DNA of 64,000 nt from a virus. The notes under the pieces were generated by a model. It worked only from the letters and a program-made list of their open reading frames with translations, did no database searches and had not been told where the DNA came from. The stretch is taken from IMG/VR virus record IMGVR_UViG_3300045988_118801, positions 17,384-81,383 of that record; one strand, written 5' to 3'. The position numbers were made by a program, and so were the translations under genes. This document shows positions 1-64,000 of this stretch, piece after piece. The number at the start of each line of letters is the position of its first letter. The first letter of the stretch is position 1.

Positions 1-1
1 G

Positions 2-862
2 CGTTCTTATGAGAAGTTGCAGGAAGCTATCGAAGGTGCATATTCTATCAACACATACAAGGCTTCATACGAACAGTCAGTTGCTAACTTGGAAGCACAG
101 AACGAAGCTTTGAGAAATGCAATAGCGGCAGAACAAGACAAGAAGAAAACTGACGATGATAGAATAAAGGAATGGCAGAATCAGATACAAGACAATCTTG
201 ACGCTATAAAAGAATTGGAAGAACAGTTTATAGCCGACTTAGGTGGATTCGGAAGTGACGCAAATGTCAAGTCTGCTGCACAAGAATTTGCTGATGCTTG
301 GCTTGAAGCCTACATGGAAACTGGTGATGGTCTTGATGCTCTTAGCGACAAATGGGATGAGTACATTCAGAATGTAGTCGCAAAACAGTTAATGCTGAAA
401 GGTACTGAAAAGTATTTGAAGCCTGTCATGGATATGCTTGACGGCATGTTGCAGGATTCAGTATTCACACCGAAAGAAGCGGAAGAGATACAGAACAAAA
501 TAGACCAAGTTATACCTCAGTTAAATGAGTTTTGGAAAGCGATAGCCGGAAGCTTTGATTTAGGTGCTGCGGACGAGGGTGATACGATGAGTGGATTGTC
601 TAAATCTATAAGCGGTATCACGGAAGAAACTGCTGATGCTTTGGCTGCTATAACTGAAAGTATAAGATATTTCAGTGCGGACACAAACGTCAAGGTTAGT
701 GGAATATATAACTTCTTGTTAAATCCACCAGTAGAAAGTCCTTTGTTTGCCGAAATGAAAATGCAGACCGAACATCTGAGATTAATGTATAGTCTTTGGA
801 ACTCAATGTCTAAATCAAAGTCAGGAGTTCAAGGACGTGTATTGAAAGTAGAAGTAGTGTGA
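2..862 (+). CDS. C-terminal part of a large coiled-coil structural protein (tape-measure-like); 5' end lies outside the window
   Basis: The frame is open from the window edge; the M at 17 is a TTG inside that open frame. Sequence is Q/E/A/K-rich and coiled-coil-like, and a hairpin terminator follows. Function is inferred from composition only. Confidence 0.45.
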   Translation, partial: RSYEKLQEAIEGAYSINTYKASYEQSVANLEAQNEALRNAIAAEQDKKKTDDDRIKEWQNQIQDNLDAIKELEEQFIADLGGFGSDANVKSAAQEFADAWLEAYMETGDGLDALSDKWDEYIQNVVAKQLMLKGTEKYLKPVMDMLDGMLQDSVFTPKEAEEIQNKIDQVIPQLNEFWKAIAGSFDLGAADEGDTMSGLSKSISGITEETADALAAITESIRYFSADTNVKVSGIYNFLLNPPVESPLFAEMKMQTEHLRLMYSLWNSMSKSKSGVQGRVLKVEVV

Positions 863-893
863 TTTCTTTTCATAATTCATATACAAACAAGTT

Positions 894-927
894 AGCCACC
901 CCGATTATGAGGTGGCTTTCTTTATTT
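894..927. terminator. Bidirectional intrinsic terminator between convergent genes
   Basis: AGCCACC (894-900) pairs with GGTGGCT (911-917) around a 10-nt loop, followed by a T-rich run at 918-927. Confidence 0.7.
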
Positions 928-1645
928 ATCTAATATTTGCATTTTTTATTTTCGCATAAATCTCTTTATCACTCATGTCAAGTATTTTAAAAGCATCAAC
1001 CATACTTGCTATTTTGCCCTCAAAATAATCAAGTCTTTCTATTTCGGAGGCGTTCAAATAATTGCGTAGATTATCTGATTTTGATATTCCCTTTTCTACC
1101 CTAATTTGTTCTATTGATTTGCCGAAAGCCTTCTTAACCGCCAGTTTGGTATAGTTGGAGTAAACAAAAGGCTTTTCAGTGCCAAGGTTGTTCTTTATTG
1201 CATCCGTCAAAGATTTTCGTATAACTTTAGCCTTATCCCTTGTGTTGCGCCAACTATTAAGCTCTTTCTCCATTTGATTGAATGCTTTAATATAGGCTTC
1301 TTTAAATGCAGCAGCTTTCTTTCCACGATACCCCATAACCAAGAATGTAAAACCGTCACGTGTCATAGTATAATACGGTAGTTTTCTGCCTGTTGGGTCT
1401 GTGTATTCACTGAGCTGAAAATTCAGCCGAGTAAATTCCTCACTGCAATCAAGGCTTCTGATGTCTTGCAATACATTCTTGTGCTGTTTACCGAAAATGT
1501 TTGCAATATTAAGGGATGTTGTAAGTGGCACTGCTTTATAGAAGTCAGCTACACTTTTAATGATTTCAATGCCTTTTTCGTTGGCTGACGCTGAAATTTG
1601 CAAGCTATCGTTTGCAGATTCAGAAATTTTATCTATCTTTGTCAT
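926..1645 (-). CDS. Rha-family phage regulatory protein
   Basis: FGKQHKNVLQDIR ... NFQLSEYTDPTGRKLPYYTMTRDGFTFLVMGYRGKKAAAFKEAYIKAFNQME matches the Phage_pRha pattern as I remember it. Confidence 0.8.
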   Translation of the reverse strand: MTKIDKISESANDSLQISASANEKGIEIIKSVADFYKAVPLTTSLNIANIFGKQHKNVLQDIRSLDCSEEFTRLNFQLSEYTDPTGRKLPYYTMTRDGFTFLVMGYRGKKAAAFKEAYIKAFNQMEKELNSWRNTRDKAKVIRKSLTDAIKNNLGTEKPFVYSNYTKLAVKKAFGKSIEQIRVEKGISKSDNLRNYLNASEIERLDYFEGKIASMVDAFKILDMSDKEIYAKIKNANIR

Positions 1646-1667
1646 AAAGATTTTTTTGTGTTTGTCG

Positions 1668-1698
1668 CAAATATAGTAATTAAAGCGTTAATTGCAAA
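1668..1698 (-). promoter_or_regulatory. Bacteroidota-type promoter (TTTG-N19-TATATTTG) driving the Rha gene
   Basis: On the minus strand, TTTG is at 1698-1695 and TATATTTG at 1675-1668 with a 19-nt spacer. The element sits about 25 nt upstream of the start at 1645. Confidence 0.65.
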
Positions 1699-1729
1699 AT
1701 ATTTTGCGGAAAAGTTAGCCATGCCTTAG

Positions 1730-2044
1730 TTAAGGTGTGGCTTTCTTGTATTCTTCCGTAAAGTTGTTGTACATATCTCTATATATTCTCTGATTCTCAA
1801 TCATCCAGCCGATATTGCTTATTCCTTTGAATACGGCTCTTTTGCTTCTGAAAAACTCTTTGGATAATGTACCTATTGATACGTTTAATTCCTTGTGAAG
1901 ATAATACCATGCAAAATGTCTTGCAAGTGTTATCTGACTGTTTCTGCTTGAACTGTAAAGTTTTTTTTCTTCAATTCCGAAATGCTTTGAAGCAAATCTA
2001 CTCAATTTCTCAATCTTCGATTCCATAAATGTACTATGATTCAA
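1730..2044 (-). CDS. Small HTH protein resembling the DnaA C-terminal DNA-binding domain
   Basis: SRNSQITLARHFAWYYLHKELNVSIGTLSKEF resembles Bac_DnaA_C. It is a paralogue of 19101..19391. Confidence 0.5.
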   Translation of the reverse strand: MNHSTFMESKIEKLSRFASKHFGIEEKKLYSSSRNSQITLARHFAWYYLHKELNVSIGTLSKEFFRSKRAVFKGISNIGWMIENQRIYRDMYNNFTEEYKKATP

Positions 2045-2246
2045 TTAATTCACTAATGTAACAATAATATCATTAAAAAACCAAAAATATTCATAAGTAT
2101 TTATAAATAACTGATTATTAATTTGATAAAATATTTTTATACTCCTTAGTGTGAATTTACCTGCATATATACTTTCGGTCAGCTTTGAGAAATCAAGGTT
2201 GTCAAGGCACGAAGACTAAAGAGTGCAAAAGTAAAAGTATGTTTTT

Positions 2247-3194
2247 ATGGATAAAACTTATGTATTCAGCAATGAGCCTTCATCGGGCTGTTGCGGCAGT
2301 AAGTTAGACATAACGGCTCTGCTTCCCAATCTGATGGGTGGACGCAGCTTAGACCCTAACTTGCTGTTGGCTTTGAACAACGGTTATCGCAACCAAGACA
2401 TGTGGGGCGGTGCCGGAATGTGGTGGATTTGGATTCTCCTGCTCTTCGGATGGGGTCGTGGCGGCTTCGGTGGATGGGGCGGTTATGGGAACGGCGGTGA
2501 ATGCTGCAACAACTGCGCTGCTCTCCCGTGGGCTTTGAACAGCGACACAGGCCGTGAACTGTTGATGCAGGCTATTCAGGGTAATGGTGATGCTATCCGT
2601 CAGCTGGCTTCTACTCTGAACTGCGACGTGAAGTCTATCGAAACTAATCTGTGCAACATCCAGTCTTTGATTCAGAGTGTAGGTAACCAAGTAGGACTGA
2701 CTTCTCAGCAGGTGATTAACAGCATCCAACAAGTAGGTTGCAACATCGGGACACAGATAGCATCTTGCTGCTGCGATGTTAAGCAGGCTATCGAACGTCA
2801 AGGTTATGAGGGCAGAATTGCAACAATCAATCAGACGGACGATATTAAATCGGATGCAAATTCAAAATTCAACATCCTGTCAAGCAAAATAGATGCTCAG
2901 ACGGTTTTGCTGAATGATAAATTCTGCCAGTTGGAAAAGAGAGAATTGCAGAACAAGATTGACACTCTCAACCAGCAAAAGACGTCTCTTGAAACTTCGG
3001 CTCTCTTACAGCAACAGACGCAAAATCTGATTAATCAGTTGCAACCCTGCGCTAAGCCAGCGTATTTTGTGCCGAATCCTAACTGCTGCTACGGATTCCC
3101 GTATTTCGGTTACGGATATGGCAACTTCGGTGTTTACGGCTCTAACTGCAACGGAAACTGCAATTCTTGCAACTGCGGAGGTTGCTCTTGCTAA
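2247..3194 (+). CDS. Cys/Gly-rich membrane-anchored coiled-coil protein, unknown function
   Basis: 21 Cys in 315 aa. Features are a W/G-rich hydrophobic segment (MWWIWILLLFGWGRGGFGGWGGYGNGG), a Q/N-rich coiled coil and a C-terminal NCNGNCNSCNCGGCSC. Confidence 0.6.
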   Translation: MDKTYVFSNEPSSGCCGSKLDITALLPNLMGGRSLDPNLLLALNNGYRNQDMWGGAGMWWIWILLLFGWGRGGFGGWGGYGNGGECCNNCAALPWALNSDTGRELLMQAIQGNGDAIRQLASTLNCDVKSIETNLCNIQSLIQSVGNQVGLTSQQVINSIQQVGCNIGTQIASCCCDVKQAIERQGYEGRIATINQTDDIKSDANSKFNILSSKIDAQTVLLNDKFCQLEKRELQNKIDTLNQQKTSLETSALLQQQTQNLINQLQPCAKPAYFVPNPNCCYGFPYFGYGYGNFGVYGSNCNGNCNSCNCGGCSC

Positions 3195-3212
3195 TTAATA
3201 GGAGGATAGATT

Positions 3213-3641
3213 ATGGCTGTATTTCTTAGTCCGGTCGGCTTAGCCGCTGCACCTGTAGCCAACAGCTTAAACGTATTGGCTACCTATAAAGAAAAGTTGT
3301 GTAGTTGTGTATGTTCTACTTCTACTGACCAGCCTACGGCTACCGTCACGTATAAGTATGAAACCCCTGTATTGCAAGGTACTACCGTGTTTGTTCCGAT
3401 AGTGGCTACTATAACAATAGTGACACCGAACGCTTGCAAATGCACGGCTGAAACGCAAGTTATCACTGAGCGTTTTACAGTAGCGTTCTTCGGTCAGACA
3501 GCATTGCCTACGGCAGTAACAATTACGCAAGAAGGTCTTACACAAGGCTTGTATAAGATTGTATGCGGCAAGTCAAACTGTTATGCAATACATGAGGGAT
3601 TAACTATAAGTATAACCCCAGGTGCAACCCCTGCTGCATGA
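3213..3641 (+). CDS. Beta-rich T/V/I protein with N-terminal CSCVC motif, unknown function
   Basis: An AGGAGG motif lies 7 nt upstream of the ATG. The gene is 18 nt downstream of the previous stop, and the protein has a T/V/I-rich beta-strand-like composition. Confidence 0.55.
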   Translation: MAVFLSPVGLAAAPVANSLNVLATYKEKLCSCVCSTSTDQPTATVTYKYETPVLQGTTVFVPIVATITIVTPNACKCTAETQVITERFTVAFFGQTALPTAVTITQEGLTQGLYKIVCGKSNCYAIHEGLTISITPGATPAA

Positions 3642-3711
3642 AGAGAAGAAACGGGAGAGGCAAAAGCCTCTCTCTTAAAAACAAGTTTATTAACAAAAAA
3701 GTCAAATTATC

Positions 3712-4287
3712 ATGTTTCAATCATTAAGAGCAAGCAATCAGTTTTACATTCTTCACAAGGACGCTGTTCCTTATGTCGAGATAGGTTCTGTGGTAAGTGT
3801 ATCTTCGCCAATGCCAAAGTTCCCAATGCCTACAAACTTTGGTCAGCCTCAGGAGATGGTAGTAGACGTAGTTGTACGTGTGAACGACAACAATGTAACT
3901 TTCCAAAAGCTGCCTGCCAATCAGGAGATAGCGGACTTTGGAATGAACGGTGCGATAGTAGTTGCCACGAGCAAGGAAGCTATGAACTCGGAACTATCAT
4001 CGTTGAGACAGAAGAGCGTTGATATTATCAATAGCGTCAATTTCCACAAGTCAGTCATTGACGGATGCGACAAGACGTTGCGTGACCTGAATCCTGAATA
4101 TGCCGAAAAGCAACAGCAACAGGAAGAGATAAACACGTTGAAGCAAAATATGGAAGAGATGCGAAGAGGTATGGCAGACCTTATGAAGATGCAAAGAGAC
4201 TTTCTTGCGCAGATGAGTAGAGGTGCAAATATTCCACCTCAAACGAGCGATGAAACTGATAGTGTGACTGATAAAACAAGAAAATAA
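3712..4287 (+). CDS. Hypothetical protein with C-terminal coiled coil
   Basis: ORF track; same-strand operon context; no motif recognised. Confidence 0.5.
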   Translation: MFQSLRASNQFYILHKDAVPYVEIGSVVSVSSPMPKFPMPTNFGQPQEMVVDVVVRVNDNNVTFQKLPANQEIADFGMNGAIVVATSKEAMNSELSSLRQKSVDIINSVNFHKSVIDGCDKTLRDLNPEYAEKQQQQEEINTLKQNMEEMRRGMADLMKMQRDFLAQMSRGANIPPQTSDETDSVTDKTRK

Positions 4288-4289
4288 CT

Positions 4290-4622
4290 ATGGGCAAAAT
4301 GTGGAAAATATTAGAAGACTACATCCCAGACTACGGTCGTGGTGAAATGGGCTATCGTGGCGATATGGACGGCTACGAAGAAGGCTTTGAAGAAGGCTGT
4401 GAACATGGCTATAAGAAGGCTATGAAAGAGATGAGAATGATGGGAATGCGTGACAATACGCAAAGTGGCAGTAGCTATCAGAACGGCACAAACCGAATGA
4501 ATAACCGCTTCATGCCTCCCTATCCTCCTTATATGAATTATCGTGATGACGATGATGATTACGATGAAATAGACGAACGTAGAGACCGTCGTCGTCGTGA
4601 TGCAAGAGGACGTTATATGTGA
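4290..4622 (+). CDS. Highly charged low-complexity protein (Y/D/E/R/M-rich)
   Basis: Starts 3 nt after the previous stop. C-terminal sequence is YRDDDDDYDEIDERRDRRRRDARGRYM. Confidence 0.5.
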   Translation: MGKMWKILEDYIPDYGRGEMGYRGDMDGYEEGFEEGCEHGYKKAMKEMRMMGMRDNTQSGSSYQNGTNRMNNRFMPPYPPYMNYRDDDDDYDEIDERRDRRRRDARGRYM

Positions 4623-4704
4623 TAAACAATGGTTGAAACGATGTGGGGGAAGTGAGTGTTGATTTACCAATATCTTTTCCCTACTTTAATTAAAAGCTTT
4701 TGTT

Positions 4705-5130
4705 ATGGGACACGAGACAAGATTAGATGCGAATTATAAATTTCCTTCTGGTATGCAGGAATACCTTGATTCATACGGTTGGCATTTCAGCAAGAAAATG
4801 TGCGAATGGGCTGTTTCTAAGATAAAAAGAAAGAATCCGCAAACAGGGAAAGAGGAGCCTATTGAATACATGGACAAGGATGATACGGAAGAGTTTCTGA
4901 AAAAGTACAATGTTGTATTGGACAATGTAAAGGGTTATGACCATGTGTACATTTTAGCAATGGTTAGGAGCGATTTTTTCAAATCGGCTATCGTTGACGA
5001 ACAGCATCTTGCTCTGTATGTCAAAGATTTCTTTTCAGACCCTGATGGCTATCCTACTATGGCGTTTACAAGGTTCTATGCAGATTGTATAGGTTCAGGA
5101 ACACCTATTGATTGGCTGGATTATATGTAA
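4705..5130 (+). CDS. Hypothetical protein
   Basis: ORF track; operon context. Confidence 0.5.
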   Translation: MGHETRLDANYKFPSGMQEYLDSYGWHFSKKMCEWAVSKIKRKNPQTGKEEPIEYMDKDDTEEFLKKYNVVLDNVKGYDHVYILAMVRSDFFKSAIVDEQHLALYVKDFFSDPDGYPTMAFTRFYADCIGSGTPIDWLDYM

Positions 5131-5135
5131 ACAAT

Positions 5136-5540
5136 ATGAAACGTCAGGTAATACATATCCCCAAATATGAATGGAAAGTATATGTCTACTACGACACTAC
5201 GCCATACGATACGGAAGAACTATTGGGTAAGTTAAGAAGCTTAGGATGCTCTGAAAGTGGCGTTTTAAGGACACGTAAGCAACTTTTAAGAGGAGGATAT
5301 AACAACGGCTTTACTTATTCCAATCATGCCTTAAAACAAAGCGTAGTGTCGTTAGGACGTGCTTCTGAATTTGCGCAGTTCCTTAATTCATTTGTGCATG
5401 AGTTGCAACATTTATCTACTCATATAGCGCAAGCATACGGAATGCCTTTGGACGGAGAAGAGATATGCTATTTATCTGGTTGGATAGCGCAGGAAATGTA
5501 TCCGATATTAATTCACTATTTAACTCGTTGCGGATTATGA
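5136..5540 (+). CDS. Putative zinc metalloprotease-like protein (HExxH)
   Basis: ATG at 5136 lies just after the upstream stop at 5130. Contains the motif FVHELQHLSTH. Confidence 0.4.
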   Translation: MKRQVIHIPKYEWKVYVYYDTTPYDTEELLGKLRSLGCSESGVLRTRKQLLRGGYNNGFTYSNHALKQSVVSLGRASEFAQFLNSFVHELQHLSTHIAQAYGMPLDGEEICYLSGWIAQEMYPILIHYLTRCGL

Positions 5541-5698
5541 AAAATCAGGAAAACATTATGAAAGAAACATCATGGCTTATAAATATGATGAACGACGAGA
5601 TGCCGATATATGATTTCTATCTTTTAAAGCATTACGTTATATCTCGTATTGATAAGTCGAAACGAGCAAAAAGAAAAAAGGCTACCCGATTTGAGTAG
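5537..5698 (+). CDS. Small hypothetical protein with basic C-terminus
   Basis: ATGA start/stop overlap with the upstream gene at 5537-5540. Confidence 0.4.
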   Translation: MKNQENIMKETSWLINMMNDEMPIYDFYLLKHYVISRIDKSKRAKRKKATRFE

Positions 5699-5702
5699 CC
5701 TT
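5678..5702. terminator. Hairpin terminator at a convergent gene junction
   Basis: AAGGCTAC (5678-5685) pairs with GTAGCCTT (5695-5702). An A-run upstream supplies a U-run for minus-strand transcripts. Confidence 0.6.
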
Positions 5703-5720
5703 ACTTGTGTTGGTTATGAG

Positions 5721-5933
5721 TTATAATTTAAGAATCTTCTTAAATATATTTGCCGATTGTTCGTTTTGCAGAATCAGACTTTTCAGTTTTGAATTTTCGT
5801 CATTCAGATTGCTTATAGTCTGCGTATTTTCATTTATTCTGTCGTTTATATCCTTGTTTAATGCTTCCAAATCTTCTTTAGCTTTCTGAAATACACTAAG
5901 GATATTGCTTCTTCTTTCTTCAAAATTAGTCAT
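5721..5933 (-). CDS. Small coiled-coil protein
   Basis: ORF track; followed by the terminator at 5678-5702. Confidence 0.45.
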   Translation of the reverse strand: MTNFEERRSNILSVFQKAKEDLEALNKDINDRINENTQTISNLNDENSKLKSLILQNEQSANIFKKILKL

Positions 5934-5953
5934 GGTTTTTTATTTTTAAATGG

Positions 5954-6388
5954 TTATGCGTTTTCGTAAGTAATCGTAATTTCTTCGCCTCTTTGCTTTG
6001 CAGGAATAAGGTATTTTTCCATTAAGCTCATAAATGTTTGAGTTGAATTAATTACTTGACCTTTTACTTTATTTTGACCGACAAGTAGACATCCGCTGGT
6101 GTCCTCTACTGTGTTTCCTACATGGATTAAAACTCCATCATAATTAGGCACATCTAACAATCTTGGAAGTTTACCGTCATAAGGTTTAGCCCAACTTCTG
6201 TCTTTAAACTTCGGAGAAACTACATCCATTGTGATTTTATAAGTGCCACAAGGAATAGCCGTCTTTCCGTAAATCTTTGTATCTCTTACCGCATCCTCCA
6301 AAGTGTCACACACGTATTCACCATCTACATACAATCTGCCGATAGTATAATCTTCTTTTAATGCTACTCTTTTAACTAATAGTTCCAT
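5954..6388 (-). CDS. DUF5675-like protein (YkuD / L,D-transpeptidase-like H..GN...T.GC motif)
   Basis: TIGRLYVDGEYVCDTLED ... GVLIHVGNTVEDTSGCLLVG recalls DUF5675 phage proteins. This is from memory only. Confidence 0.45.
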   Translation of the reverse strand: MELLVKRVALKEDYTIGRLYVDGEYVCDTLEDAVRDTKIYGKTAIPCGTYKITMDVVSPKFKDRSWAKPYDGKLPRLLDVPNYDGVLIHVGNTVEDTSGCLLVGQNKVKGQVINSTQTFMSLMEKYLIPAKQRGEEITITYENA

Positions 6389-6393
6389 ATTAT

Positions 6394-6825
6394 TTATTGT
6401 TTAAATTGTTCTATCTTTATCGAACCGTCAAAACGATATTTACTTTTACATCTTTCTTTTTTGTATGGAATAAGATATACAATACGTTTAATGCCGCTTT
6501 GAATTATATTCTTTAAGCATTGGTCGCAAGGCTCATGTGTGCAATACAAAGTACACCCATTTACAGATAAACCGTTCTTTGCAGCAAACATCAAAGCGTT
6601 CATTTCAGCGTGTATTTCGTGACTATCAGACCATTCAGAATGATTGTCACGTGTAAACTCTTTATCCAAACATTCGTTGCAATTAAGACTTCCACTGATA
6701 GTACCGTTATAACCCATTGAAATAATGCGGCTATCTTTTACAATAACCGCACCAACTTGTAGTGATACACATTTACTTTCCTTTGCAATAACCTTTGCTA
6801 TCTCTATAAATGTTGATTCTTTCAT
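6394..6825 (-). CDS. dCMP deaminase
   Basis: Cytidine/deoxycytidylate deaminase zinc motifs HAEMNAL and PCDQC are present. Confidence 0.9.
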   Translation of the reverse strand: MKESTFIEIAKVIAKESKCVSLQVGAVIVKDSRIISMGYNGTISGSLNCNECLDKEFTRDNHSEWSDSHEIHAEMNALMFAAKNGLSVNGCTLYCTHEPCDQCLKNIIQSGIKRIVYLIPYKKERCKSKYRFDGSIKIEQFKQ

Positions 6826-7322
6826 TTTCCGCTACTACCGAAGCCTCCTTCGCCACGTTCTGTTTCTGATAATTCAGAAACCTCTTCAAAATAAATAGGG
6901 AATGTAACACCAATTTTCATTTGTGCTATTTTGTCACCTACCTTATATCGTGGCATATTTGGCATTACATGATAGAATACAAGAAAAATTTCTCCCGTGT
7001 AATCCTCATCAATGGTAGCTTGTGAATTAGCCATAGTCATACCCGTCTTCCAAATTGAACTACGAGAACGTAAGTCAATGGAAAAACACGTTTTATTATC
7101 AAGATATACTCTATCACCTCCATAGCCATCTGTTCCGCCAATGCAAACATCGCATATTTCCTTATCTCTTTCAATCTGCAAGGCAATACCCAATCCGTAT
7201 TTCCAAACATTAGGAGCGACTTCTTGTTCCGATACAGCTACCACGTCATAGCAAAAATCCGAATCGTATGTCTTAAATGGAACAACCGCATTTTCATGCA
7301 ACTTCTTAATCTTTACATTCAT
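6822..7322 (-). CDS. dut: dUTP diphosphatase (trimeric dUTPase family)
   Basis: DLRSRSS, IDEDYTGEI and C-terminal RGEGGFGSSG motifs are present. 4-nt overlaps with both neighbours. Confidence 0.85.
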   Translation of the reverse strand: MNVKIKKLHENAVVPFKTYDSDFCYDVVAVSEQEVAPNVWKYGLGIALQIERDKEICDVCIGGTDGYGGDRVYLDNKTCFSIDLRSRSSIWKTGMTMANSQATIDEDYTGEIFLVFYHVMPNMPRYKVGDKIAQMKIGVTFPIYFEEVSELSETERGEGGFGSSGK

Positions 7323-7585
7323 TTCAGTTCCTCCTTCAATTCGTTAGCTGTTCTTGTTCCGGCAATACGTTTGATTACTCTGCCTTTCTCAACCACAAGG
7401 ATTGTAGGTACGTTTCTTACTTGGTATTTAGACGACATATCTACTCCCCAGTCTGTTTCGCAGTCTACATCAGTAAACTTCATGTTTTCAGACTTCATTT
7501 CTTTAGCTACTTCACCGAATACCTGTGCCATTTTAGGACATGATTTGCACCAATAGGCATGAAAGAACATTACTTCTTTTTTCAT
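7319..7585 (-). CDS. Thioredoxin-fold protein with WCKSC active site
   Basis: FHAYWCKSCPKM ... VRNVPTILVVEKG fits a thioredoxin layout. The active site is CKSC rather than CGPC. Confidence 0.75.
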   Translation of the reverse strand: MKKEVMFFHAYWCKSCPKMAQVFGEVAKEMKSENMKFTDVDCETDWGVDMSSKYQVRNVPTILVVEKGRVIKRIAGTRTANELKEELK

Positions 7586-7597
7586 CTTTTTGTAAAT

Positions 7598-8449
7598 TTA
7601 TTGTTTGTAAAAATCCTTTGCCTTAAACAAGGCATTGTTAATTATCTCTCTGTTTGTTAAAGTCTTGTCAAGATCACGATATGCTTTCATTACATTGTCG
7701 CATTTATTCAGGTCAAGTTTACCGCATTTCCTTGAAACCCAATTACTGAAATTCTCTGCTACACGAAGCATATCTAGCATCTTATACTGACGCAAATGTA
7801 CGGAATCTTTTTTATATTTCAAACATTCCTTTACTCTATTTTCTACGTTTTTAACAGAATATCCGACTATTGTACGTGCTATCTCGGCTAAAGCTACAAA
7901 GTATGAATTTTCTACACCGATACTGTCTAAAGCTGATTTCATCTCGTTAATGAAATCCTCTAGTTTAGGTTGAACACTTTCGTCCATACACGAGTTGTAT
8001 TCAGAAAGAAACTCTATGTTCGTTTCGATTATCTTTGAGATAAGATGTTCGTATGCTCTTTGTCTTTTCTCCAAAGCACCGAATATCTTCTGTGTTTCCT
8101 TGTCCTGATTCTTTATGAAGTCTTTCATCTGTATGATACACGCACAAGCAAGGTCGTTTACATACATGATGTTGTAGATAGAAGTAGTGACTACATAGTT
8201 TCCGTCAATCGGGCGCACTTTATAAAACTCACATTTGCGGAATGTATCTACATAGTGGAATTTTACTTCGGGTGTATCTTCTGACTTCGATTTATAGCTG
8301 TTGTATTTGAAGCAATTAGCGCAGTTCTTACACTGCTCGTATGTTTTACTACCTTTCTTGTAAAACTTCCCGTTACACACGCTTCTGACATCTAAATTGG
8401 CTTGTCTGTAAACGGCTTCTTTTGCTTCTCTTTGTTTTTCGTTACTCAT
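7598..8449 (-). CDS. Hypothetical protein
   Basis: ORF track; N-terminal Cys cluster CNGK..CKNCANC. Confidence 0.5.
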   Translation of the reverse strand: MSNEKQREAKEAVYRQANLDVRSVCNGKFYKKGSKTYEQCKNCANCFKYNSYKSKSEDTPEVKFHYVDTFRKCEFYKVRPIDGNYVVTTSIYNIMYVNDLACACIIQMKDFIKNQDKETQKIFGALEKRQRAYEHLISKIIETNIEFLSEYNSCMDESVQPKLEDFINEMKSALDSIGVENSYFVALAEIARTIVGYSVKNVENRVKECLKYKKDSVHLRQYKMLDMLRVAENFSNWVSRKCGKLDLNKCDNVMKAYRDLDKTLTNREIINNALFKAKDFYKQ

Positions 8450-8916
8450 AACATCTTATCAAATTCGTCAAACAATTTATCTTCTTGTTCTCTTTCTTTT
8501 TTGAGTATTTCGCACTCGTTCGGCATTGCGCAATCACATCGTTTGATTATTTCTTCTCTCTTTTCTTTGCGCATCATACGTACTTTCTTTTCGTAGTACA
8601 TTTTCTTGCCTGTCTTTTCGCAGATAAAGTCTGTAATGTATAGGCTGCCGTCACAATTTGAACCTTCCTTCGTACATTCGGAATTACCGTAATTTTCATA
8701 ATCAACATCGTAATATTGACAATGCTTACATCTTTTACCTTCTGAACCTTTTATTTTACGGCTTTCTACTTTCAGATATTCACACGAAGCGCAATCAGTC
8801 CAATTCTTTGGATTTTTCTTGCAGTTCATTTCGTGTACCACCATTCCACCTTTGCCTAAAGAAAGTTTTCCGCAAAACTCGCATTGATATACTTTCTTAT
8901 CTGTTATGGTTTTCAT
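8446..8916 (-). CDS. Cys-rich zinc-finger protein
   Basis: YQCEFCGKLSLGKGGMVVHEMNC (C-x2-C-x12-H-x3-C) plus further CxxC pairs. Confidence 0.55.
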   Translation of the reverse strand: MKTITDKKVYQCEFCGKLSLGKGGMVVHEMNCKKNPKNWTDCASCEYLKVESRKIKGSEGKRCKHCQYYDVDYENYGNSECTKEGSNCDGSLYITDFICEKTGKKMYYEKKVRMMRKEKREEIIKRCDCAMPNECEILKKEREQEDKLFDEFDKML

Positions 8917-9338
8917 AGCTCTTTAATTTCTAAGTCTGACTTTGTGATGAACCTTATTCCATTCTGTAACTCGTGAAGATATTGAAAATAAAAATTTCCT
9001 GCATTATATTCCCCGTTAATATCTATCTCACAAAACAATTTTCTTTTCGTCTTACAAATGGAAACATAATAATCATCGGTTTCTTTATTGTAAACCGTAT
9101 ATCCTTCTTCGTTTAGATAGTCAGAAGATTCAAAACCTATCTTCAATAACAATTCTTCCGTCACCTCTATCGGCATCATGTCTTTTTCATAACCATCAAA
9201 CACATCTCCTTCGTTATTGGAAAAATCAAGATAGCAATAATCCTCTCCGACAGATACAACTTTCATTGGAAATTTACTTCTTTCGCTTTCGTAAACCCAA
9301 TCTCCTATCATCAAATCTTTGTAGTTTATCATAATCAA
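8913..9338 (-). CDS. Hypothetical protein
   Basis: ORF track. The likely ATG is at 9332; the track start at 9338 is a TTG. Confidence 0.5.
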   Translation of the reverse strand: MIMINYKDLMIGDWVYESERSKFPMKVVSVGEDYCYLDFSNNEGDVFDGYEKDMMPIEVTEELLLKIGFESSDYLNEEGYTVYNKETDDYYVSICKTKRKLFCEIDINGEYNAGNFYFQYLHELQNGIRFITKSDLEIKEL

Positions 9339-9484
9339 TCTTCTTTAGTTGTTATATACTCTTTTTCAAAATCGGATTTCTTACATCTCAGCATGTATTC
9401 GGGAGTACGACAACTGCCATAACAATACCTTTCGTGTATATTATAAATCCCTAAAGAATCAAATACATCTTTGTTTTCTTTGTA

Positions 9485-9682
9485 TTATCTATTTGATACA
9501 TTTATTGTGATAGTATCACCCGCTCCCATTAAGCCGTTTATTCCGATTTGGTATATTTTCCCTTTCTTTGAAAGGTTTGTTTTCTGCCCACTCCATCTGC
9601 CTCTAGCTGGCTGATAATACAAACCAGTAGGCTTGTGCTTTAATTTGTATATTTCCATAATCTCATTATTTATCTTCAACAA
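9485..9682 (-). CDS. Small hypothetical protein; the frame continues in phase beyond its TAA (see findings)
   Basis: ORF track. The 49 codons downstream (9484-9339) are in the same frame and lack a start codon. Confidence 0.45.
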   Translation of the reverse strand: MLKINNEIMEIYKLKHKPTGLYYQPARGRWSGQKTNLSKKGKIYQIGINGLMGAGDTITINVSNR

Positions 9683-9926
9683 CCATTTCCAAATGTTTAG
9701 TATCAGACCAAATCCATTTGCGGTCTGTATTGTATATGCTACATAAATTCGCCCTTATTCGTCTTTTATCGTATACCAATCTGCGTATATAATAGCACCT
9801 GTCCCATTTAGTGCTATAAACCATGATGTCGTTATTCACAAAGTCATTCGCCTCTTCTATGTATTCGTCCCAATCTATTTTGCGGGTTTTATACTTTGTT
9901 CCGTTGTAAATCCATTTCATAATCAA
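9666..9926 (-). CDS. Hypothetical protein
   Basis: ORF track; overlapping operon arrangement. Confidence 0.45.
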   Translation of the reverse strand: MIMKWIYNGTKYKTRKIDWDEYIEEANDFVNNDIMVYSTKWDRCYYIRRLVYDKRRIRANLCSIYNTDRKWIWSDTKHLEMVVEDK

Positions 9927-10105
9927 ATAAGTTTTAGTGATTCAAGTATTCCTGCGTTTAAATATTGTTCATATATCTCGTAATACTCTTTTGATTTTCT
10001 CCATTTTAAAGGTTTTTCCAAAAAGTCAAAGTAAGTAGCAATTCTGTATTCATATTCTATAATTTCGTACTTACGGCTGTAATGTGGTGATACAGCAACA
10101 TTCAC
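9923..10105 (-). CDS. Hypothetical protein
   Basis: ORF track; 4-nt overlap with the downstream gene. Confidence 0.4.
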   Translation of the reverse strand: MNVAVSPHYSRKYEIIEYEYRIATYFDFLEKPLKWRKSKEYYEIYEQYLNAGILESLKLI

Positions 10106-10129
10106 AATCCCAAATGGTGTTTACTTAAT

Positions 10130-10351
10130 TTATTGTGGTAATTGTGGTTGTGTGGTAGGTGTAGTATCTTCTAAATAAGATTTAGCTGCATCTTTTGTTA
10201 AAACTTTATAGACATGCTTCTCAAACTCCTCATGTGTCATGGGAAGCATTTCTATCATGCCTTTGAAAGCAAACCGATGTTTATTTACATACATCTCAAT
10301 TCCTTTACATACGCATTTTGCAATGTAGTTTTTCAAACTTTCCATATTCAT
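10130..10351 (-). CDS. Hypothetical protein
   Basis: ORF track. Confidence 0.45.
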   Translation of the reverse strand: MNMESLKNYIAKCVCKGIEMYVNKHRFAFKGMIEMLPMTHEEFEKHVYKVLTKDAAKSYLEDTTPTTQPQLPQ

Positions 10352-10385
10352 ATCATTTAAGTGTTGTTTCGTATATAACTGCCTT

Positions 10386-10874
10386 TTATAAATTATTTCT
10401 TCGTGCGTATTCAGCTATTAATAATCCATCTCTATCAGGATGTTTTACTCCTTCAAATTGCGGAAATAGCCTATTGCCAATATCCAAAGACGCTTTCTTT
10501 AATTCTTCTCCACGGCAACCTTTGGGGAGCATTGCTTTTTGCCATTCCTTAGAATCTATGAACATGTGCTTGCAACCAAGCAATTCTATCATTATCAATT
10601 CCGCTTCGTGGCAACGTAATGCTGATGCAGTAGCAACAAATCTTGTCGGATTCACCATAGCTCGTTCCATTACTACACAAACATTGTTTTTATTCAGTCC
10701 GCTAAATAATTCCATAAACTTTGAATAGTCAAGTCTTGTAATTATTTTCTTATCTTTCGTATAGTCTTGCTCTTTCTTGACAGGTGTCTTAACAAACACA
10801 GGGTCTATACCTTCACCAACAATACCTATTGTTCCGCTAATGCCATTATCTATTCCAACGTAAACCTTACTCAT
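10386..10874 (-). CDS. RuvC-like Holliday junction resolvase
   Basis: Reading from the ATG at 10874: MSKVYVGIDNGISGTIGIV, then ERAMVNP, then a C-terminal HPDRDGLLIAEYA. This is an RNase H-fold acidic-residue pattern. Confidence 0.6.
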   Translation of the reverse strand: MSKVYVGIDNGISGTIGIVGEGIDPVFVKTPVKKEQDYTKDKKIITRLDYSKFMELFSGLNKNNVCVVMERAMVNPTRFVATASALRCHEAELIMIELLGCKHMFIDSKEWQKAMLPKGCRGEELKKASLDIGNRLFPQFEGVKHPDRDGLLIAEYARRNNL

Positions 10875-11259
10875 TCTTATTTCCCTCCTTTCCGACTTTA
10901 ATATGCAAGAAATCAAGATTTGTCATTTGAGGATATACTCTGTACCACTTTTTCAAGAAAGTCCAAGCATCAAGGTTATAAAGACGCTTTATATCTTCTT
11001 CAAGTAGCACAATATTCTTATCTTCCCAGCTTACAACCTTTGCAGTTATCTTGTCGGCAAATAATAAGTATTTGTCGCCTTTAGACAACACAAATCCGCA
11101 GTTGTTCTGTATAGCAAGCAAGGGAACAATTACCTCCTGACTGAATCTGTGTGCTATCTTGTATGTATTTTCACTGTTATTATCCATAGACATATCTGTT
11201 ATATCGAAAACTCCCAATCTGTTTAACAATCGGATTGCTTCACCTAGCGTTTGTGCCAT
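10867..11259 (-). CDS. Hypothetical protein
   Basis: ORF track; overlaps neighbours at both ends. Confidence 0.5.
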   Translation of the reverse strand: MAQTLGEAIRLLNRLGVFDITDMSMDNNSENTYKIAHRFSQEVIVPLLAIQNNCGFVLSKGDKYLLFADKITAKVVSWEDKNIVLLEEDIKRLYNLDAWTFLKKWYRVYPQMTNLDFLHIKVGKEGNKNE

Positions 11260-11979
11260 TAGAAATCTTCTGAATTAAGTTCAACTTTTACGTTTTTATC
11301 CGCTATAATCGGTCTTATCCCAACTTCTTCAAATACCATTTTCTGAAATAGCTTTTCGTCACTTTGTCCGTCAGATAAATGTACAAGCATCAAAGTTCTA
11401 AGTTCGGGATTCATGTTTCTCTTGATAGCTTCTATTGTCTGATTTATCTCCATGTGATACTCGTTATGAGAACGTATTTCCTGATTCCGGCATAGATTGT
11501 CTATCATCAAATCCTCGCTATTGTTTGCCTCTATCAGTAAATGATTCAGACCTTTTATCTTATAAGGGAAGCTAACCGCATCCGTGCAAAAGACCAAACT
11601 TCCGAACTCTTTATGAGTGATCAAAAAGGAATAATTCTCACAATTATGCTGAACAGGTAAAGCCATAACCACAAATCCACCAATCTTGTACTGAATTTTA
11701 GGTTTCAATACTTTTACTCCTTTAAAATTATTCGCTACTTCTTGATTTGAGTAGACTGGTATTTGTGATTTTAGTGCGTTAGGAATGTATTTGGAATGGT
11801 CTGACCTACGAATGGGCGTGCGAAATTAACACGCCCAATACTTTTTCTATTTTATAGTCCAACATTTCCAATACCTCATTCCACTTGCAACCTAATTCTA
11901 AGATAAGACTTTCTTTTTCGGTTTGTAGCAAGTAGCAATTTTCTTTGCTACCACTACCAATTACCTTTAGTGTTGCCAT
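11259..11979 (-). pseudogene. MBL-fold hydrolase/nuclease interrupted by a 7-nt insert containing TAG inside the HxHxDH motif
   Basis: From ATG 11979: MATLKVIGSGSKENCYLLQTE...GVLISHAHS, then TAG at 11808-11806. The shifted frame continues SDHSKYIPNALKSQIPVYSNQEV... to 11259. Confidence 0.7.
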
Positions 11980-12072
11980 AATCAATTTTGATTTACATCA
12001 CACCGTCTAAAACAATACATAGCACCAACTCTTTCTTTACGTTCATCAGAAGTTTTTTCTTTCCAATTAAAT

Positions 12073-12420
12073 TTAATCTTCTTCTTCATCATCTAAATAT
12101 TTAAAAAATAAATCTTGTTTATAACACCATGTTTTTATATCCATATCTTTTACAAAATCTTTCCAATTATTGGTATCGTAATAATTAATCTCACTCAATG
12201 TTTTATCGGATTTAATTATTATTAATGTATAATTTTCTATTGGTTTCTTATCTATATCATGCCAAATAGCTTTTATTATCCATTTAGCTCCGTTAGCAAA
12301 ACATCTTAATGAGTTATACCAAGCAAGGCTTATATCACATAATTGACGATGTTCGTCATAATATCAAGAAGCTCCATCATAAATAGTTTCACTATCTATT
12401 GGTTTTACTATTTCTATCAT
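12073..12420 (-). pseudogene. DUF551-like small protein with in-frame TGA at codon 19
   Basis: The ATG at 12420 overlaps the upstream stop (ATGA). TGA is at 12366-12364. The C-terminal GAKWIIKAIWHDIDKKP...KTWCYKQDL is paralogous to 32964..33290. Confidence 0.6.
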
Positions 12421-13288
12421 ATTGTATCTATTTTTAAATGACATTCTTCTCTAAACATTAACTGGTATTTCGGTTTTATTAGATAATAAGCCAATGTTTC
12501 GATGAAATCATTATCATCATTTGTTCTACCTTGTATTTTAAAATGATTAATTCCTAAATTTAGACAAGTATTAATCATATCGTTTGTTACAACTTGTGGA
12601 GCATCTAATATCTCATAAAGATGTCCTTTACCGCAATAACTCTCATGGGGACATTTAAATGTAATACCATCACCATTTATATTTAAACGAGATATATACT
12701 CATAATGGTTCTTTCTTGATTTACAATCGTTAGGACAAATTGTATTAACAATTATTTCAAGTTTATTACGAGTATGCTCAGGGAATAATGATATGGTTTC
12801 CCAATCATTTATCATGCTTTTACTTAACACTATGCGTTTATATTGGTCTGTCTTTTTAATTATAGTTTCAAAATCAATACAAGCAGTGGTTGACAATATT
12901 AATTGCCCTCTCCTTACACACTGTGTCCCTAACCATTCTTCTATATCAGAATTTGCTACACAAAAAAAGGTTTATTTTTATTAAAAACTTCAACAACTTT
13001 TGATGCGAATTTATCAGGGAATTGTGATTTGTCCATAAACAAGTTGCTCATAATTATTGTCGGTTGAATGTTATGCTCAATACAAAAATCGCTAACCTCC
13101 TCCTCGTTATAAAAATTTCCACTATTTCTTCCTCCGTTTGCTATACCACCATTAGAACCATAAAAAGAAGATATAACTACATTGTCCTTAAAAATGTAAG
13201 GGAATTTTTCTTTTAACAAAACAACTCGTTTCATTATATGGAATTTCTCAAACAATCCAGCTATATTAAAATAAGATTTTTGCTCCAT
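12417..13288 (-). CDS. Peptidase-U32-family-like Fe-S protein encoded by two ORFs joined by a -1 shift at a U7 run
   Basis: ORFs 12956..13288 and 12417..12896. The -1 frame is open from 12971 and continuous into the second ORF. Motifs LEIIVNTICPNDC and GINHFKIQGRT recall the U32 signature and its LKIEGR box. Confidence 0.45.
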
Positions 13289-13333
13289 AGTTCATAAAAT
13301 TATGGTAGCACCCGAAGATGCTACCGTGGTTAT

Positions 13334-14170
13334 TTAAAATTCAGGTTCGTTCTTCTTTTCTTCGGCTGGCTTTAAAACCTCACCCGTCTGAACGTCTACA
13401 ACTTCTCCTTCCTCTGTTTTGATTTCTTCGGCTTCTGCGTCAATTACCTCTTTATCATTGTAGTTTGGTTTAGCATTTCCTAAATCTTTAGTGTCGCCAC
13501 TAAACGATGCTTGGTCTGATTCGATAGCTGTGATAAACTCAATACTCTTAGGCGCATACTTTTTCAAAAGATATTTAAGCACTGTTTTTAGAGCCATGCT
13601 GTTAAAATCCTCACACCAAAGTCCAAAACTACGTTTGTATGTCTGTGAAAATCTCAATGCGTGCTTTTTAACTTCTTCAATAGTCCAATAAACGGTCTTT
13701 TGATAACCATTTGTCAGCTTAAATGATGCCATATAACCAATGATTTCATCAGATTCACGTTTATCCTCGTCAAAGATGTATTCTCCTGTAAAGCGGTTTT
13801 TCTTGACTAATTCACCTTTATACACTGGCTCATTTGCAATGTAAACAAACTGTCCTGTACGCAAACACAAATCCATCCAACCATCTCGCATGATTTGGAA
13901 TGTCGCAGTAGTTTTCTTTGTTTTACCGTCCTTAAATGGGATAATAGCCGACAACCCCAAGTTTGGATTGATAGGTAAATCAAGTGCTGCTGCTTGTCCT
14001 GCCGCAAGAATAATGCTATTTGTATCCGCTTCTTGAAGAAGTTTGTTATTTTGGTACACATTCATAATACTTGTTAAGAACCCTGCTGATTTCTTACCTA
14101 ACATATCAGCAAATCTTTTCTGAATTGAATCAGTCGCTAATGCTTGTTTTAATGTTAATTCGTTTGCCAT
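13334..14170 (-). CDS. recT: RecT-family single-strand annealing recombinase
   Basis: SIILAAGQAAALDLPINPNLGLSAIIPF, YQKTVYWTIEEVKKHA and an acidic C-terminal tail fit the RecT pattern. Confidence 0.85.
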   Translation of the reverse strand: MANELTLKQALATDSIQKRFADMLGKKSAGFLTSIMNVYQNNKLLQEADTNSIILAAGQAAALDLPINPNLGLSAIIPFKDGKTKKTTATFQIMRDGWMDLCLRTGQFVYIANEPVYKGELVKKNRFTGEYIFDEDKRESDEIIGYMASFKLTNGYQKTVYWTIEEVKKHALRFSQTYKRSFGLWCEDFNSMALKTVLKYLLKKYAPKSIEFITAIESDQASFSGDTKDLGNAKPNYNDKEVIDAEAEEIKTEEGEVVDVQTGEVLKPAEEKKNEPEF

Positions 14171-14207
14171 AATAAATACTTTTATTCTTTATAAAGTTAC
14201 AAAATAT

Positions 14208-14630
14208 TTAGATTAAATCCAAAATTTTTGTCCGATTTATTCCAATCATTCCCATGTTATACCCTTGTTTCAGGTAATCTTCCATAATCTTTGTTGCTTC
14301 CTTTACATCGGTTGCACAAACAAGAACGGCAGATTTCTGTTCCTTTTCTTCACCTGCATCGTCAATATAAATATCCACGATTGTAGCTTTGAAGAAAGGT
14401 TTGTCTTCTGTTTTGGTGTTTACAATTTCTTTAATTTTAGAAACTACGATGCTATAAACATCGCATTTATTATTGTAAAGTTCATTTGCCTTGTAGTATG
14501 CTTCCAAAGCATTTTCACATTCACAGATATAGTGTTCGTTTACTTGTTTCAATTCACAAGCTGTTCCTCCTGCTTTTGAAGGTTTGCAGGGAACTTCTTT
14601 TTCTACTGATAGTTTTACTTCAAAATACAT
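14208..14630 (-). CDS. DUF4494-like protein
   Basis: An MYFEVKL start and the overall pattern recall DUF4494. Weak; from memory. Confidence 0.4.
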   Translation of the reverse strand: MYFEVKLSVEKEVPCKPSKAGGTACELKQVNEHYICECENALEAYYKANELYNNKCDVYSIVVSKIKEIVNTKTEDKPFFKATIVDIYIDDAGEEKEQKSAVLVCATDVKEATKIMEDYLKQGYNMGMIGINRTKILDLI

Positions 14631-14642
14631 AGTTATTTCTCC

Positions 14643-15023
14643 TTACTTATTGTCTCTATTCGCTTCCAAAATAGGAAGATTTGCTTCTGTCGGAATATAA
14701 ATCACGGTTTTATCGTTCAAACCACTTTGCTGGCGCACCCAAAGATACTGAATGTATTCTGGTGTCAAACTTCCGTTTTCAATCTTAATTGCCTCTGCTG
14801 CACCTTTGGCACGTTCAATTTCAGCTTGTGCATTTAATTTCTCTGCTTCAAGGTTTGCTTTGGCTTCTTCGATTTTGATGCGTCTATTCTGCTCGGCTTC
14901 TGCAAATTGAGCCTTACCGTTTTGTTCAGCTTTCCAAACTTTATATTTAGGATAGCCAAACATAAAACCTGATACAACGCATAAAAATGCTACTACTGAA
15001 ATTACGATTTCTTTTACATTCAT
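14643..15023 (-). CDS. Membrane-anchored coiled-coil protein (SPFH/HflC C-terminal-like)
   Basis: N-terminal TM helix, AEAE/KA-rich coiled coil, and a TVIYIPTEANLPILEA tail. Start taken at ATG 15023. Confidence 0.45.
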   Translation of the reverse strand: MNVKEIVISVVAFLCVVSGFMFGYPKYKVWKAEQNGKAQFAEAEQNRRIKIEEAKANLEAEKLNAQAEIERAKGAAEAIKIENGSLTPEYIQYLWVRQQSGLNDKTVIYIPTEANLPILEANRDNK

Positions 15024-15039
15024 AATGATGTTTTTTTTA

Positions 15040-15312
15040 TTAATATTTATGTTCTTCATATCTCACTGGCTCAAACAATTCCCATCCGCTAAGCCAAACA
15101 GGTACTACAAGTGTTTCAACTCCAATTAAACCCCATACCACATTTTCAAGACAACACTCATAAACAACTCCATCAATTTTACGTGCGTCTGCATTTGCCC
15201 AACCGTAAGGCTCTGCTGTGAATGTTGTTCCGTCTGCTTTCTTGAATGTTTTACTGTCAGCACATGAACTAAGTGTTACCAAAGCTAATAAAATAAACAG
15301 AATTTTTTTCAT
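15040..15312 (-). CDS. Small lipoprotein
   Basis: Signal peptide with lipobox: MKKILFILLALVTLSSC. Confidence 0.6.
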   Translation of the reverse strand: MKKILFILLALVTLSSCADSKTFKKADGTTFTAEPYGWANADARKIDGVVYECCLENVVWGLIGVETLVVPVWLSGWELFEPVRYEEHKY

Positions 15313-15335
15313 GTTTTTTAAATTTTAGTTATTAC

Positions 15336-15845
15336 TTATTTACTTCTCCCAACTTTCACCGCTTTAATTCGAGGTCTTTTAGGTTTCACGTATTTGATAA
15401 ACTTGATTTTACTGAAACCTTTCATCGGTTTCTGATTTGCTTTAAGAAGCACGTTCTGTAACTTGGTAATTACAAACTCTTCGCTATCTGTCGAACGGAT
15501 AAACATCGGATAGAAGTTTGCTCTCATTGATTTAAAGAAAAGATTTGCCTTTGAAACTTCAATCTCATCGTTCATGTCTACCTGACGGATAACCACGTTT
15601 GCATCAGGAATAAAGATGTCGGTTGTGATTCTGTGTCTTTGTTTTTTACCGTGAATAATCTCACAAAGAGTAAATGGCAATCCCCATTTATGCAATGTTT
15701 CAATTACCTTGTGTGTCTTTTCGTTGAACTTAGCCATGCGTTGAATACGTTTCATCTTATAGGCTTCGTTCTTTGTTTCTTCAAAATTTCCTAAGTTCTT
15801 ATCTTGTGCGTACACAAGTTCTTTTAATTCATTCGGTTCTAACAT
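15336..15845 (-). CDS. Hypothetical protein
   Basis: ORF track. Confidence 0.5.
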   Translation of the reverse strand: MLEPNELKELVYAQDKNLGNFEETKNEAYKMKRIQRMAKFNEKTHKVIETLHKWGLPFTLCEIIHGKKQRHRITTDIFIPDANVVIRQVDMNDEIEVSKANLFFKSMRANFYPMFIRSTDSEEFVITKLQNVLLKANQKPMKGFSKIKFIKYVKPKRPRIKAVKVGRSK

Positions 15846-15885
15846 AATCTTATTTATTTTACGATGTTGTACTTCAATATTTTTT

Positions 15886-16794
15886 CTATTTTCCCACTTG
15901 ATTATATTTGATTATTATCAATTTAATTTTGTTCTTCTTGCAATACTCTTTTAATCTTTTATCTCTTTCTACTTGTACCTTAAAATCATCTTCACTTTTA
16001 TGGAAATAAGAGTTAAACTCGTAATGCTGTATACCATTAAATTCGATGAATGTATTATGTTGTGGTAGAAAGAAATCAACCCTTAAAGAATTACGAGAAA
16101 ACAAATAACGTTCTAATGTTATTCTATATTGTCTTTTATATTCAATGTCGTTATTTTTTAAATATTCTTTTATTTTTAATTCTCCTTTTGAGGATTTACA
16201 TATAGGGCATCCGTGACCACTTAAATGAGCGTTTGGCTTCTGCTCAAATTCGCCATGTTTGGGGCATAAAATAATCACGTTAGTCCAACTATTTACATAC
16301 TTAACACGACTATAATCATAAGTATCGCCATGAATAGATTTCGCTTTTTCTATAAACCAATCTGTGTTTTTTGAATATAACTCCGAAACTTTTTCTCTTC
16401 CACATAAAAAGCAGCCTTGACCTCTCAAGTGATTATTAGGCGTTTGAAAAAAATCACAATTATGTTTTTTACATATAATACATACTTTAGTTGAACTATC
16501 TATGTATTTAACTTTTGAATAGTCATATTTATCACCATGAATTTTTTGTGCCCTACTTATAAATTCACTACAAGACATTCTTTGAGAATCTGCTATCTTT
16601 TTTCTTTTACAAAATCTACAACCATGACCAATCAAATGTTTTATAGGTTTTTGAGAAAAAACTCTTCCACACTTTTTGCATATTATCAAAACCTCTGTAG
16701 AATTATTAATATAATTCACTAAAGTGTAATCATAATTGCCTCCATGTATTTTTATAGCTTTTTCAACAAACTCTTCCTTTGTTAATCTCTTCAT
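15886..16794 (-). CDS. Triple zinc-ribbon repeat protein with C-terminal Vsr/DUF559-like PD-(D/E)xK nuclease fold (homing-endonuclease-like)
   Basis: Three repeats of G..YDYS.V.Y......V...C..H..F.Q.P..HL.G.GC..C, then RVDFFLPQHNTFIEFNGIQHY...ERDKRLKEYC. Confidence 0.55.
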   Translation of the reverse strand: MKRLTKEEFVEKAIKIHGGNYDYTLVNYINNSTEVLIICKKCGRVFSQKPIKHLIGHGCRFCKRKKIADSQRMSCSEFISRAQKIHGDKYDYSKVKYIDSSTKVCIICKKHNCDFFQTPNNHLRGQGCFLCGREKVSELYSKNTDWFIEKAKSIHGDTYDYSRVKYVNSWTNVIILCPKHGEFEQKPNAHLSGHGCPICKSSKGELKIKEYLKNNDIEYKRQYRITLERYLFSRNSLRVDFFLPQHNTFIEFNGIQHYEFNSYFHKSEDDFKVQVERDKRLKEYCKKNKIKLIIIKYNQVGK

Positions 16795-16929
16795 TATAAT
16801 ACAAGATTTATAAAAAAGTTATACCCTACCACTTTCGTTTTTCTGTTGCGCATTCCACCACTCTTTCGACTTAATACGAACCTTATCTCCTACTTTATAT
16901 TTCATAAGTTATTGATTATTAATTAGTTA

Positions 16930-17316
16930 TCAGAACGGCAAATCCGATACATCATCACCATTTACTTTTTGTTCACTCGCTTTAGGCACATCACTACTAC
17001 TCTGCGCAGCTACTTGCGACTGACCACCTTCCGAACGCTTGAATACAGACCAAACACGGATAGTATTGTACCATCTTCCTTGAAACTCACGAGCATCGAA
17101 GTTATACATAATATCCACCTCGTCATTCATCTGAATGTTGAACTGCTGGATTTTCTCCGTACCGAAAACTTCAAAGCATACTTTCTGAGGATATGAATCA
17201 TGTGTTTCAAGCACATATTCCTGAGAAGCCCACGTACCTTTCTGTGAAGTTCCAGTTTTCATTTGCATTACTGCGATAATTCTACCGCTTACTTTCTGTT
17301 TGTTTTCTTCTGCCAT
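16930..17316 (-). CDS. ssb: Single-stranded DNA-binding protein
   Basis: OB-fold-like N-terminus, Q/S-rich linker and an acidic tip DDVSDLPF typical of SSB tails. Confidence 0.8.
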   Translation of the reverse strand: MAEENKQKVSGRIIAVMQMKTGTSQKGTWASQEYVLETHDSYPQKVCFEVFGTEKIQQFNIQMNDEVDIMYNFDAREFQGRWYNTIRVWSVFKRSEGGQSQVAAQSSSDVPKASEQKVNGDDVSDLPF

Positions 17317-17385
17317 ATCTATATGTTTTTAATGGTTTGTTTTCTTGTTACAAAGATAGCAAATTGGTTTGAAGCTTCAAAGTAT

Positions 17386-17685
17386 TTACTTCCAAAATTC
17401 GTACCATTTTTTGCTTTTATATTTTGATAGTTCAGATTCTATTTTAGATATTGTATCTTTTAAGTTTTGTATCACTTCTTTTGCTTCCGATAATTTTTCT
17501 TCACAATCTTTATACCTATTAGTCCAATATATCGTATTGTTAATAGATGCGTTTCTTGATGATTGCAATTCTTCAATTTCCTCTTTTGTATATCCGTATA
17601 GTTCTACAAAACATTTATTCGAATTTTGTATTAATTGGTTATACTCCGACAGAGGCATTGTAATAGTTTTAGTGTTTTGCTCCAT
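17386..17685 (-). CDS. Hypothetical coiled-coil protein
   Basis: ORF track. Confidence 0.45.
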   Translation of the reverse strand: MEQNTKTITMPLSEYNQLIQNSNKCFVELYGYTKEEIEELQSSRNASINNTIYWTNRYKDCEEKLSEAKEVIQNLKDTISKIESELSKYKSKKWYEFWK

Positions 17686-17692
17686 AATATCA

Positions 17693-18124
17693 TTATTTAA
17701 GTAAATTACCCAACCATTTCATTCTCTGAACTATATGCAAACATAAAGTCATATATTCGTCTACTTGCTCTTTTGTAGGGATACCGCTTTCATACCCGCT
17801 TATACCTAACAATGTATCGCAACTGCTACATGAGCCGTAATAGTTGTCAAATACGTAATAATTGCTAGCGTCAGGCTGATAACAATCCATGTGCAATAGG
17901 AATATCTGCGTGCCTTGATAATATCCATGGTCCGACACTTCAAATTCTTCTGAAAACATTTCGTCATTTCTTAAATCACCATAGTTAAGGCAATGATGTA
18001 TAAGAGCCAACACTATTTTGGAGTATTCGTCATATTCAGACTGCGGTGTTACTTCAAAATACTTTCTAAGGTTTTCCTTACCTCTTTCCCATCTTTCAAT
18101 AATTTCATTTTCCATAACTTCCAA
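17693..18124 (-). CDS. Hypothetical protein
   Basis: ORF track. Confidence 0.5.
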   Translation of the reverse strand: MEVMENEIIERWERGKENLRKYFEVTPQSEYDEYSKIVLALIHHCLNYGDLRNDEMFSEEFEVSDHGYYQGTQIFLLHMDCYQPDASNYYVFDNYYGSCSSCDTLLGISGYESGIPTKEQVDEYMTLCLHIVQRMKWLGNLLK

Positions 18125-18257
18125 TTATTTTAGTCAGTAACTCAATATTTCTTTCAATTCTTTCGCAAACGATGTCTATTTCAAGAAACTCTTTCGCTTC
18201 CTCTTCTGTTTGGCAATTTACTACTTTGCCTTTTAGTAATTCTTGCAGCTGTTTCAT
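18105..18257 (-). CDS. Small hypothetical protein
   Basis: The ATG at 18257 is preceded by GAGGAGG. The track ORF start at 18290 is an upstream alternative codon. Confidence 0.4.
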   Translation of the reverse strand: MKQLQELLKGKVVNCQTEEEAKEFLEIDIVCERIERNIELLTKIIGSYGK

Positions 18258-18261
18258 GTCA

Positions 18262-18638
18262 TTCCTCCTCATACCATTTAGTAAATTCAACGTATTTTTT
18301 TACCCAAAATAAAGTGCCTTCTTTTGTACGAGTGGGTTTAAATATCTTACCACTTCGGCAGCCTTAAAACGTATATTCGTCTGTGCAATCATCTGCCTTC
18401 CGTCTGATTCCCTGCTATCGCACGCCCTCTTGGAATTTCGCCAAGTCTTTCATTGCAGGGTTATTCATCCAACCGAAACGTAACTTCTCCGATAAGGTTT
18501 GGATATACTCGCTTTTAAGGTATATAAAACGAGAAAAACCGAACTCAGACAAACTATCTGAACTCGGCTTCTCGTATCGTTTGCGCTTGCAGATAGAGTT
18601 ATTTTAACTTTGGGTAGCCTATCTACATTTTTGCGCAT
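18262..18638 (-). pseudogene. Decayed gene: protein-like frame with in-frame TAG and TAA and an apparent upstream frameshift
   Basis: The frame 18603-18262 reads NSICKRKRYEKPSSDSLSEFGFSRFIYLKSEYIQTLSEKLRFGWMNNPAMKDLAKFQEGVR*QGIRRKADDCTDEYTF*GCRSGKIFKPTRTKEGTLFWVKKYVEFTKWYEEE*. It ends 1 nt before the next ATG. The only plausible start (ATG 18638) is in another frame. Confidence 0.45.
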
Positions 18639-19087
18639 ATATAATATTTTATTTTATAATGTCGTCTTAATGCTTCAAATGCTACCCAATTCATCTGAAT
18701 ACACCGCGAATATAATACATAAATTCCAAACATCCAAATTTATTAACTTTATTTAACTTTGTGGGAATTAATCACCAAATTGGCGACATTCCCGTAGGCA
18801 ACATTGATTTGCTGTTTAAGCATCTTCTTACTGCCTTTTCAATTAAATAAAGAACTATTTTCATTGTTGTTTGGTTTTTGGTTAGTGCATCGGCAGGATT
18901 CGATACCTGCAATCGCTTCCGCACTTCTGCGCTGAAACCTTTTTTTGTTTAATGTGTGGTTCGGCTACCACATTACAGTTTTTTGCGTCTACTTCCGCCA
19001 CGATACCATTCTCAAATCCAAAAGCATCTATTCTCCCGAACCAATGCTTTCAATCAAAAAAAATTATGAATTTATTATTATTCTTTG

Positions 19088-19118
19088 CAAATATACAAAC
19101 TTATTTCGTATCTGCAAA
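19088..19118 (-). promoter_or_regulatory. Bacteroidota-type promoter (TTTG-N19-TATATTTG) firing leftward into an ORF-poor segment
   Basis: On the minus strand, TTTG is at 19118-19115 and TATATTTG at 19095-19088 with a 19-nt spacer. Confidence 0.6.
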
Positions 19119-19391
19119 ATTTTCTATCTTTTTTTTACAAGTTTCTACTTTATCACGCAGATTCTTGTCGTATTTCAGGCGAAATTCCATGTTTATAACA
19201 TGATGTCTTATGTTGGAATGAACAAATCCGTAAATCTCGCCTAGCTTTATGTATTTCAGGTCTGTATATTGCCTTAAAAGATAAAACAATGTAGCACGTG
19301 CTTCTATGTATTCCATCTTTTTAGTGTTCCTGAACAAGTCCTCTATTCCGAAAACTTTAGAAACTACATTTTCATAATATTCAAGTTTCAT
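19101..19391 (-). CDS. Small HTH protein resembling the DnaA C-terminal domain (paralogue of 1730..2044)
   Basis: KKMEYIEARATLFYLLRQYTDLKYIKLGEIYGFVHSNIRH. Confidence 0.5.
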   Translation of the reverse strand: MKLEYYENVVSKVFGIEDLFRNTKKMEYIEARATLFYLLRQYTDLKYIKLGEIYGFVHSNIRHHVINMEFRLKYDKNLRDKVETCKKKIENFADTK

Positions 19392-19394
19392 ATC

Positions 19395-19778
19395 CTATTC
19401 CTCCACACTTAATGCTTCGTCAATACTATCTTCTGTCTTAGGCTTGTTGCCCCACCTTCTCTTATAGTTAGACCACGGAAACATGTGACCGATAAACTTT
19501 ACCTGTTCATAGAATCCGGCTTCCTTTATTTTCAGATACTCATGCTTCACCAACGGATTGAAACAAAGCGAAAGGTAATGTGTAATATTCTGCGGATTCG
19601 GTCGTCTTGGTGTCACATACATTTCCATCAGCAAGTGTCCTTTACTTGTGAAGTGCATACCGTTTTCTTTTATCGGTATGCTGATACATTCTACGGTTTC
19701 TCCGTTGAAAACTCTTTCGTGAACTTCTGCACCAATCAGCCGTTCTACTTCCAATACTTGTTTATACTGCTGCGGCAT
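19395..19778 (-). CDS. Hypothetical protein
   Basis: ORF track; 4 nt downstream of the ATPase gene. Confidence 0.5.
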   Translation of the reverse strand: MPQQYKQVLEVERLIGAEVHERVFNGETVECISIPIKENGMHFTSKGHLLMEMYVTPRRPNPQNITHYLSLCFNPLVKHEYLKIKEAGFYEQVKFIGHMFPWSNYKRRWGNKPKTEDSIDEALSVEE

Positions 19779-19782
19779 AACC

Positions 19783-21729
19783 TCAATCTTTAATTTCTAC
19801 ACTAAATTCACTACCATTGTTCCACATCTTGATAGTCTGATTTTCTATCAATGGGTAATTATCTTCATCTACCGTATGCGATTCATCAATGAATATCGGC
19901 AGATTAAGACCATAGAACTTCTGAAAACCTAACGACAAATCAAGTCCGCATCTGACTTTGCTTGCTGCATTTGTAACTTGTGCCGACACACCTTCTGAAT
20001 CGAGTATCCGGCAATCAGGTACGATATCACCGCTTTTGTTCGCCGAAGTCATTACAACGGAAATATAGTCGAACATTCCGTTTACCTTGTCAGAAACAAG
20101 CTGTGCTTTCTCCTGCTCGTACTTTATAGCTTTGTTGAGCATACCTTCAAGTCTTGCAAGTTCGATACTGCTTTCTCTAAGTTCATTCTGTTTGTGTCTG
20201 ATAACCTCAATCTGCTTGTCGTATGTATCTTTTACACCGAGTTTTTTAGACAGTTCCTCAACATCATTCATAAGGTCTTTCTTCATGTTGATTAAAGCCG
20301 CATTGTCCTGCGTTGGTACAACCGTCATATTTGCCTTCTTATTTGAGATTTCAGCCAGTTTCTCTTTTCCTTCGATAGTTCCCTTATACGGAACAAAATT
20401 CTTTCTCAAATCGGATAATCTATTTTCAAGTTCAGTTTTGTCAAGTAAAGGCTTTTCGGTATATCCTTTTTCGATAACAGCCATTGCTTCATCAATCTCT
20501 TTCTTTACCTCGGCAATCTTCTCATTGTTCGCTCTACCTTCTGCTACAATAGCATTGTGTTTGGCTTCTTTTCTTTCAAAGAACTGCTTCTTAGCTTCCT
20601 CAAGTTTATCTTCCGGCAAAGTCTGTCCGCAATAGGCACACTTGTCGTCAGTGAATACCATTGCTTTTACTTCTTCGTTCTGTTTAAGTAATGTGTTGCG
20701 ATACTCGTTCAGCTTTTCAAGTTTAGATGTTGCCGATTTAAGCGTTTTCTCTGCGTTCTCGATAGATTGCTTGGATAATTCGTTTTCTTTCAAAATCTGC
20801 GCATTTCTAATATCAATTTCAGCTATTTCTGCCTTAATCTTGTTGGCTTCTTCAATCGGTTTCAGATTGTATTTGCTTTCGGCTTCTGCCAACTGGTTTT
20901 CAAGTTCAGCAATCTCTTTTAATTCGGCATTTCTCTTGTCGATATACTGCTGAACACTTTCGCTGCTACCTGTAATCTGTGCGTCAATGTCGGCAATCTG
21001 TTTCTTTGTTTCTTCGATTTCTTTCTTAACTTCGTCCAAGCCTTGAATGTCAGGTAAACTTGTCTGCAATGTCTGAATAGTGACAGGAAGGCTTTCTACG
21101 CTTGACTTTACGGCTTTTATCTTTGCCTTGTAAGAAGTCTTGACCTCGTCAATAGGATATTTCCGTAAGTCGTTTATAATGTCAGTATAGTCACCTTTCA
21201 TTTCAGATTCATCAATATCTCCTACAAGCGATTCAAAGTGCTTACGCATATCTTTCCAATCAAGTGATTCGTAATGTCTGATATTCAGCATAAGTTTCAG
21301 CTTGTCGAAAGGTGCAAATGTTTCTTCAATAAATGACTTGTAATCTCCTGCGCTTCTTTCAATGCTGTCAATATAAAACTTGTAATCGTCAGTAGCTTTC
21401 TTTTCGTATTCCTCACGACCTTTCTTTCTCGTCCAACCTTGCTTTGCGGTCTTTTTCAGCGTATATTCTACTCCGTCAATATCCAATACGGCTTCGGCGG
21501 ACGCAAGTTTTGAGTTTTCATAAGTAAGCGACAAGGTATCATCGAACAATTTGTAGTTGATTCTGTCTTGTTCGTCCGCTCCAGTGAACAACCAAAGCCA
21601 AGCATTGAAACAGCTTGATTTACCTGATTTGTTTCTGCCTTTTATTTCTGTATTGTGACCGAAGTTTATAACTTTGTTCTGTCCTCGCCAATCCTGCAAG
21701 GTTAGTTTTTTAAGAGTTGTTGTTTTCAT
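19783..21729 (-). CDS. Rad50/SbcC-like AAA ATPase with long coiled coil and CxxC hook
   Basis: Walker A GRNKSGKSS, about 400 aa of coiled coil with a central DDKCAYCGQ, and a C-terminal LPIFIDESH (Walker B / D-loop-like). Confidence 0.75.
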   Translation of the reverse strand: MKTTTLKKLTLQDWRGQNKVINFGHNTEIKGRNKSGKSSCFNAWLWLFTGADEQDRINYKLFDDTLSLTYENSKLASAEAVLDIDGVEYTLKKTAKQGWTRKKGREEYEKKATDDYKFYIDSIERSAGDYKSFIEETFAPFDKLKLMLNIRHYESLDWKDMRKHFESLVGDIDESEMKGDYTDIINDLRKYPIDEVKTSYKAKIKAVKSSVESLPVTIQTLQTSLPDIQGLDEVKKEIEETKKQIADIDAQITGSSESVQQYIDKRNAELKEIAELENQLAEAESKYNLKPIEEANKIKAEIAEIDIRNAQILKENELSKQSIENAEKTLKSATSKLEKLNEYRNTLLKQNEEVKAMVFTDDKCAYCGQTLPEDKLEEAKKQFFERKEAKHNAIVAEGRANNEKIAEVKKEIDEAMAVIEKGYTEKPLLDKTELENRLSDLRKNFVPYKGTIEGKEKLAEISNKKANMTVVPTQDNAALINMKKDLMNDVEELSKKLGVKDTYDKQIEVIRHKQNELRESSIELARLEGMLNKAIKYEQEKAQLVSDKVNGMFDYISVVMTSANKSGDIVPDCRILDSEGVSAQVTNAASKVRCGLDLSLGFQKFYGLNLPIFIDESHTVDEDNYPLIENQTIKMWNNGSEFSVEIKD

Positions 21730-21932
21730 ACTAATTTAATATTTACTCGTTTAACTTCAAGTGCTTTCAAGATTCTATCCAAAACTTCGATTGTAGTATT
21801 GCTACCTGCTTCGATATTTCGGAACTGGTTTAAAGTAATACCTGCTCTTTTTGCAAGTTCACTTTTGCTTAATTTCTGCTTTGTTCGTTCTTCGTTTATC
21901 AGATTTATAAAAAATTCTTTCATATAATTCAC
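21726..21932 (-). CDS. XRE-family HTH transcriptional regulator
   Basis: KLSKSELAKRAGITLNQFRNIEAG. Confidence 0.75.
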   Translation of the reverse strand: MNYMKEFFINLINEERTKQKLSKSELAKRAGITLNQFRNIEAGSNTTIEVLDRILKALEVKRVNIKLV

Positions 21933-21997
21933 AAATTTATTTATTACAAATATACAAATATATTTATTATTGAGTGCAAATATATTGTTATTTATTG

Positions 21998-22312
21998 TTA
22001 ATTGGATTCTTTTTTTAGTTCTTCGATTAAGGCGTCAGCAAACTCAACAGACCATTTTACAATATCGGTTACATAACATCCGCAGTCAACTCTCCCTTGC
22101 TCATGTTGCAAACTGATAAATACCTTAGAGTATTCTTTTGCCAGTTCGTATCTTCTCCACTCCGAATCAATATTGCCGTTTACTTTTTCATTTTCGATAA
22201 ACTCCAATTTTGAAACTCTTATATAACCACCGTCAACAATTAATGCAGTGCCATCGTCATACAAATTTTCTATATCTACTATTTCTCCAGTTTCTTTAAT
22301 TCTTGCTTTCAT
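21998..22312 (-). CDS. Hypothetical protein
   Basis: ORF track. Confidence 0.45.
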   Translation of the reverse strand: MKARIKETGEIVDIENLYDDGTALIVDGGYIRVSKLEFIENEKVNGNIDSEWRRYELAKEYSKVFISLQHEQGRVDCGCYVTDIVKWSVEFADALIEELKKESN

Positions 22313-22469
22313 AAATATACCATTTAATCATTACTACCTTGTCTTTATCACTCATATCTGATTTACAGACATTGTTCATGTAGTTTATTATTCTTTCTAC
22401 ATCTTTAATCGGCACGACTAAACTTCTTGGGTCTAGTTCGCTTGCTTGGTATTTGCGGAGTTTCATAAA

Positions 22470-22874
22470 TTAACATTCACCTTTCTTCTTGTTTAGCTTT
22501 AAAATAACGTTATTTAGTGAAGTCTTTAAACTTTTAATTTGTTTTCTAAGTTCTTTGTTTTGCCTTTTCATAGAATCTATTCTTATAATATTATCAATGT
22601 CCTCTTCTGATTTACTACATTCAATATTATGTGCTTTTATTATTTTATTTAATGATTGTATTTCTTTTTTCTGATTTTCTATTTTACTTTTAAGTTCATT
22701 AACCATTAGACCAGATTCGAGTTCTATAATATAACTTTCCAATTCTCCAAGTCTTTGCAGTTTATCTTTATAGAAAGATTTTCTTTCTTCATCATACTTT
22801 TTGAATCGTTCGATTGCGAATTTTAATTTTGCAATTTCATAATCACGAGCGTCTTTAAACAACGATTTGTTCAT
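22470..22874 (-). CDS. Coiled-coil protein
   Basis: Start taken at ATG 22874, which overlaps the GNAT stop as ATGA. Confidence 0.45.
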   Translation of the reverse strand: MNKSLFKDARDYEIAKLKFAIERFKKYDEERKSFYKDKLQRLGELESYIIELESGLMVNELKSKIENQKKEIQSLNKIIKAHNIECSKSEEDIDNIIRIDSMKRQNKELRKQIKSLKTSLNNVILKLNKKKGEC

Positions 22875-23239
22875 AATGTAATCAAATTTTTTATCATCCA
22901 CACTGCATTTTCTTCATCTTGATGTTCGCTACAATATTCAAATCCTAAACATATATACCAATTCAGCACCCAGCTATCTTTGTAGCACCAAAGCATACAT
23001 TCTCTTGCGCCTAAGTCAATACATTTTTGAATCAACTTATTAAGAAGTTCACTTCCTATTGTTTTTAATCTTTCATTTTCTGAAACATGAAGTCCTTCGA
23101 TATAGGCAATATCAGGTTCATCGCTGTAATAATATACTCTTCCAACGGCTTTACCGTTTTCCTCCATAAATATATAATCATTACCCCATCTGTTATGCCT
23201 TTCATGTTCTATAAATCTGTAAAATTCTTTCTTTCTCAT
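22871..23239 (-). CDS. GNAT-family N-acetyltransferase
   Basis: IEGLHVSENERLKTIGSELLNKLIQKCIDLGARECMLW resembles the acetyl-CoA binding region (Q/RxxGxG/A-like). Confidence 0.6.
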   Translation of the reverse strand: MRKKEFYRFIEHERHNRWGNDYIFMEENGKAVGRVYYYSDEPDIAYIEGLHVSENERLKTIGSELLNKLIQKCIDLGARECMLWCYKDSWVLNWYICLGFEYCSEHQDEENAVWMIKNLITL

Positions 23240-23270
23240 AGCTTACAATCCTAACCAACATTTAACATCA

Positions 23271-23489
23271 TCATACAAATCTTTCAATTCTGCTTATTAC
23301 ATCCAGTGCATCCTTGTTGCATAACGTATCAATAGGCTCTATGCTTGTTATACTTTCAAATTCAGAAGGATTGTCAAAGTCCGTTCTCACATAGTTCATA
23401 AACTCGTCCTTTACATAATCTTCTGCCGTCTTTTCTGCGCATGACATCAAGGCAAATACGGCAAATGCTGATAAAAATAACTTTTTCAT
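23271..23489 (-). CDS. Small lipoprotein
   Basis: MKKLFLSAFAVFALMSC lipobox. Confidence 0.55.
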   Translation of the reverse strand: MKKLFLSAFAVFALMSCAEKTAEDYVKDEFMNYVRTDFDNPSEFESITSIEPIDTLCNKDALDVISRIERFV

Positions 23490-23493
23490 AATT

Positions 23494-23937
23494 CTACTTA
23501 TTAATTAATTCCTTATACTTCTTTTCAATATCCCTATGATAGCTATAATTCGCTCTAGGATTGTGCCGCTTAATTGCTAGATGCAAATCTTTCTCAGGAT
23601 TGAAATGCGACTGATACAAGTTAAACATCTCAATAGACTTACTTCTGCTATATCGGTCGGATAGCTTGTACTTCTCATGCCCTGCAATCTTATTACATTG
23701 CTTCAAGTAAATAGGCGTTATCTGCATACATCCGACAGCGTTTGTTTTATGATTCACTGCCCTATTGTTTCCGTTGCTTTCCCTCCAAATAATAGCTTCT
23801 ATCAACTTTTCCCAATTTACTTGCTCTTTCTCTATTCTTACCACTTCGATAACTTCTTTCCCTCGTGGTATCACTTCTGCCCAGACATACGATGTTATCA
23901 GGCAGCTAATTATTGCGGTTATTAGGTTTTCTTTCAT
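23494..23937 (-). CDS. Lytic transglycosylase (SLT/lysozyme-like) with N-terminal anchor
   Basis: AIIWRESNGNNRAVN...AVGCMQI catalytic-Glu motif. Confidence 0.7.
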   Translation of the reverse strand: MKENLITAIISCLITSYVWAEVIPRGKEVIEVVRIEKEQVNWEKLIEAIIWRESNGNNRAVNHKTNAVGCMQITPIYLKQCNKIAGHEKYKLSDRYSRSKSIEMFNLYQSHFNPEKDLHLAIKRHNPRANYSYHRDIEKKYKELINK

Positions 23938-23938
23938 A

Positions 23939-25120
23939 TTAAATCAAATTTATAATATTTTCGTTTGCTTTGTCTATCTCCTTGTTCCCGAATGATGCAA
24001 GATATACTTGTGTTACTTTTTCACTACTATGTCCCATACTCTTGCTAATCACAGATAAAGGAATATTTGCTACATTTTGTGCTATACTCGCCCAACTATG
24101 TCTTGCAACATACATTGTTAAATTTGCATCAATTCCACAATAAACGGCTAGTTCTTTTAAACTTTTATTAGTATATTCAAGGCAATTCCTTTCTTTGGCG
24201 TATTCGTCAGCCTTACATGTTGCTATCGGGAAGATATAATCACCATCAGTACGCACATACTTTTCAATAATTTTCTTAATATCTTTTTCGAGTTTGATAT
24301 GAATAAGTTTACCCGTCTTTCTTCGTTGATAACTTATCATACCGTCTTGTATATTCGACTTTTTTAATGAAACAATATCAATAAAGCTCATTCCACGTGT
24401 ATAAAAACTGAACATAAACAAATCACGTGCAAAGTCAAGTTTGGGATATGCTTTCAGATTGATAGACTTTATTTTCTTAATGTCGTTTACTGATATAGCA
24501 CGTTTTACTGTCACATCAACACCTTTATAAACGTGCTTAAAAGGGTCTGTCAATGTAGGAGGTAAAACTCCATTATCAACTGCTTTATTCCAAACAGCAC
24601 GCAAATTACGAATATAGAAACTTGAAGTATTTCGCTTTAGTCCTCGTGACAACAGCCACGCTTCAAAGGATTCTACAAAATCACAATCTATATCATGTAT
24701 GCTTGTATAATCATTCCCTACAAACTCATATATTCTTTTTGCTAGGTTTTTGTAATTGTCGCTTGTTTTTGGTTTCCCAGACATTTTTAATCTTTCAGAA
24801 ATCAAAATGATATAATTTATCAAATTGTTTCTTTCGTCCTCAATAGCACGTATTACATCATCGGCAGAATAATTTGGATTTGCTTTTTCAAGTGATTCAA
24901 TGCATTTGTTTATCTGCTTGATGTATTGCTTTATTCTTTCGTTTATATCCTCATCTTTTGTACATGGGAAAGAATTATTTCCTATCCACATATCATTCAA
25001 TAGCCTTAAATCAGGATTAAATTGTCTTACAACCCGTTTTCTGATTATTTGAAAATAAATCCTGCCTTTACCGAATTGTTTTTGTGAAGGTGTAAACTTC
25101 ACCATTACTGACGTATTCAT
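23939..25120 (-). CDS. Tyrosine site-specific recombinase (Bacteroidota-type integrase)
   Basis: The C-terminal ARHSWASIAQ ... GHSSEKVTQVYL fits the R..HxxR..Y catalytic pattern. N-terminal arm/SAM-like domains are also present. Confidence 0.85.
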   Translation of the reverse strand: MNTSVMVKFTPSQKQFGKGRIYFQIIRKRVVRQFNPDLRLLNDMWIGNNSFPCTKDEDINERIKQYIKQINKCIESLEKANPNYSADDVIRAIEDERNNLINYIILISERLKMSGKPKTSDNYKNLAKRIYEFVGNDYTSIHDIDCDFVESFEAWLLSRGLKRNTSSFYIRNLRAVWNKAVDNGVLPPTLTDPFKHVYKGVDVTVKRAISVNDIKKIKSINLKAYPKLDFARDLFMFSFYTRGMSFIDIVSLKKSNIQDGMISYQRRKTGKLIHIKLEKDIKKIIEKYVRTDGDYIFPIATCKADEYAKERNCLEYTNKSLKELAVYCGIDANLTMYVARHSWASIAQNVANIPLSVISKSMGHSSEKVTQVYLASFGNKEIDKANENIINLI

Positions 25121-25491
25121 AACTTATTCTCCTTATTCCGTTCATACCAAGACATCTTCTTCCCGAACTCTTCGTCATATTCGTACTTTTCGTTCAGATC
25201 AGCCATATTGAAACTTTTCGACTGATTAAGCAAATACAGACATCTTTGCGTGTGTTTCTTGTCGTATTCTCGCTTATTCCCCTTTTTATAGTGAAACGAT
25301 TCAAGCACACATGATTCGGCTTCAAAAAGTTTATTAAAGTTGTTTTCATTAATTGCTTTCAAAGAATCTATGTAGGCAGAATTTACATCAAGGAAATCTA
25401 TCTTCCCTGCAAGCATTAAAGATACCAAAGCATATTTAATTTCATACTTTGTCTTCTTTGAAAGTTCTTCCAATAATTCAAATGTGTCCAT
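25117..25491 (-). CDS. Hypothetical protein upstream of the integrase
   Basis: ORF track; 4-nt overlap with the integrase gene. Confidence 0.45.
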   Translation of the reverse strand: MDTFELLEELSKKTKYEIKYALVSLMLAGKIDFLDVNSAYIDSLKAINENNFNKLFEAESCVLESFHYKKGNKREYDKKHTQRCLYLLNQSKSFNMADLNEKYEYDEEFGKKMSWYERNKENKL

Positions 25492-25837
25492 AACACCCTA
25501 AATTTACTATATTATTCACGCTAATTACAATTATCTCCACCCAACCTATATAATTGCACTATTCATAAAAGAAAGTCGCTAAAATAGGCTTATATAAAAT
25601 TATTTGTTAGGCTTACATGCTGCATTAATGCTTTCGCCTAAAATTGCCAAAAACATAAGTACGATAAATACCATAATTTATTCCTCCCAATTCTTTAAGT
25701 TTTCCATTAATTCGACTAGCTCGTCCTCTCCGACATTTTTATTGTCGATTGCGTCAATTATCTTTTCGGTTTCTTCATCCGTATAATTCAAGTAGCTCAG
25801 CAACCGAACGATTTTATTCTCTTCATGTATCTTCATA

Positions 25838-26038
25838 TCATTTCAGTATTTTATCTGTTAAACAGTTCATTTCCTCTTTTAAGCTCTTTGTAAACTTCTT
25901 GCCTGATTCGGTCTGCAAATTGTATGCAGTCAGCATGATGTAAAGCAAACCTATAATGTTGGGTATTACTGTTTCTGATTCATTCAACACCAACAGACAA
26001 GGCAAGAATAATATTGTGGATATAAGTAAGTTTTTCAT
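25838..26038 (-). CDS. Small membrane protein
   Basis: Two hydrophobic helices. Confidence 0.4.
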   Translation of the reverse strand: MKNLLISTILFLPCLLVLNESETVIPNIIGLLYIMLTAYNLQTESGKKFTKSLKEEMNCLTDKILK

Positions 26039-26045
26039 AATTCAA

Positions 26046-26240
26046 TTAAATTGATGTTAATATCGCTTTTTCAATCTCTTTGTATGGTTCGGTTAATTCA
26101 TCTTGTGAATATCCGTACTGATAAGCAGAATTTAACCACCATTCATACACCATTTCACCATCCACTACGTTATTGCTTATTTCTTCTGCATACAATTCTT
26201 TGAAGTGATTAACTATTTCATTTAATGTTTCTGTTTTCAT
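26046..26240 (-). CDS. Small hypothetical protein
   Basis: ORF track. Confidence 0.4.
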   Translation of the reverse strand: MKTETLNEIVNHFKELYAEEISNNVVDGEMVYEWWLNSAYQYGYSQDELTEPYKEIEKAILTSI

Positions 26241-26257
26241 AATTCAATCTCCTATAA

Positions 26258-27007
26258 TTAAAGTTCATAAATATTTTTAAGTGAAACATACATCGCTCTC
26301 GCACGTTTTTTATCGAAGCACAGACCGCTCGATGTAACTTTCCCACGCTTGTTTAGCTCGTCCGAAATAGGTTGGAAGTTCGTATTTGCGGTGATTTTAC
26401 CGTGAATCATTTGGTAGTCGGATATAAACTCCCAAAAAGCCTTATTTGCGGGATTCATACGCGCTTTTTCTCGTCTGCTTTGCGCGGATGCTTGGGAAGC
26501 TTCAGTAATTGCCTTAGTTCGGTCTGTATTTCCTTTCTTGCTTCCCCAAAGGTTATTCGTTCCTCCTACCTCCTTGTTGTTTGCTTTTCTTGCATCCAAA
26601 CCCGCTTTAGTTCGCTGCCTGATATTATTCAATTCAATTTCGGCAGCAAGTGACAAAGCAAACAATAACGCTTTGCCTCCGATAGATTTATTTTCTATAA
26701 TTGTACCATCTTTAGCCTGAACGATAGTTATTTCTCTTTCGCTTGCCTCTGTGATAATCTGGAACAAGTCCGACATATTTCTACCCAAACGTGATAATTC
26801 ACTGATATAAATCGTGCTACCTTTGTCACATTGCTTTAATAGTTCGTTTAGCTTTCTTTCTGTATGCTTTACAGACCCGCTAACCTTTTCAACTACTTGC
26901 AATAGTTCGCCCTTTTCACCTATTCGGGATAAATAGCTCGTCACTACTTCGTTTTGTTGGGCAAAATCTTGGGATTCTGTTGAGCATCTAAAGTATATTG
27001 CTTTCAT
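26258..27007 (-). CDS. Small serine recombinase (resolvase/invertase family)
   Basis: N-terminal MKAIYFRCSTESQD, then ISELSRLGRN, then an E-helix region and a C-terminal HTH-like segment. Confidence 0.8.
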   Translation of the reverse strand: MKAIYFRCSTESQDFAQQNEVVTSYLSRIGEKGELLQVVEKVSGSVKHTERKLNELLKQCDKGSTIYISELSRLGRNMSDLFQIITEASEREITIVQAKDGTIIENKSIGGKALLFALSLAAEIELNNIRQRTKAGLDARKANNKEVGGTNNLWGSKKGNTDRTKAITEASQASAQSRREKARMNPANKAFWEFISDYQMIHGKITANTNFQPISDELNKRGKVTSSGLCFDKKRARAMYVSLKNIYEL

Positions 27008-27014
27008 AATTCAA

Positions 27015-27212
27015 TCAATTTAATTTTGTCAATAATTTATCTATTTGCTTTTGAATATCACTTATAGCATCCCTTATTTCCGCTTTCTTCTTTGAGTGAA
27101 GCGTGCTAAAGTTGTAACCGTTTAAAGCGGTTAACGTATCGTGAAACATTTCCATTTCACACATATAGCCGAACAAAATAGTTCGTTTTATCTGCTTTTC
27201 TTTGTCGGACAT
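27015..27212 (-). CDS. Small hypothetical protein
   Basis: ORF track. Confidence 0.4.
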   Translation of the reverse strand: MSDKEKQIKRTILFGYMCEMEMFHDTLTALNGYNFSTLHSKKKAEIRDAISDIQKQIDKLLTKLN

Positions 27213-27215
27213 GGT

Positions 27216-27509
27216 TTAATACAAATTATCGTATAGTTCACTCATATATTCAATAAATTCGCTCTTCGTCTTATATGATTCAAATCCTAAAGCAGAAAGA
27301 AACTTACGCTTACTTTGTACGCTTGATAAATCGGAGTTCTCATTGCAAAAGTCCTGAACGCTTCCGCTATTGTCATGTAGCCAAAGTTCAAACAAAGAGT
27401 CATTCTTGTCTGAAATAGATTGGAATAACTCAATAAATAAATATTCCTTTTGCTCTTCTTTTAGCTTTTCCAGACTATCGAGTAGCTCGTTAAATAATTC
27501 CTTTTTCAT
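27216..27509 (-). CDS. Small acidic hypothetical protein
   Basis: ORF track. Confidence 0.4.
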   Translation of the reverse strand: MKKELFNELLDSLEKLKEEQKEYLFIELFQSISDKNDSLFELWLHDNSGSVQDFCNENSDLSSVQSKRKFLSALGFESYKTKSEFIEYMSELYDNLY

Positions 27510-27513
27510 AAAT

Positions 27514-27747
27514 TCAATAAAACAAATTTACCAACACGCCGTTTAAATCTCTGTTTCGCTTGTATATCCCTCTAGTGATATGTATTTTTATATCTGAATA
27601 TCCGCAAACATCCTTGAAAGAAAGCACTTTTATGTATAAACCATCTTTTTCGTTTGCATAACATTTTAAATGACTTGTGTTTTTGCATTCATTTATTAAG
27701 TCATTCAGGAAATAATTTGATAAATCAGGCGAAAAAACCTGTTTCAC
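27514..27747 (-). CDS. Small hypothetical protein
   Basis: ORF track. Confidence 0.4.
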   Translation of the reverse strand: MKQVFSPDLSNYFLNDLINECKNTSHLKCYANEKDGLYIKVLSFKDVCGYSDIKIHITRGIYKRNRDLNGVLVNLFY

Positions 27748-28175
27748 TTCGTTTGTGTTTCTTGTAATTTCACTATCTAAAAGTGAATTTAAAAAAAGAT
27801 TTTAGTTTTTCCATATAGTTCTGTAGTTAAAAGTTCGTGCCCGCTTCGTGAACTTTCACACGCTGCAAAGATTTTAACTTTTACGGGCTAATTAGTTATT
27901 TAGTTTAAATGTTGTATTTCTCTTTTACATTTAGAAGGTATTCCTTGCCTTCTTCTGTTTTTTCGGCTACATCGAAAATTTTTCCGTCTACTTCTAAAGC
28001 AATAAAAGGGAATGATATAATAACTTTCCCCCTGTTTAATGTAATTGCTTCTATTAAATTATTTCCTATCTGTTTCATATCAATACAATTTAATTCGTTT
28101 ATTTGCGTTTTTAGCCACTTTCACACGTAAATAGTATAAATATACCACAAACGTATGAAAGTTTAAATTTCGGGC

Positions 28176-28502
28176 TTATTTATCCTCAAAACGTTTTATT
28201 AATTCATAATAAAGTTGTACATCTTCTTTATCAGGATAAAACCAACGTATAAAACCATTATATTTTTCGTCATACGTTACAACTCGACCAGCACAAACCA
28301 GTTCACCGTTAAAAGTTAAAGCCCTTATTTCATAATCTGAAAAATCAGGGTGCAACTTTTTTATCTTTTCGTTCCAGTTCCAGAAGTGAACATATTCTAC
28401 CGTTTTTTTATCACTATGCAAAACAACTTTATCACTTTCAAATAATTCTTTTAAGGTTGTTTTACCTGATATAATTTGTTTGTACAATTTACTTTTCTTC
28501 AT
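28176..28502 (-). CDS. Hypothetical protein
   Basis: ORF track. Confidence 0.45.
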   Translation of the reverse strand: MKKSKLYKQIISGKTTLKELFESDKVVLHSDKKTVEYVHFWNWNEKIKKLHPDFSDYEIRALTFNGELVCAGRVVTYDEKYNGFIRWFYPDKEDVQLYYELIKRFEDK

Positions 28503-28514
28503 AGGTATAATTTT

Positions 28515-28775
28515 TTAAATTAGTTTTACATCCTTTTGCCTCAAAGTAGTAGTGTAAGTTTTTCGGGCTTTTGGTTTTAATTTGTATTCGATAACGTAAT
28601 AATAAAAGCCGTTATCTTTATACAAGTCGATAATTTCCCCAAAATTAAAGCCGTTCCCGCTTACTTTTCCGCCAACTTTATAAAGTTGTGTTTCTTTCCC
28701 TGATATTTCAGGTAGTACAACTTTTTGCGCTTCGTTTTTTGTTTTTAGCGTGTTGTCATAGAATGAATGTAACAT
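28515..28775 (-). CDS. Hypothetical protein
   Basis: ORF track. Confidence 0.45.
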   Translation of the reverse strand: MLHSFYDNTLKTKNEAQKVVLPEISGKETQLYKVGGKVSGNGFNFGEIIDLYKDNGFYYYVIEYKLKPKARKTYTTTLRQKDVKLI

Positions 28776-28852
28776 AAGACATAATTTTATAAGTAAAAAA
28801 TTGTACTCTTAATAAATTTTATAAGGCGAATAATCAATATTATTTTCTTTTG

Positions 28853-29197
28853 CTATTTCTTCAGTTTTTTCCTCGATATCTTTGCAAGATATTGCAATAA
28901 TAAAATAGATTCTTTCGTTTTTTCTTGCAATTTGTTTACATTGAAATTAAAGTTTTCAAAATTAAGTTTATCAGCATACAAACCGTATTTTTTTACATAT
29001 AATAGTTTATCATTTGCCCAATTTTCCATAACTTTAATATAGTTATGGTTTGCGCTCTTCTTTAATGCCCAAACACAAAAACCATCTTTAATACTTTTGT
29101 ATGCTTCTTTTCTTGTTAGCAAATTACAATTTTTAGATGCTTTTTCGTTTAGCAACAAATTTGTAGCCTCAAGTTTAATTTGATATAAATCTTTCAT
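28853..29197 (-). CDS. Hypothetical protein
   Basis: ORF track. Confidence 0.45.
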   Translation of the reverse strand: MKDLYQIKLEATNLLLNEKASKNCNLLTRKEAYKSIKDGFCVWALKKSANHNYIKVMENWANDKLLYVKKYGLYADKLNFENFNFNVNKLQEKTKESILLLQYLAKISRKKLKK

Positions 29198-29514
29198 AAT
29201 AGTATTGTTTTAATTGTTAGTAACTTTCTTTATTGATAACAACACACTTGCAATAACAAGTATTGACAAGCATACAAGTAATGTTATTTTGTCTTTTGAC
29301 ATGAAACCGATAACAGGCAATAATATACCTAGTAACGTGATAATGTGTTTTTTCATGTTAACAAAATTTTGTTATATAAACGAACTCGTTATAAGCTTCT
29401 TTGAACGAATAGTTGTTATTCTTTGCTATTGTGGAAAGAATATCTTTAAACACTTGAATATCTGTATTAATGAATATAGATATTAAAAATGAACTTTTTA
29501 TTTTCATGGTTCGA

Positions 29515-29748
29515 TTAATTTATTCTGTTTCCGTATGAATCTAACTTTGCGTTGTTAATTTCACGTATTATCATTTCATTGCCGAAAGAATCATACTTAA
29601 CGTATTTGTAGTGACAATTTCTAAGGTTGTGAAATACTTTCGCTTTCTTTGCGCTTGCAAACGATTCGTTAACCTGATATTTGCGCCAAATTGATTTAGT
29701 GAAAAGTGGCGCAATGTTCTTTAATTCGGATATAATTATAATTTCCAT
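29515..29748 (-). CDS. First gene of the leftward arm, hypothetical
   Basis: ORF track; borders the control region. Confidence 0.45.
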   Translation of the reverse strand: MEIIIISELKNIAPLFTKSIWRKYQVNESFASAKKAKVFHNLRNCHYKYVKYDSFGNEMIIREINNAKLDSYGNRIN

Positions 29749-30203
29749 AAGACTAATATTTAAATTGTGGATACTCTATTTGTTCACTCTGTATTAATAG
29801 GCTTGTGACTATCGGAATTTACCCGGCTACATTAAACAATAACAGGCGAACGACTTAACGCTACTTTAAAGTTCTTTACTACCTGAATGTTGCAGAAGGT
29901 TATCGGCTACTTTGTCGGCAAATATCTTACCCTTTCGATATTGCATGTTATTTCACCAGTCTTAACCAGGACATATATTACACTGTTATTCTGCTTTCCA
30001 GTTCTAACACTTGTAAGATGTTAGCGTTTCATTAATTCAAAGAACTATACGATAAGTTCTTAACACAAAGTTTTAATATTTAAACTAATTGATACACCGC
30101 TATTCGTATATTTGTCAATATTAATAATATCAACCAAAAAAACAGACTTACATGTATTAATGTAGCTTTTAAGTTAGCAATGTATTAAAGAACTATCTGT
30201 TTT

Positions 30204-30390
30204 TCTTATCTGGTACAAAGGTAAGACTTTTATTTGAAACTTGCAAATATATTTGCAATTATTTTCAAGCTATCTTACCAATACCAGAAAGAACCACTTT
30301 GTAAAGTCAGGCTTTTGTTTGTCCTTATCTTTACACAACAAAGGTACTAATTATTTTTTAATCTACAAATATATTTGTAATTTATTTCTA
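30204..30390. repeat. Two copies of a roughly 60-nt module, each ending in a perfect palindrome containing TATATTTG
   Basis: Both copies share CTTATCT..ACAAAGGTA..(about 20 nt)..CAAATATATTTG. The palindromes are TTGCAAATATATTTGCAA (30241-30258) and TACAAATATATTTGTA (30364-30379). Confidence 0.7.
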
Positions 30391-31149
30391 TGTAAAAGCG
30401 ACTTTTAACGTTCGTTTAAAATAACCGCAATATTTTTACATTTATAAACTGTTTATTTATAAAATTGTAACTATTACAAATACTTTCTTTGGATAATATT
30501 ATATATTATCTTTCTTTGTTATATATATATCAGGAATATATATTATATATATGTTTAATATAAATTTGTAATGAATACAAAAAGTAAAATATATCAATAA
30601 TAAATAATTTGTAAAAGTATAAAAAATAAATACTTGTATTAATATTTAATATTTAACAAAAATAAATAAGGAAGCAAAACAAACAAAACGGCAACCTGAT
30701 AATGATTCGGAACTTTGCGGATTTTCTTCACGCAAACACTTTCTATTGGAAAATATTTCTTGTGTAAACTTTTCATCAGACTTAGAACTTTATGTTGGCA
30801 AATTAATTTCCATTGGAAAATATCTGCAAGCGTGCAATACGTTCGTATTGTTCATTTGCAGCCGATGTTAGACGTGTTTTTTCTTCGTTCTTATATCTTA
30901 TATCACTTTGTTTGCGTTCGTTGAATATAGCGCAAAATAATAAGACTTAGACGGGCATCCTTTTGTATCCCTGAATCGTGCCCGAAAGATACCCCCTGGT
31001 TGGGCGGGTACTGTTTGTTTTCCTCAGAGCGCAAGTTAGGCTTTGAAAATATATATTTTTAATTTTTTTTCTATTTTTTTATTTTCATTCAATTTTTCTA
31101 TTCTCCATAGAATATTTTTTATTTTTTCTCCAAAAATTACCCCTTAAAC

Positions 31150-31180
31150 ATTGATTTTATCAATTTTCTCCCTATCTTTG
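31150..31180 (+). promoter_or_regulatory. Probable rightward promoter (ATTG-N19-TATCTTTG)
   Basis: TATCTTTG at 31173-31180 matches TAnnTTTG. The -33 box is only 3 of 4. Confidence 0.45.
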
Positions 31181-31317
31181 CATAGAGAATAAGGCTATAC
31201 TTCTAAAATTTGCTTTCTTATAAGCCTATTTTTCTGATTTTCTTTTGAAATTGGTACAAGTTATAGTCTTAGCCTCTAAAAATTGAAAATTTACGTTTCA
31301 CTAAAATTAATTAATCT

Positions 31318-32039
31318 ATGGATATAAAAGGAAAGGTGTATTGTTTCTTTGAACAGAGCGGTACGTTTAAGAATGAGTTCATAAAATTGGGGTATGAAGC
31401 ATACGACTACGACATTCAGAACAACTTCGGGCAGACTGACTATGTTATAGACTTGTTTTCTGAGATTGAGAAAGCATACGATGACAAGCCGAGTATTTTT
31501 GACAATATAAAAGTGATGATTTGATAGTTGCATTTTACCCTTGCATATTTTTCAGCCAACAGAATACTACCTTTTTCGATGGTACAAATTGGAATTGGAA
31601 AGATAAAGATTGCAAGTATAAAGCAGAACAGATACTTTTAAGAAGTAGAGAAAGGCAACATTTTTATGAAGTAGCATTAAAGATGTTTACCGTGTGTGAT
31701 ATTAGAGGTCTTAAACTTATAGTTGAAAATCCTTACACTACAATACATTACTTGTATAATAATTTCCCTTATAAACCTTCAGTTATTGACAAAAACAGGC
31801 AGTTAAGAGGGGATTATTTCAAAAAGCCTACTCAATATTGGTTTGTAAACTGTGAACATACAAATGGAAGGTCATTGCAAAATCCTACACAAAAAAAGAC
31901 TGTAAACGGATTATCTGGTCATACAGGAAGTTTATGCGATGAGGACAGGTCTTTAATTTCTCCAGACTACGCACGCAACTTTATCTGTGACTTTATTTTA
32001 GGCAAGAAGCAAGAAACAAGTCAGCTAAGTTTGTTTTAA
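31318..32039 (+). CDS. Small C5-cytosine-methyltransferase-like protein; the reading frame needs a -1 shift near 31510
   Basis: The first ORF has a motif-I-like VYCFFEQSGTF. The second frame is open from 31503 and gives SDDLIVAFYPC (motif IV PC) and LIVENPYT (motif VI ENV-like). Confidence 0.5.
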
Positions 32040-32058
32040 ATATAAAATTTGAATTGAC

Positions 32059-32505
32059 ATGAACAACTACGACCAAATCTGCAAAAAGCTATTTGAGCTG
32101 ATTCCAAAAGATGAATGGGAAAGGCTGAACGGCACTTTAGGAGAGATGTGCTCTGAATTTTTAGTTTTCTGTGACACATACTATCATTTGAGCAAGATTA
32201 TTCCTAAAGATTGGACGGTGATTGACTTTGGTGCTGCAAACAATCCGCAGAGTTACTTCTTTACGGAGCACAAGAAATACATTGCAGTCAACCCTATAAG
32301 TGATATTCCCGAAGAAAACGGAATGTTTTGTCCTCTTAATTGTGAGATTTACCGAATGACTACGGGTGAATTTATAAAAACCGTAGATTATCCGAAAGAA
32401 AAAGTCTTTGCTGTATGTAACTTTGTCCCTGATTGGCACGGTGAAAATAGCATGGAACTTGTGAGAAAGAATTTTAAGAATTGTTACACATTTTATCCTG
32501 ATTGA
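32059..32505 (+). CDS. Hypothetical protein, possible SAM-methyltransferase fold
   Basis: WTVIDFGAANNPQSYFF...YIAVNP weakly resembles motif I plus the post-I region. Confidence 0.3.
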   Translation: MNNYDQICKKLFELIPKDEWERLNGTLGEMCSEFLVFCDTYYHLSKIIPKDWTVIDFGAANNPQSYFFTEHKKYIAVNPISDIPEENGMFCPLNCEIYRMTTGEFIKTVDYPKEKVFAVCNFVPDWHGENSMELVRKNFKNCYTFYPD

Positions 32506-32508
32506 TTT

Positions 32509-32805
32509 ATGAAAATCCGAGAATTAGAAAAAGAGTTTGTAAAGAAGGGTGTGAAATACACTCAGATTGAGAAGAACGATGTTTATGTTTTGTACAAATG
32601 TCAGTGTTTGGAATATGCAGACACTTACTATGAAGTATTCAGACCGAGATTAGTTCCTCCGCATCCATACGATACAGGCGGTTATGACATGGTTGAGGCT
32701 TATCCGTCAAATGAGAGTTTCGGATGCAATTCTTGGTGCTGTTCTGACATAGATTCCTTGAAAAAGGTTATGAAGAAGCAGTTTGATATATATTATAAGG
32801 CTTAA
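32509..32805 (+). CDS. Hypothetical protein
   Basis: ORF track. Confidence 0.45.
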   Translation: MKIRELEKEFVKKGVKYTQIEKNDVYVLYKCQCLEYADTYYEVFRPRLVPPHPYDTGGYDMVEAYPSNESFGCNSWCCSDIDSLKKVMKKQFDIYYKA

Positions 32806-32963
32806 TTTACTGTTAGATAAGCGTGATTTTCCGATTTTCTTTGTTTGAATGATAACTTGTATAGGTTAGTCGGAGAAAGTTCATAAATTGCGTTTGTCTA
32901 AAATTATTGGAATTTAGTTGTAGGTTTGAAACTTTATACTTAAATTTGTGGTGTTAATTTAAA

Positions 32964-33290
32964 ATGTATGGATTTATGACAAAAGAAGATATTAAAAAGG
33001 CAGCAACCGAATATGCCAATGAAGCGTGTCGCTCACTTTGGAGAACAGGTAAAGAGCAAGTATGTATGGTTGATTTTATAGAAGGTGCTAAATGGAGAAT
33101 CAATTCCGTTTGGCATGATGCTACTGAAAAGCCTACTAAAAAGAAAATTATCATAGTCGTAACAGATTACGGTTATATGTTACAAATAAGTTTTATAATA
33201 GGTGCAGATGATTGGGATGAATTTGTAAATGAAGGATGTATAGCAAAATGGTGTTATAAAGAGGATTTATTACCTAATATGGAGGAATAA
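32964..33290 (+). CDS. DUF551-like protein (intact paralogue of 12073..12420)
   Basis: GAKWRINSVWHDATEKP ... AKWCYKEDLLP. Confidence 0.5.
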   Translation: MYGFMTKEDIKKAATEYANEACRSLWRTGKEQVCMVDFIEGAKWRINSVWHDATEKPTKKKIIIVVTDYGYMLQISFIIGADDWDEFVNEGCIAKWCYKEDLLPNMEE

Positions 33291-33292
33291 TT

Positions 33293-33610
33293 ATGGCAAG
33301 GTCTAAGACTTGTGAAATTTACAAGAAAATACAAAGTTTGCTTGGCAGCAATGTGCCAGCGGTTGAACGTCTTGGATATTTGGATGATTCAATTTGGAAA
33401 TTTGAGCTTTTGAGAGGTGCTAAAAAGAATGTAAAGGCAGATTTTACTTACAAGAAAAAGATAATTTTCGGATTTAGTCAGGTTGTTCGTAACGAGGTTG
33501 AAGTGAAGATTGACGATGAAATCCTTGAAAGAATCATAGACATGTTTGAAGAAGAATATGAAAAGCAGGTAGAAATCTGTGAAAAATTAATCAGTAAATT
33601 AGAAAGATGA
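33293..33610 (+). CDS. Hypothetical protein
   Basis: GGAGG lies upstream of the ATG. Confidence 0.45.
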   Translation: MARSKTCEIYKKIQSLLGSNVPAVERLGYLDDSIWKFELLRGAKKNVKADFTYKKKIIFGFSQVVRNEVEVKIDDEILERIIDMFEEEYEKQVEICEKLISKLER

Positions 33611-33613
33611 TTT

Positions 33614-33826
33614 ATGGCAAAGAAAGAATTTAAAATAGGAGAAGTGTTTTAGTGCGGATTGGTGAAGTTGAAATGCGAGAAATACAAAATAAATGGAAAA
33701 GGAATTTCTTGTAATGATTGTTACTTCGGATGGGAATGCAAGGATATGGCAGGAAAATGTAGCGCAGGAAGCCGTGAAGATAAAACCGATGTTATTTTCG
33801 TAAAAGTGGATGATATAGAAGAATAA
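33614..33826 (+). pseudogene. Small Cys-rich (zinc-ribbon-like) protein with in-frame TAG at codon 13
   Basis: MAKKEFKIGEVF*CGLVKLKCEKYKINGKGISCNDCYFGWECKDMAGKCSAGSREDKTDVIFVKVDDIEE, with TAG at 33650-33652. Confidence 0.5.
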
Positions 33827-33831
33827 AATAT

Positions 33832-34033
33832 ATGGTAGTAGAAACAGAAAGACTGGTTAGTGTAAGAGAGTATGCCGACTACAAGGGAGTTTCCCTTACG
33901 GCAGTCTACAAAATGGATTGACAAAGGAGAAGTAAGAGGTGTCAAGATTGGAATTTTTAACTTTGTAATGCTTGAATTGGATGAGGCAAAGAAGATTAAG
34001 GAGAGGAAAGTATCAGCCTATTTCAAAGGTTGA
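33832..34033 (+). pseudogene. Excisionase/MerR-like HTH protein split by one extra A in an A4 run
   Basis: Frame 1 reads MVVETERLVSVREYADYKGVSLTAVYKMD*. Frame 2 reads ..KWIDKGEVRGVKIGIFNFVMLELDEAKKIKERKVSAYFKG*. Removing one A at 33910-33913 would give AVYKWIDKGEV. Confidence 0.5.
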
Positions 34034-34102
34034 ATACGTTGTTCAGGATTGTCCTATATTGGGGAAGAAAATTGTTGTACATTATTTAGATAACGAAAAG
34101 AA

Positions 34103-35206
34103 ATGAATATTAGAGTTAATAAGTCGGAATTTGTAAAAGGTCTTTTGGTAGGAGGCTCTTTTGCTGGCATAACAAAGTTTTTGCCTATTTTGGATTGTGT
34201 AAAGATTAAGGCAAAGAACGGAAGCATGGTAATTGTTTCTTCTGACAATGAAAATGCTATCAGCAAGCGTATATTTGGTGTAGAATCGGACGGTGAGGTT
34301 TCGTTCTGTGCAGGTTATAAAAGCCTTCTGTCTTACGTGAAACTTATAAAGAGCGAATTTATAGACTTGGTGGTTGACGATGAGGTCAAGAATTTGGAGG
34401 TCAAGCATGACAAGGGAAGTGTAAGTCTGCCCCTTTCTGATGCTTCTGAATTTCCTTCGATGCAGCCTGATGAAAATGCGGTATGTATCAGCATGGACAG
34501 TGCTTTGTTGAACAACTGGATTGTGGACGGTCAGGTATTTGTAGGCAATGATGAGTTACGTCCAGTTGTGGGGACTATCTATTTTTATTGTTCAAACGGT
34601 GAATTGGGAGTATGTTCTTCTGACGGTTACTACATGTTTACTGATTTTGTAAGTTCTGAGCTTGAAGATTTCAACTTTATGCTAAACAAGAGAGCGTTTA
34701 AAGCCGTATGCGATGTGTGTAAGGACACTGATATTGTGAAAGTAAGCATTGGTACTAAGAACGTCAAGTTTTCTTCAGACGATTGTTCTGTTTTGGTAAG
34801 AACCATTGAATCAAAATATCCAAACTTCAAGTCCGTTTTTCCCAAAAACAATCCTATAAACGCAAAACTGTTGAAGAAAGACCTTGTTGATGCAATTAAC
34901 CGATGTAAACTTGGTGCAAGTCAGACTACTTGTCTTGTGAAACTGAATATTTCAGGCATGAACTTGGAAGTAAGTGCGCAAGATTTAGATTTCAATATCA
35001 AATCTGTGGAAAATATGCTTGTTGAGGCTAACGGAAGTATTGTTATAGGCTTTCATGCAGAGAAATTGCTTGCAGTATTGGGTTGTATAGGCACGGAATA
35101 CGTAAATATTGAGCTTTCCGACGCTTCAAGGGCGGGATTGTTCAAGGAAGATGATGAAAACAGTCATAAGCTGTTACTTCTTATGCCTATGCTTCTGAAC
35201 GATTAG
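34103..35206 (+). CDS. dnaN: DNA polymerase III beta sliding clamp
   Basis: 367 aa. Shows the DnaN pattern LPILDCVKIKAKNGSMVIVSSDNE ... SEFPSM ... KYPNFKSVFP, and the three-domain length. Confidence 0.8.
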   Translation: MNIRVNKSEFVKGLLVGGSFAGITKFLPILDCVKIKAKNGSMVIVSSDNENAISKRIFGVESDGEVSFCAGYKSLLSYVKLIKSEFIDLVVDDEVKNLEVKHDKGSVSLPLSDASEFPSMQPDENAVCISMDSALLNNWIVDGQVFVGNDELRPVVGTIYFYCSNGELGVCSSDGYYMFTDFVSSELEDFNFMLNKRAFKAVCDVCKDTDIVKVSIGTKNVKFSSDDCSVLVRTIESKYPNFKSVFPKNNPINAKLLKKDLVDAINRCKLGASQTTCLVKLNISGMNLEVSAQDLDFNIKSVENMLVEANGSIVIGFHAEKLLAVLGCIGTEYVNIELSDASRAGLFKEDDENSHKLLLLMPMLLND

Positions 35207-35224
35207 AAATATTTTGGTATTTTA

Positions 35225-35255
35225 TTTGTTTTTACTTTATAAATACCTATATTTG
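35225..35255 (+). promoter_or_regulatory. Consensus Bacteroidota promoter TTTG-N19-TATATTTG
   Basis: TTTG at 35225-35228 and TATATTTG at 35248-35255. Confidence 0.65.
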
Positions 35256-35347
35256 CATTGTAGAATTGCTTTATTATTAACAAATCCTTGTCGGTTGGAT
35301 GGTTAAACCGTCATTTTAAAATATTACAACATGAACAAAAGAGTAGT

Positions 35348-35635
35348 ATGGATTGGAATAAAATTAAAATCGAAATAGCAAAAACGGCTATGTCTTCATT
35401 TATATCCAGACCCAATCATGGATATTCTTACGAGGAAATATCAATAATGTCAAGGAGATACGCCGAGGAAATGCTTAAGCAATTAAATGGCGATTACGAA
35501 AAAGAAATTGCCAATAAAGCAAAAGAAGAAATGATTAAAACTTTTAAAGACTGGTTTTGTGAACCTTACTGCCGATTCTACGGCAATGAGGATTATTGCA
35601 AAACTTGCCTTATGAATAAAAAAATGAATTTATGA
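35348..35635 (+). CDS. Hypothetical protein with C-terminal Cys cluster
   Basis: ATG at 35348 lies within track ORF 35288..35635, whose own start is a TTG. Contains CEPYCRFYGNEDYCKTC. Confidence 0.45.
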   Translation: MDWNKIKIEIAKTAMSSFISRPNHGYSYEEISIMSRRYAEEMLKQLNGDYEKEIANKAKEEMIKTFKDWFCEPYCRFYGNEDYCKTCLMNKKMNL

Positions 35636-35656
35636 AATAAAAAAAACGCAAAATAT

Positions 35657-35687
35657 TTTGGTGGTAATATAATAATCACTATATTTG
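35657..35687 (+). promoter_or_regulatory. Consensus Bacteroidota promoter TTTG-N19-TATATTTG driving a non-coding transcript
   Basis: TTTG at 35657-35660 and TATATTTG at 35680-35687. Confidence 0.65.
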
Positions 35688-35693
35688 CAATGT

Positions 35694-35930
35694 CATTAAG
35701 ACAAGACATAATGAGTGGCAAAAGTTTCAGTTACTTCGGTGCTATATGAATTTTAAACTGAATCTTAAATATCCCTCTTTTATAACGTAGTGAAAAAATG
35801 GGTTACTTCAAATTATTAAGTGTTTAGGTTCGAGTCCTAATACGGTTTATCCGTATTAGCAATTGGTAGCAAAACCCATTTTAAACTATCTCGTTAATCA
35901 AAGGATACCATTCGTGGTATCCTTTTTTTG
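35694..35930 (+). ncRNA. Structured RNA of about 240 nt with a T-loop-containing cloverleaf-like module (candidate Y RNA / YrlA-like partner of Ro60)
   Basis: No ORF is present. It is bounded by the promoter above and by a UUCG-capped terminator. A 10-bp helix (35795-35804 with 35873-35882) encloses three hairpins, including TTAGG-TTCGAGT-CCTAA (35824-35840). Confidence 0.55.
35902..35929 (+). terminator. Intrinsic terminator with UUCG tetraloop
   Basis: AGGATACCA-TTCG-TGGTATCCT followed by T7. Confidence 0.8.
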
Positions 35931-35957
35931 TTTATAAACATCTAAAACATTATAACT

Positions 35958-37343
35958 ATGAGTAAATTCAGCAAAAAAGAAAAATCAGTAAAAAACAGAG
36001 CTGGCGGTATCGCTTACAAAGAGAGTGAAAACATGGAACTTGTATCTATGCTATTGTGTTCTTTTATGAACGATAAATTCTATGAGAATACAAAAGATTT
36101 TGAATCAAGACTTGAAACATGTATAGAAAAGTGTGATAAGCTATTTGCGGCAAAAGCAATAGTATATGCCAGAAAAGAATTTGGAATGAGAAGTGTAACT
36201 CATGCAGCGGCTTCAATACTCGCCAAGCATGTGTCAGGTGAACCTTGGGCAAAATCATTCTATAATAATGTCGTTTATCGTTTGGATGATATTACTGAGA
36301 TAATGGCTTACCATTTTTCCAAACAGAATAAGCTATCAAGTGCTATGAAGCGTGGGTTTGCTATGGCTTTCAACAGATTTGACGAATACCAGATTGCAAA
36401 GTACAAAGGCAGTAATAACTCAATCAAGCTTGTCGATGCGGTAAATATGATTCACCCTAAAAAATCTGCAAAGAACGGAGATGCTATAGAAAAGCTGGTT
36501 AATGGAACTCTGAAATGCTCTGAAACATGGGAAAGCATGTTGTCTGATGCCGGCAACGACAAAGAAGCAAAAATAAAAGTATGGAAGAGCTTAATTTCTG
36601 AAAATAAGCTTGGATATATGGCACTACTTCGTAATGTGCGAAATATCGTATTGCTTGAAGACGATGAATTAAAAGCAATGTGCTATAAGGCACTTGTAAA
36701 CAAAGACGCTATCCATAAATCATTGGTTTTACCTTTCAGATTTTTGACTGCATACGAACAGTTATCATTTGATTCAGAGGCGATGTCATACATAAGTCAG
36801 GCTTGCGAAATTGCTTGCGACAATGTACCTAAACTTGATGGTAAAACTCTGGTTGCACTTGATGTAAGTGGTTCTATGTATCGTGTTTCAAAGATAGCTT
36901 CTTTATTTGCGGCAGCATTTGTTAAATCTAATCATTGTGACCTTGTTTCTTTCGATTATTCTGCCAGATACATAAATGTCAACTGGAATGACAGTTTGCT
37001 GACAATCCAAAGACAATTAAACTTCTGTGGTGGTGGAACAAATTTCCCTTCTATATTCAATGTTGCTAACAAGAAATACGATAGGGTTATCATTCTTTCG
37101 GATATGCAAAGCTGGATGAACAGACATTCCCCTAAACAAGCGTTTAAGTTTTATAAATCAAAATTCGGAATTAAAGACTGTAAGGTTTATTCAATAGACC
37201 TTCAAGGATATGGAACTTTACAGCTACCCCAAAAAGATGTATTCTGTCTTGCTGGCTTTAGCGAAAAAGTCTTTGACCTTATGAATCTAATAGAGCAGGG
37301 ATATAATGCTCTTATGGATAAAATCAATGAAATAACGCTGTAA
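35958..37343 (+). CDS. rsr: Ro60-related TROVE plus vWA protein (Rsr-like)
   Basis: VKNRAGGIAYKESENMELVSMLLCSFMNDKFYE, GYMALLRNVRNI, the MIDAS motif LVALDVSGSM, CGGGTNFPSIF and RVIILSDMQSW parallel Deinococcus Rsr as I remember it. Confidence 0.8.
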   Translation: MSKFSKKEKSVKNRAGGIAYKESENMELVSMLLCSFMNDKFYENTKDFESRLETCIEKCDKLFAAKAIVYARKEFGMRSVTHAAASILAKHVSGEPWAKSFYNNVVYRLDDITEIMAYHFSKQNKLSSAMKRGFAMAFNRFDEYQIAKYKGSNNSIKLVDAVNMIHPKKSAKNGDAIEKLVNGTLKCSETWESMLSDAGNDKEAKIKVWKSLISENKLGYMALLRNVRNIVLLEDDELKAMCYKALVNKDAIHKSLVLPFRFLTAYEQLSFDSEAMSYISQACEIACDNVPKLDGKTLVALDVSGSMYRVSKIASLFAAAFVKSNHCDLVSFDYSARYINVNWNDSLLTIQRQLNFCGGGTNFPSIFNVANKKYDRVIILSDMQSWMNRHSPKQAFKFYKSKFGIKDCKVYSIDLQGYGTLQLPQKDVFCLAGFSEKVFDLMNLIEQGYNALMDKINEITL

Positions 37344-37363
37344 ATCAAAAGATAAAGACTAAT

Positions 37364-37729
37364 ATGAATGTAAACTTGGATAAATTTGAAATGTACTACC
37401 TCTTGGAATCTTGCCTGAGAGGTAGTCACCTAAGAAGTGATGTAATTCTTAGATTTGTGGATGATTGGTATAAGTTGTTTACTCCTGACGAACGTGAATG
37501 TTTATATGATTGGGCTTTAAGGCTGATATATAACGGCGAATTTAAGCCATTTAACACAGCTTGTGGAGCTGACACAATCTTTATGGCAAGATATAATCCC
37601 GACAACAGATATAAAGTCACTATGATTGACGGTCAGGAAGTGGATGCGTTTCTTATGGATGATAAGTATTACATAAAGTCAAACAGATATTGCGAACCTA
37701 AGTTTATCAAAAAGATTGAGAAGATATGA
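37364..37729 (+). CDS. Hypothetical protein
   Basis: ORF track. Confidence 0.5.
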   Translation: MNVNLDKFEMYYLLESCLRGSHLRSDVILRFVDDWYKLFTPDERECLYDWALRLIYNGEFKPFNTACGADTIFMARYNPDNRYKVTMIDGQEVDAFLMDDKYYIKSNRYCEPKFIKKIEKI

Positions 37730-38157
37730 GCAAGAAAGAAGAAAAAGCAAAGGAAAGCATACACAAATACTTTATGTGTAAAAGTGAAAAGTATGGATGC
37801 AGAGAAAAAGAATATTGTCAGTTTTGTAATGGGAAAAATACGGTACATGATTGCGACGAAGATTGTCAAGCTGATATTTATAACGAAGGTTTTTATGCAG
37901 GTTGGGATGAAGCTTTGAAAAATATATTAGTTGATGCTTCAAAAGAATTACCTGAATATGATATTGATGTTTGGGTGATTAATGAAGAAGGAGAGCAATT
38001 TTATTGCCATAGAAGTAAAAACAAAAGAGTGAAAGCATACAAAGATGAATGGTGCAATTATACTGGCTCTGATATTATTGCTTGGATTAGACCTATTTCA
38101 TTTGAAGAAATACTTAAATTGAATAAGGATGTTTTGGAAAGATTAAAAGATAAGTAA
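37726..38157 (+). CDS. Hypothetical Cys-rich protein
   Basis: ORF track; 4-nt overlap with the upstream gene. Confidence 0.5.
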   Translation: MSKKEEKAKESIHKYFMCKSEKYGCREKEYCQFCNGKNTVHDCDEDCQADIYNEGFYAGWDEALKNILVDASKELPEYDIDVWVINEEGEQFYCHRSKNKRVKAYKDEWCNYTGSDIIAWIRPISFEEILKLNKDVLERLKDK

Positions 38158-38163
38158 TTATAG

Positions 38164-38190
38164 TAGGCGGTAGAAATATCGCCTATTTTA
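38164..38190 (+). terminator. Intrinsic terminator
   Basis: TAGGCG (38164-38169) pairs with CGCCTA (38180-38185), followed by TTTT. Confidence 0.6.
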
Positions 38191-38211
38191 ATGTTATTTA
38201 ACTATATAAAA

Positions 38212-38242
38212 TTGTATAATGCATCTTCATATCGTATATTTG
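38212..38242 (+). promoter_or_regulatory. Probable promoter (ATTG-N20-TATATTTG)
   Basis: TATATTTG at 38235-38242 lies inside the 5' end of the track ORF. This argues for the downstream ATG at 38267. Confidence 0.45.
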
Positions 38243-38266
38243 TATCAAACATTAAAATATAATGAT

Positions 38267-38950
38267 ATGACAGGTATTTATATGATTACAGTTAAAGATG
38301 TGTATGCTTACATCGGTCAATCAGTTGATATTGATAACAGACTAAAAAAGCACAAAAGAGATATAGAGAATAAGTGTCATCCCAATATGGATAATGTAGG
38401 AGATTATTCTTTATCAGATTGCAAGTTTTCTGTTTTGACGGAATGTAAAAGCGAAGAATTAAATGATATGGAATTAGAAATGTATGAGAAATACTCTACT
38501 TCATACATAATGCTAAACAAAAGAGTGTGTGGAATACAAGGAGTAGTTGGTGAATCTTTAGTATTCTACAATGGTAAAAATCCAAATCTAAATTACAATA
38601 ATGGAAGTTTTTATATAGAGGATATAAAAATAAATTCCACTGATAATATGTATTGCTTATCTGATTTAGTATTGTATATCAGAAACCATACAGACTATGA
38701 CTTCAAGCTAAATGGAGTGCTTGTTAACAATGGTTTTATAGATAGAATTAACGCATTATGCGGATTGGCAATACCGAAAACAAGAAACACCGCTAAATAT
38801 TTAAAGGAAGCTGGAATTTATAAAGTTATAGGAGCAAGAGAAAACAAAAAAATATATTGCAGTTTTGAGGTTTTTGTAACATTTGCTTTTTATAGCTGCC
38901 CTCAATTTGCTGCTTCTATTTGTATTATGATTGGAGATAAATTAAAGTAA
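38267..38950 (+). CDS. GIY-YIG domain endonuclease-like protein (free-standing homing-endonuclease candidate)
   Basis: MTGIYMITVKDVYAYIGQSVDIDNRLKKHKRD ... ELEMYEK. Confidence 0.6.
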   Translation: MTGIYMITVKDVYAYIGQSVDIDNRLKKHKRDIENKCHPNMDNVGDYSLSDCKFSVLTECKSEELNDMELEMYEKYSTSYIMLNKRVCGIQGVVGESLVFYNGKNPNLNYNNGSFYIEDIKINSTDNMYCLSDLVLYIRNHTDYDFKLNGVLVNNGFIDRINALCGLAIPKTRNTAKYLKEAGIYKVIGARENKKIYCSFEVFVTFAFYSCPQFAASICIMIGDKLK

Positions 38951-38952
38951 CC

Positions 38953-39813
38953 ATGGAACATCAATTTTGCATAGAATTAGCTTCCTCTTACGGAATAGAG
39001 GAGGCTATCATAATACACAATCTGTATTTTTGGATAAAGAAAAATGTAGCAAATGGGAGTAATTTCCACGATGGTAGATATTGGACTTACAATTCGAGTA
39101 AGGCATTTTCTATATTATTCCCATATATGACTGAATCTAAAATATATAGAGTGCTTAAATCTCTTGAAGAAAAAGGACTTATAGTTAAAGGCAATTATAA
39201 TGATACAAAGTATGATAGAACAACATGGTACTCTTTATCTGATAAAGCCTTAGAAGAATTAAATGTATTAAAATATGACACTAACGGATTTTCAGAAAGC
39301 ATTTTACGAAAAGAAGAAAAGGATTTTGCAAAAATGCAAAATGGAATATACGAAAGTGAAGAACCTATACCATATAGTAAACATACAGATAGTAATACAG
39401 ATAAAAAAGAAGATACTATCGTATCTAAGAAAGATGATTTGGACTATGATTTAATACTTAATTCTTGGAATAACATTGCTGATATTGCTGTTGGAGTTAG
39501 TAAAGTCAAAAGCATAACAGACGATAGAAAAAAAATAATCAAAAGACTTATCACCAAATGCAAGACAAGCGTTGAAGAAATAGTGAAACTTATAAATACT
39601 ATTCCTTATGCCGATGATTGGGTTTTAGGTAAAGGTGGTAAAGACTGGACTATAAACTTTGACTTCCTTATGAAAAACACAAGTAATTGGTATGTCAGAG
39701 CTTTAGAGGGTGATATGCACAGAAAAAACAGATACGAATTTGATAAGATTATGAACGGAGAATGTTTATCTTTGCATACAGAAAATAGTGATACTCCTAA
39801 ATTTCAATTCTAA
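38953..39813 (+). CDS. Replication-organiser-like protein (winged-helix N-terminus, DnaD-like)
   Basis: IIIHNLYFWIKKN...SKIYRVLKSLEEKGLIVKG...TTWYSL. The gene lies directly upstream of the primase-helicase. Confidence 0.4.
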   Translation: MEHQFCIELASSYGIEEAIIIHNLYFWIKKNVANGSNFHDGRYWTYNSSKAFSILFPYMTESKIYRVLKSLEEKGLIVKGNYNDTKYDRTTWYSLSDKALEELNVLKYDTNGFSESILRKEEKDFAKMQNGIYESEEPIPYSKHTDSNTDKKEDTIVSKKDDLDYDLILNSWNNIADIAVGVSKVKSITDDRKKIIKRLITKCKTSVEEIVKLINTIPYADDWVLGKGGKDWTINFDFLMKNTSNWYVRALEGDMHRKNRYEFDKIMNGECLSLHTENSDTPKFQF

Positions 39814-39815
39814 AT

Positions 39816-41978
39816 ATGATTGATAAAAGTGAAATATACAAATGGTGGAAACTTTTTAAGGACGAAAAAGACCTTGTTGAAATTCGTATTCTTGGGAAAA
39901 GGTCATTTAGCGGATATTACAAGAACATAGACAATCTTATTCGTGATGTTGAGAAGTTTGACAATGACCCTGAACTGCAAATTTACTACACCTTAAATTA
40001 TATCAATGACGGATGCTACGGAAGAGCGCAAAACGAAAAGATTGCAATGTCGCCTAAAAGCACTACAAACGACACTGATATTATTGGAAGAAAGTTTGTG
40101 CTAATTGATTTAGACCCGAAAAGAACAACAAACGTAAATTCAAGCAATGAAGAATTGCAGTTAGCTAGACAGAAAGCGGCTGATATTTATAAGTTTCTTT
40201 TGGCTAACGGATTTAACGATCCGATAGTTTGTTGCAGCGGTAACGGTTTTCATCTCAACATACCATGCCGTATTGGTGTATCAGAAGAAACAGATAACCT
40301 TATAAAGCGTTTCTTACTTGCACTGTCAATGCTTTTTTCGGACGATAAGGTAGAGGTTGATGAAAAGGTATTCAACAGGGCAAGAATCAGTAAATTGTAC
40401 GGTACTACCGCTAAAAAAGGGGCTAACATTCCTGAAAGACCGTGGAGAATGAGTAATATTCTTAAATATCCTGACGAAATAAAGCCAGTAGACATTGAGT
40501 ATTTTAAGAAGATTGCTGATATGTATCCCGAAGATGAAATAAAACCTTCTTCGGATAATAATTACTCAAAAGAGAAATTTGATTTAGTTTCTTTCTTGGA
40601 TAAGCATGATATAAAATATCGTGTTCAGTCTATTGCCGGAGGAAGAAAGTATATTCTTGAACATTGTGTTTTTAACCCCGACCATAAAAATAAGGATGCT
40701 GTAATATTTCAAAGGGATAACGGTGCTATAAGTTACGTTTGTTTACACAATTCGTGCAGCCACTATACTTGGAAGGATGTCAGGCTTAAATTTGAACCTA
40801 ATGCCTATGATAAAAAAGACTACAAGGAATTTCAATACAAACAAAGATATTACGGTCAGATAGAAGTCCCATTTGAGCCTATAAAGGAAACCGAAGAAAA
40901 AGGCAAGAAATGGTTGTCTTTCAAGGATATTAAGACTACAAAAATTAGCGATGTGACTGCAATACCTACTGGGTTTACAGTTTTAGACAGAGCTATAAAA
41001 GGATTGCTTTTAGGGGAGGTAACTTTGTTGTCGGGCATTAATGGTAGCGGAAAGTCTAGTTTGCTTAACATAGTAATGATAAACGCTATTCAAAGAGGTT
41101 TTAAAACGGCTTGTTTTTCGGGGGAACTTACACCTGAAAATATGAAAAGGTGGATGTTTCTTCCAACGGCAGGTAAGCAATACTCCATAAAAGACCCTAA
41201 CCACGACAATGTTTATGATGTAGATGATAGAGTAGTTGAAAAGATTGAAGATTGGTTTGAGGGAAAGTTTTTCCTTTTCAATAATGATTATGGCAATAGA
41301 TATGAGCAAATATTGTCTGATATTAAAGAGATTATAATCGAAAAAGGTGTAAGGTTTCTTGTTATAGACAACCTTATGGCTGTAAATCTTGGTGAAAAGG
41401 GAGATAAAAACGACAGACAAAAGAATTTTATCCTTGAAGTTGTGGAAATGGCTAAAAAGTATCAGGTACATATAATTATTGTCGCACATCCTAGAAAAGA
41501 GAGTGGTAACCAAACTCTTCTTAGAAAAGAATCCATCAGTGGCTCTAGTGACCTCGGTAATGCTGTACAGAATATAGCTATCGTTCATCGTGTAGGAGAG
41601 GATTTTGTAAAACGAGCAAGTGAGTTTTTTGGGAAACAGAAAGTCGAGAAATATATGGAGTATAGTAATGTGCTAGAATTATGCAAAAATCGCTCCATGG
41701 GAGTTGTTGATTTTCTTGTGGGAATGTACTTTGAACCCGAAACAAGGAGGTTTAAGAACTACCAAGCTGAATGTCTGCATTACGGTTGGGAAGAACAGCC
41801 ATCGCAAGGGTATTTAAGATACATGGAGAATCAGAAAGTAAACGATTATCTCAATAGAAACAACTCTGATTATGAAAGAGTATCTCCCGACTTGCAATCA
41901 TTCCAGCAGCAATACGACAATGCAAGTAGTAATTTGCCTTTTGGTTATACGATAGAAAAAGGAGAAATACCATTTTAG
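39816..41978 (+). CDS. Bifunctional primase-polymerase / RecA-type (DnaB/RepA-like) helicase
   Basis: Prim-pol motifs FVLIDLDPK and CSGNGFHL, zinc motif CVFNPDH...CLHNSC, Walker A GINGSGKSS and Walker B FLVIDNL. Confidence 0.8.
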   Translation: MIDKSEIYKWWKLFKDEKDLVEIRILGKRSFSGYYKNIDNLIRDVEKFDNDPELQIYYTLNYINDGCYGRAQNEKIAMSPKSTTNDTDIIGRKFVLIDLDPKRTTNVNSSNEELQLARQKAADIYKFLLANGFNDPIVCCSGNGFHLNIPCRIGVSEETDNLIKRFLLALSMLFSDDKVEVDEKVFNRARISKLYGTTAKKGANIPERPWRMSNILKYPDEIKPVDIEYFKKIADMYPEDEIKPSSDNNYSKEKFDLVSFLDKHDIKYRVQSIAGGRKYILEHCVFNPDHKNKDAVIFQRDNGAISYVCLHNSCSHYTWKDVRLKFEPNAYDKKDYKEFQYKQRYYGQIEVPFEPIKETEEKGKKWLSFKDIKTTKISDVTAIPTGFTVLDRAIKGLLLGEVTLLSGINGSGKSSLLNIVMINAIQRGFKTACFSGELTPENMKRWMFLPTAGKQYSIKDPNHDNVYDVDDRVVEKIEDWFEGKFFLFNNDYGNRYEQILSDIKEIIIEKGVRFLVIDNLMAVNLGEKGDKNDRQKNFILEVVEMAKKYQVHIIIVAHPRKESGNQTLLRKESISGSSDLGNAVQNIAIVHRVGEDFVKRASEFFGKQKVEKYMEYSNVLELCKNRSMGVVDFLVGMYFEPETRRFKNYQAECLHYGWEEQPSQGYLRYMENQKVNDYLNRNNSDYERVSPDLQSFQQQYDNASSNLPFGYTIEKGEIPF

Positions 41979-41979
41979 T

Positions 41980-42114
41980 ATGAAAGAAAGTTATGTAAAA
42001 TTTGGAAAGATTACATGTCTTTACTATGAGAAGGGCAAATGTATCAAGGAAAAGAAGAATTGTGACGGAGAATGTCAGGAGTTAATTGATTTTTTAAAGA
42101 GCTTGAAGTTATGA
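41980..42114 (+). CDS. Small Cys-containing protein (44 aa)
   Basis: The ATG is 2 nt after the helicase stop, and there is an ATGA overlap with the next gene. Confidence 0.35.
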   Translation: MKESYVKFGKITCLYYEKGKCIKEKKNCDGECQELIDFLKSLKL

Positions 42115-42365
42115 AAGAATACTTAATAAAGTTATGTCATGGAGATTTTATTTATGCAAAATATGTATATAAAAGTTGTTTTGTTAAAATAGAAATGTCA
42201 GAAGATGAAAAAAAAGATTTTCATGAAAGATGTAATCAAGGTGAAGAAATGTATGTTGTTTTTGCGGGTAGAAATGAAAGGATTAGATTTAAAATTAAAA
42301 AACATATTCCTTTTTTGACTAACTCTTATAAAAGTCATGTTGTTGTTGAATTGATAAAAGAATAA
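42111..42365 (+). CDS. Hypothetical protein
   Basis: ORF track. Confidence 0.45.
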   Translation: MKEYLIKLCHGDFIYAKYVYKSCFVKIEMSEDEKKDFHERCNQGEEMYVVFAGRNERIRFKIKKHIPFLTNSYKSHVVVELIKE

Positions 42366-42369
42366 AATT

Positions 42370-43143
42370 ATGGAAGATATAAAGTTATGGCATGGTGATT
42401 GTCTTGAAGAAATGAAGAAAATAGCGGATAAGTCGGTAGATTGCATTATTTGCGATTTACCCTACGGTACTACCGCTAATAAATGGGATGTTATTATACC
42501 TTTCGAAGAACTTTGGAAAGAATATAAAAGGATTATCAAGGATAACGGAGCAATAGTTTTATTTGCAAACGAACCTTTTGCTTCTTATTTAAGACTTTCA
42601 AATATAGAATGGTATAAATATGATTGGGTTTGGGACAAGAAACATACTACAAATCAATTAAACGCTAAAAAACAGCCACTTCGTCAGCATGAATTGATAT
42701 GTGTTTTTTATAAAAGGCAATGTTTATACAATCCAATTATGCACGAGAATAGGCTTAAAAGGTCTTTTATAGGTAAAATAAATAAATCTCAAAAAATGAG
42801 TGATAATTACGGAAAACAATATGACTATATATCCAACATATCTAACAAAAGTAAATCATATCCAAGAAGTATTATTTCTCAAACATCTGTCGTGGGGAAC
42901 TCAAAAGAAAAAGTTTCACATCCCACTCAAAAACCTACTGCTTTAATCGAATATCTAATAAACACTTATTCTAATGAAGGCGATTTAATTCTTGACAACA
43001 CAGCAGGAAGTATGACAACCGCCATTGCGGCTATCAACACTAATAGAAAGTGTATCTGTATAGAAAAGGATGATAAATATTTTGAGATAGGTAGTGAGAG
43101 AGTGAGAAAATATTTAGAGAATAAACAACTTAATTTATTTTGA
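42370..43143 (+). CDS. DNA methyltransferase, N6-adenine/N4-cytosine (beta class)
   Basis: The N-terminal SVDCIICDLPYG (DPPY-type motif IV) precedes HPTQKP and the SAM-binding region LILDNTAGSMTT. Confidence 0.85.
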   Translation: MEDIKLWHGDCLEEMKKIADKSVDCIICDLPYGTTANKWDVIIPFEELWKEYKRIIKDNGAIVLFANEPFASYLRLSNIEWYKYDWVWDKKHTTNQLNAKKQPLRQHELICVFYKRQCLYNPIMHENRLKRSFIGKINKSQKMSDNYGKQYDYISNISNKSKSYPRSIISQTSVVGNSKEKVSHPTQKPTALIEYLINTYSNEGDLILDNTAGSMTTAIAAINTNRKCICIEKDDKYFEIGSERVRKYLENKQLNLF

Positions 43144-43147
43144 AGCT

Positions 43148-43342
43148 ATGAGAAAGTATTATTATTACGTTTACAGAGTTGACGGTAGATTTGGCAATGG
43201 AATATGCTATTCAGATAGCGGAGAGTTTGAGTTATTAGGGATGATGGAGATATTGAAAGAACAGAATAAGGCAGATTGTATTATTACCTTTTGGCACGAA
43301 ATATCTTCAAGTCAATACCAAAAACTATTTGAAATGTTTTGA
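43148..43342 (+). CDS. Small hypothetical protein
   Basis: ORF track. Confidence 0.4.
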   Translation: MRKYYYYVYRVDGRFGNGICYSDSGEFELLGMMEILKEQNKADCIITFWHEISSSQYQKLFEMF

Positions 43343-43388
43343 AAATCAAAGTAAATAGCTTATTTTTGTAAAAGTAAACTTTATTTTT

Positions 43389-43892
43389 ATGGAAATAGAT
43401 TTAAAGAAATACAGAGAAAACGCAAGGATTCACAATCTTTGTTCCGAGTATTCGGAGATTTGGGACAGATGTAAAAGTGACAAGCAGATTATGGATATGG
43501 CTTTAGGTTCTAAAGGTCTTGACTATATCTGTGATACAATAGCAAAAGGATGGGGCATAAGTCCCGGTATTATATGCGGCAGATTTGCAAGATTTATCAA
43601 CGGTGGATATGTTGCTAGTCTTAACGGATATAATTCAAAATTGTACTGTCACTACAACGGAGAAATAGAAGCTGACACTACTATCATGGGAATCATTGAA
43701 TCAGATGTTACTATCAATGTTTCTTCTTTCAAGATTTGCGATATATATGTGACTGGCAAATGTCATATAAATGTAAAAGGCGAAGGCTCTATAGTTCTCG
43801 TATGCTATGGAAATCCCGAAGATATAACTGTGAGTGGGACTTGCGGAAATTTGAAACGTATCAATAAGAAAGGAAGGGACAGATATGAATGA
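43389..43892 (+). CDS. Hypothetical protein
   Basis: ORF track. Confidence 0.5.
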   Translation: MEIDLKKYRENARIHNLCSEYSEIWDRCKSDKQIMDMALGSKGLDYICDTIAKGWGISPGIICGRFARFINGGYVASLNGYNSKLYCHYNGEIEADTTIMGIIESDVTINVSSFKICDIYVTGKCHINVKGEGSIVLVCYGNPEDITVSGTCGNLKRINKKGRDRYE

Positions 43893-44343
43893 GGACTATA
43901 AGTTTTATATGTCAAGATACATAAATGACGAAGAAGGATGGGAAGCGGAAGTAGAACTTACCGAAAAGTTTAAGGGACTTATATTTTGTCAGGTTGAAGG
44001 ATTGAGCAGTTACGGAAAAGTAAAAAATATATACACAGAATCATTTGCTGAATCAGATACGTTGAGAGTGTATTTGCCTGAAAAGGTGACAAGAGAAAGC
44101 ACGGATATAAAGCTGACGGTTGTATTCTCCGACAAAGACAGACGAGATGTGTATGACAGCTTTGTTGATTATGTCACAGGGTATAAGTTGAAATATTGGG
44201 ACACAATAAGAAACCGAGAAGTTATTCTCTTGCAGACTGACAAAATAGAAGTAGAAGAGGATATTATTTACGGAAGTGCACCATATATTGCGGTTGAATT
44301 TCCGTTCAAGAACATTAAAGGTCAAACAATTAAACATGTATAA
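43885..44343 (+). CDS. Hypothetical protein
   Basis: ORF track; 8-nt overlap with the upstream gene. Confidence 0.5.
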   Translation: MNEDYKFYMSRYINDEEGWEAEVELTEKFKGLIFCQVEGLSSYGKVKNIYTESFAESDTLRVYLPEKVTRESTDIKLTVVFSDKDRRDVYDSFVDYVTGYKLKYWDTIRNREVILLQTDKIEVEEDIIYGSAPYIAVEFPFKNIKGQTIKHV

Positions 44344-44346
44344 TTT

Positions 44347-44826
44347 ATGAAACCACAAGTAGAAGTAACATTAGATTTAGGTATTGAAAAAGTAGTATTG
44401 AACTTTACAGACACAGACGATATTGACCGTCTGATTGAAGTTTTGAACAACACACGTACGGAGTTGGAACGTCTGATTGAGATGAAGCGCATCAAGAACA
44501 GAGAAAAGCGCAAACGTAGAAAAGGAAGAATTGATTTTGATAAACCAAATGTAAAACAAGGTTTGGATGAATCGTGCGCTATTCCTGATGGTTTGAGTGA
44601 GGCTATGCGTAAGGTTTTCCTTGAAATTTCAAAGAAGATGAAAGAAGATATTCTCAAAAGGGAGGTAAAAAGAAATCCTGACGCAGAAAAAGAAGAACAG
44701 CTTTATAATGATATTATGAAGCATTATGATGAGCTTGATGATTTTACCAAGTCTATTATGCGTCCTATTATTGAGCAAGTAGAAGATGCTCATAAGAAAT
44801 TCTGCGAATCTAAAAAGAATGACTAA
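44347..44826 (+). CDS. Hypothetical charged protein
   Basis: ORF track. Confidence 0.5.
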   Translation: MKPQVEVTLDLGIEKVVLNFTDTDDIDRLIEVLNNTRTELERLIEMKRIKNREKRKRRKGRIDFDKPNVKQGLDESCAIPDGLSEAMRKVFLEISKKMKEDILKREVKRNPDAEKEEQLYNDIMKHYDELDDFTKSIMRPIIEQVEDAHKKFCESKKND

Positions 44827-45352
44827 ATACGTTCCATACATAGTAATAGCCGTATTGTTGGTGTCTTTGTTAGTTTCATTAACCAACAGAAAGGAGGTGG
44901 TAATAGAGAAGATTACCAGCGATACGGTTTATTTCGTAAAATTAGATACGTATAAGGTCAAAAAACCGATTTTTATTACGAAAAGGGTAGTTGATACCAT
45001 TTACGTAAAAACTAACAAAAATGGCGATATACTATTACCGATTACACAGAAGTATTACAAGGACAGTCTTTACGAAGCATGGGTAAGCGGATTTAATGCA
45101 AGTTTGGATAGTATTAATATTTACAATAAGACTAAATTTGTAACGATTACAAATACTGTGAATAGAGAAATATATCCTAAACGGACTGACTTTTATTTGG
45201 ACGGAGGTATGTTGTACATGAATGAGAAGTTTGCTCCTAATATCGGTGCTAGTATAAAATTCAGAAATGACATGACATTGAGAGGCGGTATAGGTTACTA
45301 CGACAAGAATTTATACTATATGTTTAACGTAGGATTTAAATTAAATAAATAA
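44819..45352 (+). CDS. Membrane-anchored protein with beta-barrel-like C-terminus
   Basis: The ATG at 44819 overlaps the upstream stop. An N-terminal TM helix is followed by a C-terminal ...GGIGYYDKNLYYMFNVGFKLNK. Confidence 0.45.
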   Translation: MTKYVPYIVIAVLLVSLLVSLTNRKEVVIEKITSDTVYFVKLDTYKVKKPIFITKRVVDTIYVKTNKNGDILLPITQKYYKDSLYEAWVSGFNASLDSINIYNKTKFVTITNTVNREIYPKRTDFYLDGGMLYMNEKFAPNIGASIKFRNDMTLRGGIGYYDKNLYYMFNVGFKLNK

Positions 45353-45362
45353 ACGTATTTTT

Positions 45363-45902
45363 ATGCAGTTAAATATTGAAAAAGAATCGCTGGTTAAGGT
45401 TTTGAATGAATGTTACCAGCATGAATTACCTGAACCTTTGAAAGAGGGTGACAACAGAATTTGGGTAAAGGCAGTCGCTAAGGTTTGGAAATGTGACGGA
45501 AGTACAAACTATTGCGTGGTTGCAAATGACGGAAGCAACAACCCAGTAGTTATGAAAGACTTCGGCAATCCTGCTACTATTATGAAGTATGAGGAAATTT
45601 ATCCCACTTTGTTTTTAAAAGACGGATATATGCCTGATTTGCGCAAGCAGTCTGACTGTATCGAATACCTTGCAAAACATGAATACAAGGCTGATGAAGT
45701 TTCCGCTTATCTTTCTTCTAAGGATGAAAACGGAGAAGCAAAGACTGATGAACGGAAAAAATCAGACCGTGACAAGGTTAAGAAATGTATTATCAAGTGT
45801 GCGATAAAAGACTACCTTAATTATTTGGAAGAAAGAAAATACGAAAGAAACTTTACTAAAGATTTTGAATATGGAAAAGAAGGAACTGAAAGCGAAAATT
45901 GA
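45363..45902 (+). CDS. Hypothetical protein
   Basis: ORF track. Confidence 0.5.
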   Translation: MQLNIEKESLVKVLNECYQHELPEPLKEGDNRIWVKAVAKVWKCDGSTNYCVVANDGSNNPVVMKDFGNPATIMKYEEIYPTLFLKDGYMPDLRKQSDCIEYLAKHEYKADEVSAYLSSKDENGEAKTDERKKSDRDKVKKCIIKCAIKDYLNYLEERKYERNFTKDFEYGKEGTESEN

Positions 45903-46461
45903 TGAAGTAGTAAATCAGATTAAGACAAACAGTAAAGACGCTAAGTTTGCGGCTTCTCTTATTGACAAATTACTGTCTTTGAAAGGTCAGTTGGATGTAG
46001 AGCCTATGCGCTTTGGTATTCCTGAAAAGGAAGTAATTAAGGAATACGACAATGATTCTATCCGCTTTGTAAGATGCAAGGGCTATATTGCTTTTCAGGT
46101 AAAGGGCGGTTTCTCTGTATTTGTCAGTCCTAGAATGTCGGGACTTTATCAGCATTTGGAAGTCATTCTTGACATGAAAGATAAATATGACGAGCTTACC
46201 GAAGAACAAAAGAAAATATACGACTTCCTGTATTTGGCTACTACACAGATTTTGCAGTTGGGTATCTTTGCTACTTGTGACGATGAGTTTTTCTTCGGCA
46301 TTGCAGAGGATATTGTGAAACGATTCCAAACAATGACTGAAAAGTCCTTGAGCGCAGATTTGCAGGACGAAACGCATAAAGAGAACGCAGAATTTGAGAA
46401 CAACATGGATTTGGCAAATCAAGTTTTGCTCGGAGATAAGAATGAAAGAACAGTTGGATAA
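45871..46461 (+). CDS. Hypothetical protein
   Basis: ORF track; first ATG at 45871. Confidence 0.5.
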   Translation: MEKKELKAKIDEVVNQIKTNSKDAKFAASLIDKLLSLKGQLDVEPMRFGIPEKEVIKEYDNDSIRFVRCKGYIAFQVKGGFSVFVSPRMSGLYQHLEVILDMKDKYDELTEEQKKIYDFLYLATTQILQLGIFATCDDEFFFGIAEDIVKRFQTMTEKSLSADLQDETHKENAEFENNMDLANQVLLGDKNERTVG

Positions 46462-46477
46462 TTAAATATGGGAACAG

Positions 46478-47014
46478 ATGCTTGAAATATCTAAAGAAAT
46501 TTGGAAGGAATCAATATATCCTCAGTATTTAGTCTCAAATTTAGGGAGAGTAAAAAATAAAAATGGTAAAATATTATCTAAAAGGGTTTGCACTTCTAAT
46601 GGTTACAGTTATGTATCTTTGTGGATAAATGGAGTAAATAAATGTCAAAAGGTTTCTCGTTTAGTTGCATTCTCTTTTTTAGAAAAGGATGAAGGTAAAG
46701 AATTTGTAGACCATATAAACACAATAAGGACAGACGATAGAGCTTGTAATTTAAGATGGTGTACAAGAAGTGAAAATATGAACAATGAAATCACTAAAAA
46801 TAGAATGCAAAATAAACCATTTAGAAGAAATTTTAAAAGAATGAAACCTATAGTGCAATTATCTGAAAATGGTGAATTTATTAAAGAGTGGGAATCTGCA
46901 ACTTTGTTTGGGGAGAGTATAAATAAAGATGTATGTGGTAATATAAACGCTTGCATTAATGGAAAACAAAAAACAGCTTATGGATTTAAATGGAAATACA
47001 AAGATGAAAATTGA
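46478..47014 (+). CDS. HNH homing endonuclease (NUMOD4 plus HNH_3-like)
   Basis: YLVSNLGRVKNKNGKIL ... VDHINTIRTDDRACNLRWCTRSENM. Confidence 0.8.
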   Translation: MLEISKEIWKESIYPQYLVSNLGRVKNKNGKILSKRVCTSNGYSYVSLWINGVNKCQKVSRLVAFSFLEKDEGKEFVDHINTIRTDDRACNLRWCTRSENMNNEITKNRMQNKPFRRNFKRMKPIVQLSENGEFIKEWESATLFGESINKDVCGNINACINGKQKTAYGFKWKYKDEN

Positions 47015-47546
47015 AACTTTAGAGATTGCCGGAATTGCGAGTGTGTTGCGTGCGTTGAGATTACCTTTTGGTAAGGATTGTAGAAGTGATGCAACAAGTA
47101 CCTTTGAAGAAATAAGAGAAACCTTACTAAGTTCTTCTTGTGCGAGAATACACGAAAAAGACATGAAACTAATGTCTACACTTGTAAAACGTGGAGATGA
47201 GCACGCAAAAGCATTGAGAGGAATTGTAGTATATGCTGAAATATCAGCACCAATTTGGTTTTACAGAGAATTGGAAACATACAGAATAGGTCGTGAAAGA
47301 CTTTCTTCCGAATCTACTATGCACATTGAATGTAAAGGCTTGTCGGGTGAAGAGTTGGAGAAAGCCAAAGACGCAATTCCTATGGGACATATTCAAAAGA
47401 CGGTAGATATGTTTTCTTATCAGTGCCTTAGACGAATTTACTTCCAAAGAAGAAATCACCGCTTACCTATGTGGCACGACTTCTGTAAATGGATTGAATC
47501 ATTACCATATGCTCACGAACTGATTATATGTGATAAGGAGGTCTAA
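47004..47546 (+). CDS. ThyX-like (flavin-dependent thymidylate synthase fold) protein with degenerate RHR signature
   Basis: MKIETLE...GDEHAKALRGIVVYAEISAPIWFYRELETYRIGRERLSSES...YFQRRNHRLPMWHDF parallels ThyX. The canonical RHRxxSxxxxSxR reads TYRIGRERLSSES here. Confidence 0.55.
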   Translation: MKIETLEIAGIASVLRALRLPFGKDCRSDATSTFEEIRETLLSSSCARIHEKDMKLMSTLVKRGDEHAKALRGIVVYAEISAPIWFYRELETYRIGRERLSSESTMHIECKGLSGEELEKAKDAIPMGHIQKTVDMFSYQCLRRIYFQRRNHRLPMWHDFCKWIESLPYAHELIICDKEV

Positions 47547-47548
47547 AT

Positions 47549-47812
47549 ATGACAAAAGAAGAAAAATTCTCACAGATAACAAGCGAATTGCTTGAAACGT
47601 ACAAGGCAAAAAACAAGGACTACGGAGATAGTTTTGCCAAGTTGTTTGAAGAATACGGAATGACCTATTCTATCATTCATTTGCAGGAAAAAATTAACCG
47701 AATCAAGTCCTTGCAGAAGAAAAATAACGAGGTAAAAGGTGAAACATACGTTGATTCTTTAAAAGATTTAGCTAATTATGCAATTTTAACACTTATAGAG
47801 TTGGAATCTTAA
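47549..47812 (+). CDS. DUF1599-like protein (nucleotide-modification-associated domain 1, from memory)
   Basis: YKAKNKDYGDSFAKLFEEYGMTYSIIHLQEKINRIKSLQ resembles the K..DYG....l....s...i.K..RI.sl pattern. AGGAGG lies upstream of the ATG. Confidence 0.5.
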   Translation: MTKEEKFSQITSELLETYKAKNKDYGDSFAKLFEEYGMTYSIIHLQEKINRIKSLQKKNNEVKGETYVDSLKDLANYAILTLIELES

Positions 47813-47873
47813 AAAGAATTATTACATTCGCAATGTACTTCATAGAATTAAAGAGTTGATAATTGTTAGTATT

Positions 47874-47911
47874 AGCCTAGATGGTCTGCGAAGATAGTCT
47901 AGGTTTTCTTT
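47874..47911 (+). terminator. Intrinsic terminator
   Basis: AGCCTAGA (47874-47881) pairs with TCTAGGTT (47898-47905), running into TTTTCTT. Confidence 0.6.
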
Positions 47912-47918
47912 GAAATTC

Positions 47919-47993
47919 GGGCAAATGGGTGAGTGATTTAACCAACACTCTGCAAAGGGTGTTTTTACAGCGGTTTGAATCCGCTTTTGCCCT
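47919..47993 (+). tRNA. tRNA-Cys(GCA)-like gene with non-canonical 8-nt anticodon loop
   Basis: Acceptor stem GGGCAAA/TTTGCCC is a perfect 7 bp. U8 and A14 are present. The T-arm is AGCGG-TTTGAAT-CCGCT and the discriminator is T. The anticodon arm is ACACT-CTGCAAAG-GGTGT, and no CCA is encoded. Confidence 0.55.
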
Positions 47994-48139
47994 CTATGTT
48001 TTCATAGATATTTGTTTTTCACCATGAGCAAGAGTTGTGTTCTCATATTATTACAGTTTAAATTTTTTACGTAAAAGGGTTAGCGATAGGTTTTTCATGG
48101 TGGCTTATCGCTGGCTCTTTTTTTATAGGAGGTTAATTT

Positions 48140-48271
48140 ATGGCGAATAGCAAAGGGAAAGTAAAGGTTAAGGTGGAAGCGAAGAAGGCGGTTAAGCCTA
48201 AGATGGGTAAAGGTACTGGAGGTATTATAATAGCATCAATTAAAGCTAAAGTAGAAAAAGGAAATGGATAA
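48140..48271 (+). CDS. Small basic protein (43 aa)
   Basis: AGGAGG lies 8 nt upstream of the ATG. The stop overlaps the start of the next gene. Confidence 0.4.
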   Translation: MANSKGKVKVKVEAKKAVKPKMGKGTGGIIIASIKAKVEKGNG

Positions 48272-48662
48272 ATTTATAGTTAGATTTGCAGCCATAGCAC
48301 TGACTGTATATATGATATTGGTAACAGTGTTTGCTTTTGATGGAGTAGATATATCGGAATACGATTACATATTTACTGATTCGTTTATAATAGGATTGGT
48401 ATTAACTACTTTATGTCATTCGCAAGGTAAATATCATTGCGTATGGATGAGAGCGATGTGTTACAATTTAACCTTTGTGCCTATCATAAATTTCTTGGAT
48501 TGTAAATATCCTTTGTTTGAAACGGCAGAAGATTATGTGTATTTTATTGCTTCTTGTCTGACATTAACGGTATTTTCTACACTTTTATTAGCAATAAACC
48601 ATTTCAGAAGAGCAAAAAAAGTTAAGAAATCAAGATATAGAGAATATGGAATTAAGCGATAA
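48264..48662 (+). CDS. Multi-pass membrane protein
   Basis: Four hydrophobic helices and a basic tail. Confidence 0.5.
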   Translation: MDKFIVRFAAIALTVYMILVTVFAFDGVDISEYDYIFTDSFIIGLVLTTLCHSQGKYHCVWMRAMCYNLTFVPIINFLDCKYPLFETAEDYVYFIASCLTLTVFSTLLLAINHFRRAKKVKKSRYREYGIKR

Positions 48663-49098
48663 AACTAAAGAAAAGATAGACAAATTGCCTATCGTATTGA
48701 GAATGGCAGTCAACTACTTACTTGACATGGTTGACAAGATTATAAACGGTGAATGTAACGAATATACTGTGGTTTCTACTATTGCTACACTGAACAACAA
48801 TGTAAGCGGAAGAGTATGCAAGGACGATGTACTTAACTACGACAAGGCAGGTGAAATACTAGGATTCGGTGCTACAAACAGAAGCGGGCTTAAAGCCGTA
48901 CTTGACAAATATGGAATAAAGCAAGTGGTAATAAATAATCAACGTTGCGGCTTCTTACGTTCCGATATTATGGCTCTTCGTGATAAACTGAATGAGGACA
49001 TACGTAAACGTGAAGCTAAGAGAAATCGTAAGGAAGAAAAGGAATTACAAAAGTCTAGGGCTAAGGAAGATAGGTTCAGAAAACTATTTAAAAGATAA
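48646..49098 (+). CDS. Hypothetical HTH-like protein with basic coiled-coil tail
   Basis: ORF track; DKAGEILGFGATNRSGLKAVLDKYGI. Confidence 0.45.
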   Translation: MELSDKTKEKIDKLPIVLRMAVNYLLDMVDKIINGECNEYTVVSTIATLNNNVSGRVCKDDVLNYDKAGEILGFGATNRSGLKAVLDKYGIKQVVINNQRCGFLRSDIMALRDKLNEDIRKREAKRNRKEEKELQKSRAKEDRFRKLFKR

Positions 49099-49130
49099 AG
49101 GGGAGCGATTAAAACTCCCCTTATTTTATT
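49099..49130. terminator. Bidirectional intrinsic terminator at a convergent junction
   Basis: AGGGGAG (49099-49105) pairs with CTCCCCT (49115-49121), followed by a T-rich run. Confidence 0.7.
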
Positions 49131-49445
49131 TCAAATGTATTTCAACCAAGAATATTTCTTTCTATTGATTAAATAAGAAGTATCGCTTTCGTTTGAGTAG
49201 GCTTCTTGTTCAAATGAAATGTTTCTATAAGCATTTCCCTTACAGAATAATCTTATTATCCATTCAATAAAATACCATATATAGAAGAATATATAAAGCA
49301 TTTCTTTTATCTGTGCCGTATGTATTTCTTCGTGATTGATTGTTTTAGCGTCTATATTTGCATTACATCTAACAAACAATACACCAAATAGGTTTATTGC
49401 TGTAAATCCCTTAAATGGGATGATATTGTTTCTTATTATCTTCAT
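49131..49445 (-). CDS. Membrane-associated HExxH protein
   Basis: INHEEIHTAQ motif with hydrophobic helices. Confidence 0.4.
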   Translation of the reverse strand: MKIIRNNIIPFKGFTAINLFGVLFVRCNANIDAKTINHEEIHTAQIKEMLYIFFYIWYFIEWIIRLFCKGNAYRNISFEQEAYSNESDTSYLINRKKYSWLKYI

Positions 49446-49447
49446 AC

Positions 49448-50101
49448 CTATACTTGCTCAACATAAATACCTACAAGTGCTGATAAATCCTGATAGACTG
49501 CCTGCTCTGTGTTTCGTGTACATTTGTAAGTCACACCGTTCTGAGAGTAGTATTTCCCTTCAAACAACTCCATATTGTTGTTGTAAGGGATCGGAACTTC
49601 TAGTGTGCCTGCATGACCTCCTTCCTCAACTGTAGGATTGATTTCCTCATACAAAGCTGCTGTATCTATTGAAGGTGGCTGATTATCAAGTACGGTAGAT
49701 ATTGTCTGTTTAACCTTGTATAGTTTATCCTGATACAATACCTTGTAACCTTGCTCAAGCTGTTTGTTGATAAATGTTTCCCATTTAGGATAAATATTCT
49801 TGAACTGCAATGCTTGTTCGTCTGCCAGGCTCATAGTATTGATAAAAGTTGCGAACAATCCAATCATTTGATTTACCTGCTCTTCGGGATATTCTACATT
49901 CCCTTTGGCAGCGTTCTTGACCGCACGTATTCTTTCCGCTTCCGCTTCGTCTATCTCAGCAAATTGGTCTAGCCCTTCCCATGACGGTACTGTGATAGTC
50001 GTGAAGATAGGCTTGTACTTATCTTCTACTTCTGTTAATGTAATGTAGTGCTGGTATGCAGCACTAATAACCTTGCCATAAGATTGATTTTTAATATCCA
50101 T
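49448..50101 (-). CDS. Fibre-associated protein; C-terminus paralogous to 61980..62576
   Basis: The two share YYSQNGVTYKCTRNTEQAVYQDLSALVGIYVEQV and YYTQNGVLYRCTRDSGIPLSHDLSALVGLYVELV. Confidence 0.5.
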   Translation of the reverse strand: MDIKNQSYGKVISAAYQHYITLTEVEDKYKPIFTTITVPSWEGLDQFAEIDEAEAERIRAVKNAAKGNVEYPEEQVNQMIGLFATFINTMSLADEQALQFKNIYPKWETFINKQLEQGYKVLYQDKLYKVKQTISTVLDNQPPSIDTAALYEEINPTVEEGGHAGTLEVPIPYNNNMELFEGKYYSQNGVTYKCTRNTEQAVYQDLSALVGIYVEQV

Positions 50102-50112
50102 AATTATTTTTT

Positions 50113-50391
50113 TTATAAAGGTTGAACTTCTTGAACATCCGAAACTATTTCCTCGAAGGCTTTCTTTACAAATGCCTTATATCCGCTGTCGATGTACTTT
50201 CGGATGATTTCTATTTCACTCTCATTTGCTTCTACTTCTCCGTCTTTGTAGATTCTCTGGGCGAGGTCTAATTCTCCCAAGTCAGAAGTTTCACGATAGA
50301 TATAATTCCCCAGTTCTTTCGAAATGTCACGAGGTTCCAGGTTTCCTTCAATGTCCCTTGTCGGGACAGCTTTAAAATTAAGTTTTTTCAT
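50113..50391 (-). CDS. Small acidic protein downstream of the giant fibre gene
   Basis: ORF track; ATG at 50391. Confidence 0.45.
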   Translation of the reverse strand: MKKLNFKAVPTRDIEGNLEPRDISKELGNYIYRETSDLGELDLAQRIYKDGEVEANESEIEIIRKYIDSGYKAFVKKAFEEIVSDVQEVQPL

Positions 50392-50430
50392 AATTAAATG
50401 GTTTTTATAAATATACAAAAATTATTTATT

Positions 50431-53400
50431 TCAGGCATCTTTTATAACAGAAGGGCTATGTATTATTGCTATAAATGCAGGACTATCACCGTCTGTTAAC
50501 ACATGTGTTCCACCTAATGGTGCGTTATATGCCGTGGAGTATATAAAATATGTACTTGTTTGTTCTTTTACGCAAGCAATAGGAAAATACGAATCTCTTT
50601 TAGGCGTTATTAACACATAATAAGCACTTATATTTAAATTATGTGTAACAGTATAAGTCCCTGTACCAGTTCTTCTCACGCTAACATTTGTATAATTACC
50701 ATACCCTCTCGATATTATTCCCGAAGATGAAATATATCCGCACCAAAGTATTCTAGGTCTTGAAAGTCCCTTACTGTTGGTAAATACTTGTAAACCATAT
50801 TGGGATAAATTAATACTATACTTGTTGGATGTTCCACCACCATCACTGCTCATAGTAAGGCTAAAAGCACTAAGATTAGCTTCTTGGAAACTTCCGGAAC
50901 TAAATCCTCCTTTAAGAACTAACGAACCTGCATAGCTCGCTGCACTTGTCCCTATAATTTCTGTTTTCAATAAAACATTCTTTGTAGAAGAATCCGTTAA
51001 TGTTATACCTTCTTTATCTACTAAAGTATTTATACCTTTAACATTTACGGCATTAAGTGTTTTTACTACAAGAGCATCCGCTTCAATCAGACTTGTACGA
51101 ATATGTCCTCCCTCAATGATTGTATTTCCGGCTGTTGCTGCGGAAACCATATCAGAATAATTTGCATAACCAAGCTTTTTAGCTAAATCCTCTTTGGAGG
51201 AATTTATACTAGAAGTAACATCTCCTGAGTCAGCTTTATTATTGATTGTGCTCTGCAAACTACTATTAAGAGAACTGAATGTAATCTTTCCTTGTAAAGA
51301 TACATCTTTTCCGAAAATACTTATGGCGTTCTCTTTAACGGTAATTCCTGTCGTAATTTGTTCTGTTGTGGAATAATCGCTAGGTGCAGCACTCCACGGT
51401 GTTGACCTTTCTCCTTTTTCGACTTTGAGATTCCAAACACGGAAGTAACCTATCGGGCTGTCGTTTTGCAGCACGGATGAGATGTAATCTAAGCGAAATC
51501 TAAATACAACTACACTATTTTCTGTTGCTGAGCCTCCAATAGTAAAAGGGGTAGATATAAATTTACCCGAGCCATTAGTTCTTAAATCAAAATTACTTTC
51601 TACCCAGCCATATGGTTCTGTGAATTGAGTTATAATTCTCGCTGTACGTTCGGATGTTGTATTAAAGTTAAGATTGCTCGCTTGGTATTCAAATGAAACA
51701 GTAACTATATCACCTGTTTTTAAGCCTTTAACGGTATATACACCCCACGCCTGATTGACTACATTATCAAAAGTAGTCAACCCTTTTTCATTACTTGTCA
51801 ATAAAGCGTAATTTTGATTGACAGATTCATCAACTTTATAAGCATAAACCTTTGTAAAGTAAGCCGAACCAAAGTTTGAATCTCCATCAATTTGAAAACA
51901 AATACCAGCTTTTGTATATCCAGCGGGAATTGTAATATAACCTGATAGCTTTTGCCATCCGCTAGTTTTAGCTGCAACAGAAGAACCATTATTACGCCAG
52001 CTTGTAGTACCGTCGGATTTTTTTAGTACAAGACCAACTCTTACAGTATAATTAGCTAATTGAGCATTTACATACGCTGAAACGTAATATTTTTCGCCTT
52101 CTGCAACAGCTACATATTTTTTAGCTTGCACATCACGTTGAGTAGACTTCATACAATAACTTGTAGGACAACTATTGTTAGCAGTTGATGCACTAACTCT
52201 TGAACCTCCGGTATAAAGCAAGCTATAATTAGCATCATCGAAGCAACTATCAGGAACAATATTGTTTACCTTTGATGTTGTTGTGACCTTAGATGAAATC
52301 CCAATCCAAATATTATCAGGTTGCAATTTAACCTCAGCTTCGCTAACTCTTGTTGTCAACGAAGAAAGATTGTTGTTTGTCTGATTTAAACTGCTCTGAA
52401 CAGCAGTAACTTCTGACTTTTCGGCTTTCAAAGACAAACTACTGCTTAATTGAGTAATTGAAGTTTGCATAGATGATACGGTAGTAATCGTTGCGTACTT
52501 CTTGTCTGCATTTTGTCCGGATGTTGTTATAGCATCATTCTTTGCATCATTCGCCTTGTTGGTTGCATCTGTAGCAGCAGTAGATATAGCGTCCTGCTTT
52601 GCCTTATTTGCTTTGGAAGTTGCGTCAGCAGAGGCAGTACTTATTGCTGAAGTCTTTGCATCATTCGCCTTGTTGGTTGCATCGCTCGCTGCCGTATTAA
52701 TTATTTCCTGCTTAATAGTAGTAATTTCAGTAGAAGAAACCTTGCTGCTAATTTCTCCTTCTAGTACACTGAATTGTGCCGTAACTTCTTTTTTATATTC
52801 AGTCAAAGCGTTTTCTGCATCTTCAGGAGCGGGTGACCAGTCTGTTTCTTTTGTGCTAAATTCAGCTTTAGGTAAAGCTATCCATACAGTACCTGCCTCA
52901 TTTAGCCAAAAAACAATATCATTCCAAGTAGTTTGTGGATTTAATTTCACTACATATCTTTTCCAAGATGTTGTTAATGTTACTGTGAGAATAGATACTG
53001 AACCATTACCATTTCTCAACGATAATACTATGCCGTTGGAACTAGCCTTGCCGTAGAATGAGAATATAAATTCTTTTTTCTCTAAATTTTTTGCCCATGT
53101 ATGCCAATAAGCATCATTTGTGCCGCCTGTTCCAGCTCCCGATGATACTATTTTTAGACTATTATATTTATCTTGATACTTATTTGTCGTATCTATAGAA
53201 ACTTTATGATTCCCTCTTCCAACTGATATATTCTCAAGACTAGAAACATCTACTAGACCTGATAATTTTATCAGGTTTCTTCCCCCAATCTGAATACCAC
53301 TAACAGCACTATCTGTATATTTTTTAGAAGAAGTTACAGCAGCAGTAATACTGTTGTTTGTCTGTTCAAATTGAGAACTTACCGTTTTCTTATAAGAACT

Positions 53401-56400
53401 TAAATCGTTGGCTATACCTTGCGCATAGTCACGTGCCGCATTCGATATTGCCGTTAGAGCCGTCGTTCTCTGTGTATAATACGTTGTCTGCTTTGTAGCA
53501 AAATCAGAAGGAATAGCAATTGTTTCAGGAGATGAAGCCGTAAGAGTTACCAACACAGCACGATAAGTCGTGTGTGCATTGTTGTAATTTGTAGGAGTAC
53601 CTAGATTGTACTTACTATATCCGTTTGCAATCTGTGTCTTGTCTGCGTCAATTCTAGCTATTTCTTCTTTCAATGACTGCTTTTCTGTTGGAGAAATAGA
53701 ACCGTCAGAAGCCCAGCTATTCAATCGTTGTGTAGCCGCATCAGCATCACTTTGTGCATTGTCTGCTGCTGCCTTTGCGTTGGCTGCATCCTTTATTGCC
53801 TGATTAGCCTTTTCTTGTGCAGCATCTGCAGTTTGTTGTGCCGCATCTGCAAGGGATTTAGCCTTTGCTGATATAGCATTCAATAAATCGGTGCGAGCAT
53901 CGTAGTAATCCTTAAACTTGCTTCTGAATGTAGCTCCTGATATATTACTTGTTGTTGAAAGACTTGAAAGCAACGGTGTTATATAAGCACTTAGCGTATT
54001 ATAAGCCGTATCGTAAGCAGTCCTGCTTACTCCGTACTTGTCAGCACTTGCATCGTTTTTAGGCTTTTCAGAAACAATAATATCCCATTCTTTTTTTGTT
54101 TCCTGCTTTTCCTGAGCAGTCAGCTTGTTGTCATTTGCTATATCAGACAATAAGGCGTTTGCAGTTGCCGCGCTTTGAACGGCGTTATTGGCTGTCTGCT
54201 GTGCACTATCAGCTGCTTGTTTAGCTGCATCTGCCGCAGCCTGAGCCTGATTTGCCTTAGTATCATCCGTATACTTAGAAGCAAGTTCCCAGTGCTCAAT
54301 AGAAAACTGAGCATTTGCTTGTTTGGCAGTCTTGCATCGAAGCAAATCATTCTTGTAGCTTCCGTATGTTGCATTAACCCACAAATCTCCAATATCATAC
54401 ACTGAGGCATTAGACGGGGTAGTCACAAATACCCTTCTCTTTCCATCTGCTGTGTCTTGTGCTTTTTTAGCGTCAGCCAAAGCTTTTGTGATATCAGAAT
54501 CGGTTATTACCTGCCATACATAAGAAATATCTGACATTTGGAAACGGTAAGCCTTTCCGTTTCCATCATAATACAAGTCACCTAAATGTACATTCTTATC
54601 TTCGCTTGTAGTCCAATTTACAGCAGGTTCGTTACTTAATGTAGGAACTGGTTCATAAAACCATGTTTCAATAGCACCGTCTATTTGGTTTTTAACAGCT
54701 TCTAAATCCTTAGATAACTGATTTACAAATGAAATGTTTTCAGATAAATCAGATATAGCATCGTCTACTTTTGTATTAACTTCCCCTACCGCGTTGTCGA
54801 TATAGTCCTTTACGCTTTCTCCAGAACTGAATTTTATTGCATCGGCAATAATCATTACTTCCGAGCGTGAAAAAGAAACAAATTCTTTTCCGTCTAGTGA
54901 ATAAGAATTAATTCCTCTGTACAACTTGAAATAAGGTGCATCATTGCCGTATGCAGACAAGATAATAGCTGCCTGACGTGTAGCGTCAGACTTGTTACCT
55001 AACTGTACAATATCATCACCTGCTTTTGGCTCGGTAGAACCCGCATCGCAATCGGTTTTAGACAAGTCTATATAATTATCTCCTGTTCCAACAACAGCAC
55101 GCCAATAATAGGTGTTAGTTACATTCTGATTAACACCTTCTTTAACATTGAATGTCTGTGCTCTTGCTAAATCTCCGACAACAAATTCCTGTTCGATTGT
55201 CTTTTCTCCGTCTGTATTCTCAAAATAGCAGCGGTAGAAATCTCCTTTATCTTCTACTTTAATGCACGACATCGAAGCCAGAGTAAGAATTATCTGTCCT
55301 CCTACATGCTTAATTTGCTGGATAAGCAACAGAATGAAAGTCGCAACCTTTCTGACAAGCATACGGTCTACCTCCAGATAACTGTCGCCGTTTTCGTCTT
55401 TCTTCAGACAGAATCCAGCTCCCAAAGCACCGGTAGAGAAATTGGCTGATTCTATTCCGCTTCTTACAAGTATAGAAAGTAAGTCGGCAACACCCTGTTC
55501 GTCTATCTTAGCACCTTTCAGTCCTTTTTTATAGTCACCTATTGTCAACGCACCTCTAAGCAATAAATTAAGCAATTCTGCTGCTCCGTCTGCTGAAATC
55601 TTAGCACCTGACTTTTTGCTTAGATATGTACCTATTTCTAAACCGTCAATCAGCTTCACAAGGTCATTGAATGTCTTTTCTCCCTTTGCGCTGTCGGCTA
55701 CGTCCTTTCTAAGAAAGTATTTGTTCCCTTGACTTAGTATGTCACCTCTTCCTATATTGGAAAGTACGTCCTGCTTAACACCGTCAAGCATCGTCTGTAA
55801 TGAATTTTGACCGATAGAAAGCGTATCTACCAAGTTTACTTCTATTTCAGGCAATGGCGAATCGGCACTCATCGTATATGTAAAGTTGTCTACATAGAAA
55901 GTATACTGTACCTTGTTGTATTCTACTATAAGCCGTGAATTTTCGTTCAACTGTTCAAGAATATCAGGATGTTCTGCAAAGAATATACGGCTGAACTTTA
56001 TGGAGAAGTTAAACTTCTCGCTGTTGTTTTCTGCCATATACTGAATAAGGTATTCTTTCAGGTCGTTTTCGGCTTTGTATATGTACGAATCAGGCATGTT
56101 TATGTTCAGTATGACGAATGTATCACCTGCTTTCGGTTTGAGTTTTTTTGATACATTAGGCATGACGTTTGTATAGGTTGTATCGTCTTTCTTTAGTGCA
56201 ACCCATACTTCATAATTTACCGTATCGTTCTGTCTGTCCTGCGGTGTTTCTTTCTGCAATCCGTCACGACCGCACCTTACGTTTCCGTTCTCGTCACGCA
56301 ACAGATTTCCGCTATCGTCTACCTGAACCAAATTCTTTTGCGTTTCATCTCCTGCTCCTACCTCAAAGGTACAAGAGCCGCACATACCGCTTGTGAACGA

Positions 56401-58188
56401 AAATTCCATATTTCCGCTTTCAGAAGCATGGTTGAAAAGATTGAATCCGTACTCTCCGTTAAACTTTCTCAGCTTTCCAAAGAAGTATGGATGAGTGTAT
56501 TCTCCGTTTTCATTTACATCGTCGTTGTCATTCTCGTCATACGCAAACTCGGTGAACATGTCTATTCTAAGACCTTCTGTGTTTGTCATGCCCTTGATAG
56601 ACGGTTTGATATCTTCTGCGGTAACTTTACCCTCTAAGGGATTTCCGTCAGAATAAACGTTCTCGAAAGTATAGTATTCTTCTGAATCGGGTTTCTTATA
56701 CGTGCTGTTTATTGCATTGTAGAATCTCTGTTCGCCTTCCGTTTCTCTGTATACAGGCGGCATAAGTTCCGTACAATAAGGTATCTGCTTGCCTACATTC
56801 TGTGTAAAGTAGTCGCCTACTACAAGTTTAGGGCTTCCGTTAAGGCTTATACCTATTTCATCAAGTGTAACTTCCTTTCCGTTCAAGTCCCAGTATTCGT
56901 AGTACGAACTAGGGAATGAAGCCTCAAAGTAGAATTTGGCACTTGTTACCGAATCACTGACAATTCCAATGTAGGAAACATAGAACACAACCTTGATTGT
57001 ATAGTCACCTGCCACTACCTTATCTCCGTTGTTCAGGACTTTGTACTGTGTATCTTCTTCGCCATATCCTTTAATTGTGAAAGATGGTGAGCTTACAGCA
57101 CCTAGACTGATATTAATAGGCATAAAGGCGGTATTAACCGTAATGCTTGCATCATGCAGTACCGTTACGTTTACAAGAAATGTAGCCGTACTTTTATAGG
57201 AACTTCCTTCTTTTCTTACCGGTATAGATATTTCAGAACCTTCTTCGTAGTCTACAAACGTTGATGAATTATAGAAATCGTAGGAGTTTATGACAACGAC
57301 ATTTTCTCCACGTTTCTTTGAATAGATACATTTGTCGGTCGAACCTATTTTCTCGGCAAATTTGACCGCATCTGCAAGCGATAAATCGGATTGTGTCAGA
57401 CCTTGATTGCCTGAATATACATTTATCGAAACTTCACCCTTTGGTGTCTTGTTTGGGTAGTAGTAAGGAATGTTGTCGCTGCTTCCTGCACCAGTGATTC
57501 TGTTTACTAGGTTGTAGTTTGCGTTCTCCTTTGATACAGACAACAAAGCACCGTCAATGCTGTACTTCATCACGGTAGGTATTGCGTTCTGCTCATATCC
57601 TATGTGTATGGTCTTTCCGACAAAATAGTAAGGCAGCTTATATACATTGTATATTTCCTGTAAAGCTTCGAGAATGTATTTGTCCTCAAAAGATACAAGA
57701 TGGCTTTCAGAAGTTATGCCCTCATCAATTACGGCTGTATAGCCTATCTTTGAGTAGGACATGGACGCATTAAGTCTAGCGACAAACTGTGCTATGTCAC
57801 CCATGAACTGTACTTTCAGACTGTTTGAAACAACACCGTCAATCGTACTGTCACCCTGAACCGCATCTATGAAATAGGTATGATTGAGGACTTCACGTTC
57901 GGATTTGAGCGTAACCGAATGTTCGTATCTTTCATCCTCGTTGCTTTTGGATGATGAGGGCGTATCTTTTACATAGAATTTTTCTCCGTCAAATGAAGCA
58001 TATACCTTGTCCGTCCAAAGCTTGTCTAGACAAAGTCTGTGCTTTACGGTAGCTTCTATTGTGGGTACACCACCCATTCTTGCTGCATCGTATTTGAAAT
58101 CGCCTATGACAATCTGTTCCGTCTTGTTTGGGAACGGTGTGTCCTTGATTCCGTCTACGAACGTGTATAACTTTAAATTCTTCTCCAT
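50431..58188 (-). CDS. Giant tail fibre / host-specificity protein (about 2585 aa)
   Basis: A single uninterrupted ORF. It has A/Q/K/D-rich alpha-helical repeat blocks (DATNKANDAK units), long beta-rich segments and a fibre-like composition. Confidence 0.75.
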   Translation of the reverse strand: MEKNLKLYTFVDGIKDTPFPNKTEQIVIGDFKYDAARMGGVPTIEATVKHRLCLDKLWTDKVYASFDGEKFYVKDTPSSSKSNEDERYEHSVTLKSEREVLNHTYFIDAVQGDSTIDGVVSNSLKVQFMGDIAQFVARLNASMSYSKIGYTAVIDEGITSESHLVSFEDKYILEALQEIYNVYKLPYYFVGKTIHIGYEQNAIPTVMKYSIDGALLSVSKENANYNLVNRITGAGSSDNIPYYYPNKTPKGEVSINVYSGNQGLTQSDLSLADAVKFAEKIGSTDKCIYSKKRGENVVVINSYDFYNSSTFVDYEEGSEISIPVRKEGSSYKSTATFLVNVTVLHDASITVNTAFMPINISLGAVSSPSFTIKGYGEEDTQYKVLNNGDKVVAGDYTIKVVFYVSYIGIVSDSVTSAKFYFEASFPSSYYEYWDLNGKEVTLDEIGISLNGSPKLVVGDYFTQNVGKQIPYCTELMPPVYRETEGEQRFYNAINSTYKKPDSEEYYTFENVYSDGNPLEGKVTAEDIKPSIKGMTNTEGLRIDMFTEFAYDENDNDDVNENGEYTHPYFFGKLRKFNGEYGFNLFNHASESGNMEFSFTSGMCGSCTFEVGAGDETQKNLVQVDDSGNLLRDENGNVRCGRDGLQKETPQDRQNDTVNYEVWVALKKDDTTYTNVMPNVSKKLKPKAGDTFVILNINMPDSYIYKAENDLKEYLIQYMAENNSEKFNFSIKFSRIFFAEHPDILEQLNENSRLIVEYNKVQYTFYVDNFTYTMSADSPLPEIEVNLVDTLSIGQNSLQTMLDGVKQDVLSNIGRGDILSQGNKYFLRKDVADSAKGEKTFNDLVKLIDGLEIGTYLSKKSGAKISADGAAELLNLLLRGALTIGDYKKGLKGAKIDEQGVADLLSILVRSGIESANFSTGALGAGFCLKKDENGDSYLEVDRMLVRKVATFILLLIQQIKHVGGQIILTLASMSCIKVEDKGDFYRCYFENTDGEKTIEQEFVVGDLARAQTFNVKEGVNQNVTNTYYWRAVVGTGDNYIDLSKTDCDAGSTEPKAGDDIVQLGNKSDATRQAAIILSAYGNDAPYFKLYRGINSYSLDGKEFVSFSRSEVMIIADAIKFSSGESVKDYIDNAVGEVNTKVDDAISDLSENISFVNQLSKDLEAVKNQIDGAIETWFYEPVPTLSNEPAVNWTTSEDKNVHLGDLYYDGNGKAYRFQMSDISYVWQVITDSDITKALADAKKAQDTADGKRRVFVTTPSNASVYDIGDLWVNATYGSYKNDLLRCKTAKQANAQFSIEHWELASKYTDDTKANQAQAAADAAKQAADSAQQTANNAVQSAATANALLSDIANDNKLTAQEKQETKKEWDIIVSEKPKNDASADKYGVSRTAYDTAYNTLSAYITPLLSSLSTTSNISGATFRSKFKDYYDARTDLLNAISAKAKSLADAAQQTADAAQEKANQAIKDAANAKAAADNAQSDADAATQRLNSWASDGSISPTEKQSLKEEIARIDADKTQIANGYSKYNLGTPTNYNNAHTTYRAVLVTLTASSPETIAIPSDFATKQTTYYTQRTTALTAISNAARDYAQGIANDLSSYKKTVSSQFEQTNNSITAAVTSSKKYTDSAVSGIQIGGRNLIKLSGLVDVSSLENISVGRGNHKVSIDTTNKYQDKYNSLKIVSSGAGTGGTNDAYWHTWAKNLEKKEFIFSFYGKASSNGIVLSLRNGNGSVSILTVTLTTSWKRYVVKLNPQTTWNDIVFWLNEAGTVWIALPKAEFSTKETDWSPAPEDAENALTEYKKEVTAQFSVLEGEISSKVSSTEITTIKQEIINTAASDATNKANDAKTSAISTASADATSKANKAKQDAISTAATDATNKANDAKNDAITTSGQNADKKYATITTVSSMQTSITQLSSSLSLKAEKSEVTAVQSSLNQTNNNLSSLTTRVSEAEVKLQPDNIWIGISSKVTTTSKVNNIVPDSCFDDANYSLLYTGGSRVSASTANNSCPTSYCMKSTQRDVQAKKYVAVAEGEKYYVSAYVNAQLANYTVRVGLVLKKSDGTTSWRNNGSSVAAKTSGWQKLSGYITIPAGYTKAGICFQIDGDSNFGSAYFTKVYAYKVDESVNQNYALLTSNEKGLTTFDNVVNQAWGVYTVKGLKTGDIVTVSFEYQASNLNFNTTSERTARIITQFTEPYGWVESNFDLRTNGSGKFISTPFTIGGSATENSVVVFRFRLDYISSVLQNDSPIGYFRVWNLKVEKGERSTPWSAAPSDYSTTEQITTGITVKENAISIFGKDVSLQGKITFSSLNSSLQSTINNKADSGDVTSSINSSKEDLAKKLGYANYSDMVSAATAGNTIIEGGHIRTSLIEADALVVKTLNAVNVKGINTLVDKEGITLTDSSTKNVLLKTEIIGTSAASYAGSLVLKGGFSSGSFQEANLSAFSLTMSSDGGGTSNKYSINLSQYGLQVFTNSKGLSRPRILWCGYISSSGIISRGYGNYTNVSVRRTGTGTYTVTHNLNISAYYVLITPKRDSYFPIACVKEQTSTYFIYSTAYNAPLGGTHVLTDGDSPAFIAIIHSPSVIKDA

Positions 58189-58311
58189 TGTGCACATATA
58201 TTTAACACAAATATACTACAATTTTGTACTTATTACAATTATTCAAAGTTAAACTATGTTAATCTGTTTGCAGATTAAAAATTAATGATTATATTTGTGG
58301 TGTTCTAGATA

Positions 58312-58397
58312 AGATGTCACACGTAAGTAATTTGTAAAAACAAATTTTTGAAAATATATTACAAAGAAGGCATTGGGAAACAAAACGTGTGACATCT
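58312..58397. repeat. Perfect 13-bp inverted repeat with 60-nt AT-rich spacer in the leader of the rightward island
   Basis: AGATGTCACACGT (58312-58324) and ACGTGTGACATCT (58385-58397). Confidence 0.8.
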
Positions 58398-58432
58398 CAA
58401 TGCTTTCTTTTTTTTATATAAACTTAAAGACT

Positions 58433-59269
58433 ATGGAAAGAAAAGTAATCAACATACCTTACGAACTAGCGAAGGGGAAAAAGAAAAATCCTCTTTCGCT
58501 AGATTTGTTGTGTCTTTCCATCGCTATCAAAATGAGGTCGGGTTCTTCAAGATACAGATTGGAAGGAGTGAGAAAGTTTATGCAAGACTTCGGTATAAGC
58601 AACTTCAAGACATACCAACTTATCAAAACAATAAAAGAAGGACACCCTCTGTTTAAGTTTGACGAAAAGAATAATACTATAATTGCCAAGTCTTATAAGC
58701 GTTATCGTACAATCACAAAAGACAGAAACGGAAATGTTATCTATCAGATGTATTGTATGAAAATGAAAATAGACGGTAACTTCAAGTTAGGGTATATAAA
58801 GAAAAAACTGAAAAAATCTCTTATTCTCTGCGTTGTGAACATGAGTGAACGTATGGATAAGTTTCAAACTATGAGCATTAACAATATTCCTTGTCGCTGC
58901 GATAACGGAGTGTTCTCTTTGCAGTTTCTTGCAAATGTAGCAGGGGTTACTAGAAAATCAGTTGTTAGACTTATTAACGAACTTGAAGAAGAACATAGAC
59001 TTAATGTCAAGAAAGGTGAACTTAGTGAAATATTGGAAAAGTTCAACAGAAATGACATAACAAAGGCAAGACTTGAAAACAAGTACATCAAATTAGGTAA
59101 AGGTGGAATTGGCTGTGTTTACTACATGACTAAATATTCTATTGCCGACAGACAAGTTAGTGAAATGTTCGGTAATATTATATTTAATCACAAGCTAAGA
59201 CTTACTTATAATCTTTCTTCAAATCCGAAAAATGTGATGGAGAAAGAATGTATGTCTATGTTTGATTAG
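58433..59269 (+). CDS. Hypothetical DNA-binding-like protein
   Basis: The ATG at 58433 (MERKVINIPYEL) lies downstream of the inverted repeat. The track start at 58373 is a TTG. Confidence 0.5.
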   Translation: MERKVINIPYELAKGKKKNPLSLDLLCLSIAIKMRSGSSRYRLEGVRKFMQDFGISNFKTYQLIKTIKEGHPLFKFDEKNNTIIAKSYKRYRTITKDRNGNVIYQMYCMKMKIDGNFKLGYIKKKLKKSLILCVVNMSERMDKFQTMSINNIPCRCDNGVFSLQFLANVAGVTRKSVVRLINELEEEHRLNVKKGELSEILEKFNRNDITKARLENKYIKLGKGGIGCVYYMTKYSIADRQVSEMFGNIIFNHKLRLTYNLSSNPKNVMEKECMSMFD

Positions 59270-59382
59270 TTTATAGATTTCAACCAACACTAATTATATT
59301 TATATCTATGAGATGGGGTAGTATATATATGGCAGTATATTAATAGTTTATGTATATAATTAACTAAGTAAATATTAAACCT

Positions 59383-60333
59383 ATGGATTTAAAAGAACTT
59401 AAAGAAAGACAAAAATGGACTTTAAACCAAAAGATAGACCATTCTTTAGGTGTAATAGACCAATTTATATCCCGCTTGAACGGGCAAGTGTATGTCGGAT
59501 TTAGCGGTGGAAAAGACAGCACCGTGCTTCTTGACTTATGCAGAGTTATCAAGCCAGATATTAAAGCGGTGTTCTGTAATACTGGCAATGAATATCCCGA
59601 CATTGTAAGATTTGTTCGTGAACTGAAAAACACAGAAGGGTATAACATTGATATAATTTATCCAAAGTTAAAACCTAAAGAAGTATTTGAGAAGTACGGA
59701 TTTCCTCTAGTGAGTAAGGAACAATCTCAGTCAATATACGAGGTTAGACATACAAAAAGTTGGTCTGTTATAAATAGAAGATTAGGACTTGAAGAAAAGT
59801 ATAAAGACAAGCCAAGTGTTATATCCGACAAGTGGATGTTTTTAGTAAGAGTAAAATTTGAAACATCTCATAAATGTTGTTCTGTTTTAAAGAAAGAGCC
59901 TTTCCATAGATATGAGAAAGAAAATAACGTATATCCTATCATGGGAATTATGGCTTCTGAAAGTTTGCTTAGAGAAAAGATGTATATCCGACAAGGAGGT
60001 TGTAATTCATTTGAAGGTGGAAGAATAAAATCCTTGCCCTTATCCATTTGGCTAGAAGAAAATATTTGGGCATATATTAAAAAGAGAAGCCTAAAGATTG
60101 CGGACATATACTACAAAGGAGCAAAGAGAACAGGATGTATGTTCTGTGGATATGGTTGCCAATTCAAGGATGATAATCGTTTGAAGATGTGTTATGAAAT
60201 GTATCCAAAGATGTACAATATGTTTATGAATTATACAAACAATGGTATAACATATCGTGAAGCAATGAGAAAGGTATTAGCCGTAAACGGGTTGGAATTA
60301 CCCGATGAAAAGAAACAATTAGAATTATTTTGA
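59383..60333 (+). CDS. PAPS-reductase-family PP-loop protein (DndC/IbrA-like)
   Basis: VYVGFSGGKDSTVLLDL PP-loop and a C-terminal cluster CMFCGYGC. Confidence 0.75.
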   Translation: MDLKELKERQKWTLNQKIDHSLGVIDQFISRLNGQVYVGFSGGKDSTVLLDLCRVIKPDIKAVFCNTGNEYPDIVRFVRELKNTEGYNIDIIYPKLKPKEVFEKYGFPLVSKEQSQSIYEVRHTKSWSVINRRLGLEEKYKDKPSVISDKWMFLVRVKFETSHKCCSVLKKEPFHRYEKENNVYPIMGIMASESLLREKMYIRQGGCNSFEGGRIKSLPLSIWLEENIWAYIKKRSLKIADIYYKGAKRTGCMFCGYGCQFKDDNRLKMCYEMYPKMYNMFMNYTNNGITYREAMRKVLAVNGLELPDEKKQLELF

Positions 60334-60334
60334 T

Positions 60335-60892
60335 ATGGCAAAACGACCGAAGAACAAACAAAGCCTAAAGAAGAAGCAAGACAAAGAAGATGTCTGTGAC
60401 TTGTATGTGGTATATAGCGATGGAAGTGCGAACTATATGCAAACTTCAAGACCAGCAGGTTCAGCATTTGTTATAATCAATCCGACAAACGATGAAATAT
60501 TGCATGAATATTCACAAGGCTTCTTGGGTCTAACAAACAATCAGGCAGAATTAAATGCGATTATATCTGCAATAGAAGCACTCCCTAATAATTGTAGATG
60601 TTGCATTTTTACCGATAGTAAGTACTGCATCTATGTATTAGACCACAAGACCTGTGATTTTGAGAAAAACACCGAATACATAAGCCAATTTCGGTATTTG
60701 GTGGAAACCAAGAATATCAATTATAAGTTTCAGTGGGTAAAAGGTCACAGCAACAACAAATGGAACGAATATGTAGACAAGAAAGCCAACGAAGCGTTTA
60801 TGCAAATGGGCGGCAGACTTATAGACTACAAGAAGTTCAAGACTGATTCTGCCTACAAGAATGAAGAGTTAATAAAAGCTAAAAAATTTTGA
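60335..60892 (+). CDS. rnhA: Ribonuclease HI
   Basis: DEDD pattern: VVYSDGS, NNQAELNAI, IFTDSKY, KGHSNNKWNEYVDKKA. Confidence 0.8.
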   Translation: MAKRPKNKQSLKKKQDKEDVCDLYVVYSDGSANYMQTSRPAGSAFVIINPTNDEILHEYSQGFLGLTNNQAELNAIISAIEALPNNCRCCIFTDSKYCIYVLDHKTCDFEKNTEYISQFRYLVETKNINYKFQWVKGHSNNKWNEYVDKKANEAFMQMGGRLIDYKKFKTDSAYKNEELIKAKKF

Positions 60893-61226
60893 TACTTTTA
60901 TTAAAGTTGCCAAAGATTATGTACCTTTACAACACTATGATAGTTTTATAAAAGATATTGATTTAAAGTTTAAAGACCTATGAAAATTCTATTTATCATT
61001 GCACTTTGCTTTTTGTTGCGTTCTCTTTCTACAAGTACAAATGTACTTCAATCAGCAAGTATATCAATTTGGTTGACAAGGAACTGATGAATATCGAAAC
61101 TATGAAACGTGACCTTGAAGATTTAAGCCCTAAGGCTTGTATGTTTACCTATTGGTTTGTTTACGTATTCTCCCTTCTTGTGAAACTTTCAATCGTATAT
61201 ATTTCATGCTTAGGAATTTCAACACT

Positions 61227-61493
61227 ATGACAAACAAGAAAAAGATTGATTTTATAGACGGTGTTCTAGTAAATAGTTTCCAATGGAAAATAAATTTGAA
61301 GAACATACTTTTGTCTAGGATAAAGAAAGTTATGCCCGAAGCGGTAGATGTAAGTATATGTGACGATTCTTTCGACAACTATTACGTATGTGTGATTTAT
61401 AAGGACAAAACGATTCACAGCCTTTACGAAATACAAGATAGTATAGTTATTGACATGCTTTATGATTTGTGCCTGTTTATTAAGGAGGATTGA
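61227..61493 (+). CDS. Hypothetical protein
   Basis: ATG at 61227 within track ORF 61137..61493. Confidence 0.4.
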   Translation: MTNKKKIDFIDGVLVNSFQWKINLKNILLSRIKKVMPEAVDVSICDDSFDNYYVCVIYKDKTIHSLYEIQDSIVIDMLYDLCLFIKED

Positions 61494-61567
61494 CTATGGA
61501 TTTCGGGCAAGATTACCCAAGTGACGAAGAATACGATGATTTTGACAATTATAATGATGAGTGAATT

Positions 61568-61786
61568 ATGCAAAGAAACTACGTGATAAACAGAGGTAAT
61601 TTTGAAATAAGAATTGACTTCGGAAAAGAAAACTCAAAAGACTATACAACAATGGTGAGGTCTGAAATAAGGAACGAAAAAGTAAAAGTTGTTGAAGCAA
61701 CTACTTTAGGCAAAGCATACAAATGGGATAAAGAAAGAATAAACTCATATCTTATGGAATTATACGGAGTGGAGGACATGGAATGA
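61568..61786 (+). CDS. Hypothetical protein
   Basis: ORF track. Confidence 0.45.
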   Translation: MQRNYVINRGNFEIRIDFGKENSKDYTTMVRSEIRNEKVKVVEATTLGKAYKWDKERINSYLMELYGVEDME

Positions 61787-61956
61787 AAGAGTTTTTCAAG
61801 TATTGGATTTCCGTACTAATATCCGCTGTATTAGCCGTATTATTATGCAGAATTTTTGATTATCACCCTAACATAATGGAATGTATGATACTTGCGTATT
61901 GCATCGTTATTTACTACGATACTAACGATAAAAAGAAATCCCCACCTGCTGAATGA
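61783..61956 (+). CDS. Small two-helix membrane protein (holin-like topology)
   Basis: ATGA overlap with the upstream stop. Sequence: MKEFFKYWISVLISAVLAVLLCRIF...MILAYCIVIYY. Confidence 0.4.
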   Translation: MKEFFKYWISVLISAVLAVLLCRIFDYHPNIMECMILAYCIVIYYDTNDKKKSPPAE

Positions 61957-61975
61957 GTAAGTGGGGATGTTTATT
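61938..61975. terminator. Bidirectional hairpin terminator at a convergent junction
   Basis: ATCCCCAC (61938-61945) pairs with GTGGGGAT (61961-61968), with T-rich flanks. Confidence 0.65.
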
Positions 61976-61979
61976 GTAA

Positions 61980-62576
61980 TTAAACTAATTCTACATATAG
62001 ACCTACTAACGCACTTAAATCGTGGCTTAGTGGAATGCCGCTGTCACGTGTGCATCTGTATAACACTCCATTCTGTGTATAGTATTTATTAGCAAAGATT
62101 TCCATCGGTGGCGTGTAAGGTATAGGCTCTGCTTCTGTACCTTCGTGTTCTTCGTTGACTACCTTCCACAAGCTAGCCGTTTCAAGGCTTGGTTTCCAAT
62201 TAGCTTGAGTAGTGTGGTCTTTTACACATTCCCAAAGCAAATCGTCACATTGATACTTTTCGCCTTGCTTTACGGATATTCCGTCTGACGACCACATAGG
62301 GAAAAGTGATTTCCTTTCAATTGCTTCGTTGTTTGCCATGGGTGTTGTATTGATACATTCAGGAATTACAGACATCTTATAAGCATAATCATCTATCTTT
62401 TCAAGTGAATCAATATCTTGTATTGCTTCATTATGCTTTACTATTCCGTTTACTTCTTCTTCTGTAATTTCAATGTAATCATCTGCGTTTACATTTGCAC
62501 CTTTTACGGATTTAAAAAACGCAGTCTTGTTCTTGTCTGAAAGATAATATCCTTCTTTTGCTTTTATCTCTTTCAT
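61980..62576 (-). CDS. Fibre-associated protein with CBM5/12-like W/Y motif; paralogue of 49448..50101
   Basis: VKQGEKYQCDDLLWECVKDHTTQANWKPS plus the shared C-terminal module. Confidence 0.5.
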   Translation of the reverse strand: MKEIKAKEGYYLSDKNKTAFFKSVKGANVNADDYIEITEEEVNGIVKHNEAIQDIDSLEKIDDYAYKMSVIPECINTTPMANNEAIERKSLFPMWSSDGISVKQGEKYQCDDLLWECVKDHTTQANWKPSLETASLWKVVNEEHEGTEAEPIPYTPPMEIFANKYYTQNGVLYRCTRDSGIPLSHDLSALVGLYVELV

Positions 62577-62590
62577 AATTACTCCTTTCG

Positions 62591-63508
62591 TTATGCGGAT
62601 GCAAGTGAAACATTTGGTTGTGCTTCAAGTGCTGCTACTACATCAGGGTCAGCATTATACTTATTATAACAATAAGCCGAAAGTGTAATTGTAATTTTTT
62701 TTGTTGGTGCTGCGTTGTTAATGATGTAAAGTAGGCTGTCTTTGGCAAATAATGATGAACTAGTTATATTTAACGATGTATTAAGTTTTGATATGTTTGC
62801 AAATTGCATAGACACACAATTAGTAAACATATGATCAATATCCTCATCATTACTTGCATCAAACTGTAGTATATAAATTAAAGAAAAACAACCAGCAAAC
62901 ATATAACTCATATCTACAGCACTGCTTGTGTCAAACTGTGGCACAGAAGTTATAGAATAACAGCCAAAAAACATGTGATTCATAATCACAGCGTTGCTTG
63001 TATCAAATTTTGGAACATAAATTAAAGAAAAACAACCAGCAAACATATAACTCATATCTACAGCACTGCTTGTATCAATCATAGGAATGAATATTAGCGA
63101 ACTACAATCTTTAAACAATTTGCTTAAACTTGTCCTTTTGCTTGTATCAATCTTAGGAAGATAAACAATTCTATCTTTATATTCCTGAATATTATCAATA
63201 GTCAACACACCATACAAGTCAATATTATCCTGCGGTACTTTATGATAAGCATCATCTTCTTCATTCCAATTAACACCGTGCGTCTGATAGTATTCTATAT
63301 CTTCATCAGTCCAACCGATAGCCTTTAGTCCTTCTACGTCTGCGTGACCAGTGTATCCGCTTCCACCGCCTGCTTGAATGCTCGCAATCTTATCGGGATA
63401 TGCAGACAACACATCACCCACATCACTAACACCTTTCGCTTCGATAGCAGCCTTAATCTTTGCTTTGCTATCTAATATTTTATTTAATTTCTCTGCCGTT
63501 GTTCCCAT
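62591..63508 (-). CDS. BspA-type leucine-rich-repeat (DUF285-like) protein, probable receptor-binding component
   Basis: Repeats of FDTS.AVDMSYMFAGCFSLIY.P, including a perfect 57-nt internal duplication. Confidence 0.65.
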   Translation of the reverse strand: MGTTAEKLNKILDSKAKIKAAIEAKGVSDVGDVLSAYPDKIASIQAGGGSGYTGHADVEGLKAIGWTDEDIEYYQTHGVNWNEEDDAYHKVPQDNIDLYGVLTIDNIQEYKDRIVYLPKIDTSKRTSLSKLFKDCSSLIFIPMIDTSSAVDMSYMFAGCFSLIYVPKFDTSNAVIMNHMFFGCYSITSVPQFDTSSAVDMSYMFAGCFSLIYILQFDASNDEDIDHMFTNCVSMQFANISKLNTSLNITSSSLFAKDSLLYIINNAAPTKKITITLSAYCYNKYNADPDVVAALEAQPNVSLASA

Positions 63509-63509
63509 A

Positions 63510-63722
63510 TCAAATCACTTCACCGTTAATGTTATCAAGTATTGCATTAATATCTCCAACCTGCGCAAGTGTAGCATACTTTCCGTCTGCCTGAGTAGAT
63601 GTGATAAAACCGCTTACATCGGGTATACTATCTAAAATACCTTCAAAATTCTTCGTCAATCCCTCAGCCATCCGCTGACCAGTATCTCCGTTCTGTATAA
63701 TATATAAATCTTCTTTGTTCAT
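63510..63722 (-). CDS. Small fibre-locus protein
   Basis: ORF track; 2 nt upstream of the LRR gene. Confidence 0.45.
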   Translation of the reverse strand: MNKEDLYIIQNGDTGQRMAEGLTKNFEGILDSIPDVSGFITSTQADGKYATLAQVGDINAILDNINGEVI

Positions 63723-63776
63723 TTATTATATGTTTTAAGTGCGGACAAGTGTATCGTCCGCATAATTAAACAAAAA

Positions 63777-64000
63777 TTATCCTGCTGTATAAGTACCAGT
63801 AATTGCAGCGGTAGATTCATCATCCAAATGAGCCGTTCCGGTAATATTGCTTCCCGTAATGGTTAGTTCGATAGAAGTGATTTTTGCTCCCGTATCTCCT
63901 TTCGGACCAGCCGCTCCTGCTGGACCTTGCGCTCCCGTATCTCCTTTCGGACCAGCCGCTCCTGCTGGACCTTGCGCTCCCGTATCTCCTTTCGGACCAG
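63777..64000 (-). CDS. C-terminal part of a collagen-like (G-X-Y) fibre protein; 5' end lies outside the window
   Basis: The reverse strand reads ...[73 protein letters not shown], with the stop at 63779-63777. Confidence 0.7.
63886..64000. repeat. Perfect 45-nt tandem repeat (2.5 copies visible, continues past the window edge)
   Basis: The unit GCTCCCGTATCTCCTTTCGGACCAGCCGCTCCTGCTGGACCTTGC occurs at 63886-63930 and 63931-63975, with a partial copy at 63976-64000. Confidence 0.9.

Follow-up and report, generated by a model that had tools for sequence, protein, structure and literature searches.

In the bypassing of T4 gene 60 the gap measures 50 nt, and synthetic 'stop-hops' were reportedly described by Weiss et al. 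in 1987. No natural in-frame stop-hops were known to a 2016 recoding review (PMC5009743), and no later report of natural ones was found in the literature that followed it. Enzymes of the peptidase U32 superfamily that have been characterised show Fe-S, O2-independent, prephenate-dependent hydroxylase activity (PMC6747719, PMC5727448, PMC6599085, PMC10990095). Among them, UbiU and UbiV have four conserved cysteines apiece that bind a 4Fe-4S cluster; the cysteine pattern is CX6CX15CX3/4C in most U32 families, CXnCX12CX3C in UbiV and CX6CX16CX38C in UbiU (PMC6747719). Here we describe two neighbouring phage genes, a U32-like gene that is split between two reading frames at a run of seven T, and a gene for an MBL-fold hydrolase that is interrupted inside its catalytic motif.

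Both genes lie in a 64,000-nt stretch of viral DNA (the window), which is part of an ~81-kb contig of a phage from gut-type metagenomes. The genes of the window include those for an integrase, a resolvase, a beta-clamp, a DnaB-like helicase, a DNA methylase, a PAPS-reductase-like protein and a Ro60/TROVE protein. The U32-like gene is located in a recombination/replication module, between the genes for RecT and the MBL-fold hydrolase, and the gene order (DUF4494 - RecT - U32-like - 115-aa partner - MBL-fold hydrolase) is the same in close relatives. Positions of all features and the sequences of the MBL junctions are collected in Table 1.

Table 1. Features of the U32-like gene, its partner and the MBL-fold gene in the window, with the junction types of the MBL gene in the window and its relatives (a slash precedes the sequence in which the frame resumes)
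Feature	Position or source	Strand	Remarks
5' part of U32-like gene	12956..13288	-	codons 1-110, frame 0, TAG 12958..12956
T7 run (plus-strand A7)	12962..12968	-	one-base deletion from T8, per strain comparison
3' part of U32-like gene	12417..12971	-	-1 frame, 184 open codons, TGA 12419..12417
E157K, private GAA>AAA	12819..12821	-	Glu in 31/34 homologs
Y242C, private TAT>TGT	12564..12566	-	Tyr in 33/34 homologs
115-aa partner gene	12073..12420	-	ATG overlaps U32-like stop (ATATGA); W19* in window
W19*, private TGG>TGA in partner gene	12366..12364	-	TGG in L001, L003, L006, L019-L023; TGA in window and L018
MBL-fold hydrolase gene	11259..11979	-	ATG 11979, stop TAA 11261..11259; interrupted inside HxHxDH
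MBL hairpin in window	11837..11813	-	5' of take-off codon
MBL junction in window	TCG 11811..11809, TAG 11808..11806, extra TAGGTCA 11808..11802	-	GAC resumes 11801
Junction A	window, L018, L020, L021		TCG TAG G TCA / GAC CAT; 7 extra nt
Junction B	L190		TCG TAG CT / GAC CAT; 5 extra nt
Junction C	L003, L004		GGT TA GGC / GAC CAC; 5 extra nt
Junction D	L184, L185		GGC TAA CAAA GGA / GAT CAT; 10 extra nt
Junction E	L186		GGC TGA A GGC / GAC CAT; 7 extra nt
Junction F	L002		CGA TAG CGT / CAC TCC GAC CAT; 6 extra nt
Junction G	L016, L026, L105		TGT T AGC / CAC CAA GAC CAT; 4 extra nt
Junction H	L187-L189		TGT TAG AGC / CAT CAA GAC CAT; 6 extra nt
Junction I	L060 group, L136, L191		CTT T / GAC CAY = CUU UGA C, prfB +1 site; 1 extra nt
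Junction J	Cellulophaga phage phi18:3		CAA TGA CAG / GAC CAT; 6 extra nt

The first of the two U32-like ORFs (13288..12956 on the minus strand, 110 aa) has the 3' end AAA CCT TTT TTT GTG TAG. The -1 frame is open from 12971, where it reads FFCVANSDIEEWLGTQCVRRGQLIL and then continues into a TTG-started ORF (12896..12417); this 3' part carries the conserved Cys185, Cys189 and Cys213 together with a GINHFKIQGR box. Adding one T at the run yields a conceptual fusion of 290 aa with the junction ...NKNKPFFCVANSD..., which includes ...NKPFFCVANSD.... The layout given in the original prediction, namely the end of ORF 12956..13288 at an A7 run at 12962-12968 and a -1 frame that joins ORF 12417..12896 to it in a 290-aa fusion, is thus confirmed from the sequence.

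A slippery heptamer of the form X_XXY_YYZ is present in frame at the run (CC[U UUU UUU]G), and the 0-frame stop follows two codons 3'. The heptamer, which had been singled out as notable, is real, but in-frame heptamers of this form number 78 among the long ORFs of the window, 3 of them T7 and 9 A7. Such a site is not unusual in this sequence, which has 34.8% GC and 32 runs of at least seven A or T. Other homopolymer-linked frame junctions in the window resemble ordinary gene overlaps. No downstream RNA structure is predicted in the 102 nt 3' of the T7 run (MFE -17.2 kcal/mol, shuffle mean -17.1, z = -0.02), and no Rfam families were found within the window.

When the conceptual fusion was searched against 5.8 billion proteins, 53 homologs were recovered. 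Fifty-one of them are single proteins of 281-364 aa, which cover 94-99% of the fusion except in three cases (P0049, P0052 and P0053). The two partial homologs, P0047 and P0050, were considered as a recurrent break at the same site and rejected: both end at contig ends, and both read through the junction. Every one of the 53 is thus a single ORF, and the family alignment places the junction site in an unbroken conserved block, F-C-V-A-N...E-W-L. The window's two fragments belong to a 90% protein cluster that has intact members of 290 aa as well, and this cluster gave the decisive comparison. Its protein P0178, whose gene is present on five contigs from several samples, departs from the conceptual fusion at only 2 of 290 residues, contains NKNKPFFCVANSD as ordinary in-frame sequence, and is identical over residues 1-109 to the window's 5' part.

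At the DNA level, L019-L023 come from five samples and match the window at 96-99.7% identity over 1.3-3 kb; all five loci have a T8 run, CCT TTT TTT TGT, in one intact ORF. Six loci that are 87-93% identical (L001-L006) read CC(A/G) TAT TTT TGT, with T5 in an intact ORF, and nine more distant loci, including six further viral contigs, read (T/A)AT TTT TG(T/C), again with T5 and an intact ORF; in all, T5 with a single ORF was found at 14 other loci. T7 is present in the window and in L018; the latter contig, 69,890 bp long and taken from Logan, shows 100% identity to the window over 3.5 kb. Three contigs of 70-82 kb, drawn from Logan, ENA and JGI/IMG and representing at least two samples, carry the same T7 allele, and these contigs are perhaps not fully independent. 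Neither the shift site nor the two-frame layout is conserved in any relative compared, and the 110-aa product has no independent conservation among them. These relatives came from a look-up of encoding contigs and from alignment-based scans; single-protein scans of viral and metagenome contigs gave no match, and the exact pattern of the junction was not found in the viral contigs scanned for it. Against GenBank phages, blastn of the locus gave no match, and the only tblastn matches, at 23-27% identity, were to three gut 'Bacteriophage sp.' records that are unannotated.

We next define private changes as positions at which the window differs from at least two mutually agreeing near-identical relatives, or from at least four of them in the U32-like and partner genes. 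Across the U32-like and partner genes there are exactly four, the T deletion, E157K and Y242C in the former and W19* in the latter, and none is synonymous. In the same lineage, the private changes of RecT comprise 15 synonymous and 2 conservative ones, and those of the C-part of the MBL gene 4 synonymous and 1 conservative. Damaging changes account for 4/4 in the U32-like and partner genes versus 3/22 in the flanks (hypergeometric p about 0.002, the four changes being a small number). We infer that the two genes probably form a module whose function has been lost and which is now decaying.

Taken together, these observations point very strongly to the split as a strain-specific loss, T8 to T7, in a decaying gene pair, with no programmed frameshift. 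A Tyr-to-Phe change (TAT to TTT) in a sub-lineage would have created the T8 run, and one T would then have been lost in the window's strain, presumably via replication slippage. The deletion is limited to that one strain and is accompanied there by damaging changes. In the T7 strain, translation would end two codons past the lost T, and the remaining C-terminal two thirds, which include every conserved cysteine and the KIQGR box, would no longer be made, barring a trace: runs of seven U or A can slip spontaneously, during translation or transcription, and some full-length protein might therefore persist. The U32-like gene and its overlapping downstream partner would decay as a unit.

Three other explanations were weighed. 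If U_UUU_UUU served programmed -1 frameshifting by the ribosome, or programmed slippage in transcription, the 110-aa and 290-aa proteins would be made in a fixed ratio, and the heptamer indeed matches X_XXY_YYZ in the correct frame with a 0-frame stop two codons on. However, a programmed site should be conserved, and the T7 layout is not: the heptamer with its two frames occurs in no relative, five having T8 in one ORF and 14 loci an interrupted run (T5). This reading therefore fails. It is further opposed by the absence of a predicted downstream structure, by the lack of independent conservation of the 110-aa product, by the damaging changes that the C-terminal part has gained at near-invariant residues, and by the 78 comparable in-frame heptamers within the window; we regard it as exceedingly improbable. 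Reassignment of TAG or TGA was also tried for the in-frame stops and rejected, as TAG read as sense after PFFV extends frame 0 by only ~15 codons.

A sequencing or assembly artefact, in which one T of a true T8 was dropped from the consensus, has in its favour that indel artefacts stem most commonly from miscounted homopolymers and that the functional allele differs by exactly one T. Yet the identical T7 recurs on three long contigs, which come from three repositories and represent at least two samples, L018 being without a mismatch to the window over 3.5 kb, and a homopolymer miscall leaves the three further private point changes in the two genes, all damaging, unexplained. The recurrence in several assemblies together with these substitutions makes a real mutation likelier than an assembly error, and an artefact is very improbable. 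It is very improbable that the tract acts as a contingency switch or 'savior indel', toggling the U32-like/partner module between T8 and T7 with slippage supplying residual enzyme. Both run lengths do occur among near-identical strains, and homopolymer indels rescued by low-level frameshifting have been described, for example in the G7 run of herpesvirus thymidine kinase (PMC5009743). Against this, T7 is found in one strain only and the long run is confined to a narrow sub-lineage; in addition to two damaging substitutions, the T7 strain has a nonsense codon in the partner gene, and since this change is irreversible, a reversible switch is unlikely. The T7 allele is most likely a real pseudogenising mutation.

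The original prediction had put forward a programmed -1 frameshift or transcriptional slippage on the one hand and a homopolymer indel, real or artefactual, on the other. The former is contradicted by the single ORFs with T8 or T5 in relatives. For the latter, the indel is supported by the T8 relatives and an artefact has become less likely, T7 being recurrent. The run length in related phages, a comparison proposed there, is T8 in five near-identical loci or T5 in 14, always in intact ORFs, which speaks against programmed shifting. Two independently conserved ORFs in relatives had been envisaged as well and were not found, all 53 homologs being single ORFs. A run that really measures 6 or 8 nt, named there as a finding that would count against the proposal, is seen in spirit in the functional allele, which has 8 nt; the T7 allele recurs across assemblies.

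The intact gene is predicted to encode a ~290-aa protein with a TIM-barrel-like fold, from a divergent and unannotated phage branch of the peptidase U32 superfamily; this assignment is supported at the level of the fold. In Pfam, the fusion reaches 13.2 bits (E 0.055) against PF01136 (Peptidase_U32) over aa 226-269, which include GINHFKIQGR, and so stays below the gathering score of 22.4. PF01136 is touched by 31 of the 34 family members at E<=1 (best E 3.2e-11), and P0053 is the sole homolog with a precomputed PF01136 annotation, all others being without any precomputed Pfam domain. An AlphaFold2 (AF2) model built on a 34-sequence alignment has a pLDDT of 91.4 and a pTM of 0.90. Its top Foldseek match in the PDB is 5D88, the U32 peptidase Mk0906 (E 2.3e-7, probability 1.00, TM 0.54/0.62), below which come mostly generic TIM-barrel enzymes at E 4.5e-4 or weaker; the top match in BFVD is a 269-aa 'Peptidase' of Escherichia phage OLB35 (UniProt A0A3G3MCS7; E 3.7e-10, TM 0.60/0.64). 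Searches of PHROGs and NCBIfam with the fusion gave no match, a profile search of PDB sequences returned nothing but chance pesticin matches, and a literature search on phage U32 proteins found nothing relevant. Membership in the U32 family, as originally proposed, thus stands on fold (5D88, OLB35) and remote homology, while the Pfam score falls short of its threshold (13.2 versus 22.4 bits). Likewise, a fusion devoid of any U32 match, the outcome that was to count against that proposal, is approached in Pfam, where the match is sub-threshold, yet the top Foldseek matches are U32 proteins.

Nearly all family members (33-34 of 34) retain the three cysteines of C185-x3-C189-x23-C213. These cysteines formed part of the motif C-x3-C-x23-C-x5-C noted at the outset, whose fourth cysteine, C219, is present in only 10/34 and does not hold up as a family feature. 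C110 and C137, each conserved in 30/34, appear to be better candidates for a fourth ligand than C219. With three to five conserved cysteines, the protein is plausibly a 4Fe-4S enzyme, and by analogy with characterised members we infer Fe-S-dependent hydroxylase chemistry. The U32 enzymes characterised so far hydroxylate RNA pyrimidines and quinones without the need for O2, so the phage enzyme might, in an anoxic host, modify nucleic acids or cofactors. That such a phage enzyme would be functionally unexplored holds, though U32-type 'peptidases' are already annotated in some phage genomes. As a family, these ~290-aa U32-fold proteins with conserved cysteines are coherent and unannotated, comprising about 50 clusters of which none is labelled beyond 'hypothetical protein'; their genes are placed next to RecT, within the recombination module of phages of gut-type metagenomes.

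An error check of the region revealed the interruption of the neighbouring MBL-fold gene, which lies 0.6 kb downstream. The window reads ...ISHAHS-TAG and resumes with DHSKYIP... 7 nt on, within HxHxDH; its 7 extra nt end in TCA, which is synonymous with the take-off codon TCG. In contrast to the T7 lesion of the U32-like gene, which is found in one strain, the MBL interruption is present in every near-identical strain covering the site and recurs in many lineages with different sequences (Table 1). A stop codon directly follows the last in-frame codon in 10/10 junction types. In 6 of the 9 non-overlapping types (Ser, Gly three times, Arg and Gln), the take-off codon has a synonym in the triplet just 5' of the resume codon, as against a chance of about 1/16 each (binomial p about 4e-6); types B, G and H have imperfect landing codons. 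C-terminal fragments starting at the motif make up about a third of the closest 120 MBL protein clusters; homologs farther removed, at 33-40% identity, are intact. Cultured phages also encode homologs, which bear the annotation of a metal-dependent hydrolase or an Apyc1-like anti-Pycsar nuclease.

When the extra nucleotides were removed, each of the 11 interrupted copies tested became a complete ORF, 237-238 codons long, in which HxHxDH is canonical. Among interrupted copies dN/dS is 0.08-0.20, even near dS saturation and within a shared junction type, and the N-part (55-57 codons) is constrained too, with pN well below pS. The low dN/dS, the constraint on the N-part and the integrity of the ORFs argue that these copies are not pseudogenes, and that explanation was rejected. 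An MBL enzyme made as two polypeptides is unlikely: the first start in the window lies 31 codons past the resume point and would remove the DH of the motif. Readthrough by reassignment of TAG or TGA was set aside as well, given that most junction types also need a change of frame.

A GC-rich hairpin ends 0-4 nt 5' of the take-off codon, and its arms covary between lineages, the V-G-V codons pairing with the H-x-H codons. Its mean MFE is -17.1 kcal/mol in 10 interrupted lineages compared to -9.2 in 64 intact homologs (p = 8.6e-5), and a stem of at least 9 bp is found in 8/10 of the former and 4/64 of the latter. The hairpin is not exclusive to interrupted genes, being present also in phage phi19:3 and three distant intact genes. 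The segment comprising hairpin and junction is mosaic: away from it the window and L016 share ~95% identity, and the pairs L016/L187 and window/L190 are nearly identical only around it. The gene of phi18:3 (gp020/gp019) is identical to that of phi19:3 (gp021) outside the 6-nt insert and the 90 nt that follow it, which contain about 23 substitutions, a difference that looks like a conversion tract. In these comparisons the hairpin-plus-junction segment behaves as an exchangeable cassette, which may guard the DNA that encodes the motif against a homing endonuclease or limit how much of the enzyme is made. From these sequence patterns we cautiously favour expression of the MBL gene by programmed bypassing (a 'stop-hop') or by a +1 shift at a shifty stop, for which it is a candidate.

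The split of the U32-like gene is very probably an ordinary strain-specific homopolymer frameshift, of no importance as a recoding candidate, and its two ORFs should be annotated as one disrupted gene. More important than the U32 family itself is the MBL interruption, whose architecture is that of 'stop-hops' so far only synthetic; the cultured pair phi18:3 (interrupted) and phi19:3 (intact) makes a stop-hop there directly testable.

With RlhA, TrhP, UbiU/UbiV and Mk0906 of the U32 superfamily, the phage protein appears to share the fold, as judged by Foldseek, and a weak but consistent PF01136 similarity over GINHFKIQGR. It differs in being shorter (~290 aa, one domain) and under the Pfam gathering score, in its cysteine spacing (C-x26-C-x47-C-x3-C-x23-C versus the recurrent CX6CX15CX3/4C), and in the location of its gene, which sits in a recombination module beside RecT. 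The OLB35 'Peptidase' likewise is encoded by a phage, has one domain with the U32 fold, is close in size (269 aa) and is equally uncharacterised in function, but it comes from an enterobacterial phage and is only 17% identical. The T7 site has the X_XXY_YYZ form in common with classical -1 frameshift sites (dnaX, IS elements, the G/GT tail chaperone); those sites, however, are conserved, have stimulators and yield two functional products, and the T7 site shows none of these. The 'savior' indel in the G7 run of herpesvirus thymidine kinase offers another parallel, in that a one-base change in a mononucleotide run splits a gene and a trace of rescue is conceivable (PMC5009743). For the U32-like T7 allele there is no evidence of selection for the broken state, and the accompanying mutations suggest plain decay.

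The MBL gene resembles synthetic stop-hops, gene 60 and prfB in having a stop after the take-off codon, a synonymous landing codon (6/9) and an upstream hairpin, and junction type I has literally the sequence of the prfB +1 site, CUU UGA C. Its gaps are only 1-10 nt, compared to 50 nt in gene 60. In contrast to known bypass systems, the putative MBL site lies inside a catalytic motif and occurs as many sequence variants within one gene family.

The gene for an MBL-fold hydrolase, located downstream of the U32-like gene, is broken within its HxHxDH motif by 1–10 extra nucleotides that include a stop codon, and ten sequence variants of this interruption were found. Outside the window it occurs at the related loci L002, L003/L004, L016, the L060 group, L184–L191 and L192, the last being Cellulophaga phage phi18:3 (KC821620), where the interrupted gene corresponds to gp020/gp019. 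Synonymous codons usually stand on both sides of the extra nucleotides, a GC-rich, covarying hairpin lies upstream of them, and one of the variants carries CUU UGA C, which is the prfB site. Both halves of the gene remain open, with dN/dS of 0.08–0.20. These sequence features make the interruption a candidate for translational bypass or a naturally occurring ‘stop-hop’.

Features in the window and in near-identical strains
Feature	Location	Strand	Remark
Interrupted MBL-fold hydrolase gene	window 11259-11979	minus	
MBL junction	window 11802-11811	minus	
Hairpin of the MBL gene	window 11813-11837	minus	
115-aa gene overlapping the U32-like stop codon	window 12073-12420	minus	nonsense codon at 12364-12366
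End of the U32-like gene	window 12417-12437	minus	compared with L001/L003 gene ends
Ro60/TROVE gene	window 35958-37343	+	vWA_Ro60 match
Two overlapping ORFs, NUMOD4/HNH_3 endonuclease and 195-aa	window 46478-47546	+	A6 at 46968-46973
tRNA-like gene	window 47919-47994	+	ARAGORN
I-HmuI-like HNH endonuclease gene	L019 1339-2106; L020 187-954; L023 525-1283		

The junction segment itself is mosaic and cassette-like. Mobile endonucleases of the I-HmuI-like HNH type could account for such exchange at the MBL motif; some of the near-identical strains carry a gene of this type (NUMOD4/HNH_3) in the interval from DUF4494 to RecT, and it is absent from that interval in the window (~14170-14208), L018 and L021. 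L003-type phages retain the opening stretch of the MBL gene (~30 codons) at the usual site, joined to an unrelated ORF (L003 2843-3265), and carry a complete (interrupted) copy upstream of the U32-like gene, a layout that is sequence evidence for rearrangement around the U32-like/MBL module.

At the 3′ end of the U32-like gene, the stop codon TAA is changed to TTA in the sub-lineage of the window, including the intact homologs P0178 and P0179. The change adds six residues (LKIDTI), and the extended ORF stops at a TGA overlapping the ATG of the partner gene; the A-run beside the gene end is 5, 7 or 8 nt long among relatives. The 115-aa partner protein, for which no family match was found, bears a TGG to TGA change (W19*) private to the window and L018, all relatives having TGG.

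Elsewhere in the window, a 178-aa NUMOD4/HNH_3 endonuclease ORF and a 195-aa ORF in a different frame overlap at an A6 run. Intact relatives of this endonuclease type are ~255 aa long, so the pair may represent a further gene that is frameshifted or read in two frames. The phage also encodes a Ro60/TROVE protein, in which a vWA_Ro60 domain was recognised at E 1.9e-23. In bacteria, orthologs of Ro60 act together with Y RNAs; no Y RNA was found in the window at the Rfam gathering threshold.

ARAGORN detected a tRNA-like gene whose anticodon, gcaa, has four bases and hence an 8-nt anticodon loop; the Rfam tRNA model falls below the gathering score for this gene. Because expanded-anticodon tRNAs promote frameshifting and hopping, it may be relevant to MBL recoding. 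The cultured phages phi18:3 (interrupted) and phi19:3 (intact) form a pair that could serve to test the putative stop-hop.

What the first reader, a model, noticed from the sequence alone, without database searches (positions are those of the whole stretch)
35657..37343. Phage-borne Ro60/TROVE gene preceded by a promoter/terminator-bounded structured RNA with a T-loop module (candidate Y-RNA-like ribonucleoprotein system)
Seen in the sequence:
- A consensus promoter (TTTG-N19-TATATTTG, 35657-35687) and a UUCG-capped terminator (35902-35929) delimit about 240 nt with no ORF.
- Inside, a 10-bp helix (AAAATGGGTT 35795-35804 with AACCCATTTT 35873-35882) closes three hairpins.
- The middle hairpin, TTAGG-TTCGAGT-CCTAA, is a canonical tRNA T-arm. 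The others are ACTT..AAGT and TACGG-TTTAT-CCGTA.
- ATTAA (35695-35699) can pair with TTAAT (35894-35898) to close the transcript ends.
- 28 nt after the terminator starts a 461-aa ORF with TROVE-like motifs (NRAGG, LLRNVRNI) and a vWA MIDAS motif (DVSGSM).

Established knowledge: Ro60 orthologues (Rsr) bind Y RNAs that are usually encoded next to them. Bacterial YrlA-type Y RNAs carry a tRNA-like domain. Ro/Y RNPs act in RNA quality control and decay.

Inference: this phage carries its own Ro/Y-RNA-like RNP, possibly to manage damaged or cleaved host or phage RNAs during infection. The lack of a separate promoter for the Ro60 gene suggests expression by terminator read-through.
Basis: partly seen in the sequence, partly recalled or inferred. 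Interest (0 to 1): 0.8.

Follow-up and report, generated by a model that had tools for sequence, protein, structure and literature searches.

The report
Phage Ro60 gene with two Y RNAs
A phage that probably infects Bacteroidota carries a Ro60 RNA-binding protein gene, preceded by two small non-coding "Y RNA" genes (one with a tRNA-like domain); this arrangement is already known from bacteria and other phages, so it is a real but fairly ordinary new example.

Summary
ORF 35958-37343 encodes a genuine Ro60 protein. It matches Pfam TROVE and vWA_Ro60. Its predicted ring fold matches solved Ro60 structures, best Thermus phage phiLo Ro60.

The 322-nt gap upstream holds two tandem Y-RNA modules, not one RNA. 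They lie between a Bacteroidota-type promoter (35657-35687) and an intrinsic terminator (35900-35932).
- M1 (35710-35780) is a short YrlB-like hairpin.
- M2 (35781-35899) is YrlA-like. A basal bulged helix and a second stem enclose a permuted tRNA-like domain: V hairpin, T arm, closed acceptor hairpin and a degenerate D arm.

Rfam YrlA scores M2 only 23.9 bits (threshold 69). Covariance models built here from relatives score M2 at 75 bits and M1 at 24 bits, each the top hit in the window.

The same modules occur in arrays of 1-6, always on the Ro60 strand and almost always just upstream, in about 70 phage contigs and many metagenome-assembled genomes. Covariation is strong (93-96% paired against 56-65% in shuffles).

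Phage Ro60 genes with upstream Y RNAs are already published (Chen 2014; phiLo Ro60, 2025). This is a new, divergent member of a known kind. RNP formation, its function and terminator read-through remain untested.

The parts
35657..35687 (+). Bacteroidota-type promoter: -33 TTTG (35657-35660), 19-nt spacer, -7 TATATTTG (35680-35687). The inferred transcription start is about 35694-35697.
   Evidence: Exact consensus match. The consensus occurs 14 times in the window against 2.1 expected. The TAnnTTTG box is conserved in relatives. The start site is inferred, not shown.
35710..35780 (+). Y-RNA module M1 (short, YrlB-like). Basal helix GAG 35713-15 / CUC 35775-77, bulged U 35716, GG 35717-18 / CC 35773-74. 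Stem b 35722-35732 / 35756-35766. GUUACUUC 35730-35737. Small apical hairpin UUC 35735-37 / GAA 35748-50.
   Evidence: It is the only hit in the 64-kb window to model R2, which was built from 30 short modules of unrelated contigs (24 bits, E 0.0013). Homologous modules were found in L083, L087, L088, L001 and L047. Covariation of the class is shown.
35781..35899 (+). Y-RNA module M2 (YrlA-like, with a tRNA-like domain).
   Evidence: Model R1 scores it 75.1 bits, E 8e-17; the next hit in the window scores 12.9 bits. Rfam YrlA scores it 23.9 bits, E 0.0069, over the full model but below the gathering score of 69.
35784..35793 (+). M2 basal bulged helix, 5' strand: AACG, bulged U 35788, then AGUGA. 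It pairs with 35887-35895 (U.AUCU-CGUU). Candidate Ro60-binding site.
   Evidence: Family columns: G-C closing pair, bulged U, then a pair that is A-U in 125 and G-C in 16 of 144 sequences, then G-C in 139. The helix is 98.6% paired.
35795..35804 (+). M2 stem b, 5' strand (AAAAUGGGUU). It pairs with 35873-35882 (AACCCAUUUU).
Evidence: The homologous stem covaries. The G of GUUACUUC pairs with C in 114 of 115 informative sequences.
35802..35809 (+). Conserved GUUACUUC motif. It contains UUAC, the YUAY element that begins the V loop in published YrlA RNAs.
   Evidence: The 8-mer occurs 204 times on the Ro60 strand and 14 times on the other strand in 89 loci, mostly just upstream of Ro60. YUAY is described in PMC4201824.
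35805..35821 (+). V (variable-arm-like) hairpin ACUU / AAGU with a 9-nt loop.
   Evidence: Read from the sequence. An equivalent hairpin with a 7-nt loop is present in most long modules of relatives. The V stem-loop of YrlA is described.
35824..35840 (+). T arm UUAGG-UUCGAGU-CCUAA.
   Evidence: The T stem is 98.4% paired with compensatory changes in 4 of 5 pairs. GGUUCGA is invariant.
35841..35855 (+). Closed acceptor-stem-like hairpin UACGG-UUUAU-CCGUA.
   Evidence: Six covarying pairs in relatives, with no sequence conservation.
35856..35872 (+). Degenerate D arm: UU-AGC-AAUUGGUA-GC-AAA. The D loop keeps GG; the D stem is reduced to about 2 bp.
   Evidence: It aligns to the UAGCUCAGUUGGUAGAGC block of relatives. 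The non-canonical pairs in the window are marked.
35900..35932 (+). Intrinsic terminator: 11-bp stem, UUCG loop, U-run.
   Evidence: Found by the terminator scan. Kept by compensatory changes in L081, L083, L087, L088, L001 and L047. Present in 22 of 73 distinct loci.
35958..37343 (+). Ro60/Rsr orthologue, 461 aa: TROVE ring plus a vWA domain with the MIDAS motif DVSGS (36861-36875).
   Evidence: Pfam TROVE 83.8 bits and vWA_Ro60 38.5 bits. PDB 9KOP/9L5Y at E 4e-18. AlphaFold2 model with pLDDT 81.8. Foldseek TM 0.72 to phiLo Ro60 and 0.66-0.71 to Deinococcus, Xenopus and human Ro60.

Best explanation
The locus is a phage-encoded Ro60/Y-RNA ribonucleoprotein cassette.

One promoter (35657-35687) drives a transcript of about 235 nt that ends at the terminator (35900-35932). 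The transcript holds two tandem Y RNAs.
- M1 is a short hairpin, YrlB-like.
- M2 is YrlA-like. Its basal stems enclose a circularly permuted tRNA mimic: V hairpin, T arm, closed acceptor hairpin and D arm.

The Ro60 gene follows 25 nt after the terminator's U-run. It is probably expressed by read-through or from a non-consensus promoter.

Inferred mechanism, by analogy with characterised Ro60 systems:
- The ring-shaped protein binds the conserved bulged helix at the base of each module: 5' G-(U)-A-G-Y-G-A opposite 5' U-U-U-C-U-C.
- The apical part, which is the tRNA-like domain in M2, recruits or excludes partners. The likely partner is a host 3'-5' exoribonuclease such as PNPase.
- The RNP would then redirect RNA decay or quality control during infection.

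Shown here: the identity of the protein, the conserved and covarying RNA structures, and their strict linkage and co-orientation with Ro60 genes. Inferred: RNA-protein binding, processing of the dimeric transcript, the effector and the benefit to the phage.
For: Protein:
- Pfam TROVE and vWA_Ro60 are above their cut-offs.
- The closest solved structure is Thermus phage phiLo Ro60. That protein binds two Y-RNA-like RNAs encoded upstream of its gene and forms complexes with host PNPase in vitro (PMC12135203).
- The predicted fold matches all solved Ro60 structures at TM about 0.7.

RNA:
- Rfam's best family is YrlA over the full model.
- The gap is conserved in size and sequence in relatives whose Ro60 is 57-91% identical.
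- RNAalifold finds 25 pairs, 24 with compensatory changes.
- Model R1 gives 164 hits, all on the Ro60 strand. Of the 150 aligned hits, 138 lie within 1.5 kb upstream of the gene.
- 95.5% of cells are paired, against 56% in shuffles and 40-53% when partners are slid.
- The short-module model gives 92.9% against 64.5%.
- One pair in the bulged helix is A-U in 125 and G-C in 16 sequences.
- The window's M2 scores 75 bits and M1 24 bits, each the top hit in 64 kb.

Architecture: V, T, AS and D elements, YUAY, and at least two Y RNAs per locus all match the published YrlA/YrlB description.

Context: phage genes surround the locus and the promoter consensus is enriched in the window.
Against: - There is no expression, binding or processing data for this phage.
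- M2 fails the Rfam YrlA gathering score (23.9 against 69), and its D stem is degenerate.
- M1 is a weak hit (24 bits).
- The published 5' motif GNCGAA(N0-1)G is not present as such: M2 has UAGUGA and M1 has GUGGCAA.
- A strong terminator sits between the RNAs and the Ro60 gene, so co-expression of protein and RNA is not guaranteed.
- No PNPase or other effector is encoded nearby.
Confidence: 0.8

Rival explanations
1. The two modules are not trans-acting Y RNAs. They are a cis-acting leader of the Ro60 mRNA. Ro60 binds its own leader and controls termination at 35900-35932, giving autoregulatory attenuation.
For: - The modules sit between the only consensus promoter and the ORF.
- A terminator lies directly in front of the gene.
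- In 51 of 73 loci no stringent terminator separates the array from the gene, so the modules are then part of the mRNA 5' region.
Against: - In the characterised systems the equivalent RNAs accumulate as stable Ro60-bound small RNAs, even when processed from a common precursor (PMC4201824).
- Arrays of up to 6 modules interleaved with tRNA genes look like small-RNA gene arrays rather than a leader.
- A few modules lie downstream of or far from the gene.
- The two roles are not mutually exclusive.
Confidence: 0.1
2. M2 is a decayed or permuted tRNA gene, or a tRNA-derived attachment-site remnant, with no link to Ro60.
For: - T arm and D-loop sequences are tRNA-like.
- The Rfam tRNA model gives a weak partial hit of 16.5 bits.
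- An integrase is encoded in the window.
Against: - ARAGORN finds no tRNA there, and the tRNA score is below the threshold of 29.
- The order T arm, closed hairpin, D arm is permuted and is conserved with covariation in more than 60 homologues. These are always beside and co-oriented with Ro60.
- The integrase is 10 kb away on the other strand.
Confidence: 0.03
3. The structure is a chance feature of AT-rich intergenic DNA.
For: The region is 32% G+C, and several alternative pairings are possible in the minimum-free-energy fold.
Against: - Fold z-score of -4.3.
- Model E-values of 8e-17 and 1e-3.
- Covariation statistics.
- Strand and position bias of all hits.
Confidence: 0.01

Closest known systems
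Thermus phage phiLo Ro60 with Yrl1/Yrl2 (PDB 9KOP, 9L5Y; PMC12135203)
   Same: It is a phage-encoded Ro60 with two Y-RNA-like genes directly upstream on the same strand. It is the closest solved structure to this protein (E 4e-18, TM 0.72). Its Y RNAs are stem / internal loop / stem RNAs with a (C/Y)GAA-type motif.
   Different: Only about 24% protein identity, and a different host phylum. The phiLo Yrls were defined by a CGAA motif and RNAfold, and the passages of the paper read here do not describe a tRNA-like domain in them. Here M2 carries a full V/T/AS/D tRNA-like domain, and the 5' motif is UAGYGA.
YrlA / YrlB of Salmonella Typhimurium and Mycobacterium smegmatis; Rfam RF02553 (PMC4201824; bioRxiv 10.1101/312249)
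   Same: The RNAs are encoded next to and co-oriented with rsr. There are at least two Y RNAs per locus, one with a permuted tRNA-like domain in the order V, T, closed acceptor, D. YUAY begins the V loop. The basal stem is formed by the 5' and 3' ends. In M. smegmatis both RNAs are made from one precursor upstream of rsr.
   Different: M2 scores only 23.9 bits and relatives score 29-45 bits against RF02553, whose gathering score is 69. GNCGAA is replaced by UAGYGA facing UUUUCUC in a bulged helix. The extended invariant GUUACUUC is present. There is no linkage to rtcBA. In relatives the modules form arrays of up to 6, interleaved with tRNA genes.
Deinococcus radiodurans Rsr / Yrn1 / PNPase (RYPER)
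   Same: A Ro60 ring plus a Y RNA whose apical module tethers an exoribonuclease. This is the model for the mechanism proposed here. The fold matches 2NVO at TM 0.68.
   Different: Yrn1 has a different arrangement of tRNA-like elements. The system is chromosomal and stress-induced, and PNPase tethering is shown experimentally there but not here.
Ro-like RNA-binding proteins annotated in cultured phages (Streptomyces, Gordonia and mycobacteriophages, crAss001, CcrColossus)
   Same: The same protein family occurs in 217 GenBank phage records. The PHROGs family is phrog_850.
   Different: Identity is 21-33%, or 48.5% to an unannotated 635-kb uncultured phage. The RNA partners of most of these proteins are not annotated.

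Membership tests
Ro60 / Rsr (TROVE) protein | TROVE domain profile match above the curated threshold | tested here: met
   PF05731 scores 83.8 bits against a cut-off of 23, E 1.9e-23.
Ro60 / Rsr (TROVE) protein | C-terminal vWA domain with the MIDAS motif DxSxS | tested here: met
   PF25045 vWA_Ro60 scores 38.5 bits against a cut-off of 27.7. D302, S304 and S306 (DVSGS) are invariant in 33 homologues.
Ro60 / Rsr (TROVE) protein | Ring of alpha-helical repeats closed by the vWA domain (fold) | tested here: met
   The AlphaFold2 model has pLDDT 81.8 and pTM 0.74. The 13 best Foldseek PDB hits are all Ro60 structures, with TM 0.66-0.72 over the full length.
Ro60 / Rsr (TROVE) protein | Binds Y RNA and misfolded RNA | not testable with these tools
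   This needs EMSA or RNA immunoprecipitation.
YrlA-type Y RNA (Rfam RF02553) | Reaches the Rfam gathering score | tested here: not met
   M2 scores 23.9 bits against 69. No match at gathering in the window or in 40 related loci. Relatives score 29-45 bits.
YrlA-type Y RNA (Rfam RF02553) | Encoded within a few kb of a Ro60 gene, on the same strand | tested here: met
   M2 ends 59 nt upstream of the ATG on the same strand. All 164 plus 150 model hits in relatives are on the Ro60 strand.
YrlA-type Y RNA (Rfam RF02553) | Permuted tRNA-like domain: V, T arm, closed acceptor hairpin, D arm | tested here: met
   T, AS and D stems covary in relatives. The window has V 35805-21, T 35824-40, AS 35841-55 and D 35856-72, with a degenerate D stem.
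YrlA-type Y RNA (Rfam RF02553) | Conserved YUAY at the start of the V loop | tested here: met
   UUAC at 35803-35806 lies within the invariant GUUACUUC.
YrlA-type Y RNA (Rfam RF02553) | 5' motif GNCGAA(N0-1)G proposed as the Ro60 contact | tested here: inconclusive
   At the equivalent position the family has (G)UAG(U/C)GA and the window's M2 has GUAGUGA. Only the YGA core is shared.
YrlA-type Y RNA (Rfam RF02553) | Basal helix formed by the 5' and 3' ends, with a bulge | tested here: met
   Stem a is 98.6% paired. There is a bulged U, and the next pair is A-U in 125 and G-C in 16 sequences.
YrlA-type Y RNA (Rfam RF02553) | Bound by Ro60; modified by TruB and DusA | not testable with these tools
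   This needs experiments.
YrlB-like second Y RNA | Small hairpin RNA with the Ro60-site motif but no tRNA-like domain, adjacent to YrlA and rsr | tested here: met
   M1 at 35710-35780 is the only R2 hit in the window (24 bits, E 0.0013). The class covaries. Binding was not tested.
Canonical tRNA gene | Cloverleaf in the standard order, detected by tRNA finders | tested here: not met
   ARAGORN finds nothing at 35690-35935. Rfam tRNA scores 16.5 bits against a threshold of 29.

The most novel reading that the evidence does not exclude
The phage Ro60/Y-RNA particle is a host-takeover or counter-defence device. The closed-acceptor tRNA mimic would either hijack the host PNPase or degradosome, as proposed for phiLo, or act as a decoy for tRNA-targeting defence nucleases or tRNA-modifying enzymes. 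On this reading, the GUUACUUC-type Y RNAs are a separate subfamily that Rfam does not detect at its gathering score. They would be made in arrays together with phage tRNA genes and released by the tRNA-processing machinery.
Probability: 0.2. Interest if true: 0.65.

Novelty: new member of a known kind. Interest (0 to 1): 0.33.

Why it matters
It adds a probable Bacteroidota phage to the phages known to carry a complete Ro60/Y-RNA cassette.

It also exposes a large set of Y RNAs that the current Rfam YrlA model does not annotate at its gathering score. These lie in about 70 viral contigs and many metagenome-assembled genomes, and number more than 300 modules.

A dedicated covariance model would let these RNAs be annotated. 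It would also give a clean comparative definition of the probable Ro60-binding bulged helix.

Ro60 orthologues of commensal bacteria have been discussed as triggers of anti-Ro60 autoimmunity (reviews such as PMC8319742). Mobile, phage-borne copies in relatives from gut samples may therefore interest that field. This link is not tested here.

What any phage Ro60 RNP does during infection remains open.

Tried and rejected
- Rfam at gathering thresholds found nothing in the window and no YrlA in 40 related loci.
- blastn of the locus against GenBank phages gave one weak hit.
- The single-protein scan of viral contigs found no relative. An alignment query was needed.
- PADLOC gave no defence-system match.
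- My first script for pairing stem b was misled by G-U-tolerant chance matches such as GGTTCG. I replaced it with covariance models.
- I first read the hairpin after GUUACUUC as an anticodon arm, which would mean a tRNA permuted at position 26/27. I dropped this after reading that YrlA has a V (variable-arm) stem-loop begun by YUAY at exactly this place.
- The sigma-70 promoter scan is uninformative for a Bacteroidota-type promoter.
- The supplementary tables of Chen 2014 and the 2020 Annual Review are not held. I therefore could not check whether any of these taxa were already in their lists.
- A literature search for the GUUACUUC motif returned only unrelated primer and sequence hits among the 15 papers listed.
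Full report
**Observation**

- The promoter TTTG-N19-TATATTTG (35657-35687) matches the Bacteroidota -33/-7 consensus in full. That pattern occurs 14 times in the window against 2.1 expected, and none of 100 shuffles reaches 14.
- The terminator (35900-35925 plus a T-run) was found by the scan.
- The gap 35636-35957 has no meaningful ORF.
- The gap folds more stably than shuffles (z = -4.3).

**The protein**

ORF 35958-37343 (461 aa) is a Ro60 orthologue.
- It matches Pfam TROVE (83.8 bits) and vWA_Ro60 (38.5 bits), both above their curated cut-offs.
- Its best matches among solved structures are 9KOP and 9L5Y, the Ro60 of Thermus phage phiLo (E 4e-18).
- An AlphaFold2 model built on 33 homologues (pLDDT 81.8) superposes over its full length on phage, Deinococcus, Xenopus and human Ro60. 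TM is 0.66-0.72, and the 13 best PDB hits are all Ro60.
- The NRAGG, LLRNxRNI and MIDAS DxSxS residues are invariant in the family.

Phage-borne Ro60 is common.
- It occurs in 217 GenBank phage records, many annotated 'Ro-like RNA binding protein'.
- It occurs in 284 IMG/VR stretches.
- There are more than 3,300 homologues in the large protein collection.

The neighbouring genes are phage replication and recombination genes: sliding clamp, primase-helicase, RecT, an SbcC-like protein, integrase, methyltransferase and a GIY-YIG endonuclease.

**The RNA region in relatives**

Contigs whose Ro60 is 57-91% identical keep a gene-free gap of 325-350 nt upstream of the gene. Their alignment shows two repeated modules, each containing GTTACTTC, followed by a terminator kept through compensatory changes.

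In 89 loci the 8-mer GTTACTTC occurs 204 times on the Ro60 strand and 14 times on the other strand. Most copies lie within 700 nt upstream of the gene, with 1-6 copies per locus.

**Structure and covariation**

An alignment of 24 long modules gives an RNAalifold consensus of 25 pairs, 24 of them with compensatory changes.

A covariance model built from that alignment (R1) was searched against 75 sources.
- It finds 164 matches, all on the Ro60 strand.
- Of the 150 aligned matches, 138 lie within 1.5 kb upstream of the gene, in arrays of 1-6.
- On the resulting alignment 95.5% of cells are paired, against 56% in shuffles and 40-53% when partners are slid.

A second model (R2) was built from 30 short modules, none from the window or its close relatives. 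It gives 92.9% paired against 64.5% in shuffles.

**The two modules in the window**

- R1 hits 35781-35899 at 75.1 bits (E 8e-17); the next hit scores 12.9 bits.
- R2's only hit in the window is 35710-35780 at 24 bits (E 0.0013).

The gap therefore contains two tandem modules.

M1 (35710-35780) is a short hairpin:
- basal helix GAG(U)GG / CC-CUC;
- stem b 35722-32 / 35756-66;
- GUUACUUC at 35730-37, followed by a small apical hairpin.

M2 (35781-35899) has:
- basal helix AACG(U)AG / CU-CGUU;
- GUUACUUC at 35802-09;
- a V hairpin (35805-21), T arm (35824-40) and closed acceptor-like hairpin (35841-55);
- a degenerate D arm that keeps the GG of the D loop (35856-72).

**Probable Ro60 site**

At the base of every module the family has 5' (stem)G-U-A-G-Y-G-A opposite 5' U-U-U-C-U-C(stem).
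- The U is bulged.
- The next pair is A-U in 125 sequences and G-C in 16, with 3 exceptions.
- The pair after that is G-C in 139 sequences.

The window shows both states: A-U in M2 and G-C in M1. A conserved bulged helix at the junction of the 5' and 3' ends is where Ro60 binds in characterised Y RNAs (PMC4201824, PMC12135203). Assigning it as the binding site here is an inference.

**Comparison with known families**

Rfam's YrlA model is the best of 4,227 families for M2, and it aligns over its full length. It scores only 23.9 bits against a gathering score of 69. Long modules of relatives reach 29-45 bits. None reaches gathering in 40 loci.

The architecture is nevertheless the published one. 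Chen et al. 2014 describe:
- V, T, AS and D stem-loops;
- a conserved YUAY that begins the V loop, which here is UUAC inside GUUACUUC;
- a 5' Ro60 motif;
- at least two Y RNAs per locus, processed from one precursor upstream of rsr in M. smegmatis;
- YrlA-like RNAs in 254 bacteria and 22 phages.

The phiLo study (2025) shows a phage Ro60 binding two upstream Y-RNA-like RNAs and assembling with host PNPase in vitro.

The same modules also precede Ro60 genes in genome and MAG contigs of Bacteroidota, Verrucomicrobiota and other phyla. There were 150 hits, all on the Ro60 strand. They are often interleaved with tRNA gene arrays.

**Mechanism**

Shown here:
- a Ro60 gene;
- two conserved, covarying RNA modules strictly linked to it and co-oriented with it;
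- a promoter and a terminator that bracket the modules.

Inferred:
- the modules are stable Y RNAs bound by the phage Ro60 through the bulged helix;
- the tRNA-like domain of M2 engages a host factor, with PNPase or tRNA-binding enzymes as candidates;
- the RNP modulates RNA decay or quality control during infection.

No other consensus promoter lies between 35688 and 35957. The Ro60 gene may therefore depend on read-through, but this is untested. Only 22 of 73 distinct loci have a stringent terminator at this position.

- There are two RNAs rather than one.
- The helix encloses four elements rather than three hairpins.
- The ATTAA/TTAAT end-pairing is not conserved, because the ATTAA segment is absent from L083, L087 and L088. 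It also conflicts with the conserved basal stem of M2.

**Verdict**

It is a new, divergent member of a known kind rather than a new kind of system.

The most useful by-product is a large set of YrlA/YrlB-like RNAs that Rfam does not detect at its gathering score, with a clear comparative definition of the probable Ro60-binding helix.

Noticed in passing
window 47919-47994 (+): A tRNA gene with an 8-nt anticodon loop. ARAGORN reports a 4-base anticodon 'gcaa'. Rfam tRNA scores 42.2 bits in the sensitive search, with one extra loop nucleotide, but the whole-window gathering search missed it. It could be a +1 frameshift-suppressor-like or otherwise unusual phage tRNA.
   Followed up: partly
L005 2381-2730; L065 1400-2350; L056 4740-7160; L113, L132, L136, L139, L144, L146, L150: In relatives the Y-RNA modules are interleaved with, or directly adjoin, arrays of genuine tRNA genes upstream of Ro60. 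For example, the L005 tRNA at 2519-2593 lies between two modules. This suggests co-transcription and release by tRNA-processing enzymes. The window itself has no tRNA next to its modules.
   Followed up: partly
window, 14 sites (e.g. 1668-1698 -, 19088-19118 -, 35225-35255 +, 58267-58297 +): The Bacteroidota promoter consensus TTTG-N18-20-TAnnTTTG is enriched about 6.5-fold over shuffles. This points to a Bacteroidota host. The nearest cellular Ro60 relative (57% identity) is in a Porphyromonadaceae MAG (L090).
   Followed up: partly
long modules of relatives, e.g. L033 2790-2928, L019 2753-2885, L071 2485-2618: The V hairpin of many long modules has a 5-bp stem and a 7-nt loop of the form YUGCUAA or YUGUUAA. 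This looks like an anticodon loop (U33-like and A37-like positions) and is followed by GGUC before the T arm. The window's own V loop is a degenerate 9-nt loop.
   Followed up: no
window 50431-58197 (-): A giant ORF of 2,588 aa, not analysed.
   Followed up: no
window 38219-38950 (+) and 15886-16794 (-): GIY-YIG and HNH homing-endonuclease-like genes lie in the replication module. In relatives, HNH and NUMOD endonuclease genes occupy the equivalent position downstream of Ro60 (L081, L087, L088).
   Followed up: no
GenBank LR745206.1 241087-242535: The closest Ro60 in GenBank phages (48.5% identity) is in an unannotated 635-kb 'uncultured phage' record. Several IMG/VR hits are also on contigs of 300-480 kb, so this Ro60 clade is present in very large phages.
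   Followed up: no
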